NCBI GenBank assembly: GCA_003707115.1
Contig: PPNB01000005.1
Location: forward strand, 372,001 to 436,000
Direction of reading: 5' to 3'
Origin: Tortispora ganteri
Taxonomy: Eukaryota
DNA length: 64,000 nt
Shown here: in pieces, positions 1-64,000 of the stretch
Position numbering within the stretch: position 1 is the stretch's first letter
How the letters are laid out: each line of letters starts with the position of its first letter
Made by a program: the position numbers and the translations under genes
The notes under the pieces: model-generated
The model's input: the letters and a program-made list of their open reading frames with translations, nothing else
Database searches by the model: none
What the model was told of the DNA's origin: nothing

Positions 1-1641
1 ACAGGAGGAGGAGACGGTGGTCGTCACCCCAGCAACATTTTGGAATATGGCTATCCTACCTGTGGACTGAGTTTCACTGGCGATTCTGCTATTCTTTTTG
101 GTGCTGATGGCGGTACCCTGAGTGGATTTATTTGTGTAGCCGTTCCAGTCGAGTCGGACTGGTGGAAGTTCGGTCAAGCTAAACCGGGCGATATTCTGCG
201 ATTTACTCCTACTTCTCGTGTCGCTGCTATACAACTTAAGCAGAAAAGATTAACGTGGAACAAATATATCGCTACTCTACCTTCTGCCGAGAATGCTAAA
301 GCATTCAATGATGAAGCTTATTCCAATGTGGAAGTTGATGGCACGAGTTCTATCATGTATTCCAGACCTGCTGGTAACGATTTGCCTTTCGTTGAATATC
401 GGCGTTGCGGTGAATCAATGATATTAGTTGACTTCGGCATTCTTGATTTTGATTTAATGAATAATGGCAGACAGTATGCAATGGATCTTGCTCTTCAGAA
501 GTTGCCGGAATCCTCAAAGGCGAAGAAGGCTATATATCGTGTTGAATGTCTTAGTGGGTCGCTTAATGTCAGCTTTGACCCTCTCAAGATAGATGTGCGC
601 GAGATGTTAGAACAACTGATGCATATTGAAAGCGCATTACCTCCATCTCGTGAACTTAAGATCCCGTCTCGCATATTTCACTTCCCTATGGTGTTTGAAC
701 ACTCTGCACTGCGAGCGTGCATCGAAAGGTATGTCAAAACTCAAAGGCCGCATGCACCCTATCTTCCTAACAACATCGAGTACCTGATGAAGACGAGCGC
801 TATTGAGACCTTTGAGGAGTTTAAGACATTCGTAATTGATCAACCTCAAGTTGTGACTGCTGTGTCGTTTTTGTGTGCTCTGCCGTTGTACGTACAGGTC
901 GACCCCAGGAAGAGATTCATGTCTGCGAAGTATAATCCTGCGCGTACATTTACTCCAGCAGGTTGCTTGGCTACAGGTAGCTTGACTAATAGTATTTACT
1001 CTGTTGATTCTCCTGGTGGATACCAAATGTGGGGTATGACGCTTCCTGGTTCGTGCTGGAACACGTTCAGCAGACTGCAAGGATTTCCCCCTGGCCAACC
1101 ATGGCTTATGAATTTGTACGACCAGATTGTGTTTTACGAGGTTACAGAGGAAGAGCTGAACTCTCTTAACGAACAACTGATTACTGGACGATATACTATA
1201 AAGTACGAAGATTCAGTCTTTGATTTCTCTGCATATGCAGACTTGGTTGAGTCTACTAAGGAAGAAGTAGCCGACCTACGTGCGCGCCAGTACAAAGCAT
1301 GCGAGAGCGTCATTGCGTTGGATGCCGAAGATTATGCTCTATGGGAGAAAGAGAAGGAGGAAAGCAAGCTGAGCAAAAGCAGCGAAGAGGGATCGCTAGT
1401 CAACAATCCCAATGCGGTCAAGGTGACTTCACCGATGAATGCGAGTGTATGGAAGATACAGGTTAAACCAGGTGACAAGGTGACCAAGGAGACTGTCTTA
1501 ATGATCCTGGAAGCGATGAAGATGGAAATTCCTGTCCGATGCGAAGACCTAAAGGGGGAGATGACTATTGCTGCGATTATGTCTGAAGAAGCAGATGTTG
1601 TTTCATCTGGTGATTTGCTTTTGATTGGTCTGACAGAATAA
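1..1641 (+). CDS. Urea-carboxylase-like / LamA-like biotin-dependent protein (carboxyltransferase PxpC/PxpB-like domains + C-terminal biotin carrier); 5' end outside window
   Basis: The frame is open from base 1 (TGGGDGGRHPSNILEYGYP). It has the motifs KYNPARTFTP and DSPGGYQMWG and a C-terminal biotinylation motif ILEAMKMEIPV. Confidence 0.85.
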   Translation, partial: TGGGDGGRHPSNILEYGYPTCGLSFTGDSAILFGADGGTLSGFICVAVPVESDWWKFGQAKPGDILRFTPTSRVAAIQLKQKRLTWNKYIATLPSAENAKAFNDEAYSNVEVDGTSSIMYSRPAGNDLPFVEYRRCGESMILVDFGILDFDLMNNGRQYAMDLALQKLPESSKAKKAIYRVECLSGSLNVSFDPLKIDVREMLEQLMHIESALPPSRELKIPSRIFHFPMVFEHSALRACIERYVKTQRPHAPYLPNNIEYLMKTSAIETFEEFKTFVIDQPQVVTAVSFLCALPLYVQVDPRKRFMSAKYNPARTFTPAGCLATGSLTNSIYSVDSPGGYQMWGMTLPGSCWNTFSRLQGFPPGQPWLMNLYDQIVFYEVTEEELNSLNEQLITGRYTIKYEDSVFDFSAYADLVESTKEEVADLRARQYKACESVIALDAEDYALWEKEKEESKLSKSSEEGSLVNNPNAVKVTSPMNASVWKIQVKPGDKVTKETVLMILEAMKMEIPVRCEDLKGEMTIAAIMSEEADVVSSGDLLLIGLTE

Positions 1642-1737
1642 ACAGACGCTTAGATAATAGTAACTACATTAGTTAAATATTATTACAATAGGACTTGTAA
1701 GTGAATGAAGTGAATATACAAAGTTTATGTAAGCTAT

Positions 1738-2487
1738 TCAAGCGTTTACTTCTGCAAGCAGCTCATTGATCTGTTTCGCTTTGATGACGGCATCAGGAAG
1801 ATCGCTGTGAAGACAGACTGTGACTTCAGGCTCGTTAGCAAAATCGAATTGGATTTTCTTGCCACTCTTAGCGTCGACAGTGTCTTCGTAGAGGATCTGA
1901 CGGAGTGCGTCCTTCACTTGGTCGGTGGGCCTGCCTCCGTAGATGGTGAGGGACATGATAGAGCCGTCATCGGCAAAGTTAACGTCAGGGTAGGCCTCTG
2001 GGATGAACTTGATGCCGTACTTTTTGCAGTATTTTTCATGGAATGAGCCCTTGATGCCGTAGACGGGGACTTTGAAGGTAGCGCAAGCAGCCATGACGGC
2101 ATCACAATACTCTTCATCACGGGCGGATTCAATATAAAGTGCACCGTGAGGCTTGATATGGTTCAAAGGGACATTTTCGGACTGCAGGATTGCACACAAA
2201 GCACCGACCTGGTAGAGCACATTTGCTTTTATCTCCTCCTGGGTCATAATCATACGTCTGCGTCCAAATCCTTCGCGATCAGGGAATGAAGGATGTGCAC
2301 CGACAGGTACGCCATGTTTTTTAGCGAGTCTTACAGTTTTGACCATTGTCATAGGGTCAGATCCGTGGAAACCACAGGCGATATTAGCGGACTTGATGAG
2401 AGGCATGAGTTCTTCGTCCGGTCCTAGTTTCCATATACCGTAGCCTTCTCCCATATCGCAGTTCAGATGCACATATCGTTTGACCAT
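1738..2487 (-). CDS. lamB: LamB/YcsF (PxpA, 5-oxoprolinase subunit A) family protein
   Basis: Family signature motifs are present: LNCDMGEGYG, ANIACGFHGSDP, GAHPSFPDREGFGRR, HIKPHGALY, TVCLHSD. Confidence 0.92.
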   Translation of the reverse strand: MVKRYVHLNCDMGEGYGIWKLGPDEELMPLIKSANIACGFHGSDPMTMVKTVRLAKKHGVPVGAHPSFPDREGFGRRRMIMTQEEIKANVLYQVGALCAILQSENVPLNHIKPHGALYIESARDEEYCDAVMAACATFKVPVYGIKGSFHEKYCKKYGIKFIPEAYPDVNFADDGSIMSLTIYGGRPTDQVKDALRQILYEDTVDAKSGKKIQFDFANEPEVTVCLHSDLPDAVIKAKQINELLAEVNA

Positions 2488-2522
2488 TTTTGCAATCGAA
2501 TCAATGTAGTAACGTGGGACCT

Positions 2523-2817
2523 CCCCACCTCTTTATATAATCAGCAAAGGTTAAGCGATTGACAAGTGCAGTAAACATACTTTTCAGATGCACCATTATC
2601 GAAAGCAATTAGGTTTACCGGTTAAAGTCAATTGGCTATCAAAATAGCTGCGAGGTTCCTTAATAGGGATAAAGAAACCGGAGGGATAAGTTCAAAGTGT
2701 GTATGCGCTTAGCTGTGATTGGTCAATGCATAGCTCAAACTCTGCGTAATCGCCACACCGGTGGGTCGGGACATTGCTCCTGCGATAAGATCGTGTTAAG
2801 GAACCACCACCCGATAA
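2523..2817. promoter_or_regulatory. Upstream region of lamB with TATA box and five GATAA sites
   Basis: TATATAAAG lies on the minus strand at about 2531-2539. GATAA sites are at 2596-2600 (reverse), 2668, 2685, 2784 and 2813. A GTGGGG (CreA/Mig1-like) site is on the minus strand at 2523-2528. Confidence 0.5.
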
Positions 2818-2905
2818 ACGCGCTAAGTTTTGGAAGCAGATACTTTTCATATGACATAATTAGTGGCACGCTGCTGTCACGTGTATGTGTAAAAAACGAC
2901 AGTGC

Positions 2906-4162
2906 TCAAGTCCTCGCGGGCGATCGCTGTGGCCGTTTCGGACTAACCGTGACGCGTACACGTTTCTGGCTCTTAACCCAGTCGGAGATCTCTATGTACG
3001 AAGTTCCTTGGCGTACAAGCACATTACTGCCTAATCCACGTACCCAGATAGTCTCATTGCTCATATTGGATCTTGTTTTGATTTGCAATTTCTGTGTGAG
3101 TGAGTAACCGGTACCCTGTGGACCATTAGCCGATGTTACCACAAACTCACCCGGCCGTAGCTCATCCAGAATAGCCTGAACAGTTTTGTCAAGGCTCGTA
3201 TTGTTGTTTTGACGCTCTTTATGTCTGTCTGGTGATGATCTATTTTTCTTTGTAGGTGACGCGTTCTTGAGCGTTTTCTTAGCCTGTGACACATCTTCAA
3301 GCGCCGCCAGAGCCTTCTCGACATCCGGATCACTGATCGTATTCAATATCATTGACCCACGCGAAGACGGTGTATGCAACGGTGACGAATTTTTGTTTGC
3401 ACGTACGGGCGTATATACGGGCGACTGATCTTTGCTCTGCTTAGACGCAGAATTCGGCCGACTGCGTCCGTAGAGGTCCATCACACTATGTGGAGGTGTG
3501 GCTTGTATCATTGGTACGTTGTCCAACTGTGCAATTGACGGAATAATGCTGCTGGTCGAGCTTACACTTGTAGTAGTAGACTGTGGTTTTGACCGCATAT
3601 ACTCTTCTGGCTCATCTATTCCGTCATCTTCTAACTCTATACAGCTTTGTATATCTTTCAGATCATGCACCGTGACCACGCTGCTCAGAGACGCATGCAA
3701 ATCGTTTTCCTTTGAGCTGTCCGTGAACTGCGGCGGCTTAGCGCACACCTCAGACGATATTAGATTAGCCAGGTTTTCTGTCGTCTCAATGGCAAGCGTA
3801 GCCAGCGCCGTATCGGTACCAGTGCCAGTGTCAGTACTCGGAATCTCTGCGCTTTGACCTATTGCCAGTAAATGCGAAGCCACCCGTCTAGAATCCGCAT
3901 CAGCTTTCGCCTGTTCTAGCTCAAATTTTAACTGTACTGTCTGTAACAGTCGTTGAGCAAGCTCAGATGAAGTTGCTGGCTGCTCGACGCTCAGAAGCCG
4001 TTCCTGTAACAATTTGACCTCTTGCCAAATATCTGCAAACTCGTCCTCTGCCAGCCAGTCATAGTACCGGTAATTGCCGTCTCTGTACGCCTTCTCTACA
4101 TACAGCTTTTTCCGCATCAGCGTGCGTATCATCTCGTCTAAAAACTGGATATCGTTAGCCAT
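2906..4162 (-). CDS. Coiled-coil, Ser/Pro-rich protein with a probable divergent C-terminal GAS2/GAR microtubule-binding domain
   Basis: 418-aa ORF. The C-terminal IWVRGLGSNVLVRQGTSYIEISDWV resembles the GAR motif (VMVRVGGGWxxLxxF/W). Confidence 0.5.
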   Translation of the reverse strand: MANDIQFLDEMIRTLMRKKLYVEKAYRDGNYRYYDWLAEDEFADIWQEVKLLQERLLSVEQPATSSELAQRLLQTVQLKFELEQAKADADSRRVASHLLAIGQSAEIPSTDTGTGTDTALATLAIETTENLANLISSEVCAKPPQFTDSSKENDLHASLSSVVTVHDLKDIQSCIELEDDGIDEPEEYMRSKPQSTTTSVSSTSSIIPSIAQLDNVPMIQATPPHSVMDLYGRSRPNSASKQSKDQSPVYTPVRANKNSSPLHTPSSRGSMILNTISDPDVEKALAALEDVSQAKKTLKNASPTKKNRSSPDRHKERQNNNTSLDKTVQAILDELRPGEFVVTSANGPQGTGYSLTQKLQIKTRSNMSNETIWVRGLGSNVLVRQGTSYIEISDWVKSQKRVRVTVSPKRPQRSPART

Positions 4163-4257
4163 TTATTTCCGGCCCTTTGGTGCTCTTTTATGCTTCGTCT
4201 AAAGTGACTTGAAGAGTGTCGGATGATCAAGTCCACGTAAATAAGGCCGCCTTCGAA

Positions 4258-4299
4258 GTGTAAAGCCGCATTGCCTGTTACAGCAATGCGGCTTCACAC
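4258..4299 (-). repeat. Inverted repeat / 17-bp hairpin downstream of MRPL35
   Basis: AAGCCGCATTGC (4263-4274) pairs perfectly with GCAATGCGGCTT (4283-4294). On the minus strand GTGTG/TACAC extends the stem with one G-U pair. Confidence 0.8.
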
Positions 4300-4400
4300 A
4301 TAACTGAAGCAACGCTATTGGAGAGATTCAATGTTCGTAAACAGTCTTCTACATTTTTATTACCATAGAATTTTCATAAGTGCTCTGCAGATTATATGCA

Positions 4401-5405
4401 TTAGTTCGATTGATTGCGCTTTGTAGCAGGTCGTTCAGATATCCGAATCGGCGTGAACACCCGGCCTTCCGGTAGACCGTATTGTTCGCGAACCGAGTCG
4501 GTAGTGCGATCGTATCTGTTCCTCCAAACATGTGCACCTAGAGGACGAAGTTGAAGTTGCTTACAGATATCGCGCAGGTGACGTGCACAGGTAATATTCT
4601 GGAACTGCTTCTTAAGGTCCTTAGTATCGCCTATCGGCTTACGTTGCCAAAGAACCCACAAACAAAGCCGTTCGACACCCGCATTGAGCTCAGGCGTCGG
4701 AGGAATATAATCTAAAATTTCTTTGCCTTCATTTTCCACTGGTTTACCCACTACAGGGTAATTAACGCGCGTTTTGGTTAGCGATATAGGCACGTCAGCT
4801 AGCACCCAATGCACTTTCGTCTTGAACGAGTCGTTCTTAGTGTCGGCAATATCGGGATTAACCAGTATAATACTATAGAGACCTTCATCATGTTCGTCAA
4901 ATGGCTGAATATTTACAACAGGTGGCCTGGCTGTGACTGACGACGGCAGAATAGTTCCAGGTTCTAGAATACGTGTCCGTAGGCCCGGGAATCGTATAGA
5001 GACGTCAACTTTAGGTCTAAATGTAGGCAATGTGTCGGGAATCACATGTAACTGTTCTAATCTTTGCATAAGCAACATTTGCTGCTTTTCATGCCAATGT
5101 TGTTTTTTAATCTCACGAGCTGTACACTCTGACATTAGAGCCGGCTTATGTGGGTTCAAGATAAGTTCCTGAAACTCGGGCTTGTTTATCTCATCCCGGA
5201 TTTTTGACTGCATAATGCGATATTGCATTTGCTTCTTACGCGCCGCAAATTGCTTATCCTCAGGATCGAGTGCGTCTATCTTTTGTTGTAGCCGTTGTAT
5301 TGTAGCAGCATTTTTTGCTTCGATCTTCTTCAGCACAACTTGAGCTGCCTCATAGGCATCAGAAATTCCCGGAACGCTCCTATATATCCTTCGGAATGTA
5401 CTCAT
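4401..5405 (-). CDS. MRPL35: Mitochondrial ribosomal protein mL38 (PEBP-like)
   Basis: LMQRLEQLHVIPDTLP, PEBP-type YSIILVNPD..HW..DYIPPTPE, and a C-terminal VREQYGLPEGRVF. Confidence 0.88.
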   Translation of the reverse strand: MSTFRRIYRSVPGISDAYEAAQVVLKKIEAKNAATIQRLQQKIDALDPEDKQFAARKKQMQYRIMQSKIRDEINKPEFQELILNPHKPALMSECTAREIKKQHWHEKQQMLLMQRLEQLHVIPDTLPTFRPKVDVSIRFPGLRTRILEPGTILPSSVTARPPVVNIQPFDEHDEGLYSIILVNPDIADTKNDSFKTKVHWVLADVPISLTKTRVNYPVVGKPVENEGKEILDYIPPTPELNAGVERLCLWVLWQRKPIGDTKDLKKQFQNITCARHLRDICKQLQLRPLGAHVWRNRYDRTTDSVREQYGLPEGRVFTPIRISERPATKRNQSN

Positions 5406-5684
5406 AACCAGCTATTTGTTGGAAATAAATACTTATAGAAACGAAATAGAGGAAGAATCGGTCTGTACTACTTCGTCAAAAATTAATCGTGAACTCAAGC
5501 CGTTGCCATGCCAATATCCAACAACCGGTTTAGAAACGAACGAAAATATCGTACCCGAAGACAAGAATCTAAGCAGCACAATTCACTGTTTGAAATTGTT
5601 GTTTTTCGACCGTTGAATAATCATATAACCCGTGGTGCGTGCATATTGAGCTGAAAATCTTGTAAATATTGGGTTTTTGTGGTC

Positions 5685-6383
5685 ATGTCTTTCTTTGTTC
5701 ATGCCAAAAAGCCGCCGACGCACGTTTTAGCGACGGTGCGAAAGTTTCCTAATCTGCAGCCATTAAGGCTACAACCAGTGCCTTCAGAGCAGCTGGCAGC
5801 GCCGTTAAGGAAAGATATTTTATGGCGTGCTGTTGTTTTTGAAGGGGATGCGGCTCGTGTCGGTTCTGGTGATTCTCCGACGCGGTCGACAATCGGATAC
5901 TCTACTCGCAAGCTACGCCCTCAGAAGGGCAGTGGTCGAGCGCGTCTAGGCGATGCAGGATCACCTATGCTGCATGGTGGCGGACGTTCGCACAGTGCTC
6001 AAGCTCCAAACGATTTCTCCACAAAACTTCCGCGAAAGATATACGCGCAAGCAGTGCGTGTGTCTATGAGCCATCTATACCAGAACGGCACGCTCAGTGT
6101 AGTTGAACGAGGTGCCTTCAAACATAGCTCGGCGCTGTCATCACCATCAGCTGTTAACTCTTTTCTTTCGCATCATGATTTGCTGGGGAAATACGTGATA
6201 CTCATACAGTCACGGCCTGTCACTGACCAAGAGAAACAGATTGTACAGGAAGGTTCTAACGGCCGTGCTCACAGACTTGACTGCACTGAAGTAGACATTC
6301 GCATGCTTCTGAAAGCACGTAAAGTCATTGTCGAAAGTCCAGTAATAAATCTTTTGGCTGGGAACCCTCATGAGGAGAATTGA
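5685..6383 (+). CDS. YML6: Mitochondrial ribosomal protein uL4m
   Basis: LRKDILWRAV and RKLRPQKGSGRARLGD..SPMLHGGG (uL4 loop). The first ATG is at 5685. Confidence 0.9.
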   Translation: MSFFVHAKKPPTHVLATVRKFPNLQPLRLQPVPSEQLAAPLRKDILWRAVVFEGDAARVGSGDSPTRSTIGYSTRKLRPQKGSGRARLGDAGSPMLHGGGRSHSAQAPNDFSTKLPRKIYAQAVRVSMSHLYQNGTLSVVERGAFKHSSALSSPSAVNSFLSHHDLLGKYVILIQSRPVTDQEKQIVQEGSNGRAHRLDCTEVDIRMLLKARKVIVESPVINLLAGNPHEEN

Positions 6384-6650
6384 CAGTCGCGAGTTCTAGA
6401 TGGAGAAAAAAAAAAGATATCATCTGAAGAGCGTGAGGCCCAAGAAAACCAGCCTTGACGACATATCTGATGATCTCAACGTAACCCAGACGATTAATGC
6501 CTTATAACTTAGAAATCACAATTGTTATACAAATGTTTCTAGTCATAGCGTTCAAGCTAGTTTGCTGCCCAAATAACGGCAAAGTATAAGACCACTCTCC
6601 CAATATACTCTCTTACGTCCATCACACCTGCACACTTAGAAACCAGCATT

Positions 6651-7274
6651 ATGATGCGAATAGGGAGCAGTAAGACGTATTTCAACGTTACTGCATATGT
6701 TAGAGCAGTCAATGCGGCATATTTCAGTAGCATGCGGACGGTTTATAAGCGGCAGCCGGTACCTGAAGCGCTCCAGCGGCTGCGGAGTAATAAAGTGATG
6801 CTAATCGATATGGAAGGCAAGAAACTCGGAGCTGTAGCGGTTGAGGATACATATAAATATTACGATCCTGAGACGCACGAATTGACAGTGGTAAAAGAAG
6901 GTGACGTAGGTGAAAGCCCTGTAGTGCGTGTGATGGAGAAGAATAGTGTGGTACGCAAGAAAAAGACTATCAAGCCGAGCAAACCAAAAAAAACCAAACA
7001 GTTCAATATTTCTTGGACTATGGCACCTGCAGACCATCAAACACGAATCAAGAACGCAATACAGCAGCTGCAAAAGGGACATCCGGTAGAATTCCGGTTT
7101 GGGTTCACGGGATCTGGAAAACCGACGCGGGAGCCGCGTGATCGAAGCGAGATAGATAGATTGATGCAAATGTACAGCGATAGTTGTTCAGAGCACGGTA
7201 AGAGCGGTCATCGGCAACTATCTGCGAAAGAAGAAGGCAGGATTATCTCGTTTTTTCCGTTAAAAGCAACATAA
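6651..7274 (+). CDS. Mitochondrial translation initiation factor IF-3 (Aim23-like)
   Basis: Basic presequence, an IF3-N-like segment (VMLIDMEGKKLG), a Lys-rich linker, and an IF3-C-like KQFNISWTMAPADHQTRIKNAIQQLQKGHPVEFRF. Confidence 0.75.
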   Translation: MMRIGSSKTYFNVTAYVRAVNAAYFSSMRTVYKRQPVPEALQRLRSNKVMLIDMEGKKLGAVAVEDTYKYYDPETHELTVVKEGDVGESPVVRVMEKNSVVRKKKTIKPSKPKKTKQFNISWTMAPADHQTRIKNAIQQLQKGHPVEFRFGFTGSGKPTREPRDRSEIDRLMQMYSDSCSEHGKSGHRQLSAKEEGRIISFFPLKAT

Positions 7275-7276
7275 GG

Positions 7277-8830
7277 TTATGCTTTGCCGAACCAGTTTGT
7301 TTTTTTTGTGATGAAATAGACGGGGATACCTGTGGCGATGAACGCTAATATGATTATTGTGCTCAAAGGTTTTGAGAATATTCCGCGTGACATTAAAAAC
7401 AGTGCTACACAGCAGAATATTATAGGTGTTGAGAGCCACACCTTGTAAGGCCGGTATAGAGTTCTGTCTCTGAACCTCAGGATAATGACACCGAGCACTG
7501 TTATGAAATAGAACAAGTACCCTGAAACGCCGTATATGATTACGAGCTGTTCGAAGTTTCCTACTAGCACGTAAACCACAATAAGGACGGCAAACAGGAT
7601 CAAGCTGCGGAGCGGTACTTTGCCTTCCTCTCCTGCAGCGAAGTAATGAGGTATGAAATTATTGCGGGCGGCACTTTGTATGAGGCGCGCTGATGAGAAC
7701 ATTGTAGCGTTAAGTGCGCCAAAACATGAGAGACCAACTGCGCAAGCAAAAATAAGACGGCCTGTATAGCCTAAGATACGTTCGCCAAAGGCGAGCGCTA
7801 CCGTGTTGGTAGCGTTTATCTCTGACAGTGGTAGTACTAGAAAGTAGGAGATATTTACTATGAGATAAGCGACAATAACAGTAGGCATAGCAAACTGTAC
7901 GATTTTCGGTAAAGTTTTTGTTGGCTCTTTGAGATCACCAGCGATGAAATTGACGTTATCCCATCCGTCAAAAGCCCATAGAGCAGAATAGAGAGCTGTA
8001 GCGAACTGTGATATATCTTTAGAGGTATTTGACCATATACCATTATCGAAAGCGCCTGGTTTATGGCCATCTACTGCTCCTATGGCTGCATAGACGATAC
8101 CGAAAATGATGACGGCGATAAGAATGGCGAATTTGCAGATAACAAGAATGTTACTGAAACTTGCTGCTTTCCTTGTAGAGAAGGAGTTAAGAAGAACAGC
8201 TAGAAAAAGACCAGTCAAAGCGACAATTTTATCAAGCCAGAACATAAGAGTTGGACTGAGATCCAGCTTTCCGAAGGCTGCTCTATTGACGTATTCACCA
8301 AAGATCACGGCAATGATAGCTGCAGAGCCTGGTTTGAGTAAGACGATAGCGCACCATGAATAAAGGAATGATAAAAATGGTCCATAGACATGTTGAAGGT
8401 ACACTTGTGCACCACCATTATGTGGTAAAGCTGCACCAAGCTCAGCGTATGATAGTGCACCAGTCCATGCGAGTAGTCCAGCAATGACCCATGTAGTAAG
8501 GGCGGCACCTATAGATCCGGTATTGGCGCTAACATTGCCAGGAGATGCAAATATGCCAGAACCTATTTGAAGACCAATAACAAGAGCTAATCCACTAAAT
8601 AAACCAAGTCTTTTTATAGAGACTGGAGTATCTGGGTTGTATGTTGACAAAAGACCACCTGTGAAGCCTAAAGATTCTGCGAATGATAGTGCAAGTGAAG
8701 CTACTGAAAGACTACGATTGCGTGTACCATTAGAAATAGAATGTGAATGTTCAGATCGTTGAGAATCAGATAAAAATTGTGCATCAGTTTCAGAATCAGC
8801 CAATGAGGCTAATTCAAATGAATCAGGCAT
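7277..8830 (-). CDS. APC superfamily, LAT-type amino acid permease
   Basis: IGSGIFASP, YAELG, LWAFDGWDN, RPYKV and about 12 hydrophobic segments. Confidence 0.9.
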   Translation of the reverse strand: MPDSFELASLADSETDAQFLSDSQRSEHSHSISNGTRNRSLSVASLALSFAESLGFTGGLLSTYNPDTPVSIKRLGLFSGLALVIGLQIGSGIFASPGNVSANTGSIGAALTTWVIAGLLAWTGALSYAELGAALPHNGGAQVYLQHVYGPFLSFLYSWCAIVLLKPGSAAIIAVIFGEYVNRAAFGKLDLSPTLMFWLDKIVALTGLFLAVLLNSFSTRKAASFSNILVICKFAILIAVIIFGIVYAAIGAVDGHKPGAFDNGIWSNTSKDISQFATALYSALWAFDGWDNVNFIAGDLKEPTKTLPKIVQFAMPTVIVAYLIVNISYFLVLPLSEINATNTVALAFGERILGYTGRLIFACAVGLSCFGALNATMFSSARLIQSAARNNFIPHYFAAGEEGKVPLRSLILFAVLIVVYVLVGNFEQLVIIYGVSGYLFYFITVLGVIILRFRDRTLYRPYKVWLSTPIIFCCVALFLMSRGIFSKPLSTIIILAFIATGIPVYFITKKTNWFGKA

Positions 8831-8922
8831 GTGGTAGTTAAAAAGGTCAAACTTGTAAAGGTCCTACTACTACTGTTCCCATCATTTTTGTTAACTTACA
8901 TCTTTACTTGAAATTTGACGTG

Positions 8923-9510
8923 ATGCTCGGTGATACAGCAACAAAATTAATGCAAGAGGCAAAAAGGACAATATCATTAGAGAAATTGCCACCTTATAAT
9001 AAAGATTCAGTAAATGCAATATGTCGTGAAATACGAATTCTTGACGCGCAAACTTCAGATATATTTACTGATCTAGCAGCGCGTAATACTGATCCTGCTA
9101 CAGATAGAACTGCAGCTTGTGCATTATTTGTTTTAAGACTTAGTCTTTTACGTAATAAAAGGTGTTTACTTGCATATCAACGGCTACGTGCAACGCGTAT
9201 TGAAGATTTAGCTTGGGCTGGTTTAGAACCTTCAGATACGTTAGCAGAAGGACTAGCTGGAGAAGAAGATGAATACCTTCGCAAATATTCGGATGCAATT
9301 GCTGAATATAAAGGTTCATGGACAAATGTTGATCTTGGTGGATCACTTGAACCTCCAAATGATCTATTTATTGATGTTCGTGTCATTAAAGATGCTGGTG
9401 ACGTTCAAACAGAGTATGGTGTCCTTACTTTAACAAAAAACTCACAATTCTTTGTACGTCAGTCTGATGTAGAACGTCTTATTCAGCAAGGTATTCTACA
9501 AAGAATATAG
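8923..9510 (+). CDS. PSF1: GINS complex subunit Psf1
   Basis: Starts MLGDTATKL (ATG 8923). Contains RNKRCLLAY, LEPPNDLFIDVRVIKDAG..QTEYG and VERLIQQG. Confidence 0.95.
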   Translation: MLGDTATKLMQEAKRTISLEKLPPYNKDSVNAICREIRILDAQTSDIFTDLAARNTDPATDRTAACALFVLRLSLLRNKRCLLAYQRLRATRIEDLAWAGLEPSDTLAEGLAGEEDEYLRKYSDAIAEYKGSWTNVDLGGSLEPPNDLFIDVRVIKDAGDVQTEYGVLTLTKNSQFFVRQSDVERLIQQGILQRI

Positions 9511-9570
9511 CTGTTACATTACTCGCTATTAAATGACATTCAAATATCATATAAATTCATTTCACTATAA

Positions 9571-12500
9571 TCACGAATCAAGAATATCAACGTATTTTTG
9601 TCTCACGTTTCGTCGTCGTAGAGGCTGCCGATTTTGTGTACTCGCTAGAAGTTCGTCCAGTTCGCTCATAGGTCCTGTCTGTGCAGTCATCTTTGCAAGC
9701 GCACTAGCCCGGTTTTTCGCACGCGGCATGGGCGCAACAGCAGGTAACGGAGCGCTAGCTGCAGAAGTCTTAGCCGTAGCTGGTTGTGATACTGCTTCCT
9801 CAACCGGCACAAGTTCAACCCTCTCTGAAACCTCGGATTGTTCCACTTTTTGTTGTACTCGCTGTTCCGCAGCAGGTGTACTCGTATACACCTTAGACGC
9901 AGACTCCTGCTCAGCTTGTGCATCAGCTTGACTAATATTATGCACAGGAGTCACCTCAAAAGAAGAAGATCGCTCCTGTTTTATTGGCGTCTCATTTGTA
10001 GATAGCTGATACGAATTCTGCGTCACTACAGCATCATTTGTACCAGAATAATCAGTAGTCAATGGACCGTATATGCCACTGGTAGTTCCAGGACTGTAGC
10101 TACCAGAACCGGCATTAAATGAAGCGATTTTATTTGCATCTGCTGAATCAGCACCACTTATTGGGTTGTACTTATTCGCAGAATTATAAGAATCAGAGTG
10201 AACTGACGCAACACTAGGCGCGTAGGTGCGAACAGGCTGGTAAGCATCGATACCACCACTTGAGTCTCGGCTAGGTTCATAAGGGTTGCTCTGTTCGATA
10301 GTCTTCTGAGTTTCAGGGGCATATGAGGGCCTTGTAGCATTATCAGTAGTAACGTTGTTGTTCGCAGTCACAGTCTCTGGTGCATAAGAATTGTAACCGT
10401 ACCCAGAGTTCATACTAGGTGCGGGCATAGTTCCACTATTTCTTCCAGTTCCCGACGTATAATCAGTACTTTCGTTAGACTTAGCATACTGACTGAAATG
10501 AGGCTGCTCACTTTTCGGTGAGGATGCAGGCCGCGTCTCAGTAGGTGCATTATCATGTTGTTCAGGATAAGCAGGACCTTCCTCCTTTAGGACTTCGCCA
10601 GGCTCTGGCAAAGGAATAGGTGCCGGAATAGGTGCAACAAACTTAGCAGGAGGCTGTTGGGCTTTCTGAGTAGGTGCTTTCGCTTTCACTGGAGCCGGTA
10701 TACTAGCAATATGTGTATTGCCAGGCCTCTTAGGAGGAGGTGGTGGAGGAGCATCGTGTTCATCTTCGGGAGAGTCAGGATTGATCCATTTTTTCTTCTC
10801 CTTATCATAAAACATTTTATTCTCACTACCAAGAAGCGCTTTGTAAACACGTTTTTCTTCTTCTTTTTTCTCACCTTTCTTCCATGGGAACCATCCTTTC
10901 TTATCATCTTTGTTCTTATCAGAATGTTCACCTTGGTCTCTTTCATCGTCTGAATCATCGCTCTTATGTGGCTTATTCGTGATAAACGTATTCAGGTCTG
11001 AATCTTCGTCTTCGCCTTTTACGGATGACTCCTTTGAAGACAAGTCGGCTGATACGTAGTTAGGAATATCAACAGTAGTGTCTACAGGTAGACTGGCCGA
11101 CGATTCTGAGTCAGAAGACGACACTTCAGGGGTATACCCACTATGTACGTCCTCTCCGTCTTCTTCTGGTCGCAAAAGAGTGTCTGACTTTGCTGCATAT
11201 GTTTCTCTAGTAAATTCAGCATCGTTATCAGCATTATCCTGCGGCCGTGGTTCTTCGTAAGACGGAGGCTGATAAGATGGAATCTGATATCCTTCATAGC
11301 TCGGTTGTGGCTCGACAGGGTTGTTCTTTACAGGAACAGACGGAACGGACGGGACGGCCTGAGACAATGGTGGAGCATACTTCACGGCATTAGCTGGAGG
11401 TGGAACAATATGATTAACGGGTCCAGACACTTGACCAAACTCAACGTCCTGTAGTGAATGTTGAGTCTCCTGTGTAGCAGAGCTTGCTGGAGAAAGAACA
11501 TGAGGAGGTGCTGAAAGGGCTGGTTTAGCTTCGGCATATGAATGTGTGGTTTCAGTTGGAGTAATTAGCTCCTCATCAGCGTTGTTCTTCACCATATCCC
11601 CCATAATGTTGCGCTGCAGAGTTGGCGCACTGCGAGCCGCAGAAGTAAACTCAGCATCGCCATGAGAACCTCGCGGAGACTCTTGTAGTTGAACTTGGGT
11701 GACAGGCAACAGAGTTTCGGGCTCTTCTGGGACAGGCGGCGTTTGTGTGTTTGTACTGTAAGCTGCGGAGAAGTTTATACGGTCATTGGCTGGAAGACTA
11801 TATGTGCCACGCAGCGCAGATGTGCTTGGAGTATCCTTTGCAAGTTTCTGGTGTACAGGTGGTGCAGGAAATTCAGCTGTATCTGTGTAAGGAGATGTCC
11901 TATAAGGAGGCACGCTAGAACTATTAACAGATCTCCTTCCTGAGAGATCAGCAATAGATGACATACGAGACAAATTGGTGTTGCTAGCAACCTTGACGAA
12001 TCGCTCGTCAGCGACACTTTTTCGGTCACTTTCGACCTCTGAATCACCAGCAACAAATTTCGTAAAACTTTTGTCAAAATGATTAAGAAGGTTTCCAAAA
12101 CTTGGTCGGAACCATCCAGAGTTCGCGTCTGCGGCTTTCTCTGCCAGCAGTTCAGCTGCCGTGCGCACAACTTCAAGGAATCTTGCAGTATAGTAAGGAT
12201 TGAATCCACGAGGAGCAGAACGAAAGATTGCAGAAATGTTACTTAAATAACGTGATGCTTCAGGCACAAATCCATGGTCAAGAAGAATCATAGCATGCTG
12301 ATACTTGAACCAAACTAAATGAGACCATTCCTTAAAAGCAGGACTCTCGTTTGATGCAAACTTGATATATTCTGCAATTTCTGTCAAGCACATGCCTTCG
12401 ATGTCGTTGGCAAAATTATTGACTGCATTTTTGGCATTAGTTGCGCCAACAAAACTGAATTCCGGCTCAGTGGTATCCAATGCTCCTCCAATAGTGACCT

Positions 12501-15500
12501 TATCGAACACAAAAAGGTAACAAGCTGCTGCCGCATAGGGACGTTCTAATTCCATCAGTTTGTCGCCTAGAAGTTTAATAGAAGAAGCTGATGTGAAGAA
12601 ACAAGTGCACAGAATAGCAAATAGTAGCTGCGGCCAGATATCCAGAGACTCGCGAGTTTCATCTTGCAAAAGATTATCGGTTGTGCCAGCCATTATCTTG
12701 TATAGCAGACCCAAAATACGACTATTTTGATCTGAGGAATGCGCTAAGACTTCCTTTCGAGCAAATTCGTTCAATGCCCGAGACCATTCCTCCTTTCCAA
12801 GTGTGCTACTAAATAAGAGAGCATGAGTCCAATTACCGTGTGCTAGAGCCAGTTCAACTACCGACTTACTGCCTCCAGTATTCAGTGTCTCCAATATGGT
12901 AGTCGCAGAAAGGTCTGCATGTGGTTTCTGCTGTTGAATAAATCCTAGGCGGTCCGTAGCAAGTAGACCATCACGTTGGACAGTTGATCCAATTAGAGCA
13001 TCACGTAGTTTAGAAATCAAATCGGTAGAAGACAACGCCTGAGGAACAATTTTGCCATCAATGTCGATTAGTACCTGCATAACTTTGTAAAGGAGAATCT
13101 TGTCGTTAGCTTGCCGTTTGAAATCACCGTGATAAGGTCGGCTTTCAATTTCAAGAAATGCGACACGAGCTTGTATCCACTGCGAAACATTCTTAGCCGT
13201 ATTCTTGTTTGCAGACTTGCTAGCAGGATTAACTAACGGGCCTGGGAAATTTCCAATTGCTTCAGGAAGCTGTACGTACTTGCTCGCATTAGCTATAGAA
13301 ATGGTAGAACTCTCGGAGGCCAAAGCATCAGATGTCGGAATGATAGATACAATACAGCCATTAGGGCTCCATAAACAAATTCCTAGTGATCTTTGTCTCC
13401 TTTGCAAATCTCCAGCAGCAGGTACTTGTTCTTGTTGGTAAACATTTGTTACCTGATAATGCGGCTGCCCATAAGTAGTTTGTTGTTGCACGGCAGTATT
13501 AATATCGTAAGAATTAGGATACGAAGACGGCGGATTTTCAGGTATAAAATTCGCATTAGCAGACGGCAATTTGGGTTGAAACTGTTCTTGAGACACCGTT
13601 TCTGGAGATATATATTGACTGTGAGGGGCTGGTGGCGCACGTCCAGGAACATTAGAAGGAACATATTGAGAAGCGACGGGTGGAGGAAGGCCATTCACAT
13701 GCGCTTTAGGGTTGAAAATAACTGATGCATTAGATGCTTGTGAGTATATACTGTCGTCTGGCTCAGCTCGAGAAGTATCAGAATTCGGTTGTGCATAACT
13801 TTCAGGTTCTAATGTCGCGTTCTTGGCTTCATGAGCAGAAGACTGTTCATTCTGAGCTGTATATTTCACGGGGTAGTGCTGTTCATACTGTTGCTGTTGA
13901 GGAATATGCCTAGGCGGGGGGGGTACAGGTATTGTATGAGCTTGTTCTGGCTCATGGTCGGCTCCGGGAACGTTTTGCGAAAAAAACTGGTGCTGCTCAT
14001 TTTCCTGATAGGGCTTCCCAGTTTTTCCATCCGATGAAGAGTTGATAGTTTCCGGAGATACTCCGGCATGTGGAATCGAAGAGAAGAAATCGGAGCGGTC
14101 TTGTGATTCTTGTTGCGCTTGTTCAGAATAATACGGAGGCACATTAGAAGCAGGTTCAGAACCTTGAGGGTATGATAGATTGTTGTTTTCTGGATATGGA
14201 TTTTGAGAATACAACTCAGGCATAGGCTGGCCAGGTTGAGAACTCTGCGGTTGATACTGATCATGAGTCGTAGGTTGCTCGTAATGAGAAATATTATCTT
14301 GTCGTGCTCCGTAAAAATCTTGCGGAGGTGCGTATGCAGAGTTTTGTTGAAAGCCTTGTCTGCTGATAGTCTGAGGTCTCTGGGAGTAGTCAAGGTAACT
14401 ATCAGTACGATAACTTTGGTTTGAAGGACCACGCTGTAAAGACTCAGGTCTTTGATTTTGAAGAGGTTGAGAGTTTTGAGAGTGCAGTTGCGGCATTACT
14501 CCATAGTTCTGAGGGATTGCAGGACTATAGCTCTGCGAAGAAATATCGTAATTCGTCATAGCAGGATGATTGTAGCTTTCCGATGGAGCAGTTTGGCCCT
14601 GTACCTGGTTATTCACCGTAGAAGGATTATATTGCTGCGGATACGCATTTGTAAGCTGCGGATAGCTTTGTTGAGAGTCAGTATGTTGATACTGCTTCTG
14701 ATATCCGTAGTTTTCATACGGTTGAAGCGGCTGCGACCCGTGGTATACATTGCTGGAATGGCTCTGCTGAGATGGGGCTCTGCTAAAGTTGTTTGGCCTG
14801 CTGAGGCCATAGTCCTGTTGCGACGAATATACATGATTAGACTGCGGATTCGAAGGTTGCTGGTGGCCGTAGTAGCTACTGTGAGACTGGGCCGGAGAGT
14901 ATTGGTTCTGTAGAGGAGGCGCATTCTGCATATGATAGAGATGACCACCTGCAGGGAACTGAGACGCAGGGGTTACAGCCGGTGAGAACGAAGTCTGTCT
15001 AGAAGGACCATGCTGTTGACTAGCATAAGATGCGACTGAGCTGACCGAGGGACGGTGTGGGTTAGACGGGGGAGGGTAATGAGGCTGTTGAGAGGGGACG
15101 CGCTGCATTGCGTTGTAGTCGGTCTGCGTCGGAAACGGTGACATGCTGGTTGCCTTGTGGAGAGTCCGTGGTGGCGGTGGAGGTAGCGTTTGACTAGTGT
15201 CGAAGGAACGGTGCGTCCCAGAGAGCGACGGACTTGCTCTAGGGTTCATGTCCGGAGAGCTATAGGCGCTCTGTGGGCCACCAATAGGTGGTGGTAAAGG
15301 GAGAGAGCCTGAAGGCTGGTAGTGGTGGTGGCGCGGTGCAGGAGCAATTTTCGGCAATGGCAACTCTTCGAAGAATGCTGGGGCCTGTTGCGACGGATTC
15401 CGCGTTTGTACAGGCGGCAAAGACTTGCCCGGGGATGTGCTTATAGCGACTGGCTGTTGCACTGGCGAAAGGACAGGTCCAGGTTTAGGGATAAGGGAAG

Positions 15501-15702
15501 CGGGGTCATTTGCAGGTTGTGACTGCGATTGGAACTGGTTCAATTGCTGGTCAGGAGGTAAGTACGTGGAGGGTGCATAAATGTTAGACTGTTGGTAGTG
15601 GTGTTGTTGCTGTTGTTGGTGCAGGGGCGGTGCGGCAGGCGCGTCGTCATCCGAAAGGAAATCGTCGTCCGTGTTAAGGAAAGCAAGCGGATCAGCAGAC
15701 AT
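9571..15702 (-). CDS. SEC16: COPII scaffold Sec16
   Basis: 2043 aa with Pro/Gln-rich disordered ends. The central conserved domain has FPGPL, WTHALL and TEIAEY. It also has LGSENKMFYDKEKKKWIN and ends in KYVDIL. Confidence 0.85.
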   Translation of the reverse strand: MSADPLAFLNTDDDFLSDDDAPAAPPLHQQQQQHHYQQSNIYAPSTYLPPDQQLNQFQSQSQPANDPASLIPKPGPVLSPVQQPVAISTSPGKSLPPVQTRNPSQQAPAFFEELPLPKIAPAPRHHHYQPSGSLPLPPPIGGPQSAYSSPDMNPRASPSLSGTHRSFDTSQTLPPPPPRTLHKATSMSPFPTQTDYNAMQRVPSQQPHYPPPSNPHRPSVSSVASYASQQHGPSRQTSFSPAVTPASQFPAGGHLYHMQNAPPLQNQYSPAQSHSSYYGHQQPSNPQSNHVYSSQQDYGLSRPNNFSRAPSQQSHSSNVYHGSQPLQPYENYGYQKQYQHTDSQQSYPQLTNAYPQQYNPSTVNNQVQGQTAPSESYNHPAMTNYDISSQSYSPAIPQNYGVMPQLHSQNSQPLQNQRPESLQRGPSNQSYRTDSYLDYSQRPQTISRQGFQQNSAYAPPQDFYGARQDNISHYEQPTTHDQYQPQSSQPGQPMPELYSQNPYPENNNLSYPQGSEPASNVPPYYSEQAQQESQDRSDFFSSIPHAGVSPETINSSSDGKTGKPYQENEQHQFFSQNVPGADHEPEQAHTIPVPPPPRHIPQQQQYEQHYPVKYTAQNEQSSAHEAKNATLEPESYAQPNSDTSRAEPDDSIYSQASNASVIFNPKAHVNGLPPPVASQYVPSNVPGRAPPAPHSQYISPETVSQEQFQPKLPSANANFIPENPPSSYPNSYDINTAVQQQTTYGQPHYQVTNVYQQEQVPAAGDLQRRQRSLGICLWSPNGCIVSIIPTSDALASESSTISIANASKYVQLPEAIGNFPGPLVNPASKSANKNTAKNVSQWIQARVAFLEIESRPYHGDFKRQANDKILLYKVMQVLIDIDGKIVPQALSSTDLISKLRDALIGSTVQRDGLLATDRLGFIQQQKPHADLSATTILETLNTGGSKSVVELALAHGNWTHALLFSSTLGKEEWSRALNEFARKEVLAHSSDQNSRILGLLYKIMAGTTDNLLQDETRESLDIWPQLLFAILCTCFFTSASSIKLLGDKLMELERPYAAAACYLFVFDKVTIGGALDTTEPEFSFVGATNAKNAVNNFANDIEGMCLTEIAEYIKFASNESPAFKEWSHLVWFKYQHAMILLDHGFVPEASRYLSNISAIFRSAPRGFNPYYTARFLEVVRTAAELLAEKAADANSGWFRPSFGNLLNHFDKSFTKFVAGDSEVESDRKSVADERFVKVASNTNLSRMSSIADLSGRRSVNSSSVPPYRTSPYTDTAEFPAPPVHQKLAKDTPSTSALRGTYSLPANDRINFSAAYSTNTQTPPVPEEPETLLPVTQVQLQESPRGSHGDAEFTSAARSAPTLQRNIMGDMVKNNADEELITPTETTHSYAEAKPALSAPPHVLSPASSATQETQHSLQDVEFGQVSGPVNHIVPPPANAVKYAPPLSQAVPSVPSVPVKNNPVEPQPSYEGYQIPSYQPPSYEEPRPQDNADNDAEFTRETYAAKSDTLLRPEEDGEDVHSGYTPEVSSSDSESSASLPVDTTVDIPNYVSADLSSKESSVKGEDEDSDLNTFITNKPHKSDDSDDERDQGEHSDKNKDDKKGWFPWKKGEKKEEEKRVYKALLGSENKMFYDKEKKKWINPDSPEDEHDAPPPPPPKRPGNTHIASIPAPVKAKAPTQKAQQPPAKFVAPIPAPIPLPEPGEVLKEEGPAYPEQHDNAPTETRPASSPKSEQPHFSQYAKSNESTDYTSGTGRNSGTMPAPSMNSGYGYNSYAPETVTANNNVTTDNATRPSYAPETQKTIEQSNPYEPSRDSSGGIDAYQPVRTYAPSVASVHSDSYNSANKYNPISGADSADANKIASFNAGSGSYSPGTTSGIYGPLTTDYSGTNDAVVTQNSYQLSTNETPIKQERSSSFEVTPVHNISQADAQAEQESASKVYTSTPAAEQRVQQKVEQSEVSERVELVPVEEAVSQPATAKTSAASAPLPAVAPMPRAKNRASALAKMTAQTGPMSELDELLASTQNRQPLRRRNVRQKYVDILDS

Positions 15703-15872
15703 TTATAATGTCTAGCCAATAAAAGCAAAGCAAATTGACGCCGGCTTGCGGTTGGATTAGTTAGCTGGAATTGAAAAGAAAAAAGGTAGTGGCTCTGCGT
15801 AAAAAAAAGGGTTCGAGGAGAGTGGCCCTTCCCAATCTAGACAAGGGTGTAGGGCTCCTATATACGCGACTG

Positions 15873-15882
15873 ATCACGTGAC
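15873..15882. promoter_or_regulatory. Cbf1-type E-box (RTCACGTG on both strands) in the SEC16/NEO1 divergent promoter
   Basis: ATCACGTGAC followed by a long AT-rich tract. Confidence 0.5.
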
Positions 15883-16216
15883 AATTAATAATCTTTGAAA
15901 CAGTAATTTGTTAGGTGATTCAGGCATAAAAAATATATAACGAATAATATAATAAGAATATATTTATCTGATTATAGTAGATTATGTAATATTATAGAAG
16001 TGGAAGAAATCGTAATGGAAAGAAGATAGTGTATATGGTAAGGAGAGTCGTTGCAAGGTTACTTCGCCTTACATTGCCTTTCACCACTTTAACGCCTGTG
16101 ATTCTCCAGTTTACGTAAAATTGCTCACTATTTAACAATTTGACGGTATTAAAAAAGCTGTTAATTTGTAGTGTGAGTTGTATTTCAATATACAGAGACA
16201 TTTTCGCCAGCTCTAA

Positions 16217-19200
16217 ATGGTCGGTTCGCGTAAACTATCTCAATTGTCGCAGACTATTCAGCTACAGTCGTTAAATACTATGGTAAACAACGAAGAAACG
16301 ACGCATGAAGAATCTATGCGGACACCATTAATTACTGATACATCTGAGACAACTGTTCGTCATATAGATATATCAGTAGGTGCTTTGTTCCCTAATAACG
16401 CCATATCTAATGCCAAATACACATGGTTCACTTTCCTTCCACTTACTCTCTTTGAGCAGTTCCGTTTCTTCTACAATCTCTATTTTCTGCTTGTAGCGCT
16501 TTCACAGATTGTTCCCGTTTTACGTATTGGCTATTTATCTAGCTATATCGTTCCACTTGCTTTTGTCTTGACAATCACACTCAGCAAGGAAGCCATTGAT
16601 GACATTTCTAGACGTCGTCGCGACAACGAGTCAAACAGGGAGACCTATACCGTGATCAACCGACCGAGTGTACTGCCCGTAATGAGTCGTGACCTTTTAG
16701 TTGGCGATATTATTGAAGTCAAGAAAGACCAGCGTGTCCCTGCAGACCTCGTCCTTCTAAAATCTACAGACTCATCTGGCGAATGCTTTATTCGCACCGA
16801 CCAACTTGATGGAGAAACAGATTGGAAACTCAGAGTACCATCACCTATTACACAAGCTGTTGCCACAAATGAAGGTTTAACTTCTGTGCGTATTACAGCC
16901 TCAGAGCCGTCAAAAGATATCCATTCCTTCGTCGGCACTTTAGAACTTGCCCCTGAAACTGCCCCACTATCAGTAGATAACACTCTATGGGCTAACACCG
17001 TTCTTGCATCGCATCCAGTCATAGGAATGGTTGTGTATACAGGCCCAGAGACGCGGCAAGCAATGAACATGAGCAAACCGCGCACAAAAGTCGGTCTCCT
17101 TGAACTTGAAATTAATTCTATCTCAAAAATACTCTGTGTGTGTGTATTTCTGCTCTCCTTTATACTTGTCGCTATACATGGGTTCGAAGGTCAATGGTAC
17201 ATATCTATTATGAAGTTCCTTATTTTGTTCTCCACAATCATCCCGGTTTCTCTAAGAGTCAACCTTGACCTCGGCAAATCTGTCTACGCGTACCAAATCT
17301 CGCATGACCGTACCATACCGGGAGTCATAGTACGAACAAGCACGATCCCTGAAGATTTGGGCCGTATAGAATATCTACTTACCGATAAGACTGGTACTTT
17401 AACGCAAAACGATATGCGCATGCGCAAGCTCCACATCGGTACAGTCTCATACTCTAGTGAGTCCATGGATGAGCTCAAGCGGTATATAGCCGAAACTGAC
17501 AAAACAAACATATCTCAAATTACTCACAATAGCACCCAGCCTGTGGGACAGCGAGGAAGAAGAGATATTGGTAACCGTGTACGCGATATAGTTCTTTGTC
17601 TTGCTACATGCCACAATGTCACACCTACAGAAGAGGAGAATGGCGAAATCACGTATCAGGCGGCCTCACCTGACGAAATCGCTATTGTTAAATGGACAGA
17701 AAGTATTGGAATACGACTACACAGACGAGACCGCACATCTATTACCTTATACAATTCTGAACTTCGCACTTATACTCACTTGAAAATACTTAAAATTTTT
17801 CCTTTTACTTCAGAGTCTAAACGCATGGGTATAATTGTGCGAGACGAAACTCGAGACGAAATCTGGTTCTATGAAAAAGGAGCTGACACTGTTATGACAA
17901 AGATAGTGCAGCAAAATGATTGGCTCGAAGAAGAGACTGGGAACATGGCTCGTGAAGGTCTCCGGACATTGGTAATAGCCAGTAAGAAATTATCTGATGA
18001 ATTATATAAGGACTTTGATCAAGCTTATACGCAAGCTTCACTACAAATTGCTGACCGCGATAATGCTATGGCGAAAGTAGTTTCTCAATATCTCGAAGTT
18101 GAGATGGTATTATTGGGTCTTACTGGTGTCGAAGATAAACTGCAGCGTAACGTCAAATCTTCTTTAGAATTGATGAGAAATGCGGGTGTACGTATCTGGA
18201 TGCTGACAGGAGACAAAGTTGAGACAGCTAAATGTATCGCTATTAGCTCCAAACTCGTTTCTCGTGGCCAGAAAATATATTCTATCACGAAACTGACTTC
18301 ACGATTCACTGCTAGCAATGACCTTGCTCATCTGCATGATAATCCCGATTGCGCTTTGCTTATAGATGGACAAAGCCTCTCGTTTATGATAAATCATATG
18401 CGGAACGATTTCATTACAACCGCTGTGCGATTGCGAGCTGTAATTGCTTGTCGATGTTCGCCAACACAGAAAAAAGACATTGCTGAGCTCATTAAAATTC
18501 ATACGGGAAAACGTGTATGTTGCATTGGAGACGGTGGTAACGACGTAAGTATGATTCAAGCTGCACATGTCGGTGTTGGAATTGTGGGGAAAGAAGGCAA
18601 ACAGGCGTCATTAGCTGCAGATTTCAGTATCAACCAGTTTTACCACTTAACTAGACTACTTGTTTGGCATGGGCGCAATTCTTATAAGAATTCTGCGAAA
18701 CTTTCTCAATTTGTCATTCACCGTGGTCTTATTATATCTATATGTCAGGTCGTTTACTCTGCTTGCAGCGAATTTGAGCCACTGGCACTCTTTCAAGGAT
18801 GGCTCTTAGTGGGTTACGCAACTATATATACCATGATGCCTGTGTTTTCACTAGTTCTCGACCGAGATATTGACGAAGATGTTGCGACATTGTACCCTGA
18901 GTTGTATCATGAGCTTATTGAAGGCCAGTCATTGTCCTACAAGACCTTTTTCATTTGGGTGCTTGTATCCGTATATCAAGGCGTTGTGATCCAAGGCCTT
19001 GCTCAGTTACTAGTTGGTTTAGCTGACGAAAAGTTCACCAAATTGGTAGCTGTAGGTTTTACTGCTTTAATCCTGAATGAGCTGTTAATGGTGGCTATTG
19101 AGATTATTACGTGGCATTATGCTATGTCAACGACCGAACTACTCTCTGGAATCATATACTTTGCATCAATCCCATTCCTCGGAGAGTATTTTGATTTGTC

Positions 19201-19333
19201 ATATATTGTGTCATTTAGTTTTATGTGGAAAGTGTTGCTAATTCTCTGTGCTTCGCTGCTACCACCGTGGATCACACGGATTGTCCAAACGCATTTGAAC
19301 CCGCCGACGTACGCAAAAGTTCAACAGGGCTAG
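16217..19333 (+). CDS. NEO1: P4-ATPase phospholipid flippase Neo1
   Basis: DGETDWKLR, IIPVSLRVNLD, DKTGTLT, TGDK, IGDGGND and a C-terminal PPTYAKV. An alternative start is at 16280. Confidence 0.95.
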   Translation: MVGSRKLSQLSQTIQLQSLNTMVNNEETTHEESMRTPLITDTSETTVRHIDISVGALFPNNAISNAKYTWFTFLPLTLFEQFRFFYNLYFLLVALSQIVPVLRIGYLSSYIVPLAFVLTITLSKEAIDDISRRRRDNESNRETYTVINRPSVLPVMSRDLLVGDIIEVKKDQRVPADLVLLKSTDSSGECFIRTDQLDGETDWKLRVPSPITQAVATNEGLTSVRITASEPSKDIHSFVGTLELAPETAPLSVDNTLWANTVLASHPVIGMVVYTGPETRQAMNMSKPRTKVGLLELEINSISKILCVCVFLLSFILVAIHGFEGQWYISIMKFLILFSTIIPVSLRVNLDLGKSVYAYQISHDRTIPGVIVRTSTIPEDLGRIEYLLTDKTGTLTQNDMRMRKLHIGTVSYSSESMDELKRYIAETDKTNISQITHNSTQPVGQRGRRDIGNRVRDIVLCLATCHNVTPTEEENGEITYQAASPDEIAIVKWTESIGIRLHRRDRTSITLYNSELRTYTHLKILKIFPFTSESKRMGIIVRDETRDEIWFYEKGADTVMTKIVQQNDWLEEETGNMAREGLRTLVIASKKLSDELYKDFDQAYTQASLQIADRDNAMAKVVSQYLEVEMVLLGLTGVEDKLQRNVKSSLELMRNAGVRIWMLTGDKVETAKCIAISSKLVSRGQKIYSITKLTSRFTASNDLAHLHDNPDCALLIDGQSLSFMINHMRNDFITTAVRLRAVIACRCSPTQKKDIAELIKIHTGKRVCCIGDGGNDVSMIQAAHVGVGIVGKEGKQASLAADFSINQFYHLTRLLVWHGRNSYKNSAKLSQFVIHRGLIISICQVVYSACSEFEPLALFQGWLLVGYATIYTMMPVFSLVLDRDIDEDVATLYPELYHELIEGQSLSYKTFFIWVLVSVYQGVVIQGLAQLLVGLADEKFTKLVAVGFTALILNELLMVAIEIITWHYAMSTTELLSGIIYFASIPFLGEYFDLSYIVSFSFMWKVLLILCASLLPPWITRIVQTHLNPPTYAKVQQG

Positions 19334-19797
19334 AGGTTTCTGTGACGTTTTTGTGAACGTTTCGTTTTTATAGCGGATTTTCGTAACCGCAAAATAGCGC
19401 GACGTTTCTTGCCTGGTTTTCTTCGACGGGTCTTTGGAGCAGTTGCCGGTAAAGTTACTACTTTGTTTGGCCAGCTAGCAGGCCATCGCACTTGCGACCA
19501 TTGTCGTAGCTGGTCAAACGTCACAGAAGATTCTGCAAACTCTGCCTTTTTTTCGGCTGATACAGTGTATTGGTAATAGCTTAGTGGTCGCTGTACTAGT
19601 TTATCTTCATCTGGGTCAATTACCACTTTTGTTACTGTACCATAGAGGTTGAATCCTTGATCGGCAGTAATATCTGTGTCATCGGTCAGTTCACCATAAT
19701 CAGACCGATCTACTATCTCGAACTCGAAAGCCACATTTGGTGCATATCCGGATTCAGAATCGTCACTATATAGGTCTGACCGCGAGACTGATTCCAT
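19330..19797 (-). CDS. Small fungal protein with acidic N-terminus and basic C-terminus (DUF2011-like)
   Basis: ATG at 19797 (MESVSRSDL). Contains QRPLSYY, WP..WP.KVV and RRRKPGKKRR. Confidence 0.6.
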   Translation of the reverse strand: MESVSRSDLYSDDSESGYAPNVAFEFEIVDRSDYGELTDDTDITADQGFNLYGTVTKVVIDPDEDKLVQRPLSYYQYTVSAEKKAEFAESSVTFDQLRQWSQVRWPASWPNKVVTLPATAPKTRRRKPGKKRRAILRLRKSAIKTKRSQKRHRNL

Positions 19798-19895
19798 GGT
19801 CGTGAGGTGAAGGCGGATGCTGGGGAAGAAAAAACCCCTTGTAAACACTATCAACCTCCCCCACCCCTCGGGTTTCTTTTCGCATCCGATTCACC

Positions 19896-20522
19896 ATGGC
19901 ACGTTCTAAACACAATGGCACCAAACTAAACTCTGATCCTCTCATGAACATTTTGAATGGCGTGTTTGTATTGGGGCTTTCTTACTGCATGTTTCTTTAT
20001 GGGCTAATTAGTTCACCTATAAACACTCTGTGGGTGTTCATAATACCGCTACTCGTGTTACAATACGCATTTGCTTACGACAAGAACGCTGCTGAACTAA
20101 TATCGTCAACTGTTTTTTCAACAGTGCTTCTGCCAGTTTTTGCATTAATGATAGTGCTGCTTGGCGCGCCTATAACCGCTTTGCGCACCGAAACGCTGCT
20201 GACAGCCTGTCACATCAGCTACCTAATCCTTCTACCTCTAATCATCAACTACGGCGTCGACCCAAAAATATGGAAAGCGTACCTACAGTTCGACCTTTCA
20301 GCGACAGGACTTTCAACGCATTGGCAATACTACTCTTCTTTGGGTGGCGTTGTGGGTGCATACATTGGGGCAGTACCTATATCCTTTGACTGGGACCGTG
20401 CTTGGCAGAGGTATCCCATTACAATCATTACTGGTATGTATGCCGGTTATGGATTAGCTAAAATACTGTGTCCTATAGAAACTTTGTTTCATGCTAAACC
20501 AAAGTCCCTTAAAAAACGCTAA
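19896..20522 (+). CDS. GPI11: GPI biosynthesis protein Gpi11 (PIG-F)
   Basis: Hydrophobic protein with VLLGAP and GAYIGAVPISFDWDRAWQRYPI. Confidence 0.9.
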   Translation: MARSKHNGTKLNSDPLMNILNGVFVLGLSYCMFLYGLISSPINTLWVFIIPLLVLQYAFAYDKNAAELISSTVFSTVLLPVFALMIVLLGAPITALRTETLLTACHISYLILLPLIINYGVDPKIWKAYLQFDLSATGLSTHWQYYSSLGGVVGAYIGAVPISFDWDRAWQRYPITIITGMYAGYGLAKILCPIETLFHAKPKSLKKR

Positions 20523-20554
20523 GCGAGCCAGCCGGGCTAGCCACAGTGACGGGG

Positions 20555-21226
20555 TCATAAATCATCGGATAGTTGTTGGCGGTCAGACGGTTCAGCCATC
20601 ATTTTGCGAATCGCTGTTTCAAGAAACGCGAAATCTCTTCTACCAACAGCAGTTGAATAGTTATTTACATTGACAGTAGTGTGTTTAACACTTGGGTTCC
20701 AGAACTCTGCGGCGCCTCGACTCCAATCGTCCGTCCAAAAAATCTCAGGCGGTTCTTCCCCGTCTGCACTGGTTTCGACGCATGCGTCTGTCACCGTAGC
20801 CAAATCTGCAACTGATTCATGCACATAAACTGGACGATAATGCCTGTAATGCCATATATTTCCATCATATGCTTTCTTCCGCCATTCGCTGACTTCATCT
20901 CCATTTTTTGCAAGTGACCGCTCAAGTTTCAATTCTTTAAGCGCCTTTACAGCCTCGTCAGCTGTATCCTTATCGCTGAGTTTTAGAATTGCTAACGGCC
21001 GCCACAAATCTTTGCGGATATCTGGCAACTCATTCTGCCAATTAGGTCGAGGAAACTGTTCTTTGACGAGCTCTTGTGTGATCACTCCACGGCGAGAGTA
21101 GATTATCTGGCCAGTACGTCCATTCCGGAATACATGTATGGCGCTTTGTACAGCCGGATGTTGCTCGATCGATTTTATGAACCGTGCAACAGATTTCATC
21201 TGCGGTGCCTTGGGGGGTCGCGTCAT
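20555..21226 (-). CDS. MHR1: Mitochondrial Mhr1 / mL67
   Basis: IHVFRNGRTGQIIYS, IRKDLWRPLA, GNIWHY..YRP.Y..ESVADL. The first ATG is at 21226. Confidence 0.8.
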   Translation of the reverse strand: MTRPPKAPQMKSVARFIKSIEQHPAVQSAIHVFRNGRTGQIIYSRRGVITQELVKEQFPRPNWQNELPDIRKDLWRPLAILKLSDKDTADEAVKALKELKLERSLAKNGDEVSEWRKKAYDGNIWHYRHYRPVYVHESVADLATVTDACVETSADGEEPPEIFWTDDWSRGAAEFWNPSVKHTTVNVNNYSTAVGRRDFAFLETAIRKMMAEPSDRQQLSDDL

Positions 21227-21643
21227 GGCTGTATCGATAGGCAAAGGAAGTGAAGTGTGGAAACAAAAAAATATGATTGTTTGTGGTTAGGGTACTTTAG
21301 TATGTAATAAGAAGAAAAGGCATACAAACCACCTCAAACTTGCTGATTGTATGTAAGAAAAGAGGTATTTTTTGGCTATTTTATAATTGATTAATTGTTT
21401 AAATACAATATCGATAATAGTTAATACTTTTTTTTTTTGCAAAAATGGCTTTTTTAAATCAGTTGTCTACTACTCATTGAAAACCTTAAAACCTATGAAA
21501 AAAATTCGGTGAACTTTATTCATTTCTTTTGCGTAATTTCTGCAAAGGATTGACCTGCTGCAGAATCTGTTTCTTTTTATAGAAAATCCATTTATTTAAA
21601 TTATTTCTGTAAATTGTTTTACTTTTTTTTTAAAAAAGAAAAA

Positions 21644-24600
21644 ATGAGCCCAATTACTGAAATTACAGCTCTACTTGAACAAATCTTAGCACCTGCTGCT
21701 TCTGATATAAGATCTGCTTCTTCTAGACTTGAAAAAGAATGGTACGAAAATCCATCTTCAGTACTTGTTCTTGTTAATATTGCTTTAAATGATCAAAGAC
21801 GTGAAATTCGACAACTTGCAGCTGTTGAAGCACGAAAACTTGTTGTAAAACACTGGAAAGAATCTCTTAAGACAGATCAACAAAATACAATCGCTATTAG
21901 GGATGCTCTTTTGCATGCATGTTTTAAAGAAACAGATCCTCTAGTAAAACATTCTCTTGCACGTGTAATTGGAGCTATTGCGTCTTTGGATTTATCTAGT
22001 TGGCCAGAAATATCCACTTCGTTGTTGGCACTTGAACCATCTTCAGTTACTGAACTTGAAACAAAGATCTATTTAATCTATACGATCGCCAGTGCTTCTT
22101 CTACATATCTTATAGAAAATATTGATACAATATTACCAATATTTGATCAAGCTTTGTCTGTTTCAAATGCTCAAACTGTGCATTTTAACGCTCTTCTCGG
22201 TTTGACAGAGGTCGCGCAGATTATTGACGAGATTGGCGTTAAAAAATACGCTCCTGCCTTCAGAGCAATATTTCCTAAAACTTTAGCCGTCTTTAAAGAA
22301 GTTCTTGATTCTGGTGATGACGAAAATGCTTCAGAAGTGTATACTTTTTTCAATGAACTACTATATGCCCATAGCAGCCTGCTTGGATCGCATATTGGTG
22401 ACTTATTTCAAGCCATGATTCAAGTCGCTTCAAGCAATACACTCAATCCTGCTCTTCGCTGCCCTGCTATTCAATTTTTTATGGTTTGTACTGCCACTAA
22501 AAAGTCAAAACTTCAAAAACATAAACTCGGACCTGTGCTTGCCTCTATGGCTTTGTCGATTATGTCTGAGCCTTCTGAATTTGACGATGATGAAGACGAT
22601 TCAACTAGCGATATAGAAGATGACGAAGACTATCAGGACTCTGAAGACCCTCGTAGTGTGGCATTGGATTTGATTCGAACTTTGTGCGTCTATCTTCCTG
22701 CTTCACAAGTCTCTACGGCTATTACTGACGCCATTCCGCAATATATTCAATCCACTGACATAAATCATCGTCGTGCTATTCTTCAAGCAGTAGAAGCTGC
22801 AGTCGAAGGTACGCCTGACTATTTTGGCGACAAACTTGACTCTTTATTCTTATTGTTAGAACACGGGTTCCGCGATTCTAGTGCTAAAGTTCGAATTGCT
22901 GCTCTGAATGCACTCCATCAGATAGCTCTTGAATGCCCTGAAGTTGTTAGTACTCACCACGAAACATTGGTTCCAATGATCTTTAATGTACTCAGTGGAA
23001 ATGACGTGAATTTCTCTAAAGCCGCTATTCGTGCCCTCGATGCCGTCTTAGACGTGATGACACAGGATGAGATTACTCGATATGTCAATTCCGTTATGGA
23101 TTTCTTGCTCCAGTTTGTCAAGCATTCCGAAAACAAGGTTCTAAAAAGTAAAGTAATTCGGTCTATTGGTTCTACTGCACATTCTGCAAAATCAGCTTTC
23201 AAGCCTTATGCTACACCAACTATGCAGCTTCTCGAAACCTGTCTCGGCAACCCCGTTGAGAGCGATGACGACCAGCAGATATTATGTCGTGTTTTTGAAA
23301 CTTTAGGTGAAGTGGCTCTTGCCATCGGAAAAGAAGATTTTGCTTCATTTGCCGCCCCAAGTCTTGAAATATCCATGAAAGCACTGGAATCATCGGCCAA
23401 AGACCCCAGCTCTAGCGTCCCTGACAGCGTCTACTCATTTTGGGTCAGTATGGCTGAATTATACCGCAAAGATTTTGCTCCTTTTTTGGATACTGTATTC
23501 CAGATTTTGTTTCCTCGTCTAGAAGTTGAAGAAAACAATTCTTTGCTCGATATTCTCGAAAACCAACTCTACGATGACGATGATTTAGATTCAGAACTTG
23601 TTCAACAGATGGCACAAGATTCTGCATTATCTTCAGAGAAAAGCATTGTCGCCCAAACCTTGACAGATATTCTTTCTGCTTGTCAAGAGGCCTGTGCACC
23701 TTATGTCAGCAAGATCATCACTATTGTTACACCTTTAGCTGGTAGTATGCATGAAAGTGTGCGTGTTGGTGCTCTTGGATGTCTCTGGCAAAGTATTTCA
23801 ATCCTCTGCAAGGTACAGGATCCAGATATGAAAAAACTTGATGTTAATGCGCCTTTCCCTTATACTGACCTTAAAACTTTGTGTGAGCCATTGGTTTCAA
23901 TTACATTGAAAATACTCCAAGAAGATGATGACCTCACTGTAGTTGGAACATGTTGCACAGCCCTTGCGCTGTTTGTCAAGGAGTGTGGACCGGGACTTAT
24001 AATGAACTCCGTTGAACCTATTTCTGAATGTTTATTCTCTATTTTATCGAAGAAACATATCTCTCAGATGATTTTCGAAGGGCAGTATTTGGATGACGAC
24101 AACAAAGAGTTCGAGGATATAGATGATGAAGAAGATAAGGAAGACGGCGCTGACGAAGACATGTCTGAGTGGCAACGCGGTCTGATAGAATCAGCCTTGG
24201 ATTTAGTTGAAGCATTCTGCAAAGTTTTTGGTGCATCTTATTTGAGATTCTTTGAAATGTACCTACCGCATATTGTTTCTTTAGCTCGAAGTCCTTCACC
24301 CGCCGAGAGGGCATACGCTATAGGTGTTTTGGCAGAATGCGCAGGAGCACTTGGGGGCTCAGCCGATTTTAAGAAACATGTCCAAACACTATTCAACTTG
24401 ATGTATGAAAGTCTGGCTGACAGCGGCGAGGAAGTGCGCAGCCATTCAGCTTATGGTATTGGTATAATGGTGGTGTCTGTACCAGATCTGATCGAGGATA
24501 TAAAGCCGATGTATCCGTCGATACTATCTCAACTACAACAGATTATTGCTTCAGGATATCGTGCTCCTAGGACGCTAGCCAATGTATGTGGTTGCGTTGC

Positions 24601-24937
24601 ACGTATGATTTTAAGGTCACCTGAAGCAATGCCAATGGTTGAGTCAGTTGTGTCATCTGTGCTGTCGTACATGCCGCTGAAGGACGGTTTTGAAGAGTAC
24701 AGTCCTTTACTAGACATGCTCGTAGCACTTTACCCGTCACACAAGGCGCTTATTGACCAGAATGGTGTGGTGGTGTACAATATTGCAATTGACGCAATAA
24801 ACCATAGTCCCGATACTGCTGAATACGATGTGCTAACACCAGGATCAAAGCGGTTTGAGGACGTAAAGAACTTGTTGGTATCAATTGCTCAAGCTAATGA
24901 GGATACACAAGACCTGTTACAACAGTTTATTAAGTGA
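21644..24937 (+). CDS. KAP123: Importin-beta family karyopherin (importin-4/Kap123)
   Basis: IBN-N motif IRQLAAVEARKLV, HEAT repeats with acidic loops, NVCGCVARMI and MPLKDGFEEY. ATG at 21644. Confidence 0.85.
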   Translation: MSPITEITALLEQILAPAASDIRSASSRLEKEWYENPSSVLVLVNIALNDQRREIRQLAAVEARKLVVKHWKESLKTDQQNTIAIRDALLHACFKETDPLVKHSLARVIGAIASLDLSSWPEISTSLLALEPSSVTELETKIYLIYTIASASSTYLIENIDTILPIFDQALSVSNAQTVHFNALLGLTEVAQIIDEIGVKKYAPAFRAIFPKTLAVFKEVLDSGDDENASEVYTFFNELLYAHSSLLGSHIGDLFQAMIQVASSNTLNPALRCPAIQFFMVCTATKKSKLQKHKLGPVLASMALSIMSEPSEFDDDEDDSTSDIEDDEDYQDSEDPRSVALDLIRTLCVYLPASQVSTAITDAIPQYIQSTDINHRRAILQAVEAAVEGTPDYFGDKLDSLFLLLEHGFRDSSAKVRIAALNALHQIALECPEVVSTHHETLVPMIFNVLSGNDVNFSKAAIRALDAVLDVMTQDEITRYVNSVMDFLLQFVKHSENKVLKSKVIRSIGSTAHSAKSAFKPYATPTMQLLETCLGNPVESDDDQQILCRVFETLGEVALAIGKEDFASFAAPSLEISMKALESSAKDPSSSVPDSVYSFWVSMAELYRKDFAPFLDTVFQILFPRLEVEENNSLLDILENQLYDDDDLDSELVQQMAQDSALSSEKSIVAQTLTDILSACQEACAPYVSKIITIVTPLAGSMHESVRVGALGCLWQSISILCKVQDPDMKKLDVNAPFPYTDLKTLCEPLVSITLKILQEDDDLTVVGTCCTALALFVKECGPGLIMNSVEPISECLFSILSKKHISQMIFEGQYLDDDNKEFEDIDDEEDKEDGADEDMSEWQRGLIESALDLVEAFCKVFGASYLRFFEMYLPHIVSLARSPSPAERAYAIGVLAECAGALGGSADFKKHVQTLFNLMYESLADSGEEVRSHSAYGIGIMVVSVPDLIEDIKPMYPSILSQLQQIIASGYRAPRTLANVCGCVARMILRSPEAMPMVESVVSSVLSYMPLKDGFEEYSPLLDMLVALYPSHKALIDQNGVVVYNIAIDAINHSPDTAEYDVLTPGSKRFEDVKNLLVSIAQANEDTQDLLQQFIK

Positions 24938-25097
24938 TAGAAAAAGGAACTGAATAGATAATGAATTGATTGTATATATATATTAGTGTATATAAGTATA
25001 TGCAACTATTTCATATTGGGAGGAATCACGTTTTGTGATTGGCTAGAATCAGTTAATTTCCTTTACACAATTTTCTCTCGAACAACTCGACATAGAC

Positions 25098-28000
25098 ATG
25101 GCAAAAAAAAGTAAAGATCAAACCCGAAAATTGCATAGATTTTTGTCTTTTAAAGATCGAATTGATAAGATATCTGTGACTGCAGTGAGAAGGTCTGCTG
25201 CTCCAAAAGATACCGACATTTCATACTTTGTCGATGCTTATCACAAATGGGTAGAGCTAACTCTAGCTACTGATTTTGTTTTGTTTTCTCGTCAAATACG
25301 GTCATATTCCCAGTCTTTGCCTTTGATCTTATACCATAAAGATACTATCTTCAATAAAATAGAAGAGTATATTGGTCATGAAGACGTGAATTCTCTTGAA
25401 GCGCTGTTGGACCTACTCACTCAGTTCTGCCGTGACCTTGGCCCTGACTTCGAGCCTTATTTCACCAGATCATTCAAACTACTCGCTCATCTTGCTCATA
25501 ATTCAGATTCAAATGTTGTCAATTACACATTTACTGCAATGGCTTTCATATTCAAGTACCTTTCTAAGCTGCTAGTACCTGATATTGTACCTACATACGA
25601 TCTAGTCGCTCCTTTACTAGGCAAAGAACGTCAACGACCTTACATCTCGAAATTTGCCGCTGAAGCATTCTCATATTTGCTGCGTCGAGTTCCTGAAACA
25701 GACCTGCCGCGAATTGTTGAACACATAGTGTCAGATGTCAGAGAAGCGGAAACTCCAGAATACACTTCCGGCTGTGCAGCGGTTTTTATCGAATCATTAA
25801 AAAACGTCAAAATGACTTTGCACTCACGAACACCACTAATATTGCGAAACTTGCTTCAATCACAAACTAAATACCTCCCTCTTTTGTCAAAAGTAATAAT
25901 TCAGACCTTACATCATGTGAATAATCAAACTTCCGAGCCACTAGAATCTACTGTTCTAGAGTATCTCAAAACTGCAAATGATCTTGAATCTTCAGATGAT
26001 CTGGAAACCTCTTCTTGTTTATTATTTTGTCTCCTTGGAACCCGCAAAGGTTCGCGAGTAACACAATGGGATGATGTCTCATTAGTGCTTAAATCACTTA
26101 CCTCGAAAACTGACCCGTCTCCTGAAAACACTCAACTACTTCTATGTTGCGTTTCTGCATACCTTCAAGGCTGTCCACTTTCTTTTGTTCTAAAACATGC
26201 ACAAACTATCATAGCAAGTTTTATTTCCAATTGTGGCTACTTGCCGTTCTTACAGCTTGTTTCTTTCCTTACTAGTGCTCGCAAGGATATTATATCGGGT
26301 GTATGCATCAAACCATTGGTCTCGCTTCTCAAAACCGACGGTATTCTGCCAGCTTTATACACCTTAACAGAAATATCGGACGCATTCCGTGATAATTCAC
26401 TTGATGAAAGTGTATCTAACATACCGTCTTCGCTGCAGATCAGTGTGTTTGAACAACTTGAAGATCATTCACAGGCTGTTGCAGCAATTACATTTGTGCA
26501 GTTAAATTGCTGTACCGCAGAGGTCTCACAGTATATCTCCAAAAGGCTTGAAACTATTGATGTGCCGGTACAGATCGACTTGTACACTGCGTTCCTATTG
26601 TATTGCACTACAGACCCGTCCTGGTGCAAGGGTCATCCACAAATAGTTCTCGACTGTATACAATACTTTAGCAGTTCAGATATCAAATACAGCGATGCAG
26701 CTTATTTGTTAGTTCTATTGCAGTTTGTTGAGAACAACAAAGAATGGGCACCTTCAGACACTGAGTTTCATAATTTAAGTCTATTCCTTTTGAAGTATCT
26801 GAAGTTTCACAGTCATGAGGTAAGAAGAAAGGCTCTTGAATGTTATATGACTCTCTTTAAAAGGAAAACCACTGTTCCTGATACCGTCACAGTGTGTGCT
26901 CTAATCGAAGAGATTCCCGTTACTGCGGAAAACGCCAGATCGCTTTCTCTGCAAGTTAAACGGCTGTCTAATGTCGCGCTTCGCGGTACAGACCTCGAAA
27001 AAGACATCTTTGTTTCATACTGCTTTGGTCTATTGACCGTACAGTTTACACCATTGTGGCAGGACGTTTATCAAGCACTTGCTTTGAACTCTAAGATCGA
27101 TTCCTTGTGGAGTTATAGCCAGGATCTGTTGAGATCTTCGAACACAGAATGTGAACCTGATCAGGAATATGTGGAGTACCCCTTAAAAATTAGCCACATA
27201 GTATCTCCAGATTGCACTAATGTCGAATGGATATGCCAGAAAGTGCAAGCATCGTTCCAAGCCCTTAACCTTTCTTCTGAGGATATCTCTAAAACAATGA
27301 TGCTTGAATTTCTGCATGAAGATCGCACATCAAAGAATACCATGGAACAAGGTCTAGATTTGCTTAAACATATCCCGACTCTAGCAGAAAAACATTCATC
27401 TGATATTGTTCCTCTATTTGTCGATGTTTTCAGCGCAACAGACCTCGAAGCTGAAGATAACGAAATGCCAGACAGACTCAGTTATTCTGCGCAGATGAAG
27501 CTACTGGATCTTTTTGGTAAATTCAAGAACCCGAAATCGCTGCATTTGTCAGACCATGTACGACGTCTACTCTTTAACTTGCTTTCTCGCGGCGATCAGT
27601 CCATCCAAGAACGCGCATTTAAGGCATTATTAACCTGGAAAGATCCTGCTCTCGTCAGATACTCTGAAAATATACTGAAACTGATAACGGAAACTAATTT
27701 TAGAGACGAAGCAACCACCTTCTTGCTTCCTGCAGGCGAAGAAAGCGTTATTCAAGAAAATTACCGCTCTGATGTTCTCGATGTCGTTCTCCCTATCCTG
27801 TACGGACGCAGTTTAGCGAAAAAATCACGAGTCGATAACAGACACGCTGTATTAACAGTACTTGCCAATACAGGCATGGATGCAGTTGAACAATTTTGCG
27901 ATTTGGCTACGGGTTTTTCCAATTATAAGCATTTTGTCAACACTTCTGTATCCCCGTATACCTTTGATCTGTCAATCGCTAAATTTGAATCCGCTGCTGA

Positions 28001-31000
28001 CTTTAGGCGAGCCAAGGGATATTGTTCAATGTTAAATGATATTATTGAACATTTTGGTTATTCTTTGGCTCCAATAGGAGACAAACTATTAGAACCGCTT
28101 CTTTTCTTTCTTGTGGCTAACGAATCTGCTGTTGAAGACTCTAATCATTTATCAAAAGCCATGCGTCGATCGGCTTTGTTATGCTTATACGATTTTTATT
28201 CGCACGTGTACGGATTTGAATGGACTAAATGGCAGCCAGCCATTATGCGCAACATTTTTGAGCCCCGTATGGATAATTTCTCTACTGAGAATCTCGAAGT
28301 GCCTTCCATTATCATGAAATTGTTCTTATTGTGGGCTTCCAAGCCAGAGTACGTCGAGTTTTTAACTTACAACAAGTACTTAGTTCCTGATCGGCTCATT
28401 GGCTGCTTCGAAAATGATAACGTCAAAATGCCAGTTGTCGAATATGTTGTCGATTTTGTGAACTCGTTGCTCAGCTTTGCCTTGGAAGATAACAATACAG
28501 CAATTAGTCTCGTATCTGGTATAGTACAGAGATATCTACAGCGACTGGCTGTTCTTATTTCCCGTTGTACTTCTCCACAACTATTATCAAAGGAAATTGA
28601 CAGCATTGTTTCACTCGCCGAACTCAACCTATTCGCAGATTCGGAAGTAGCTTATGAATTACTAACGACATTATTCGCAACTCTGGATAAACCTGCGTTC
28701 CCCTTGCGTGCTGCATCTAGGGTATCACTATACAAAGCGATTCTGAAAGTTACCGAAAAACAACTGTATTTCAAACCTGGTGGATTTGATCTTGTTCTTG
28801 CTAAACAATTTCATTTTTCAAAGGACCGAGACTCACGTTTGCTTCTGTCCGCGATTCTTCGGTCCATTTCAGTCAAAAACAGTGCTTACTCAACTGCAGG
28901 CATGCTAGTAACTGACTTGAATGCTTATTCTTCGTCGAGGCTTGACGATCCCGATTTTGGCACTCGTTTAGACGCATATGCTAGAATCAATGAGTCTATA
29001 ACTGAGCAGTTATCTGCACTGACTTGGCTTTATATTGTATCAAACTCGTTGTTCTTCGTACAGGATCCCGAGGAACTGTCATTACGCACCAGTGCTGGCT
29101 TGTCCATCAAGCGATTCCTGCAGATGCTTGCTCGCGAGGATTTGTCCGTTGAAGATAACAACATCTCGATGTCGTTGATATACACTGAGATCCTGCTTCC
29201 CTCAGTCAGGTATGGACTCAAAGAAGAATCTGAAGTACTGAGAAGCGAATGGATTCGTATTCTGGCTGACTGTGTTGAAATACTCAAAGATAAGAGTGAA
29301 ATGGTAGATCTCCAGTCGCTCCTCTTTGATGGAGACATGGAGGCGAACATTTTTGTTAATTTGTTGCATATTCAGCAGCACCGCAAACTGAGAGCGATCC
29401 GCAGAATCGGTTCTATGGCAAAGAAAGGACTGTTTTCTTCATCTTCTATTTCCCAGTACTTGCTGCCGATCGTCGAACACTATATACCTAGCTCGGACCA
29501 AGAAGGCACGGAGCTAGGTGAAGAATCAATTCGGGTGATTGGTGCCCTTTGCTCACAATTGACCTGGAAGCAATACCGTGCTGTATTCAAAAGATATGCC
29601 AAATCCCTGTCTAGTTCAGCTAAAGTGTTCAGAGTCACAACCCGTCTACTGACGGCCGCAACATCGGCACTTTCTTTGAGAAACGAACCCGATCCTGAAA
29701 CTATCAAACCAAATCTGTTGGAAACTTTGCCAGACCAAAAGGAGCTGCGCAAAACTATTCTGGAAGATTTTTGTCCAAAACTACATAATGCCATGCATAT
29801 AAAGAACGCTGATGAGGAAAGTCTGCACTACAGAATCCCTTTAGTCATTCCTATAGTACGCTTGTACTTGTTGTTGGATTATGAAGACATTTCAGTCAGA
29901 CTTCCAGGAACTCTGACCAGTCTGTGTCAAAAATTGCGCAGTAGAGAAGAAGAAGTGCGTAGAAACGTTCGCTCGACTTTGACTCGAGTGTGCAAACTGC
30001 TGAAGAAAGAACATTACCCTTTTGTTTTCAGGGAACTCAAAGATGCATTGACTAGAGGATACCAGGTACACATATTAGGGTATACTGTGCATTATTTGCT
30101 AGTTGAATTGCAAGGACATTTCCAGGTTGGCGATCTCGACCCTAGCGCACCTATTCTGATGGATGTAATTATGGAAGAGATCTTTGGTGCTGTTGCAGAA
30201 GAAAAGGAGGCGGAGGACTATATTAGTCGAATGAAAGAAATCAACACTCAAAAGAGCTATGATTCAGCTAGACTACTAGCAATGTTTGTATCCATTCCTC
30301 AATTCGCAGCAATTGTTACGCCTATTAGCAACTTTTTGCTCTATGAAAAGCTATCTTCAAAAACCGAAAAGAAGCTGTCTGAACTGCTGCGACGGATAAG
30401 TTTAGGAATAGCCGAAAATGACGAATCAAACAGCAAATCTACATTGCAACTCTGCTATGAGTTATTCCAAGAATCTGTTTCTTCAGTTAGCAAACCTGAA
30501 ATGAACAGTATGCCAGCTAGAGACGAGAGTCATTTTATCGTGCATAACAATTCGCGCAATAATGGAATCAAAGAGTACCCCGAGAACAAGAGTATTCTAG
30601 CTAATTTATCATTTGACATTCTGAGTTCTGTTTTGTCACGCAACAAAGCTCTCTTTGATTTGACAAGTGTGCGCCAGTTTGTGCCGTTGTTAGTTAAAAG
30701 CTTTGACAACCCCCGTGAGTCTGTCAGGGCATCCGGAATGCGTCTCTTGTCTTCGATAATTGACTTGTCTGGCGGCGAGCTGGATGAATGGAACGTGAAA
30801 ATCGCCATGAATTGTATGACGATCATCAAAGAAACCGCAGACACATCCGACCAATTATTCCATTCAGCTTTGAAGCTAAGTTCAACTCTACTAAACAATT
30901 CAGAAAAGCACGGTTTCGACAATGAGGATATCGGTTATATACTGAATTTCATTAAAGATGATCTGCTTGAGCCTGATCGCCAGGGTGCATTCTTCACTTT

Positions 31001-32420
31001 CCTTCGGGCGGTAACAAATAGACATATCCTTATTTCGGAAGTATATGATATCTTTGACATGGTTCGCGACATGATGGTCACCAGTCATAGCAAGACGACG
31101 CGTGAGAGCTCTAGGACGTTATACTTCAAATTCCTACTGGAGTATCCCCACGGGAAGAAACGATTTGCTTCGCAATATTCTTTTCTGATTAAGAATCTTG
31201 AGTACCCTTATGAGTCGGGCCGTCTCGCTGTCTTGGAGGTGATCAATTCATTGCTAATAAGAGTCAAAGACGAGACGTTTGAAGAGTTTTTAGGTCCGCT
31301 GTATGGAGCGCTTGTACTCGTTATTGTAAACGATAGCAGCTTAATTTGCCGACAATTTGCAATTATGTGTCTTACTAAGCTAATTCAAAGAATGAGTTCT
31401 AGTAACTTAGCTGGTATAGTTAACACGGCTATTGGTTGGTTAAAACAGAGCGATAACTTGAAACTTGTCAGAGGAGGGTTAGATGTCATTTTAGTGTATC
31501 TGTCTTGCGCTACACCTAGCGAAAAAGATTTTTGGTTAGTGTGTCTGAAATCTTTGGAGGACGTCCTTTCTATAAAGGAAGAAAGTGCAGCTCAATGGGA
31601 AGTTCAGTTGAGTGCGATTGCACTTATAGACAAAATCATTGAAGTCGACACGGCAAAAGAGTATTTAGCGCAGTCTCAAGCCGCTTTGTGGGATAAATTA
31701 GAGCAGTTATTACTGCAAAGGAATGTCCTGGTGCAAATTGAGAGCTCGAAATTACTACAAAAAGTTTTAATGGCTGACAGTGACGAGAACAGTTATATCT
31801 CTCTAGAAGATGAACTGAAGTCAAGGTATGTTAGTGCTATTTTTGAGCAATTGAAATCCAGCAATTTATCACCCGACCTTGCTGAAGCATGCACACGAAA
31901 CATGCTGCTATTAGTGAACGGGTTTAATGGTCTAGCTGATGAAGCAGAAGGCTATGAGTCGTTTTTGAATGCATGTCGACGATGTACGAACGCCGAAAAA
32001 TCAAGACGCGGGATCAGTTTATTTGAATCGCGTAAAGCTATTTGTCGAATTGTGGCAGGATTTATTGAACTGAAGGACTCTGATACGGTTAATACTGAGT
32101 CAGTGGATATTGTCAGAGCGGTATTGCCGTTGACAAATGACGATACAGAAGAAGTTAACGAAGAGATTAAAGATCTAAGTGAAGAAGTATTGCAGAAATT
32201 GGCCAAAACTATTGGCGAAACTAATTATGCTCAAGCAATTGGTAAAGTACGCGAAGAAATGAAAGCGCGTCGAATTGAACGTAAACACAAACGATCAATT
32301 ATGGCAGTCTCTCATCCTGACAAAGCGGCATCCAAACGTCTAAAGAAAAATATGAAACAAAAGGTTGTTCGAAAAGAAAAGTCTCAAAAACATAAAATGA
32401 GACGACTTGGAATGATATAA
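25098..32420 (+). CDS. UTP20: SSU processome component Utp20
   Basis: 2440-aa HEAT protein with HRFLSFKDRI, HIQQHRKLRAIRR, LTRGYQVHILGYT and NLEYPYESGR. Confidence 0.93.
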   Translation: MAKKSKDQTRKLHRFLSFKDRIDKISVTAVRRSAAPKDTDISYFVDAYHKWVELTLATDFVLFSRQIRSYSQSLPLILYHKDTIFNKIEEYIGHEDVNSLEALLDLLTQFCRDLGPDFEPYFTRSFKLLAHLAHNSDSNVVNYTFTAMAFIFKYLSKLLVPDIVPTYDLVAPLLGKERQRPYISKFAAEAFSYLLRRVPETDLPRIVEHIVSDVREAETPEYTSGCAAVFIESLKNVKMTLHSRTPLILRNLLQSQTKYLPLLSKVIIQTLHHVNNQTSEPLESTVLEYLKTANDLESSDDLETSSCLLFCLLGTRKGSRVTQWDDVSLVLKSLTSKTDPSPENTQLLLCCVSAYLQGCPLSFVLKHAQTIIASFISNCGYLPFLQLVSFLTSARKDIISGVCIKPLVSLLKTDGILPALYTLTEISDAFRDNSLDESVSNIPSSLQISVFEQLEDHSQAVAAITFVQLNCCTAEVSQYISKRLETIDVPVQIDLYTAFLLYCTTDPSWCKGHPQIVLDCIQYFSSSDIKYSDAAYLLVLLQFVENNKEWAPSDTEFHNLSLFLLKYLKFHSHEVRRKALECYMTLFKRKTTVPDTVTVCALIEEIPVTAENARSLSLQVKRLSNVALRGTDLEKDIFVSYCFGLLTVQFTPLWQDVYQALALNSKIDSLWSYSQDLLRSSNTECEPDQEYVEYPLKISHIVSPDCTNVEWICQKVQASFQALNLSSEDISKTMMLEFLHEDRTSKNTMEQGLDLLKHIPTLAEKHSSDIVPLFVDVFSATDLEAEDNEMPDRLSYSAQMKLLDLFGKFKNPKSLHLSDHVRRLLFNLLSRGDQSIQERAFKALLTWKDPALVRYSENILKLITETNFRDEATTFLLPAGEESVIQENYRSDVLDVVLPILYGRSLAKKSRVDNRHAVLTVLANTGMDAVEQFCDLATGFSNYKHFVNTSVSPYTFDLSIAKFESAADFRRAKGYCSMLNDIIEHFGYSLAPIGDKLLEPLLFFLVANESAVEDSNHLSKAMRRSALLCLYDFYSHVYGFEWTKWQPAIMRNIFEPRMDNFSTENLEVPSIIMKLFLLWASKPEYVEFLTYNKYLVPDRLIGCFENDNVKMPVVEYVVDFVNSLLSFALEDNNTAISLVSGIVQRYLQRLAVLISRCTSPQLLSKEIDSIVSLAELNLFADSEVAYELLTTLFATLDKPAFPLRAASRVSLYKAILKVTEKQLYFKPGGFDLVLAKQFHFSKDRDSRLLLSAILRSISVKNSAYSTAGMLVTDLNAYSSSRLDDPDFGTRLDAYARINESITEQLSALTWLYIVSNSLFFVQDPEELSLRTSAGLSIKRFLQMLAREDLSVEDNNISMSLIYTEILLPSVRYGLKEESEVLRSEWIRILADCVEILKDKSEMVDLQSLLFDGDMEANIFVNLLHIQQHRKLRAIRRIGSMAKKGLFSSSSISQYLLPIVEHYIPSSDQEGTELGEESIRVIGALCSQLTWKQYRAVFKRYAKSLSSSAKVFRVTTRLLTAATSALSLRNEPDPETIKPNLLETLPDQKELRKTILEDFCPKLHNAMHIKNADEESLHYRIPLVIPIVRLYLLLDYEDISVRLPGTLTSLCQKLRSREEEVRRNVRSTLTRVCKLLKKEHYPFVFRELKDALTRGYQVHILGYTVHYLLVELQGHFQVGDLDPSAPILMDVIMEEIFGAVAEEKEAEDYISRMKEINTQKSYDSARLLAMFVSIPQFAAIVTPISNFLLYEKLSSKTEKKLSELLRRISLGIAENDESNSKSTLQLCYELFQESVSSVSKPEMNSMPARDESHFIVHNNSRNNGIKEYPENKSILANLSFDILSSVLSRNKALFDLTSVRQFVPLLVKSFDNPRESVRASGMRLLSSIIDLSGGELDEWNVKIAMNCMTIIKETADTSDQLFHSALKLSSTLLNNSEKHGFDNEDIGYILNFIKDDLLEPDRQGAFFTFLRAVTNRHILISEVYDIFDMVRDMMVTSHSKTTRESSRTLYFKFLLEYPHGKKRFASQYSFLIKNLEYPYESGRLAVLEVINSLLIRVKDETFEEFLGPLYGALVLVIVNDSSLICRQFAIMCLTKLIQRMSSSNLAGIVNTAIGWLKQSDNLKLVRGGLDVILVYLSCATPSEKDFWLVCLKSLEDVLSIKEESAAQWEVQLSAIALIDKIIEVDTAKEYLAQSQAALWDKLEQLLLQRNVLVQIESSKLLQKVLMADSDENSYISLEDELKSRYVSAIFEQLKSSNLSPDLAEACTRNMLLLVNGFNGLADEAEGYESFLNACRRCTNAEKSRRGISLFESRKAICRIVAGFIELKDSDTVNTESVDIVRAVLPLTNDDTEEVNEEIKDLSEEVLQKLAKTIGETNYAQAIGKVREEMKARRIERKHKRSIMAVSHPDKAASKRLKKNMKQKVVRKEKSQKHKMRRLGMI

Positions 32421-32948
32421 AATATTTATATTTATTTATATCCATTTTAATAATATAGAAATAGATGTGCCTATTTAATTGCCGATCATTATAACTAACC
32501 AATAAGCATAACTAATTGTCAAATAAGGTTTTAGTTGGTCGATTTACGTATACGCGGCTATATTGTCATATACGTATGCACACAAACATAAACAGAAATA
32601 ACTAACTTACATTGCAAATATAATAAAAGGAAAAACTAGTTTCTGAAAACAGGTTGAATAACGTGTAGTGGATCAAGATGGTGGCTAAACTGCTATAAAA
32701 GCTTAACCGGGAATCGGAAAAAAGTTGACGTTCGGTAATTCGGCTATTAACCACTACAAGTATCATATTACGCTATTCTAACTTGCTGGATCACATTTCT
32801 GTAAATATTTAATCAAATTAATAAGAATTGCTTTGTGATCTTATTAAACACATATTTTGAGTTGATTTTAGAAGCGCTTAGACCTGGCTCTTAACACAAC
32901 ACTGCAATTCACAACTGATCACAATTATTGTAGCGGTTTTGATCATCT

Positions 32949-35657
32949 ATGTCACCAGTGTCTAGTGCTTCACCGAGCGATTCTACAGGTGGAAGCAGTG
33001 TAAGACGACGAGCTGCAAAAGCTTGCGTTGCCTGTCGTAAACGCAAAATTAAATGTGATGCATTGAAACATTACCCTTGTTCAAAATGCAACTCTCTTGG
33101 AACACCATGTACTTTAGTCGAAAGTAAGCGCGGAAGAAAGAAAGGAACAATCATAAAAAGGAAATCTAAGGTCGGTTCTGACGGTAAAAACAGTATTGAT
33201 ACATTAGCTGCAGTCGCTGCTACTATGTCACCCAGTCTACCTGCATCTCCAAATACGCCAGATTCTCATTCGGCCTCATCAACAAATCATGCAAACTCTC
33301 AGACTTCCATGCGGGAATTGGTCAATAATACATACTCACAAAGATCGCCCGTCTCAATGACGTATCAGCAAAACTTTTCGGAATCTAATAAATCCAAACA
33401 GCAGACCAACCCGTCAATAATCGAATCGCCACTACCTTCTTCTAGTGATTCCCTGCAACCAGTAGGATCCTCCTCCTCGCAGGACACAATGTTTACTCTT
33501 TCTCATGTTCTCAACACTATCGCTGAGCAAGAGCAAAAAGAAAATAATGATATGACACTCTCGAATGCATCACGCAGCGACTATTTAGCTACACTTCTAC
33601 GAATCATCAACAGCCTGTCCAATGAGAGTCTGCGAAATGCAGACCTAGACAGCAACCTCTACTACTCCGAATTCTCAGTTTACCATTTTTTCAGAAAAAG
33701 TCTTGAACAAAGGGCTAACAGTCTTGAAAAGGAAAGAAACGGCCAAAGTAACATAACTTCGCGCTTAAACTCCGAATTTAATGAAGGCTCTCCATTACCG
33801 GGCTCCTCACATCAACCGCAAGGGATCGTCGATACTGCAAATACTGGTCCGGCTATTGATACTGTCAGTCAGTCATTGCCTGCTGCAGATCTAATGTCTA
33901 ACTATACGATATCTAAGGATATTGACAGTTTAACTTTGCAGTACCTAAAACAAAAAGAAGTGTTTGTGGTTCCACCTCGGCGCATATGCGTTCAAATGTT
34001 GAAACTCTACTTCAGGTTTGTAGATCCATGTGTTCCTGTAATTCATCTCGGACAATTTACTCACGATCTTTGGAACGGAACTTTATCACCTTTGCTTCTA
34101 CATTCCATGCTCTACATCTCTTCGTTCTTTGCCTCCAATGACATCCTAGAGGCGCTAAACTACAAATCCCGTTCTGAAGCTGCAGAAGCGTTTTTTGCTA
34201 ATGCGAAACTCATCGAGGCGCTCGACTTGGAAAAGTCCAAACTATGTCGTATTCAAGCTTATACAATCATGGCATTCAACCCTGGTGTAACTGGTGATGA
34301 TAAGAACTCCAGGTATTGGATAGGAAGAGCATTACGTCTTGCTCAGCATCTGGGTATGAATCGACGTAGTCAGCATCAAAAGCTTGACCCTGATAATAGA
34401 AAACTATGGCTGCGTATATGGTCTGTCCTCTATGCTCGAGATCGGTACATTTCCATTTCGACAGGTTCTAATATGGCTGTCAACGACAACAATGTGGATC
34501 TTACAGACACATTAGACGAATCTCATTTCATAGACAACAACCCAGAACCTATTCCTTTTGGATTCCCTACGCACCGAAGCGACTACAGCGTTATTTTCAG
34601 CTTGAACTACCTAAAAATGGGAAACATATGTGGAGCAATTGCCTTGTGCAACTATGCAGCACGAGCACACGGTACAGAGACTGAGCGCCGCAAATGTGCA
34701 CAGCTGCTAGAAGAGTACAATCGAAACTTACCAAATTGTTTGAGAGTGATTTCTAATGAAAAAAACAGTATTGACTTGGACGCTAGTATATTTCAAAGAT
34801 CTATTCAAATCGGGTATCTTCTTGGAGTTATTCTTCTTCATCGTCCAGGCTACGAGAACAACGAGCCTCAAAGTCGAGAGATTGTCGTTGATGCTGCTTA
34901 CAGTCTTATTAAGCATGTTGAATTTTTGACCAAATCTCATATTGCCGTGCACACTGCAATGATATTTCTATCGTCGTTGTTTTTGGCTGTCGTTGTTGCG
35001 CTAAATGAAGCGTTCAATAATCCTGAGGATCTTGCTGCACGACGTCAATTAATTATAGGGCTTGATATTCTTCGTGAGATGGCATCTGTATGGCATCAGG
35101 CCGGTATGCTCTATACGATGACACGTCTGGCAATTAAGAAATTGCAGTTAGTACCTGGATCCACATTCAAAGAGACAGTAATTGTACGAGATGCTGATGA
35201 AGTGAATGAATATACTGAGTCTGCGGGTTTAACGGACCGCGGCAACAACCACGAAAATCAGAACGGAGTTCAAGTAGGCCCGTCTTCTGGTACTATGAGC
35301 AACACTGCAGTTTCATCGAGAGCAGATTCTGAATCTTTCCAGCAGGATATTATACCGTCAGGCATTGCGCCATTACCGCTAAGGCTTCAATTGAGGAACG
35401 GGGAACAGTTTGGTCTATCTGGGGGAGTATTTAACGATACTCTTTTTAGTGGCGAGAATATGGACGATTTGACAGGGTTTGGTAAATTTGATATTGACTC
35501 GACAGATCTCGATAAGTTTATGGGCATTTCTGATACCATGGAGGGTCTATTCGACAAGGAAGGTCCATACTCGAGCTATGATATTCTTGGTAATACTCAA
35601 GCATGGGGATATTTACATAAATCGACGCTCAAGACTTTATTTGAGCCTGATTTTTGA
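32949..35657 (+). CDS. Zn(II)2Cys6 transcription factor with fungal-specific TF domain (Ctf1/Far-like)
   Basis: RRRAAKACVACRKRKIKCD..YPCSKC..CTL, and a middle-homology region ALRLAQHLGMNR..RIWSVLYARDR. Confidence 0.88.
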   Translation: MSPVSSASPSDSTGGSSVRRRAAKACVACRKRKIKCDALKHYPCSKCNSLGTPCTLVESKRGRKKGTIIKRKSKVGSDGKNSIDTLAAVAATMSPSLPASPNTPDSHSASSTNHANSQTSMRELVNNTYSQRSPVSMTYQQNFSESNKSKQQTNPSIIESPLPSSSDSLQPVGSSSSQDTMFTLSHVLNTIAEQEQKENNDMTLSNASRSDYLATLLRIINSLSNESLRNADLDSNLYYSEFSVYHFFRKSLEQRANSLEKERNGQSNITSRLNSEFNEGSPLPGSSHQPQGIVDTANTGPAIDTVSQSLPAADLMSNYTISKDIDSLTLQYLKQKEVFVVPPRRICVQMLKLYFRFVDPCVPVIHLGQFTHDLWNGTLSPLLLHSMLYISSFFASNDILEALNYKSRSEAAEAFFANAKLIEALDLEKSKLCRIQAYTIMAFNPGVTGDDKNSRYWIGRALRLAQHLGMNRRSQHQKLDPDNRKLWLRIWSVLYARDRYISISTGSNMAVNDNNVDLTDTLDESHFIDNNPEPIPFGFPTHRSDYSVIFSLNYLKMGNICGAIALCNYAARAHGTETERRKCAQLLEEYNRNLPNCLRVISNEKNSIDLDASIFQRSIQIGYLLGVILLHRPGYENNEPQSREIVVDAAYSLIKHVEFLTKSHIAVHTAMIFLSSLFLAVVVALNEAFNNPEDLAARRQLIIGLDILREMASVWHQAGMLYTMTRLAIKKLQLVPGSTFKETVIVRDADEVNEYTESAGLTDRGNNHENQNGVQVGPSSGTMSNTAVSSRADSESFQQDIIPSGIAPLPLRLQLRNGEQFGLSGGVFNDTLFSGENMDDLTGFGKFDIDSTDLDKFMGISDTMEGLFDKEGPYSSYDILGNTQAWGYLHKSTLKTLFEPDF

Positions 35658-35835
35658 AGCAATTTTGTGACGAAAGTACTTATTAGGCCTAGTGAGCGGC
35701 TAAAAATTTAAGTTTAGAGGAAGAATGGCCTTTTGGGGGGATACACTTCCCCGGTGTACGTCACTAAAGACCCTTAGATTATATTGTTTTATTACTGGCC
35801 AAACACTATTAATATTTAAATATTATTATATCATA

Positions 35836-37347
35836 ATGGTTCATCTTGGCCCAAAACGTCCGCCTAGTAGAAAAGTAAGTAAAATTTTCCTATAGTGTCT
35901 TTGATATACTAACAATATACAGGGATCTATGGCTGATGTGCCACGAAACTTGCTTGAACAGATCAAAGCTTTTGAGGAACTTTTCACTGTCGATACGGCT
36001 AAACTGAATGAAATTGTTGATCATTTTGTATCTGAGCTGAAAAAGGGTCTTACGAAAGAAGGTGGATCCATTCCAATGATCCCTACATTTGTTATGGACT
36101 GGCCTACAGGCAAAGAGAAAGGTGCGTATTTAGCGCTCGATATGGGAGGCACTAATATGCGTGTTTGCGAAATTATACTTGACGGTGATAGAAGTTTTGA
36201 TACTATTCAATCTAAATATCACATGCCCCCTGAACTCAAGGTTGGAGACTCAGACGCCATGTGGGATTATGTAGCTGAATGTTTAGAAGCTTTTATTGCC
36301 TCTTACCATGGGTCAATTGAAGAAGTTGAAAAACTCCATCTAGGTTTTACATTCTCATACCCATGCACTCAGTATGCCATTAATCATGGTATTCTGCAAC
36401 GCTGGACAAAAGGCTTCGATATCGCTGGCGTAGAGGGCAAAGATGTAGTCCCGATGTTGGCTAAAGCATTCGAAAGACGCAATTTACCTATCACAGTAAC
36501 TGCACTTATCAATGATACTACGGGCACGCTAGTTGCTTCAAACTACACAGATCCCTCATTTAAGATGGGCGTCATCTTTGGTACAGGTTGCAATGCCGCT
36601 TACTACGACACACTCGGCAATATTCCTAAACTTGAAGGTAAATTAAGTCTGCCACCAGATACACCAATGGCTATCAATACCGAATGGGGTGCTTTTGACA
36701 ACGAGAATGTTGTTCTACCGCGCACTAAATACGATGTACAGGTCGACAAGGAATCTCCTCGTCCAGGACAACAATGTTTTGAGAAACTAATTGCTGGCTT
36801 ATATTTAGCTGAGATATTCCGTCTTTGTGTGCTCGACATGCATGATTCTGGCTTAATACTTGAAAATCTCGATGTAACGGCCTTCAGAAAGCCTTACTGC
36901 ATTGATGCATCGTTTTTGGCTATGATAGAAATGGATCCATTTGAGAACTTATCTGAAACAGAAGAGCTATTTCTCACTAAATTTGGTCTCAAAACAACTG
37001 AACCTGAGCGTAAATTATTCCGCAGATTAGCGGAACTTATTGGAACGAGGTCTGCTCGTCTATCTGCATGTGGTGTTGCTGCTATCGCTAAGAAGACCGG
37101 TATGACTGAGTTCAATGCTGGCGCTGACGGCTCTGTGTATAACAAGTATCCTTTTTTCCGTGAACGTGGTGCTGAAGCTCTTTCTGAAATATTCGGCTGG
37201 CCTAGCAAAGAACAGAAAGATCATCCTATCAAAATTCTTCCTGCAGAAGACGGTTCTGGTGTTGGTGCTGCATTGATTGCTGCATTGACGCTCAATCGTA
37301 TTGGAAGAGGTGAGAAAGTCGGTTTCGATGTTATTCCTACTGACTAA
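35836..37347 (+). CDS. HXK2: Hexokinase; exon 1 35836-35874, intron 35875-35922, exon 2 35923-37347
   Basis: Splicing gives MVHLGPKRPPSRKGSMADVP, matching the yeast hexokinase N-terminus. Other motifs: LALDMGGTN, LGFTFSYP, INDTTGT, EDGSGVGAA. Confidence 0.93.
35875..35922 (+). other. 48-nt spliceosomal intron in hexokinase
   Basis: GTAAGT donor, TACTAAC at 35907-35913, CAG acceptor; phase 0. Confidence 0.93.
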
Positions 37348-37348
37348 T

Positions 37349-37446
37349 AAATATCTTTATCCAAATATCTTATCCAAATATCTTATCCAAATATCTTATC
37401 CAAATATCTTATCCAAATATCTTATCCAAATATCTTATCCAAATAT
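37349..37446. repeat. 13-bp tandem repeat (AAATATCTTATCC): 6 perfect copies plus degenerate/partial flanking copies
   Basis: Perfect units span 37363-37440. A variant unit with one extra T is at 37349-37362, and a partial AAATAT is at 37441-37446. Confidence 0.95.
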
Positions 37447-37519
37447 TAACATCTAAATATACATTCATGTCATAATTGTTACACCTATACCAATACTGGA
37501 TATAGTATCTAATCATTAA

Positions 37520-39004
37520 TCATTGCGCATAGTGGTTAAGTCGCCATAATCTCATTTTGCCCACATCATTAGCAGTAACTAAAATATGCGACTGTGCACT
37601 TAATGCCACAGCAGTAACGCGGCCTAGCGGCGTGCCGCTCGTCGGCCAGTTGCGGTACGCCGTGCCTGTAGCAATATGGCCAACTCGTAGTGAATCTTTC
37701 TTGCCTTTGCTTGCATAGACGACCAGCTGTCCGTCAAACGATATTTCAAGTGATGAAATAGGAGTCACAATCTGGTTAAACGATGAGCATGGTTTGGGCG
37801 GGTTGTGCAAAAATGACTGTGCATTGTACACGTTCACTACTCCGCTCTGAGTGCCTATAGCAGTGATTTTGCCTTTACGAGCTATACACGTGCATCCAAA
37901 ATCAGTCCACTTCCTTACCACAGCTTTTGTAGTAATATCCCATTCATAAATATCACCTGCTTGACTGGCCACTGTAAGTGATCCATCGTCTCCCCAAGCA
38001 ATATCGGCAATAATTCCTTCGATCTTAACGGCTGTAGTCCATACACCGGCAGAATTAACAATATTAACCCAGCCCTGTGATCCTATAAGCGCAATTAAAC
38101 CAGACTTCGAAATAGCAAACCGTTCCATAGACCGCTGAGACTCTGCATGACCGTAGAAACGCGATATTTTCTGGACGTTGCCGGTTTCGAGGTTCCAAAT
38201 GTACATGTACCGTCTGCGACCTGCAGCATAGATGAACTTCCCAGATGGATCAAAAGCCGCTGTTTTTATAGGTGTTGGCAACTTGAGGCTCTTAAAATAA
38301 GCGCTAGACTTTGTAGTGATGTGGTACAGTCGGATAGTCTGGTCAAATCCAGCCGAGAGGAACAGCGACAAATTCGGATGGAAATCTAGCGTTTGAACAG
38401 CTGCATCATTCATAAACACAGGATCCTGCAGTCTTTCGATATCGATATTTTGTGGGTTTAAGAATTTGTTAGTAACTACTAGATCGACTGAAGAATTGAG
38501 TAGATCGGCTAGCGCAGTAGTAGTCGCTAAACCTGATTCTTCGTCAGTTGGTTCAATCATTTCATTTTCAATATCAAATGATGCCCATTTAGGTACCGGA
38601 TGTAGTTTTGTGAACTGGTTACGTAGTCGTGAAACGTATTGTTTACCGGTCAATGACTTCTCTGTGCCAAGTTTCTTAAGTCGATCTGCCGCTAGTGAAA
38701 CGTTTACGGTATCGTCATCACTATCAATCCATGCATCACTATCTTCTTCTGAAACATCTGATTCAGACTCAGAAAGAGAATCAATACTATTATCATCTAT
38801 CCCGTCGTCAAGGTAGAACCCAACTGATTCGGTATCATCTTCATATTGATTTTCTTCAGATGTATCAGAATCGTTCACATAATCTTCACCAAACACTGCC
38901 TTTTCAAGTTGATGTTCACGTAGTTTTTTATCCTCATCAATCATTTTATTAATAACACGTTCATGTCTACTTTGACGTAGAGCTGCACTGTGTTTTTTCA
39001 CCAT
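37520..39004 (-). CDS. UTP18: SSU processome WD40 protein Utp18
   Basis: LEKAVFG, AWIDSDD, LRNQFTKLHPVPKWA, AGRRRYMYIWNL, NWPTSGTPLGRV. ATG at 39004. Confidence 0.93.
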   Translation of the reverse strand: MVKKHSAALRQSRHERVINKMIDEDKKLREHQLEKAVFGEDYVNDSDTSEENQYEDDTESVGFYLDDGIDDNSIDSLSESESDVSEEDSDAWIDSDDDTVNVSLAADRLKKLGTEKSLTGKQYVSRLRNQFTKLHPVPKWASFDIENEMIEPTDEESGLATTTALADLLNSSVDLVVTNKFLNPQNIDIERLQDPVFMNDAAVQTLDFHPNLSLFLSAGFDQTIRLYHITTKSSAYFKSLKLPTPIKTAAFDPSGKFIYAAGRRRYMYIWNLETGNVQKISRFYGHAESQRSMERFAISKSGLIALIGSQGWVNIVNSAGVWTTAVKIEGIIADIAWGDDGSLTVASQAGDIYEWDITTKAVVRKWTDFGCTCIARKGKITAIGTQSGVVNVYNAQSFLHNPPKPCSSFNQIVTPISSLEISFDGQLVVYASKGKKDSLRVGHIATGTAYRNWPTSGTPLGRVTAVALSAQSHILVTANDVGKMRLWRLNHYAQ

Positions 39005-39081
39005 TAAGAAACAATATCGATTTCTTTTACTTACTACTCCAAAAATTTGACTTAGTGAATAACTTCCCCAAACCCTCAAAA

Positions 39082-40320
39082 ATGAGAATACTCGTATTAG
39101 GTGACCCTCGAGGCTCAAATATATCGTTAATAATAAAAAAATTTATTACTGAACATGGTCCATTTAATTGCTGTTTAGTGCTTGGAAATATTGATGAAGT
39201 TCTGGACTTACCTATACCTATCTATACGGAAGGTCGCCACTTAGTTGGCGATCTTTCTATAGGATTTGATACTAGTAATGTCGATATTCTTGTCACATCT
39301 AAATGGCCTAAAAATATAGAATTCAACTCTGCTATACCTTTAAATGCTTCACTTGATTGTTATGATGTTGATATAGAATCATATGGATATTTATACCATT
39401 TCACTACAGGTCCATTTTTTGAACGAGAGCCCTTTATTAACCCGCTTGGAAGACCTACGAGATTCATTAGCTTGTCATCAATAAACTCAGGAAATCGGTA
39501 CTACTACGCATTTGAAACTAATGGACCGCAACGAAATGACTGGCCGCAGAATCCTTGGTCGTTTATTCAAGATTCCTCATGCGGTAAACGGTTAATTGAC
39601 AGCAAACGAGATCAACCTATTCCAAAACGTCAACAACAACAACAACAACAACAACAACAAAGAACCTGCTTTCTTTGCCTGTCGAATCCTGATCTTGAAA
39701 AATATTTAATTGTTCATATTGGCAATTCATCATATATCACTTTAAGTAAAGGACCTCTCACTGTTGCTAAACATGAATGGAACTTACCTGTCTCTGGTCA
39801 TCTACTAGTCATACCAATTAATCATGACAGTGTACGTAACTTACTAAAAAATGTCCCTGAAACACATGAAATACGCTATAATTTGCAGCAAATTGCATCT
39901 TATTACCGTTTACTCTCTTTTCATGCCGTATGTGCACAACTTTCACACAACACTATTTCACATCCTTTTGTACACATACTTCCTGTACATTCAAGCATAA
40001 TCTCTGCTTTTGAAATAATCCAGTATTTCGAAAAATCCGCTAGAGATGCTGGATTTAATCCTGTCTCTAAAGCAAACTTTCCAGACCATTTTAATTGTTT
40101 CACATTGCAAGTATACGACTGCAAATCTGATAATGTCCACGAACTATTCTTTGCAGTCAACAGAAAATGGATTGATTTCCAGTTTTTCCGAATAAATATG
40201 GCCAATATATTAAATATCCAGGAACGAATTTCATGGTCCAAATGTGCAAATCAAACTATTGAAACTGAAGATGTCCAAAATTTCAGAAATCTCGTTCTCC
40301 CTAGAATCAATTTACAATAA
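39082..40320 (+). CDS. DRN1: CWF19-like protein 1 / Drn1 (pseudo-metallophosphoesterase + CwfJ domain)
   Basis: MRILVLGD, HGPFNC, FFEREPF..TRFISL, CFLCLSNP, GHLLVIPINH, DFQFFR. ATG at 39082. Confidence 0.8.
   Translation: MRILVLGDPRGSNISLIIKKFITEHGPFNCCLVLGNIDEVLDLPIPIYTEGRHLVGDLSIGFDTSNVDILVTSKWPKNIEFNSAIPLNASLDCYDVDIESYGYLYHFTTGPFFEREPFINPLGRPTRFISLSSINSGNRYYYAFETNGPQRNDWPQNPWSFIQDSSCGKRLIDSKRDQPIPKRQQQQQQQQQQRTCFLCLSNPDLEKYLIVHIGNSSYITLSKGPLTVAKHEWNLPVSGHLLVIPINHDSVRNLLKNVPETHEIRYNLQQIASYYRLLSFHAVCAQLSHNTISHPFVHILPVHSSIISAFEIIQYFEKSARDAGFNPVSKANFPDHFNCFTLQVYDCKSDNVHELFFAVNRKWIDFQFFRINMANILNIQERISWSKCANQTIETEDVQNFRNLVLPRINLQ
39631..39660 (+). repeat. (CAA)10 microsatellite encoding Q10 in Drn1
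   Basis: Pure CAA run immediately before RTCFLC. Confidence 0.95.
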
Positions 40321-40339
40321 TGATCAGGAAATTTAACCG

Positions 40340-42076
40340 TCACCTAAGGGCTTTGTGAGTTTCTAGAATATCAACTGACACCATCTTTCCAGCATCAGGC
40401 AGCATCTCTTTAGTGCATCGATGAATTCGTTTTTCCAAGGCCACCATTCGTTTCCGCACAATCGGTCCAATTACACGACTGTCATCACCCTTGATCCGCA
40501 TCTGGATCCTGAACCGTGGCGTTTCGTCGGTAAGAGTACAGCTCATTCTGAAACTTGACTGTTCAGGGACAACTCCAGCAGGATATATAGTGCAGATCAA
40601 GTACAACAGTTTTCCCAGGCAGGTCGCCCACCATGCGATCATAGGTTCAGTCACGCACAATCTCATACGCCGTTTCAAGCTGATGTCAGCTATCTCGCCT
40701 CCCCACCGCTCACACAACCCAATACCTACGAGCGCTCGAATTTCATGTGATAGCCCATGTGTTGCAGCAATCGGGCCCGTGGTCGCTACTACTAATGCCG
40801 ATATAGCCTGAGACTCTTTGGCGAAACATGTGTGATAAAACGACATGTTAACTAATGCCGGCAGTATTCTGTTCTTGATAACTTGAGGCACTTGGTCCAA
40901 AGGTAGTGCAGATAGCACTATCTGTTTGTATTTTTCTGCATCTCTCGGGGCAAATGCCTTAGTTGCCGTGATTATTGGATCCTGGGCGCGGATATCTCTT
41001 GGAAGAGTTTTGAAAATAAGTCCCTCTCTAACTCCGCCTTGTGAGAAGAGAATTTTCGATACAGGAGGCAGTGCTTCCCACAGACAACTGATAAAAAATA
41101 TTACGGCAGGCAGTTGAACTGCAATACGATCAGATACTCTGAACTTCTGGTCTATCTGTTCAGTCATTTTCCGCGGGTCGTTAAGACCTGTAGCTGCCAT
41201 ATCGAGGAGCCGCTTGACTCGGTCTGCAGTGCACGCAAACCCATTGATGATTTGCATTGGGTACTCGTCGGATTTTAACTGGTCAGATAGCATCAGCGAG
41301 CCAAAACTGCGGAACCCTCCGCCTGACGCATACAGCTTGAATCCTTGTGAATCTTCCATACTAGCAGATACAATTTGAGATGGCACGTCTATAACTGCGA
41401 AAGCATCCTTTAGGCTTTTGATTGTTTCAGCTCTCAGCTCATTGTAATCCTCGTTGTACAATCTTTGGATCAGTTTGTCTGTACCGAAATCGAGCATGGC
41501 CGGTTTTTCGCACATTGAAATCTTACCGGAATTGTTTTCAGCCCATGAAAGTTGTGCAGAAGCGACTCCAAGGTCAATATAGAGGCCAGTGATATCGTGG
41601 AACGATGAAGCTACACCTAATACTCCGATAGTACTTTCTTCGACACATGAGAGCACATCGATGCGTAATTGTGATGTTTCATAGACACAGTCAGAGAAGT
41701 CCCTGAAGTTGACTGCTCGGCCGACTACATCAGCAGCAACCACTTTGATATTTGATAGATCGACGCCGAAATCGGCGCAGATTAGTTTACATCTCGCCAT
41801 AGCATGCGAAATTTCGTTAATCACGTGATGAGGAATAGTTCTTTCAGGTAATGGTTCTGGTGAGCAGCGGACGGCTTCTTCAGCAACCGGCTTGGAGTGG
41901 GTTTCTTCAAATACAGATATCGCAAGTCTATCCTGGAACAGAATAGGCATTATCCTTGCTGTATCTGGGTTCAATGAAGTAATTGATATACGCAAACCAT
42001 TTGAAGCAATATCAATAATCCCTATCAGGTTATTTCCCGAAGATTGTGGCACATAAGTGGCATTGCTGAAAGACAT
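40340..42076 (-). CDS. RTG2: Retrograde regulation protein Rtg2 (Ppx/GppA family)
   Basis: IIDIASNGLRISI..TARIMP, LYASGGGFR, YPMQIINGF, FSQGGVREG, HGLSHEIRAL..LCERWGG. The start is at 42076 or 42127. Confidence 0.85.
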   Translation of the reverse strand: MSFSNATYVPQSSGNNLIGIIDIASNGLRISITSLNPDTARIMPILFQDRLAISVFEETHSKPVAEEAVRCSPEPLPERTIPHHVINEISHAMARCKLICADFGVDLSNIKVVAADVVGRAVNFRDFSDCVYETSQLRIDVLSCVEESTIGVLGVASSFHDITGLYIDLGVASAQLSWAENNSGKISMCEKPAMLDFGTDKLIQRLYNEDYNELRAETIKSLKDAFAVIDVPSQIVSASMEDSQGFKLYASGGGFRSFGSLMLSDQLKSDEYPMQIINGFACTADRVKRLLDMAATGLNDPRKMTEQIDQKFRVSDRIAVQLPAVIFFISCLWEALPPVSKILFSQGGVREGLIFKTLPRDIRAQDPIITATKAFAPRDAEKYKQIVLSALPLDQVPQVIKNRILPALVNMSFYHTCFAKESQAISALVVATTGPIAATHGLSHEIRALVGIGLCERWGGEIADISLKRRMRLCVTEPMIAWWATCLGKLLYLICTIYPAGVVPEQSSFRMSCTLTDETPRFRIQMRIKGDDSRVIGPIVRKRMVALEKRIHRCTKEMLPDAGKMVSVDILETHKALR

Positions 42077-42220
42077 TATTGGTGTAGTAGAAGTGAGGTG
42101 CTTAACCCCACACACTCTACCCAACATTGACGTAAACACCAAGATCTGACAGCAGCTGTGATTGGCTGAACTACAACTTTTTTTATTTTTCAACTTATAC
42201 CTCTTATTTCTTTTACAGAT

Positions 42221-43432
42221 TTATTTTGCCGGCATTCTAGGCGTGGAAAGTTTCCAGTCCACAGGAACTGACCCACGCATGTTAGAGCTGAACCCGAGCA
42301 GACGCCAGACCAATGGTGTAACTGCAATATCATTGTACGCGCAGTCCTCACACACATCGCTTACCTGCGCGATCACTTTCTTGTCGCCATATTGGATCTC
42401 TACCTCAGAATCGCACAGGTAACTAATAAGCAAAGGATCAGGTTCTGTCTGTGTAAACATCGCCCTAGATAGTGCTACATGGTACATCTCAGGTCCTGTC
42501 TCCTTCTTCTCGCACGCACCTTTGAACCGCGGAAGGAACATCTTGGCATTACCACGGAACCGTTTAGGCGGATGATTGATAAATGGTGGCAAATAGTCTT
42601 TGTCGAGATTATTAATATCAAAGATCGATGGCCTGCGGGTATTCTCTTCGTCGCGATCCAACGTCGGACGCTGGTTGTTTCCATTACGGTTTGGCTGAGC
42701 CTCTGCGTCTGTCTCAGCATGTGCTTTAGCATATGCTTCAGCATGTGCATCTTGACCTTGGGCTTCAGCTACTGCTGTTGCCACATTAGCTGTAGATTGA
42801 CCTTCAAACTTCATGGCAGCGGCACGGGCAGTAGACTGATCTTCAGCGACCGCATGCGCTCTAGCAGTGGCCTCGACGCTCTTGAGAGTAGTTTCAGCCG
42901 GTTTTACTCCCTGTCCAATTCCAGGGTACTTTTCAGCGACCTGCGAATCTTGAATCTCTTTTTTGCTCTGGTTTTTCACAACATACACTCGCTTGCCTTC
43001 ACCCGACTCGCTGCTGGAAGCATGTTCAACAGTGCTGCTTGAGCTTGAATTCTCAACGATTTCAGATGGTACAGTGATATGAGAGATAACCAATGGCTCC
43101 TTCAATGTTGTTGCTGTTCCATCATTGTAGCACCAGTCGTTCTCAACCTCGTCTGCGATGTTTGATATCTTCAAGAGATTAACGCCTGATGGGTTCACAT
43201 ACTCGTACAGCGTGACTTTTCGCTTTCTGCGCTCCAAAGGTACGCCGTTTACAGTCAAAGTGCAGTCTTTATCCGCTGCTAAGGCACGGTTAATTTGTGC
43301 ATTTTCAGGCAGATTGGTTGACAGAAATCGAGACTCGTACACATCCACAATAGCTAAATGTTGCGCAGAGCGGCCGCTTGTTGCAGCTATAGCTAGAGTT
43401 ATCAGACAGGAAACAGAAACTAAACTGATCAT
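42221..43432 (-). CDS. Secreted protein with C-terminal RlpA-like double-psi beta-barrel (expansin/loosenin-like) domain
   Basis: Signal peptide MISLVSVSCLITLAIAA, then GAC..VALS..LCDSEVEIQY..VSDVCEDC...VDW. Confidence 0.75.
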   Translation of the reverse strand: MISLVSVSCLITLAIAATSGRSAQHLAIVDVYESRFLSTNLPENAQINRALAADKDCTLTVNGVPLERRKRKVTLYEYVNPSGVNLLKISNIADEVENDWCYNDGTATTLKEPLVISHITVPSEIVENSSSSSTVEHASSSESGEGKRVYVVKNQSKKEIQDSQVAEKYPGIGQGVKPAETTLKSVEATARAHAVAEDQSTARAAAMKFEGQSTANVATAVAEAQGQDAHAEAYAKAHAETDAEAQPNRNGNNQRPTLDRDEENTRRPSIFDINNLDKDYLPPFINHPPKRFRGNAKMFLPRFKGACEKKETGPEMYHVALSRAMFTQTEPDPLLISYLCDSEVEIQYGDKKVIAQVSDVCEDCAYNDIAVTPLVWRLLGFSSNMRGSVPVDWKLSTPRMPAK

Positions 43433-43804
43433 TGATTTCTTTTAGTTGTGGATATAATTCTGAAACACATATGATTATATACTAGTTTCTGGTACACACA
43501 TTAGTGCAACTTTTAGCGGCATCTTATAGTTGATTTACTTTTACAGGTATGTATATGACGCTGATTAAATGTGTCAGTTTATACCGAGTTATCACCTACC
43601 TTATTGCGGAAACATAGCCCATAATTATCTCAGGGTGCTGATTTTACTGCCTTGAGTTTCTCCTTGCGTTGGAAATAGACCCTTAGATCTACACTGACTG
43701 CCGTTCGCTACTTTAGCCTGGTAATTTATTGCGTTGAAAAGCTTATTATATTGGACAGCTACTTGAGATACTCAATAGGGATATTTATTACTAAAAAATA
43801 GACA

Positions 43805-45403
43805 CTAATTGCGGCGAACCCATTGAATAGTGCCAGGGGGAGGGGGAAGAGCAATCATACTCGAATAGTCAGGTTCAGGAACAGCAATTTGCCCCTCAGG
43901 TAAGGTCCACTTGAAGCAGCGAACCATATTAGCAATTACAGTTGAGATCTGAACATAAGCGAACTGTTCGCCAATACATCGGTGACGTCCAGCACCGAAG
44001 GGAAGGTAAGGGGAATTGGCGCCCTTAGAGACCAGTCCATAACCGTAATCTATTTTTTCATCACCAGAACCGTCACTTGAATACTTGGTCACGTCCCATC
44101 TGTATGGGTCAAACTTCTCCGGATCCACAAAGTACTGTGAATCCCGCATAGGGACACCTGGCGCAGCCAAGAGATAATAGCCAGCAGGGATCACGTATTT
44201 TTTATCAGGAGTAAACATTGGGCGCATGACCTTACGCATAATAGTATGAAGAGGTGAATGGGTTCTAAGCGTTTCGCGCACCATGTAAGCATGCAGAGGC
44301 ATGTTGGCGAGATGTTCATATGTAAGTGGGATCTTGTTGGGGTCTCCTCCAACAGCATTGCAGAGCTCTTCATAAAGTTTATCTTGAAGTTCCGGTTGAG
44401 CTCCAAGATGCAAAAACATCCAGCTGAGAGTAGATGAAGAAGTGTGCTGACCTCCCATAAGGATACCGATGTTGAGGTTAGCGATCTCCTTGTCAGTCAT
44501 CTTTACGCCATCGCGATAAGTACCGTTTTTCATGAGAGCGTCTATCAAGTCACGATCCTGAATATCATTGTTCTTCCGACGCTTTTCGATAATGTCCTGG
44601 TACAATCTCGAGATTTTGCGCTGGGCTTCATCGCGTTTCCTGTAGGAAGGCAATGGGAGGTGCGGGAAGACAAAATTTAGAGGAGTGAACCCATGGTCCA
44701 AATCAGTGTAGAGTTGAGCAAAAGAAGTGTCAAACTGGGCACGGACTTCTTCGCCTTGCAGGCAGTGGGATGCAGTGAATATAATAAGCTCGGGCATAGC
44801 CTGCATAAGCGGTGTGATGCCAGACTGTTTAGACTTGTCGCCTCCAAGCATGGTGGGTGAGGTCAACATATAGTCGTTAAATTCTTTGGTAATGATAGGC
44901 ACATAGCGTTGAAAAGCTTCGCGGGTTAAGGCGGCTTTCGCGAACTTCTTTTGTTCCATTAGACGTTCGTTCGGGCAGTCAAAGATGACGCCCTCGCCGA
45001 AGACAGGGGTGGTCAAATGCTTGTATGCCTCTTCAGCACATGCATCGGCATGTTTGGCATTAAAGATGAAATCGTTACCGGCAGGACCCAGGTACACGAC
45101 CATTTTCTTACCAAGCATGACAAAAGTGAACACATCACCGTACTTCTTTCTACAGTAGTCAAAAAACTTGTAGGGTTCCATGCCATAGGTGACAGCATTT
45201 CCAATAATTGGGAACCAGTGGAATACCATCGGTGGTTCGTTCTTTTTGGGAAAAAGAAGCTGATTCAGGACATTTAAAAGGACAGCAACGAATAAGAAGC
45301 CGAAGAATAGCAAAGGGATTTTGATGCCTAGTGGCAGCGCTGAGACATAGTCTGCCACTATGAGTACTGGTTCAGAAAGATTTAGACTGGACAAGACACC
45401 CAT
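43805..45403 (-). CDS. ERG11: Lanosterol 14-alpha-demethylase CYP51
   Basis: YKHLTTPVFG, LMEQKKF, MGGQHTSS, ETLR and the heme motif PFGAGRHRCIGEQFA. Confidence 0.97.
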   Translation of the reverse strand: MGVLSSLNLSEPVLIVADYVSALPLGIKIPLLFFGFLFVAVLLNVLNQLLFPKKNEPPMVFHWFPIIGNAVTYGMEPYKFFDYCRKKYGDVFTFVMLGKKMVVYLGPAGNDFIFNAKHADACAEEAYKHLTTPVFGEGVIFDCPNERLMEQKKFAKAALTREAFQRYVPIITKEFNDYMLTSPTMLGGDKSKQSGITPLMQAMPELIIFTASHCLQGEEVRAQFDTSFAQLYTDLDHGFTPLNFVFPHLPLPSYRKRDEAQRKISRLYQDIIEKRRKNNDIQDRDLIDALMKNGTYRDGVKMTDKEIANLNIGILMGGQHTSSSTLSWMFLHLGAQPELQDKLYEELCNAVGGDPNKIPLTYEHLANMPLHAYMVRETLRTHSPLHTIMRKVMRPMFTPDKKYVIPAGYYLLAAPGVPMRDSQYFVDPEKFDPYRWDVTKYSSDGSGDEKIDYGYGLVSKGANSPYLPFGAGRHRCIGEQFAYVQISTVIANMVRCFKWTLPEGQIAVPEPDYSSMIALPPPPGTIQWVRRN

Positions 45404-46241
45404 TTATTAAAGAAAGTAATGTAAATAATAAAAAAACAGCGGATTTGCTATTTCTAGCAGTATTTAGAAAGTAGAGAAAGAGAGTGATTTGACGCAGTTG
45501 GTGGCCAGGTAGTAAAAAAGGGGGCTTAATCAGGATGGATACGACATTTTAAGGAATAAGGTTGTCAGGCCACTTCAGGGTTTGTAAATTGTTTTTAGGT
45601 CAACAAACAACGCGACTATTAAGTACAAGCGTGATATAATATATTCAATTTCTATTTTATGGCTATTTTAATTGTTATATTTACTAAAAACTGTTTCATA
45701 GTCGTCTGTGCGGCGAATCAGTATGACGTTTGAGGATCACGGCGATAAAGTTTGCGCTCGTTTTGCATCTACGCAGCGTTCGAACACTCTTCAGAAGTGT
45801 TCCTATCGTCAGCAAAACGGTAAAAGAAACTACCTAAAATATCTGGTGGCTTTTACCCCAACTGTACCTAATTCATCACTAAGAAATCACTTGTTGTCGA
45901 TTAAGCTGTACTTGATTGGCCCATGGTTGACAGTTACAACGGTGTTTTCCCAGCTGGACAGTTAATAAATCACGAACATCATTTTTCACAATTGTTTGCC
46001 TTGGTTTAGGCTAATTTAAGTTGATTTTATACAGAATCATTCAAGATAACTCTCGTTAGATACAAGAATTACTAAACAGATTGTTGACCGGGCCGTAAGA
46101 GCTTACTTAAAGAACTTCGACAGTTGTAACTGTATTGGTTGCTAAGTGATGTTCTTCACAACTCACCTTCAACACATAGGTATCTTCTAAAGACAATTCA
46201 CTTTAGATTGTGCTTTGTTGGTAAAGAGTCTAATTTGCAAT

Positions 46242-46919
46242 ATGAAAAGAAGTAAAGATCCAGAAAAAAAGAGGAAATCAATAGCTAGCGCGCGGCAATC
46301 GCCTGCTCCTACGACCGCACTTGCACCATCGGAAACCGAAGAAGCAGCTATGCTCACTATGAATAACGCCGTGAACGAAGAGGATGACGAGGACGAGGAT
46401 GAAGACGAGGAACAACAGGGTGAAGCTTTGAAATCTGTGTTAGATAATGCAGATCAACGGCAGGCACGACTGGGACTGCTTCTTGAAGCGATGGACTCCG
46501 AACAGATGTCACGATATGAGTACTTTCGACGCGCTAATGTAAACAAAACCGGTGTCAAGCGCTTGGTAAATTCTGTACTTGGACAAAGCATCTCTCCAAA
46601 TATTGCAATTGCAGTGGCTGGTGTATCAAAACTGTTCCTTGGCGAGCTCGTTGAACGTGCCTGTCAAGTACAGAAACGAGAACTTGCAATAGCGATAGGC
46701 GAAGCTGCAGCAGAACAAATACTTGCCGAAGACCCTGAATCAGATTCCAGGAAATATTTTGACCCGGAAAAATATGGTATGGTCAATTTAGATGGTATAG
46801 AGTTAGGCCCACTGCAACCACATCATATCAGAGAGGCATGGCGCCTTTATAAGATCGAAAAGGGAACGGTTCCTCGAGCTATGTGGCGGACATCTGTGAG
46901 GCGCAAACTGTTACGGTGA
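46242..46919 (+). CDS. TAF11: TFIID subunit Taf11
   Basis: EQMSRYEYFRR, VAGVSKLFLGELVERA, GPLQPHHIREAWR. ATG at 46242. Confidence 0.92.
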   Translation: MKRSKDPEKKRKSIASARQSPAPTTALAPSETEEAAMLTMNNAVNEEDDEDEDEDEEQQGEALKSVLDNADQRQARLGLLLEAMDSEQMSRYEYFRRANVNKTGVKRLVNSVLGQSISPNIAIAVAGVSKLFLGELVERACQVQKRELAIAIGEAAAEQILAEDPESDSRKYFDPEKYGMVNLDGIELGPLQPHHIREAWRLYKIEKGTVPRAMWRTSVRRKLLR

Positions 46920-47044
46920 ATTGCAATTACGATAATGTGTTTATTATGGAGAACTAATGAATTTGAGGATGTACAGTTCGTGCAGAAAGTACGTATGTTG
47001 TGCGGCGACTATAGCGTAAGAAGATATAGACATTACTTATATAT

Positions 47045-48226
47045 TTATAGCCTGCGTTGCGTTATGACCGAGTTTGCCAGTCCGGCATCTTTGATAGATA
47101 TCTGCTTGTCATTCAGTTCCTTGCGAGGAAACATCGTTTGCAATACATAAGGCACAGTGCTAGCGGATTCTATGCCATTTAAAAATGTATAAATAGCTTG
47201 CACAGGGTCAGTTGAATTAAATCTTGGCGTCAGCCTGGTTCCATCAATGAGACGAATCTGTACCTGCGTATCGCCATGTGTCGCATTAGTAGATGATTCT
47301 TCTGCTGGTATCTGCATTGGTGGTGTAGGTGCCTCTGAGATGGGCTCTGGCGATTGGCCAGGCACAGGTGAGCCCAGGCGATGACCGGAGCCGGAGAAAC
47401 CGAACTTACGTGCAGCTCCACGAGGAGGTCTGTAAGGCTCGTCTAAACGACGGTCAACGTTGACGTTGACCGATTGGCCAGGGTGCACGTTAAGCAAATG
47501 CAAAGGTGCTTGGCCCGAATTAATAGCTTCGAGAGCGAGCCTATTTTCAGGGTCATCGTATCTCATTAGCGGACCGTCTTCAAGCGAGAATCCGTCCTGC
47601 CAGAAAGTCAACTTACGAGTAACACGACTGAATGAGTCTTCATTCTCGACAGCAGACGGTGGGTTCGACGGGCCGGCTTCTATAGGGGAGCTTTGGTCGT
47701 CGGTAGTACCTAATCGAAATCCGGAGCCTGTGAATCGCGGCTGTGGTGGTGAGCGATTTCTGCTAGAAGAAGCAGCAAACGGCGACTCAGTATCTGAATC
47801 GTCTTCCTGTGGCATGCGGCCTGTCATTTCAGCCTGTTTAAGAATAGCGTCGACGATGCTATTGTTTGCAGGACCGCCACCGCGTGGGTTGTGTACAGCA
47901 AGGCCCGATTTCTCGCCGCCAGTAAATAGGTCACGCGCAGACTGACTGTTATCACGCATATCTGAAAGTGTTGCAACACGCGGTCCGGTTCTAATACCTC
48001 TAGATGTTGAACGGGACTCAGAACGGGAAGGTCCTGCTGAAGTGGAGGAGCTAACAGCTGGAGGAGTAGGCGATTGAGTAGCATTTGACCGGTTACTTCT
48101 AGAGCCATCCAAGATCCAATTGACGGCATCTTGGACACTACCATCATTCTGCGTCAATGCATATTGAGCTTCAGAAGGCGTTACTCCCGTCAGCTGTACA
48201 ATGTCAGCAATTTTCTCATCAACCAT
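47045..48226 (-). CDS. SHP1: Cdc48 cofactor Shp1/Ubx1 (UBA-SEP-UBX)
   Basis: FTGGEKSGLAV, SEP domain LTFWQDGFS..GPL.RYDDP, FSGSGHRLGS, UBX FPRKEL. ATG at 48226. Confidence 0.92.
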   Translation of the reverse strand: MVDEKIADIVQLTGVTPSEAQYALTQNDGSVQDAVNWILDGSRSNRSNATQSPTPPAVSSSTSAGPSRSESRSTSRGIRTGPRVATLSDMRDNSQSARDLFTGGEKSGLAVHNPRGGGPANNSIVDAILKQAEMTGRMPQEDDSDTESPFAASSSRNRSPPQPRFTGSGFRLGTTDDQSSPIEAGPSNPPSAVENEDSFSRVTRKLTFWQDGFSLEDGPLMRYDDPENRLALEAINSGQAPLHLLNVHPGQSVNVNVDRRLDEPYRPPRGAARKFGFSGSGHRLGSPVPGQSPEPISEAPTPPMQIPAEESSTNATHGDTQVQIRLIDGTRLTPRFNSTDPVQAIYTFLNGIESASTVPYVLQTMFPRKELNDKQISIKDAGLANSVITQRRL

Positions 48227-48393
48227 GGAAACTGAAAGAACGTGCAAGATGTGGAAAAAGGGTAGGTTGAATGTGAGGTTTCCAGCCAATGTTTTGTTGG
48301 ATGAGTGCGGCTCAAAACTCCCAAAAAGTCACAATATGAAGAAGGGAAAAAAAACCTGCACCAATCTCTATACATTCTAGCCATAATAAATTT

Positions 48394-49593
48394 ATGACTA
48401 TGTCTTGTGAAGCACTCATACTGGACGCTGCGCCACTTATAAATGAGCCAGTTGCTGTACTTGAAAAGCGCGCTAGTTTGTTTTATACAACACCCAGCGT
48501 ATTCGCCGAAATCAGAGATGCTGAGGCAAGAAGAAAGCTCGATCTTTGGGGCGACAAGCTCACCATCCGCCAACCCTCAAAAAACAGTAGAGAGGCTGTA
48601 GAACTCGCTAGTAAAGAATCCGGCGACTATTCAGTACTTTCTACTGCCGATATAGGTCTTATTGCGCTCTGTTACGAGATCACGTGCGAGAAGAATAATG
48701 GAAATGTGCCTAAAATCACGTTTTCCAAAACACCAATGGTCAAACTGCCTGGCGATCAAGCTGAAAAGAAAGGTGAATTGGCTGAACAAGCTGAAATCCC
48801 GGAATCTATTACTTCAGAATCCGATAATATTGATGCCAGCTTGAACGATTCAGACGGATGGAGCACCGTACAAACTAAAGAACGCAAATCGTCAAACAGG
48901 AAACCCCGTTCTGCACCAGATTCCGACAGATGGATTACTCCCGACAATATCACATCTATTCACGAAGACAACAGCGAAATAACTGAAACTACTGCTACTG
49001 ACTACGTCCGTGTGTGTCTTTCTACGGGCGATTTTGCTGTACAGAATGTCGCAATGCGAATGCACCTCCAACTGATAAACATTGGAACAGGCAAGCTTAT
49101 ACGCACGATACGCTCATACCGGTTACGATGTCATGCTTGTTTCAAATTGGTCGCACCTTCTAGTAATACAAAGAACCAGAAATTTTGTCCTTCGTGTGGC
49201 GGCGCTACATTGACACGAGTTACTGTTTCTACGTCTGCTGAAACTGGCGAGCTACAGGTGCATTTGAAGGCAAACTTCCAATGGAGTAATCGCGGTAACA
49301 AATACTCTATGCCGAATCCTTTATCTGTCAAATCGCGCAAAAAAGGCACTATCACAAACGATATATACGTGAGAGCCGATCAGAAAGAATACCTGAAAGC
49401 TGTGAAAGACCATGAATGGCAGGAACGACACCACCAGAAACAGCTCGAAGAGTGGTTCGGTGATGCTGGATCGGCAGTCGATGTCGGTAATACGCCGTTT
49501 GCTATTAACAGTGCAAGCCGGTCTTCTAATTCTGCTGGCGTGCGTGTAGGACTTGGTCGACATGCTAATCGACCTAACCCTCACAAGAACTAA
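48394..49593 (+). CDS. NOB1: 20S pre-rRNA endonuclease Nob1
   Basis: PIN motifs LILDA, VFAEIRD, SGDYSVLSTADI and TGDFAVQNV. Zn ribbon LRCHACF..FCPSCG. Confidence 0.95.
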   Translation: MTMSCEALILDAAPLINEPVAVLEKRASLFYTTPSVFAEIRDAEARRKLDLWGDKLTIRQPSKNSREAVELASKESGDYSVLSTADIGLIALCYEITCEKNNGNVPKITFSKTPMVKLPGDQAEKKGELAEQAEIPESITSESDNIDASLNDSDGWSTVQTKERKSSNRKPRSAPDSDRWITPDNITSIHEDNSEITETTATDYVRVCLSTGDFAVQNVAMRMHLQLINIGTGKLIRTIRSYRLRCHACFKLVAPSSNTKNQKFCPSCGGATLTRVTVSTSAETGELQVHLKANFQWSNRGNKYSMPNPLSVKSRKKGTITNDIYVRADQKEYLKAVKDHEWQERHHQKQLEEWFGDAGSAVDVGNTPFAINSASRSSNSAGVRVGLGRHANRPNPHKN

Positions 49594-49724
49594 CTCGATC
49601 GACCATTACGATCGCTTACGATTTTTAATGAAATATCCACTATCATCATATTCTATTTCAACTGTTATTGGCGTTGAAAAATAAAAACCAAGCAATTAAA
49701 TAAAACAAAATTTACACCATAGTT

Positions 49725-49919
49725 TTACCATTGAAGAGGAGGCTGTTGTGTAGGCAGAAGACCAAATCGTCGCTTGAGCGTAACTCTCTGTCTGGAAAAT
49801 TTGTCATCTGGAGAGAACCTTGCAGGATGTGCACTCAGCGTGGGTTCACCATTATCTGTAGTCTTCTTCAAAGTGTATATGCGCCTTCCGGATTCGTCTA
49901 AACTGTACATAAGATGCAT
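49725..49919 (-). CDS. NOP10: H/ACA snoRNP subunit Nop10
   Basis: [42 protein letters not shown]. Confidence 0.97.
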
Positions 49920-50094
49920 TTTTTAAATGGTATGGGTTCTTGTCGGTGTCGAGGATATGAAGGAAAAAAAAATAATTCGGGAGTAAGCTTTAGCCTATTG
50001 AAAACCCACGCTAACCCTACATAGTACCCGATACTGCATTTTGCCAACTAAAAAGACAACTCTTGGTCTTTTCATTTAATTAATATATTCATTC

Positions 50095-51054
50095 TCATAC
50101 TAACCGTTTTTTCATTCCGTTAAGACACTTAGATATATCTTTACCTGGGTGTCTGTGTTGAGAATTGTACACTATTTTGTGTACTGAGTCTGCAAAGTTA
50201 CGTAGGTCATGTAACTCTTTCATCGAAGACCGGTATTTCATTGAACATGTTTTGATCTTAGACAATGGACAATCATATTGCAATAATATATTTTTGATTA
50301 AATTGTGAGAGTCCGTTAGGCTTAAATTTTCAACATCTTGCAGTTCATAATGCGAGAATATAGCTTGTTGTCGAGCTAGCTTTTCGGCAGATCGTGATTC
50401 GTAGTATGATGAGTCAAGCACTAAATCTTCAGGTTTCATAGGCTTTGTTGATCCTTTCAAACAATTGATTTGTCTTTTTAAGTTGTCTATTTCTTGAAGG
50501 TAGACACGACGTTCGTCTAGCGTATAGTCTTGTGAACTTTCAACGGCCTGTGTGTGTTTGACCTGTTCCGATGGTACTGCAGTGGTTGCCGGACTAGCAT
50601 CTACTACCTCAGAAAACTGTTTAGTATTATCATTATCAAATTCAGACTGAAATGACGTAGCATTGTACTCTGATTCTTCCTCGGGTTCCTCACAGGGGAC
50701 AAAAGCATCTGCTGGCGGCTCGGTAGGCATGTCGTGAACATCAGAACTGATACGGTCTATGATCTCGCTAGAGTCATCATTATTAAACGTCTTTTCTGTT
50801 ACAGGTGAAAGATTAGTAATATCTTTAAGTTTTACCGGCTCATCGGCAAACTTATGAGGCGTCGAGAACATTTCTTTATTATTGAGTGATCCAATACGTA
50901 GTTTATCGAGGTCCATAGCCAAATCGGTACACGCTGCGATCTTTTGATCTTTAAATTTATCGTGAGATATGCTAGGAGAAATCGTTGAGTACAAATCAGA
51001 AGATTCTGTCCATTTGTAATGAGTCATATCGGAGCTTTCAAACTGATCATCCAT
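50095..51054 (-). CDS. Hypothetical protein with acidic disordered N-half and helical/coiled-coil C-half
   Basis: 319-aa ATG-initiated ORF that fills the gap between known genes. No family was recognised. Confidence 0.7.
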   Translation of the reverse strand: MDDQFESSDMTHYKWTESSDLYSTISPSISHDKFKDQKIAACTDLAMDLDKLRIGSLNNKEMFSTPHKFADEPVKLKDITNLSPVTEKTFNNDDSSEIIDRISSDVHDMPTEPPADAFVPCEEPEEESEYNATSFQSEFDNDNTKQFSEVVDASPATTAVPSEQVKHTQAVESSQDYTLDERRVYLQEIDNLKRQINCLKGSTKPMKPEDLVLDSSYYESRSAEKLARQQAIFSHYELQDVENLSLTDSHNLIKNILLQYDCPLSKIKTCSMKYRSSMKELHDLRNFADSVHKIVYNSQHRHPGKDISKCLNGMKKRLV

Positions 51055-51313
51055 TTTGTTTGTTGTCGAACTTCAAGATGTAAACAGAACCACCAAAAAA
51101 CCTTATTTTGCAGACCACTGATGAAGTTAAGCAAATAGCCAGACAGCCTATTCGAACCGCAAGCGGAATACCAAATACGAATTAATGAACAAAATAAAAG
51201 GATATGCCGTCATATAGGTCATTATATAATGGCATATTAAATGTTGCCTTTATATATACGAACGGCTATTTACATACCAACGCCATTCTCTTTGAAGTAT
51301 TTTAAAAAGTCCA

Positions 51314-51871
51314 CTAGTGATGACAAAGCCGGGCAACCAAACTAGATGCCTTATCCATACCGCAGTATAAGTTCACTGCACCAAATATAGAATAAAGACT
51401 TTGTGCAGATGCTGTGTTCAGAGCACGCTGTCTCTCTATAGGATCTATCGTCTGGAATGAGTGCAATGTAATATCGTGAAGACCGAGTTGTTTAGCCACT
51501 TGTGCCATTTCCTCTGGCGAACGATTGGGAATGTCTTTAGAAACTTCACTGAGCATATCATAGAGCGTTCTGCCGAATTTCGATAGTCGTTCGTTGTACG
51601 GAACCGTTGCATGCCGGTAACTTTTGTGTACTATACATTGAAGTAAGAGATTGTCTGGAATTTCGGGAATACTAACCAAATTGCGTAAAATATTTAATTC
51701 TTGTTGTTTCGATCCCACTAGAGTCTCGATTCTTTCCTCTAATGTCTGTTTTTCTATTGTTGGAGTGCCTGCCTGGACTCCGCGATTCTTCATTCGAGTC
51801 ACATATAGCATCCCACGACGGGCCTCTATCGGTCTTAGACTATTCCATGACAGTCGGATCATATTTTTCAT
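51314..51871 (-). CDS. MRPL15: Mitochondrial ribosomal protein mL57 (RNase III-like)
   Basis: LLLQCIVHKSYRHATVPYNERL..FG and SLYSIFGAVNLYCG, with a basic presequence. Confidence 0.78.
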   Translation of the reverse strand: MKNMIRLSWNSLRPIEARRGMLYVTRMKNRGVQAGTPTIEKQTLEERIETLVGSKQQELNILRNLVSIPEIPDNLLLQCIVHKSYRHATVPYNERLSKFGRTLYDMLSEVSKDIPNRSPEEMAQVAKQLGLHDITLHSFQTIDPIERQRALNTASAQSLYSIFGAVNLYCGMDKASSLVARLCHH

Positions 51872-52081
51872 TTTTTATATTATTCTTTTATTTGTTATTG
51901 TGACAAATCTGACCCAATATTTACTCGCAAAAAATCACAAATCTCTTCAAATAACAATTGAAGTCGAAGTTTGCGCAGGTAAAAAAGGAAAACTCTAAAA
52001 ATTTACATTCTAGTTACTGTGTTTAGACCAAACCCCACTGGGCTCCTCCACCAAACACCTTCATTTGCTCAATTATTCATA

Positions 52082-54259
52082 ATGCCACGTAATATTAAGC
52101 TTGTCAATCCGTTACCAAGCGATTATTTGGATTTGCCATCTACAAACAAACATAATTGGCTACTTCACAGTGAACCTTCTGGAAGTAATTACTGGTCTTA
52201 CTATGACAACCCTCCTAGAGAACAAACACCTTATGAGAAATACGTCCTAGGGCTGGATCCAGGCACTCAAACTTATGACACACCTCCATCTTCACCAGAT
52301 ATCGCTATAGATCGTGCACTCACTTACTTTACACAATTTCAACAACCTAATGGTATGTGGTCCTGTCAGTACGGTGGACCCATGTTCCTTATACCTGGTC
52401 AGGTCATTGCACTTTATGCAACTAAGTCGCCGATTCCTAAAGAATGGGCTATAGAAATGACGCGCTATCTCGTCAATTTTGCACATCCTATTGATGGCGG
52501 CTGGGGCCTCCACTTCACTGATAAGTCCACTGTCTTCGGTACTGTCCTCAACTATATTGCGCTCCGCATCCTCGGCATGCCTGCTTCCCACCCCGTCATG
52601 AAAAAAGCCCGTCACACTATGGCTAAACTTGGAGGCCCATTGAAATGCCCACAATGGGGAAAGTTCTGGATGTGTGTGCTTAATGTCTACTCCTGGGATG
52701 GCATGGACCCCATCCCCCCAGAGTTCTGGCTTCTGCCGTATTGGCTACCTATCCATCCTGGTAGATGGTGGGTCCATACCAGAGCCGTCTATCTTCCTAT
52801 GAGCTACTGCTATGGCGCGCGTATATCCGCACCTGTAGATGATCTCATAATTGAACTTCGCCAAGAACTCTACCCCGACATGATTTACGACAACATAAAC
52901 TTCGCCCAATATAAGGATGCGTTGTCTTCTGTCGACGCATACTACCCACCTACTAGCGTTCTTAAACTTGCAAACAAATTCTTATCATTCTGGGAAACAT
53001 ATCTTATGCCAAATAACCTCAAAGAAAAAGCACTAAAGGAAGTCAAAAGACAAATTGATTTAGAGGACTTGAACTCCGACTATCTCGATATCGGTCCTGT
53101 TAATAACGTTATGAACTTTCTTATTTCCTATTACGTTGACGGCACAGATTCTATCTCGTACAAACGTCACTACGAGCGTTTGGCGAACTATAATTATATG
53201 ACTCGCGAAGGCATGATGATGACAGGCACCGACGGCGTACAAGTATGGGATACAAGCTTTACTATTCAGATTATCGTAGGAGCTGGCCTCGCAGAATCTG
53301 AAAAGTTTGGTCCTGTGGTACGTAAAGCCTACAGTTTCCTTAAAAATGCACAGTTTATATCCAATGCGCATCCAGACAGTTATAGAGAAGGCAGACTAGG
53401 CTGTTGGGGATTTTCTACAAGAACACAAGGATACACAGTCTCTGACTGCACTGCAGAAGCACTCAAAGCTGTGATTATGACACAAAGCCTTGATAGCTTT
53501 AATAAAAATGAATCCATCGAAGAATCTCTATTAAACAGCGCAGTTGATGTACTACTATCACTCCAGAATGTGGGCAGTTTTGCATTCGGGTCGTTTGCAT
53601 CTTATGAACCAATCCGCGCAACTCCGCTTATGGAGTACATGAACTCTGCTACAGTTTTTGGCAACATTATGGTCGAGTACCCATACGTCGAGTGCACTGA
53701 TTCGGTCGTTATTGGTCTATGTAACTTCCGTCGTGTTTCGTCGTACCGCTCAGACGATGTCGATAAGGCTATCAACAATGCATGTCGATACATTCTATCG
53801 GCGCAAAGACCTGACGGCAGTTGGGTAGGTGCATGGGCTGTGTGTTTTACCTATGCACATATGTTTGCAACCGAGGCGCTGTCATATATAGGGCGCACGT
53901 ATGAGTCTGACGGTCAAGTGCGAAAAGGATGTGATTTTCTTGTAGCCCAGCAAATGGAAGACGGAGGTTGGGGCGAAAACTTCCGAGCCTGCGAGCTTAG
54001 CGAATATGTGCCGAGTGCAGAATCCCATTGTGCTCAAACTGCTTGGGCTATGATCTCTTTGCTCAATGCGCAGTACCCAGAGAAGGCTCCGCTTGAGAAG
54101 GCAGCGAATTTGCTGATGGCTAAACAGGACAAATATGGAGGTTGGCCATATGAAGAGGTAGAAGGTGTATTCAACCGAACATGCACTATTGAGTACCCTA
54201 ACTACAAGTTCTACTTCCCTGTGAAGGCACTGAGTATGTACAAAAAGGCATGGCAGTAA
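52082..54259 (+). CDS. ERG7: Lanosterol synthase (oxidosqualene cyclase)
   Basis: QYGGPMF, DGGWGLH, QGYTVSDCTAE, QW motifs and EGVFNRTC.IEYPNY. ATG at 52082. Confidence 0.96.
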   Translation: MPRNIKLVNPLPSDYLDLPSTNKHNWLLHSEPSGSNYWSYYDNPPREQTPYEKYVLGLDPGTQTYDTPPSSPDIAIDRALTYFTQFQQPNGMWSCQYGGPMFLIPGQVIALYATKSPIPKEWAIEMTRYLVNFAHPIDGGWGLHFTDKSTVFGTVLNYIALRILGMPASHPVMKKARHTMAKLGGPLKCPQWGKFWMCVLNVYSWDGMDPIPPEFWLLPYWLPIHPGRWWVHTRAVYLPMSYCYGARISAPVDDLIIELRQELYPDMIYDNINFAQYKDALSSVDAYYPPTSVLKLANKFLSFWETYLMPNNLKEKALKEVKRQIDLEDLNSDYLDIGPVNNVMNFLISYYVDGTDSISYKRHYERLANYNYMTREGMMMTGTDGVQVWDTSFTIQIIVGAGLAESEKFGPVVRKAYSFLKNAQFISNAHPDSYREGRLGCWGFSTRTQGYTVSDCTAEALKAVIMTQSLDSFNKNESIEESLLNSAVDVLLSLQNVGSFAFGSFASYEPIRATPLMEYMNSATVFGNIMVEYPYVECTDSVVIGLCNFRRVSSYRSDDVDKAINNACRYILSAQRPDGSWVGAWAVCFTYAHMFATEALSYIGRTYESDGQVRKGCDFLVAQQMEDGGWGENFRACELSEYVPSAESHCAQTAWAMISLLNAQYPEKAPLEKAANLLMAKQDKYGGWPYEEVEGVFNRTCTIEYPNYKFYFPVKALSMYKKAWQ

Positions 54260-54281
54260 ATAGCATATACACATAAGGGTT

Positions 54282-55427
54282 TTATTGCGTGAGGTATGTA
54301 GTCATGAGCTCGGCATCAGATGAAGGAATAGGAAACAAGTCAATGGATTTTTTGTGGTGATTAAACACGCTAACCAGGCTAATAGTTCCCTTCTTTTCGA
54401 GTTTTTGAAGTTCCTTGATGGGTGACTGTGCGGAGATTCCATCCGGTAGTGGTCCAGACATTGTAATCACCTGGAACCGTCTTACGAAGTCAGGCGGAAG
54501 AGATTGATCTGTCAGAATATTTCTCATTTCAGCAGCAACTTCAGGATCTTTTGATTCAATGTATTTGTCCAGTAAGCTCATAAGTTTCTGTTCAGTCTTA
54601 TCGAGATGCTCGACAAGGGCATAGCCTTCAAATTTAGGTCGTCTTTTGTCCTCTATTTCTTTCAGCTTAGTATTTATAAGCTCTTTTCTCTGAGCAATTT
54701 TATCAAGTGCCTCTTGCTCAGTAATAAGACCTTTGGTAACTTCTAGGCGACGCTGGTAAGCGTACTCTGTATCTATATCTGCTCTAGCTTCGTCGACGGT
54801 GAGACCGCGTGCTAACAGCACTTCTTCATAAACTTGCCTTTCTGCGGCAATAACGGCTGTTTCGGCGTCAAACATGGCTTTGAACGTCTCTGTTAGGGCG
54901 ACGATCCGCTGCTCAATATCACTAGCGCGGGCTGCTTTTCTAGCAGCAATCTCGTCCTGCAGCAGGATTTCCTTGCGGGGTTGCCAATCAATCAGTTGGC
55001 GCTTAATAGACGCATCTTCGACCTGTAGTCGACCAAACCGTCGAACACGCGGCAGCCAGTGCGGTGTCGGCAACCGCAGTTCGGGTCCCAACGCAACACC
55101 GACGAGCTTACGGTTCGGGTGGAACGGGTCGCGGTAGAACCTGACGAATCCAGATTCGTTCGAAATAATTGTATGGTCACGGCCAATATTGGCATTCTCG
55201 CCAGGCCAGAATTTTGTGCCTCTTTGACGCAAAATTATGTCACCAATACCAACTGCAGAACCTTCACCTCTTTTGATACCCAGTCTACGACCTGCGGAAT
55301 CGGAATGTTTTGTTCCTGAACCTGCCTGTCGTTTCGTTGCCGTACGTACAAACACCAGCACACGAGCCCGTGCCTCATGCGCTGATAACGCAAATTTTGA
55401 GGCGTCAAATATCCGCGTTAACAGCAT
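54282..55427 (-). CDS. MRP7: Mitochondrial ribosomal protein bL27m
   Basis: VRTATKRQAGSG...DSAGRRLGIKR..IILRQRGTKFWPGEN.NIGRDHTI, with a long fungal-type extension. Confidence 0.93.
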   Translation of the reverse strand: MLLTRIFDASKFALSAHEARARVLVFVRTATKRQAGSGTKHSDSAGRRLGIKRGEGSAVGIGDIILRQRGTKFWPGENANIGRDHTIISNESGFVRFYRDPFHPNRKLVGVALGPELRLPTPHWLPRVRRFGRLQVEDASIKRQLIDWQPRKEILLQDEIAARKAARASDIEQRIVALTETFKAMFDAETAVIAAERQVYEEVLLARGLTVDEARADIDTEYAYQRRLEVTKGLITEQEALDKIAQRKELINTKLKEIEDKRRPKFEGYALVEHLDKTEQKLMSLLDKYIESKDPEVAAEMRNILTDQSLPPDFVRRFQVITMSGPLPDGISAQSPIKELQKLEKKGTISLVSVFNHHKKSIDLFPIPSSDAELMTTYLTQ

Positions 55428-55580
55428 CGTCGAGAATGACTTCTTTTTTGGTTCTTTTTTTGTCGGTTGGTGGAGTGGGTCAAATTCGTTTTTAAAGTTT
55501 TAACCTCGAACAACAATATAACCACCACCATAGCAACCAACACATTGCTGCTTCAGCATAAACCTGCCTACCGCAGTGCA

Positions 55581-57545
55581 ATGAGCAGTAAAGGAAAAGG
55601 AAAAGACGCATTCAGCGATCTCGTAGATTTTGGCAAACTTAAACCTTCTGTTTCGACTCTTAGTAACGGAAATTCTCAGCCAAAAGTACCCTCAAGTGCA
55701 TGGGACTTCAGTGTTTTTGAGAAACCGCCATCTGGCCACGTCTCAACGTCGAACGATGATCTGTTCGACTTCGCCGCTACAACCAAAACAAATCATGTGC
55801 CACCAAAATCAGATATAGATGAAATTCTCGGTGACCTTGCAAAACCTTTAAGTCATTATACCGAGAAACAGGCGGCTTCCATGACGGCTTCGCAGACTAC
55901 TGCGCCTCCCAGCATCCTGTCTACCACTAGTACGTGCACGACTGCCGACACCAGCTCAAACGCTACACCACCGATGACGAAACCTGACCCTCTGTTAGAA
56001 CTTACTGATATGGGGTTTAGTAGTGAAGATGCTCAAGATGCCCTTCAATCGACATCGACTGGCGATAATGTCCAAGAGGCCATTGACATCCTTCTCACTA
56101 GAGCTCACCAGAAATCCAAGAAAAAGCAGACATCTTTGGTTACACCCGATGACGTGCTGGCCCCTTCTCGAGAGGAGTACTTACAATCTAGAAAATTGAA
56201 CAAACCGTCGCTCAGCCATTCTCTGCCGGTTTCTGAAGAACAGTTGTCACGTATGGCATCAAAACTTAAAGTTAGCGCATTCTCCCTCTGGTCTGAAGGA
56301 AAGAAGAAAGTATCTACTTTAATAGAAGATGTTCAATCACAGTCCGACTCCTCAATGCCCAAATGGGCTACACAATCTCCCTCTACTGCCAGCTCCTACT
56401 CCTTCTCTGACGAATCTCGTCCTCATTCCAGTCTGAGCTCTCAGATGATATCTGATCAGGACTCCAGACCTGTCTCCAGATCTTCCCAAAGATCAGCTCC
56501 ACTACCGTCTAAAATAAACTTGCTCAAGTCTACTGAACCGCAGCCTTACGTATCAAAGAACAGAAGAAAGATTCGACCACCTATCACAACTGCCAACCAG
56601 TCACCCTCACCGGCTCCTGCACCAATACCCGTTACAAAACCAGCAGCAGTCGTGCTAGAACAACCATCAATAACCTCGGCTGCTAAAGATAAAATTGATC
56701 AGGCGAAAGTCAAAGCTGCCGCGCTGTACAAATCTGGCGACTTTGCGTCTGCTCAAGACACTTATACTTCTGCATTGCCCAGTATCCCGGAGAATCACAT
56801 ACTACACGCCATCTTCCTGTCCAATATTGCGGCCTGCAAACTTAAAAATGGTGACTCTAAATCTGTCATTGACGATTCAACCGTAGCGCTTCGCATAATT
56901 GGAGAATCTAAAGGCGCAGGTCAGACTTACGACGGAAAGAGCGTCAAGAATATCTGGAGCAAGATCATGCAACGGCGTGCTGAAGCGTTCGAAAATTTAG
57001 AACAGTACAAAGACGCCTTGAATGTTTGGACTGAGCTTCTTAATTCTGGTGAAGCCTCCAACGTAGCACTTGACGGGAAAAGACGATGCAGCAAGTCGTT
57101 ACAGCCTAAGAAACCAGCTACAAAACTCGTAGTTAGAACCCCTGCTACGACGCAGAGACCTAGCGCGAACGCATCTGCTGCAGTCGCTAGAGTTAAGAAA
57201 GCTGCTGAAGACGCAGAAAAGAGCGAATCAGAAAAATTTGCGCTCTATGATGACGTGGAAAAACGCGTTAACAGCTGGCTTAACGGTAAAGAAGACAATA
57301 TCAGGGCATTGCTATCTACATTGCATCTGATTCTTTGGCCTGAGGCGAACTGGAAAGAGGTCGGAATGCACGAATTAGTGCTGCCTCAAAAAGTGAAAAT
57401 TGCCTACATGAAAGCTGTTGCGCGTACTCACCCTGATAAAATAAGTGCTTCTGCGTCTACAGAACAACAAATGATCTCACAAAGCGTGTTTGTAGCTTTG
57501 AACAGAAGCTGGGACGCGTTCAAAGCGCAAAACAATATGAAATAA
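55581..57545 (+). CDS. SWA2: Auxilin-like clathrin uncoating factor (UBA, TPR, C-terminal J domain)
   Basis: UBA LTDMGF, TPR region (LYKSGDF..SNIAACKLKNG), and J domain NIRALLSTL..YMKAVARTHPDK. ATG at 55581. Confidence 0.88.
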   Translation: MSSKGKGKDAFSDLVDFGKLKPSVSTLSNGNSQPKVPSSAWDFSVFEKPPSGHVSTSNDDLFDFAATTKTNHVPPKSDIDEILGDLAKPLSHYTEKQAASMTASQTTAPPSILSTTSTCTTADTSSNATPPMTKPDPLLELTDMGFSSEDAQDALQSTSTGDNVQEAIDILLTRAHQKSKKKQTSLVTPDDVLAPSREEYLQSRKLNKPSLSHSLPVSEEQLSRMASKLKVSAFSLWSEGKKKVSTLIEDVQSQSDSSMPKWATQSPSTASSYSFSDESRPHSSLSSQMISDQDSRPVSRSSQRSAPLPSKINLLKSTEPQPYVSKNRRKIRPPITTANQSPSPAPAPIPVTKPAAVVLEQPSITSAAKDKIDQAKVKAAALYKSGDFASAQDTYTSALPSIPENHILHAIFLSNIAACKLKNGDSKSVIDDSTVALRIIGESKGAGQTYDGKSVKNIWSKIMQRRAEAFENLEQYKDALNVWTELLNSGEASNVALDGKRRCSKSLQPKKPATKLVVRTPATTQRPSANASAAVARVKKAAEDAEKSESEKFALYDDVEKRVNSWLNGKEDNIRALLSTLHLILWPEANWKEVGMHELVLPQKVKIAYMKAVARTHPDKISASASTEQQMISQSVFVALNRSWDAFKAQNNMK

Positions 57546-57780
57546 TGAATTATTTTACGACAAATAAAGAATTCTGATGAATTTGATGATGGTAATTTCA
57601 ATAAAAAGCCGCCACAGGAATTTTTGGTTTTGCGCACAACCATTACTGACTGACCATGTTCTAGAGCATAATAATTAATAGTTGTTCTTTCCATAACATC
57701 TTCCAGGTAGATAGAGTATATTAGCGAAGAAATACCAGAGGAGTGTTATTTAATAAGGCATATGTGTAGCCCTTGTGCTT

Positions 57781-58931
57781 TTACATGATGATGGAGGGCA
57801 TCTCGATGTTAGACGAGATAGTCTTGTGCGGCAGAACGGAGCCACCATTAATGTAGACCTCATCAGACACCGAAACATCGTCACCGAGCACAGTAACGTT
57901 CTCTATACGGGCCCATCTACCGACAGTTGAATGCCATCCGACTATAGCAGATTTAACCCAGGCGTGGTCCTTGATCCGGGATCCATCCAAAAGAACCGAA
58001 CGTTGAAGACGGACACCGTCACCGATCACAACGTTAGGTCCGATAGTGACGTTGGGGCCGATGCGACAATTTTTGCCAATCTTAGCAGAAGGATCAACCA
58101 TCACATTGCCGCCAACGACGTAGGGCTCGTTGGGGCTACATAAAAGCTTAGAGTTCTTGCGGGTGAGCGAGCTGAGGTACAGACAGGTGCCGGAAAGGAA
58201 GTCTTTAGGTTGGCCGACGTCCATCCAGAAACCCTCAAGGTCGAACGAGTAGAGCAAGTTGTTCTCCACAAGTTTAGGGAAGGTTTCCTTTTCGATCGAG
58301 GTAGGGCGCAACTCGATGAGATCGATAACAGAAGGGTTGAGGATGTAGATGCCGGCGTTGATGCGGTTTCCAACGAACTCAACAGGCTTTTCGACAAAAC
58401 GATCTATGCAACCAGTGCCATCAGGGGTTGTTACGATGACACCGTACTTAGAGGGCTCTTCAACTTTTGTGGCAACAATTGTACCGGCTCCGCCATGTGC
58501 TTTGTGGAAGTCAGCCAGCTGTTGGAAAGGGTACTCACAGATAACGTCTGAGTTCAGAACGAAGAAAGGAGAGTCGTCTTTTTTCAAAATGTCTTCAGCT
58601 AGTTTCAGAGGACCGGCAGTGCCAAGTGGTTCGGTTTCGACCGAGAACTCAATTTTTACACCGTACTCTTCTTCGTATTTCTTGAGTGTCGCGACCATGA
58701 CCTCGGGACGGTAGTTAACAGCGAGAACGATATCAGTGACACCTGCAGCAGCCAAAGCTTCAACCTGATGAAGAATCATTGGTCTATTTCCAAACTCGAC
58801 GAGCGGTTTCGGTACCGTGAGTGTCTACAAAAGTTAGTAATCAAATACTGATAAGTCTAACAGGGCACAAATATACTTACCAATGGACGAAGACGTGTTC
58901 CGTAACCTCCTACTAGTATAAGACCTTTCAT
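57781..58931 (-). CDS. PSA1: Mannose-1-phosphate guanyltransferase; exon 1 58931-58881, intron 58880-58825, exon 2 58824-57781
   Basis: Splicing restores [37 protein letters not shown], giving a 364-aa protein with a hexapeptide-repeat C-terminus. Confidence 0.96.
58825..58880 (-). other. 56-nt spliceosomal intron in PSA1
   Basis: GTAAGT donor, TACTAAC branch at 58839-58833, TAG acceptor; phase 0. Confidence 0.95.
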
Positions 58932-59614
58932 GTTTTGCGGCTATCTGTGGAATAAAAACACGCGGAAATGAAAGAAAAAGCTACAAACGAAAAAAGCTCA
59001 AGCGATCGCGAAAGAATGAAAGTCGAAAGTTCAGTTCGATTTCAAGGATTTTAAAATAGTGGTGCGCTAGTTTAAGAAAGGAGTGGCAGGAGGGACGCGC
59101 TGAAGGACCGTAGTAAAAAAGAAGAAGGGAAAACCTTAAGTTAAACCTTATTAAATATACTAATAGATCAAAACCTCTTCGCTTGGCTGCGCTGTACCTA
59201 GATCTTCTAGGTAGGCAATACACTTAATATAAATTTACATATTATTATTAGTATACATGTGAGATTATTCTGGCAACATTTTAGAATCTTCATGCCTTTG
59301 AAGTAGCAGAGTTAGTGGCATATCCTCAACCCTTAAAAACCCAATTTCAAACAACTTCGTCCGTTTCATTTAATAAGGTTCAATGCTTGTACGCTGATTG
59401 GTTCAATTATTCACGTAACCGCCAGCCTGTCCTTTATGGCGAGCCTAGTTGCCTTATTCAGCCATACGATCTGCTGTCTATGTTGCTGTTCTGCAACTAA
59501 CTAATTGCTACCCTTACATATACAATAAAACACTAATAAACACTCACTCAATAAGCTAAGCTAATCTGGTAACCGAATATCACACATATTCTAAATAGAG
59601 ATCTCTAAACGCCT

Positions 59615-60766
<1,152 letters not shown>

Positions 60767-61118
60767 TTAATGGTTTAACAGGAGTCTTTCAATGCACGTA
60801 TTTGACGGTGGCAAGGTGCATGTTCCCAAGCCAGCTTTATATACTTTCCGATAATAACATACCCTAACCCTGAACTTTATTATTCAGTATGGAAGGAACG
60901 CGAAAGATAGAACATCGTAATCAACAGGGCCATAGTATGCTAGAATATAACTATTATAAGGTAGTATTCCAGTTATTTCTTTGAATGGGCTAACACTGTT
61001 TAGCTAATAGTCAAAGCTGCTTTACTTATAAATACCGAGATCAGCCATCTATACAGCATTGTGTGATATCCTTATGTGTGATTGTATATCCTGTGTTATT
61101 GTGTATCCGTTTATGTCT

Positions 61119-61691
61119 TTATGTAGTCTTTCTAGATGAGACCCACTTGCGAACGTTTATATTCGCTGTCTGTGCAATTTTGTAAAGTCCTAATTCGAGC
61201 TCGTCGAGGTTCGAGATGATACCGGACTCGTCCCATACGGCGGTATTCGGGTTTTGTGCGTGGTTGAAAATTGAGGTAGCGCGCTGTTGCAAGGCCGCTG
61301 AAGTTACATGCGCTATACGAAGAGTCATTTCATCAGATAGATCGGAAATCGATAGCCAACGTTCAACGAATCTGTAGAAGTGTGTTGACTGGTCTCTGAG
61401 GTTGACGCTCATGGGATCACCTTCTAGTGCGTTCATGACTACATTGGAGAGAGCCGCAGGTATAGGCAACGAGATAAAGGTTCTATCACTTTCTGCAGTG
61501 ATTTGGCTCACTGACAACGTAGAAGCGAGCCATAGTGGTAGCTCGACTTCAGTGCCTTCCTTGATGGCATCGTTAGCCTTGTGACCCGCCAAGAAGCCCA
61601 GTCCTGGAACTGTAATTTCGAACGTACATGGCAGCTTTATTCCGTCAGTTAATATATCGTCTATATCGTAATAGTTGCCGGTAGAAGTCAT
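61119..61691 (-). CDS. PSF3: GINS complex subunit Psf3
   Basis: YYDIDDILTDG.KLPCTF...PGLGFL, ELPLWLA, NAL..DP.SVNLR, LDELE..LYK. Confidence 0.92.
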   Translation of the reverse strand: MTSTGNYYDIDDILTDGIKLPCTFEITVPGLGFLAGHKANDAIKEGTEVELPLWLASTLSVSQITAESDRTFISLPIPAALSNVVMNALEGDPMSVNLRDQSTHFYRFVERWLSISDLSDEMTLRIAHVTSAALQQRATSIFNHAQNPNTAVWDESGIISNLDELELGLYKIAQTANINVRKWVSSRKTT

Positions 61692-61928
61692 GACTAGTCA
61701 TGCAGCGATGTTAGCATAAAAAGTAGTGGCGAAATCGAGGTTAGGGGTGGACGAGTCGCGACTGGATCAGCAATCGAGCAACTCTGTACGTTATAAGTTT
61801 TTCTTCTTATTAGCAGGAATAAGGGACAAAAGATAATAAAAGTTAAGCCTACAGAATTGCTTTATGATAAACTTGTATAGTCTGGGTAGAGTAAACAATC
61901 AATTGTTTTCAGAACTGTTCTGTGCAGT

Positions 61929-62729
61929 TTAGAATCTGGCTTTGGAAGCATTGCGGGCACCTCCGTCGACAACAATGATTGCACCGTTGATGTAGTTAGC
62001 AGCTGGCGAGCAAAGGAAAAGAACAAGACCTTCAATGTCTTCAGGTTCGCCAAGACGCTGACGAGGGTTGCTCTTCATCATGTCCTCCTTACCGAGCTTC
62101 TCGAGCAGTCCATTTGCCATCTTTGAGGGGAAGAAACCAGGAGCAATAGCGTTAACAGTGATATTACGCGGTCCAAGTGTGGCGCTAAGGGCTTTAGTAA
62201 GATGATGTACAGCTGCTTTAGAAGCAAGGTAGCCGAAAGTACCTGACTCAGAGTGCGGGAGGAAACCAGCAACGGATCCTACTGTAATGACTCGACTGGG
62301 GTCGTTATGAGTTCCAGCTTTCTCGAGCAAAGGAGCGGCAAGTTGCACGGTGGCAAACACAGAGCGTACGTTCAAGTGCAAGACTTTTTGGATGGCCTCG
62401 TCTGGGTGTTCGTCAAAGGGAGCACCCCAGGTGGCGCCGGCATTGGCAATAACAATATCGAGCTTGCCGTTTTCGCGACGTCCAATCTCGTCAATAATCT
62501 CTTTTAATCGATCTCGGTTAGTTATATCTCCAGGCAGGGCGACAACTTTGCCTAGACCAAGCTTGTTTAGTTCATCTTCGGTCTCCTTGCATTGCGAGGC
62601 TTTGCGGGCAGTGATGTACACAGTCTTTGCACCGCCTTTCAACAGACCATGTACAGCATATAGTCCGAGTCCCCTGGAACCTCCAGTTACTAAAGCAGTT
62701 TTTCCCTTAACTTCGAAGTTCAATGACAT
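61929..62729 (-). CDS. Classical short-chain dehydrogenase/reductase, probably peroxisomal
   Basis: TGGSRGLG, ANAG, catalytic YLASK, IAPGFFPS and VDGG. The protein ends in -ARF. Confidence 0.9.
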   Translation of the reverse strand: MSLNFEVKGKTALVTGGSRGLGLYAVHGLLKGGAKTVYITARKASQCKETEDELNKLGLGKVVALPGDITNRDRLKEIIDEIGRRENGKLDIVIANAGATWGAPFDEHPDEAIQKVLHLNVRSVFATVQLAAPLLEKAGTHNDPSRVITVGSVAGFLPHSESGTFGYLASKAAVHHLTKALSATLGPRNITVNAIAPGFFPSKMANGLLEKLGKEDMMKSNPRQRLGEPEDIEGLVLFLCSPAANYINGAIIVVDGGARNASKARF

Positions 62730-63108
62730 TGGTTAGTAGTAAGTCTCTAGGGGTTTGTCGAATTTCGGCTAAGATATAAAAGTATATATACAACTGTGAG
62801 TGTGGGGTAGGTACCCTTTGCCGTAGCCTCGGCATACAACGGTTTTTCCCATAGCAACGTAACCAATAGTTATCCGGCAACTGACGCTGCAGTATGTAGA
62901 GAGCCACTGTCAATTGTTTAACAATAATGAGAAAAATATGCACGAATTATAACAATGAAAAATGTATGTTTTCTCCAAGTAGAAGTATCGGCTCTCGGTG
63001 CCGAGTACTCGTACAGTTTCCAGCCAATGAGGTCAATTCTCCCAACAATGACCTGAGGCGCCAACCAGGCGTCCAACAACAGTACACAAACCACCCACCA
63101 GGCTCTGG

Positions 63109-64000
63109 ATGAATTCGGTGCAGTTTCTGGCGGCGCAGATCAAGCGTGCTACGCTAAAGGAAGGCAATGACATTGCAACAGGCGGATCGTCAGCTGTATT
63201 GAAAGAGCCGCAGCCGGTACGCCGGAAACAGTCCACACATAATCGATCTAATTCAAGCTCTTCCAGCAGATCAGATGAATCGGAAGAGTCATTGGAATTC
63301 TCAGACGATGAGCTTGTCGATCGCCAGCAGGCTGCTGTTGCGGACGATTATGCAGATAACTATACTGAAGATTCTGACGGGCCTATGGATACGCCACCTG
63401 TTGAGTCTCTACCACGTATTTTACAGCTGTTCATGGCCCCCTTCGTGCTGATATTTAGCATCTTATCAGCACTCAAGGAAATAATATGGCCAAGCCCGCA
63501 ACGCAATCCCGCTGCCCCCTCTCCGCCTCCTGAAGAAATTGCTGCGGCTGCATCCTACGTCAAAGCTTCGTTCTCTCCTGCCGCAGTCTGGCACCCGGAG
63601 TTGCCTTCTTTGCCGCTACGACGACTGCTTAGCCCCACAAGGAAAACACTCATTCTCGACCTTGACGAGACACTAATACACTCGCTTGCCCGCGGTAACG
63701 CAATGGCATCCGGACATATGGTTGAGGTCAAGCTAGATCGTCAGCTTGCCATCCTCTATTCCGTGCATAAACGGCCGCACTGCGACGAGTTTCTTCGGGC
63801 GGTGCATTCATGGTACAATCTTGTCGTGTTCACAGCTTCTGTCAAAGCGTATGCCGACCCAGTAATAGATTTTCTCGAACAGGATCAACGCTATTTCACA
63901 AACAGATTCTATAGAAATCACTGCACACCACGTGGCGGCGGCTACATCAAAAACCTCAGCCTGGTGAGCGACGACCTCGCTCAGGCTGTCATTATAGACA
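63109..64000 (+). CDS. NEM1: Nem1 (CTDNEP1-type) HAD phosphatase; 3' end outside window
   Basis: Not in the ORF track because it is truncated. Translation from ATG 63109 gives MNSVQFL, a hydrophobic segment, then RKTLILDLDETLIHS, VHKRPHCDEFL and VFTASV..YADPVID. Confidence 0.88.
   Translation, partial: MNSVQFLAAQIKRATLKEGNDIATGGSSAVLKEPQPVRRKQSTHNRSNSSSSSRSDESEESLEFSDDELVDRQQAAVADDYADNYTEDSDGPMDTPPVESLPRILQLFMAPFVLIFSILSALKEIIWPSPQRNPAAPSPPPEEIAAAASYVKASFSPAAVWHPELPSLPLRRLLSPTRKTLILDLDETLIHSLARGNAMASGHMVEVKLDRQLAILYSVHKRPHCDEFLRAVHSWYNLVVFTASVKAYADPVIDFLEQDQRYFTNRFYRNHCTPRGGGYIKNLSLVSDDLAQAVIID

Follow-up and report, generated by a model that had tools for sequence, protein, structure and literature searches.

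In Aspergillus nidulans, the genes lamA and lamB have been known genetically for decades; Richardson et al. in 1992, and UniProt, are said to describe LamA as urea-carboxylase-like and the two genes as adjacent. To our knowledge, the LamA-like/LamB pair has no reported phenotype in any yeast, and full-text literature searches returned no description of lamA/lamB chemistry, of a yeast counterpart or of a biotin-dependent PxpA system. The available text of PMC8016842 places both genes in lactam catabolism under the control of AmdR.

Opening of a lactam at the expense of ATP, with a PxpA/LamB protein as the hydrolytic partner, is the activity of bacterial PxpABC and of the butyrolactam hydrolase PP_2920-2 of P. 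putida, and butyrolactam use by P. putida depends on a PxpABC paralogue, as given in the accessible part of a preprint (10.1101/2021.12.09.472016). Two of the three subunits, PxpC and PxpB, are homologous to the carboxyltransferase (CT) subdomains A/B and C/D of biotin-dependent enzymes such as urea carboxylase, for which a 2011 survey, in the part available to us, reports absence from Saccharomycetes (PMC3073912).

Here we describe a pair of convergent genes in the budding yeast Tortispora ganteri, within a window of 64,000 nucleotides. From its domains, motifs and relatives, the pair probably encodes a hydrolase of lactams (cyclic amides) that depends on ATP and biotin and is of the A. nidulans lamA/lamB type.

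The convergent gene pair and its products

The earlier note had described a urea-carboxylase-like gene, with an EAMKM biotin site, ending 96 bp from a convergent LamB/PxpA gene, and both the open reading frames and the profile matches confirm this arrangement (Table 1). With E-values of 1e-10 to 1e-80, the domain and motif matches are not chance.

Table 1. Positions of the LamA-like and LamB genes, their motifs and flanking regions in the window.
Feature	Position	Strand	Basis or remark
LamA-like biotin-dependent carboxylase gene, 3' part	1..1641	+	546 codons plus stop; 5'-open, frame open from base 1
HPSNILEY (aa 9-16)	25..48	+	replaces HPSNxHD of true urea carboxylases
TAVSFLCALP (aa 286-295)	856..885	+	site of the G-L-G-D-V loop; one residue shorter, without Asp
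KYNPART (aa 310-316)	928..948	+	holds the counterpart of Lys1605 in K. lactis urea amidolyase
EAMKM biotin attachment motif (aa 504-508), BCCP domain	1510..1524	+	Lys codon 1519-1521
AT-rich spacer, 96 bp, between two convergent stop codons	1642..1737	.	ORF coordinates
LamB/PxpA gene, intact, 249 aa, ATG to stop	1738..2487	-	Pfam, NCBIfam
LamB upstream region, five GATAA sites (two GATAAG)	2488..2905	-	site count

The fragment of the large protein comprises the end of CT subdomains A/B, CT subdomains C/D, a linker and the BCCP. Pfam matches were to the end of CT_A_B (aa 8–69, profile 198–260 of 261, 47.6 bits), to CT_C_D (aa 132–347, 51 bits) and to Biotin_lipoyl (aa 475–541, 41 bits). The best NCBIfam model was that of urea carboxylase (EC 6.3.4.6), urea_carbox, TIGR02712 (397.8 bits, profile 679–1198 of 1201), a score to be read against the equivalog cut-off of 1303.85 with the fragment supplying 546 of about 1260 residues.

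The biotin carboxylase (BC) half of the gene lies upstream of the window and is known only through the nearest relative, P0001 of T. caseinolytica, which is 1260 aa long and 94% identical over all 546 residues. The fragment is collinear with residues 715–1260 of P0001, with no gaps and 33 differences in 546 positions, and P0001 carries Biotin_carb_N, CPSase_L_D2, Biotin_carb_C, CT_A_B, CT_C_D and Biotin_lipoyl domains with no amidase. A BC domain free of any amidase or allophanate hydrolase fusion had been expected from the outset, and this 94%-identical protein has exactly that. The amidase profile PF01425 was found in 0 of the 120 relatives listed, P0001 included, and a profile search at the Tortispora locus placed LamB, and no amidase, beside the large gene.

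The smaller gene product matches LamB_YcsF (PF03746) over nearly the whole profile (1–238 of 239, 270.4 bits), exceeds the cut-off of the PxpA subfamily NF003814 (243.7 against 226 bits) and keeps 35/35 invariant family columns in a 55-sequence alignment. It is 96% identical to T. caseinolytica P0121, and its closest solved structures are the UPF0271/PxpA proteins 2dfa, 1v6t, 2xu2 and 1xw8.

The Tortispora locus resembles A. nidulans lamA/lamB in having a large, amidase-less urea-carboxylase-like protein encoded beside a LamB/YcsF protein, and its two products group with Pezizomycotina entries named ‘urea carboxylase’ and ‘lactam utilization protein LamB’; it differs in that the pair converges 96 bp apart and belongs to a budding yeast of a distinct lineage. 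Linkage of the two genes elsewhere is backed by five coincidences of contig size among the matches listed: LamA-like and LamB matches lie on equal-sized contigs in T. caseinolytica, Scheffersomyces coipomensis, Apodospora peruviana and Phialophora macrospora, and a yeast-clade LamA-like/LamB pair lies on a contig of 7,969 bp. Close adjacency is implied by the 7,969-bp case only.

Relation of the large protein to urea carboxylases

Urea carboxylase/amidolyase (Dur1,2; 3va7, 5i8i) is the closest solved structure to the large protein and shares its BC-CT(A/B, C/D)-BCCP order. When the two were aligned residue by residue, TAV-SFLCALP faced GLGDVFLGSP of the K. lactis enzyme (3va7/5i8i), with Asp1584 opposite a Ser after a one-residue deletion, and HPSNILEY faced HPSNAHDY, while equivalents of Lys1605 and Tyr1628 were retained (in KYNPART and SIYS). 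Asp1584 is reportedly important for urea binding, according to Fan et al. in 2012. For Lys1605 of urea amidolyase, the available text of PMC5770610 proposes a role as general base of carboxyl transfer. All three motif states that had been claimed from the sequence, KYNPART kept, TAVSFLCALP for GLGDV and HPSNILEY for HPSNIHD, were thus present at the sites named, and both changes proved to be family-wide.

The Asp of G-x-G-D-V was found in 0/57 yeast-clade proteins, against 49/49 bacterial urea carboxylases and 119/120 urea amidolyases. HPSN(I/V)LEY was present in at least 54/57 yeast-clade proteins and HPSNxHD in 49/49 bacterial urea carboxylases and at least 117/120 urea amidolyases. Every PxpA-linked CT protein examined shares the Asp-less state, and the position of Lys1605 is Lys in the biotin-linked, PxpA-associated CT proteins versus Arg in classical PxpB. 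Regular-expression motif classing of 150 representative proteins gives an order of magnitude only, with a few ‘noAsp’ false anchors and 30 motif-less rows, and a similar pattern search for an HPSN-type motif in the split bacterial PxpC-like proteins gave no match that could be used. The two signatures, no Asp loop and LE for HD, make a simple rule separating the family from true urea carboxylases, and therefore the annotation of its members, which carry the database name urea carboxylase, could be corrected.

Similarity scores and phylogeny gave the same separation. Against the fragment, the PDB urea carboxylase scored 240 bits, bacterial urea carboxylases 300–316 and the yeast clade 446–571; 57 of the 120 relatives listed are of the yeast type, with names given for 11 species or strains, and identity between the yeast clade and the Pezizomycotina proteins listed is 35–41%. 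Trees were quick LG+G4 reconstructions with SH-aLRT support only and no bootstrap, and A. nidulans LamA was not among their rows. In the 48-row tree, the yeast clade (SH-aLRT 100) joined one Pezizomycotina group at 95, and true urea carboxylases and Dur1,2 stood apart (SH-aLRT 100, branch 0.78). In a tree of the C/D subdomains (76 rows, with classical PxpB as the root), 21 Asp-less proteins of fungi (99) were sister to 11 true urea carboxylases (96), the fungal proteins grouping with urea carboxylases and not with operon-encoded CT proteins. These trees place the large protein in a clade of Asp-less fungal proteins whose sister group is the true urea carboxylases.

The prediction that it would not group with Dur1,2 is borne out by these distinct clades (SH-aLRT 100 in one tree, 96 and 99 in the other) and by the presence in T. 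caseinolytica of a separate, true Dur1,2 of 1806 aa with an amidase domain. Dur1,2 and a LamA-like paralogue coexist in eight further named yeasts.

It is improbable that the large protein works alone on urea or a small acyclic amide (acetamide, formamide or a guanidine-like compound), with LamB beside it by coincidence. In favour of this reading, its top NCBIfam model is urea_carbox, databases name its relatives urea carboxylase, and the protein has kept the catalytic Lys, the conserved Tyr and a complete BC-CT-BCCP layout; but the two signature motifs of 49/49 bacterial urea carboxylases are missing, the clade is separate, the nearest named species also has a true Dur1,2, the protein carries no fused amidase or allophanate hydrolase, and association with LamB is found again among bacteria and other fungi.

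The Asp-less CT also recalls the mycobacterial pair MSMEG_0435-0436 (Rv0263c-Rv0264c), PxpC/PxpB homologues that lack the urea-carboxylase residues and bind the biotin of a BCCP borrowed from another carboxylase. According to the accessible text of PMC13012033, which mentions no PxpA partner, this pair has no urea carboxylase activity and lowers the activity of propionyl-CoA carboxylase, and its authors read it as a regulator, not an enzyme. That the Tortispora CT part should likewise be non-catalytic, sequestering biotin or BCCP to regulate another carboxylase, seems to us very improbable: it comes fused to BC and BCCP domains of its own, its fragment retains 36/36 invariant family columns and the conserved Lys, and its partner is a PxpA hydrolase with all 35 invariant columns intact. 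This layout is that of a complete enzyme.

LamB and biotin-linked pxpA operons in bacteria

In a tree of PxpA proteins, all 16 fungal LamB sequences (98) fell within a clade of BC-associated PxpA (97), apart from classical PxpA (98). We examined the neighbourhoods of 80 prokaryotic pxpA loci, which are the best matches of at least 599 and not a random sample. Among the 40 genes closest to fungal LamB, BC and CT genes lay within 4 kb at 22 and BC at 2 more, while 13 had neither within that distance; the remaining 40 had PxpB/C only in 30 cases and BC with CT in 4. The BC-linked operons range from actinomycetes to Pelagibacteraceae, where they occur in streamlined genomes (loci L093 and L101). 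Examples of the pxpA-BC-CT-BCCP form are the loci of Inquilinus limosus (L090) and Dongia deserti (L084). These bacterial neighbourhoods give independent backing to the coupling of a LamB-type PxpA with biotin carboxylase that the earlier note had proposed. A metagenome scan with the yeast-clade protein P0023 recovered generic biotin carboxylases at 80/80 loci, drawn in by a BC-domain pattern, with no CT or LamB match beyond the BCCP.

The operons, of the form pxpA-BC-PxpB-like-PxpC-like(-BCCP), resemble the fungal pair in setting a LamB-type PxpA beside BC, an Asp-less, Lys-bearing CT and BCCP, and fungal LamB has its nearest bacterial relatives in their PxpA proteins. They differ in encoding separate polypeptides with C/D before A/B, whereas the fungal protein is one chain with A/B then C/D. 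Because the fungal protein is sister to urea carboxylases and its order is unlike that of the operons, the partnership with PxpA may be ancestral or may have been separately gained. Literature searches found no characterisation of these operons.

Classical PxpABC, by comparison, has no biotin carboxylase or BCCP, has Arg where the Tortispora protein and urea carboxylases have Lys, keeps PxpB and PxpC as separate subunits, places its PxpA in a separate clade and is presumed to activate its substrate by phosphorylation. The Tortispora system is not a biotin-free, three-subunit PxpABC, as its LamB is partnered by a fused CT-BCCP protein bearing the Lys.

The same two-protein, biotin-dependent machine could nevertheless serve as a 5-oxoprolinase, in metabolite repair or pyroglutamate use, and so be a functional equivalent of PxpABC in place of a 2-pyrrolidinone lactamase; we consider this unlikely. 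LamB scores above the NCBIfam PxpA subfamily cut-off, and BC-linked pxpA operons in streamlined Pelagibacteraceae fit a housekeeping substrate, but the clade that unites fungal LamB with BC-linked bacterial PxpA is separate from the PxpA of classical pxpABC operons, and yeasts generally carry a 5-oxoprolinase of the unrelated OXP1 type, which we count against this reading. PxpABC itself does have 5-oxoprolinase activity, according to the available text of PMC13274462, but in P. putida each of the paralogues has its own substrate, 5-oxoproline for one and butyrolactam for another (from the accessible part of 10.1101/2021.12.09.472016), and the sole genetic work on the two fungal genes, as far as the available text of PMC8016842 goes, concerns lactam catabolism in A. 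nidulans.

A proposed route of lactam opening

In the LamA/LamB-type lactam hydrolase that we favour, the biotin carboxylase domain would draw on ATP and bicarbonate and carboxylate the biotin carried on the EAMKM lysine. The CT domain, which has the catalytic Lys and conserved Tyr without the Asp loop and His-Asp pair of urea carboxylases, would then hand the carboxyl to a lactam or another cyclic amide, at its amide nitrogen (or lactim oxygen), and not to urea. LamB, as a metal-dependent lactamase of the PxpA family, would open the ring once activated, leaving a carbamate that would shed CO2, for a predicted net reaction of lactam + ATP + H2O to omega-amino acid + ADP + Pi. The scheme would parallel the phosphorylation-driven 5-oxoprolinase PxpABC, with carboxylation in place of phosphorylation, and its likeliest substrates, used as a nitrogen source, would be 2-pyrrolidinone (giving GABA) or 5-oxoproline. 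The earlier reading, of one enzyme acting on a lactam or cyclic amide and not on urea, is partly supported by these results; we infer the complex, the substrate and the chemistry.

It is possible, if short of probable, that the LamA-like/LamB pairs and the bacterial pxpA-BC-PxpB/C-BCCP operons are members of one widespread, biochemically undescribed class of biotin-dependent lactam hydrolases, in which N- or O-carboxylation driven by carboxybiotin activates the amide for PxpA. If so, the hundreds of fungal proteins annotated as ‘urea carboxylase’ but lacking the Asp loop bear the wrong name. Through the pairing with PxpA, which bacterial operons repeat, the old question of LamA/LamB function becomes one for a specific assay in yeasts that are tractable, and ATP-driven lactam hydrolases also hold interest for the biotechnology of lactams and nylon monomers.

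An amino-acid permease gene at 7277..8830 was considered as a substrate transporter and rejected: its look-alikes are LAT-type amino-acid transporters, three unrelated genes intervene before LamB, and we propose no link to the pair. Upstream of LamB, GATAA occurs 5 times, where the mean count for 418 bp is 1.0, and 5 sites are reached by 2.1% of the 418-bp windows in the 64-kb stretch, which weakly suggests that this region may be a nitrogen-regulated promoter.

The convergent gene pair and its relatives

The LamA-like gene, whose 5′ part runs off the window, converges on LamB, with 96 bp separating their stops. Pfam matched the last 63 positions of carboxyltransferase (CT) subdomains A/B, subdomains C/D and a biotinyl domain (BCCP) with EAMKM in the large fragment, and LamB_YcsF end to end in the small protein (270 bits). 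The top NCBIfam model for the fragment was urea carboxylase (398 bits, profile positions 679–1198 of 1201), and the small protein scored 243.7 with the PxpA subfamily model, above its cut-off of 226. As the ORF layout and the Pfam and NCBIfam matches agree, the earlier note's description of a biotinylated carboxylase-like gene facing a PxpA-family gene is correct as written.

Features of the window
Feature	Position	Strand	Details
LamA-like gene fragment	1..1641	+	open frame to stop at 1641, 546 aa
LamB gene	1738..2487	-	ATG-to-stop ORF, 249 aa
ORF without Pfam match	2906..4162	-	
PEBP-domain protein	4401..5405	-	
Ribosomal L4-family protein	5685..6383	+	
IF3-like protein	6651..7274	+	
Amino-acid permease	7277-8830	-	517 aa; AA_permease_2, 213 bits
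ORF before array	35929..37347	+	
Tandem array	37352-37440		~7 copies of 13-bp unit (ATATCTTATCCAA)
ORF after array	37520..39004	-	convergent with preceding ORF

The upstream half of the LamA-like gene was inferred from relatives. The closest, Tortispora caseinolytica P0001 (1260 aa, 94% identical), is collinear and gapless over all 546 fragment residues, with 33 differences, and its domains run biotin carboxylase N, ATP-grasp, biotin carboxylase C, CT_A_B, CT_C_D and biotinyl, with no amidase; the amidase family was also absent from all 120 relatives listed. A biotin carboxylase (BC) domain without amidase, predicted for the full-length protein, was thus borne out in the nearest available genome. 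The closest LamB relative, P0121 (96% identical), is also from T. caseinolytica.

Indirect evidence of linkage in other fungi came from equal recorded size of the longest contig for LamA-like and LamB matches, in five cases: P0001 and P0121 (both 2,610,682 bp), matches in S. coipomensis (2,308,914 bp), Apodospora peruviana (3,629,735 bp) and Phialophora macrospora (3,889,323 bp), and the pair P0049/P0199. These last two proteins, a different yeast lineage in both the CT–BCCP and PxpA trees, are each on two contigs, the longest of 7,969 bp, a size implying that no more than ~3 kb separates their genes.

Active-site motifs and separation from urea amidolyases

In a residue-by-residue alignment to Kluyveromyces lactis urea amidolyase (5i8i), GLGDVFLGSP faces TAV-SFLCALP, with Ser opposite Asp1584 after a one-residue deletion, and HPSNAHDY faces HPSNILEY, while Lys1605 (within KYNPART) and Tyr1628 are kept. 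Asp1584 reportedly has a role in urea binding, in work by Fan et al. in 2012. For Lys1605, a role as the likely general base of carboxyl transfer has been described (PMC5770610).

Both motif differences, first noticed in the window protein, hold family-wide and discriminate across the whole family: G-x-G-D-V occurs in 0/57 yeast-clade proteins versus 49/49 bacterial urea carboxylases and 119/120 urea amidolyases, and HPSN(I/V)LEY in at least 54 of the 57 versus HPSNxHD in 49/49 and at least 117 of the 120 (the lower bounds reflect counting from the eight commonest variants). The Asp is also missing from 12/12 aligned Pezizomycotina-type relatives. When 1.84 billion representatives were searched exhaustively with HMMER, 177 clusters came up at E <= 1e-30; rough regex classing of the best 150 found ~70 with the Asp loop and ~40 without, so the Asp-less fused form is a large, diverse family and no yeast oddity. 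Its members show at least four active-site-loop subtypes (for example, AVS-FLCA, SS/G-GLMGLP, VVG-FFCGNT and NAVG-WLxGLP; seen in database proteins P0058–P0069, P0105 and P0108 and in HMMER-search representatives), a diversity suggesting that fungal ‘urea carboxylases’ cover several substrate specificities. In the PxpA tree, fungal LamB also divides into several supported lineages.

True urea amidolyases were recovered by a search limited to longer proteins. T. caseinolytica carries its own Dur1,2 (P0304, 1806 aa, with an amidase domain), as do Pichia kudriavzevii, Pachysolen tannophilus, Yamadazyma tenuis, Brettanomyces naardenensis, Candida boidinii, Wickerhamomyces ciferrii, Scheffersomyces coipomensis and Candida zeylanoides, all of which also have a yeast-clade LamA-like member. 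The CT–BCCP tree (48 rows, 788 columns, LG+G4, SH-aLRT support only) paired the window fragment with P0001 within the yeast clade (support 100), joined that clade to one group of Pezizomycotina ‘urea carboxylases’ (95), and held Dur1,2, bacterial urea carboxylases and bacterial fused amidolyases together on a branch of 0.78 (support 100). The LamA-like protein thus does not group with Dur1,2, and we consider it improbable that it is a stand-alone small-amide or urea carboxylase, the latter being its top NCBIfam model. Rooted on classical PxpB, a C/D subdomain tree (76 rows) recovered 21 fungal proteins as one clade (99), sister to 11 true urea carboxylases (96).

A bacterial-type, amidase-fused urea amidolyase (P0243) is recorded from the mealybug Planococcus citri, on a contig of 83.7 Mb; its identity to a fragment of a bacterial urea carboxylase is 57%, it groups with a urea carboxylase of Erwinia in the CT–BCCP tree, and it may be transferred or symbiont-derived.

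LamB-like proteins in bacterial operons

Scanning one genome per prokaryotic species with the LamB alignment gave at least 599 matches, and six-frame ORFs of the 80 loci most like yeast LamB were searched with HMMs built from segments of the LamA-like alignment. Within 4 kb of the 40 PxpA scoring highest against the LamB profile, BC and CT occurred together in 22 cases, BC only in 2, CT only in 3 and neither in 13, usually in the order pxpA, BC, C/D-like, A/B-like and at times BCCP; the figures for the other 40 were 4, 0, 30 (classical pxpABC) and 6. All 16 fungal LamB make up one clade (98) in the 96-row PxpA tree, nested in a 56-row clade (97) that contains 22 of the 26 bacterial PxpA linked to BC and is split from the classical PxpA clade (98). 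CT proteins of BC-linked operons lack the Asp loop and retain the Lys (‘PKY...’), as in the yeast protein. In classical PxpB the Asp is absent and Arg replaces the Lys. Every PxpA-partnered enzyme examined has therefore lost the Asp loop, and Lys retention accompanies the presence of biotin carboxylase. LamB is probably a partner, not merely a neighbour, of the LamA-like protein. Given that the domain order of the fungal proteins is that of urea carboxylases, to which they are sister in the C/D tree rather than to the operon proteins, PxpA partnership was either ancestral or gained twice.

At two Pelagibacteraceae loci (L093 and L101, ~10717-14560), one ORF after pxpA combines biotin carboxylase with a C/D-like CT part; an A/B-like gene comes next, and then one for BCCP. 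The bacterial operon here takes a partly fused form, within a streamlined genome.

Proposed function and surrounding genes

This yeast pair adds a new member to the lamA/lamB kind, which is known from genetics and described as lactam catabolism genes under AmdR control (PMC8016842). The BC domain would load biotin using ATP and bicarbonate, and the CT domain would carboxylate a lactam in place of urea; Asp and His-Asp, both missing here, are expected to be what holds the second amino group of urea. LamB would hydrolyse the activated ring, freeing CO2 again. What is shown is the parts list, motif states, phylogeny and neighbourhoods; the comparative parts of the earlier interpretation are supported, its biochemical parts being proposed. 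We favour, with reasonable confidence, the reading that the pair is functional and forms a biotin-dependent system for an amide or lactam and not for urea; within that reading, 2-pyrrolidinone-type and 5-oxoproline-type substrates have roughly even chances. A regulatory, non-catalytic role is very unlikely.

In related systems, PxpBC is assumed to perform ATP-dependent activation and PxpA ring opening (PMC13274462), a carboxy-lactim mechanism is proposed for caprolactamase (PMC8453981), genetic evidence shows one PxpABC paralogue of Pseudomonas putida to be required for butyrolactam and another for 5-oxoproline (10.1101/2021.12.09.472016), and mycobacterial PxpC/PxpB homologues are reported to bind BCCP-biotin and to be without urea carboxylase activity (PMC13012033). 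Strope et al. 2011 (PMC3073912) reported urea carboxylase absent from Saccharomycetes, and that paper does not mention lamA, lamB or lactam. Full-text literature searches, in which subscription journals are mostly uncovered, yielded no account of LamA/LamB biochemistry, of a yeast LamA/LamB pair or of a biotin-dependent PxpA system, an absence that falls short of proof. Together, the discriminating signatures and bacterial operon evidence open the long-standing question of LamA/LamB chemistry to direct test.

Upstream of LamB, five GATAA sites fall within 418 bp (mean 1.0 per 418 bp; 2.1% of windows reach five), a weak hint of nitrogen-catabolite control. The genes adjoining LamB look unrelated to it, the ribosomal L4-family and IF3-like proteins being probably mitochondrial translation factors. 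The permease is 4.8 kb from LamB, with three unrelated genes between; its Atlas look-alikes are LAT/y+L-type transporters, and we claim no link to the pair. The window's highest GATAAG density is at the 13-bp array, which directly follows the stop of one ORF, in the spacer to a convergent ORF.
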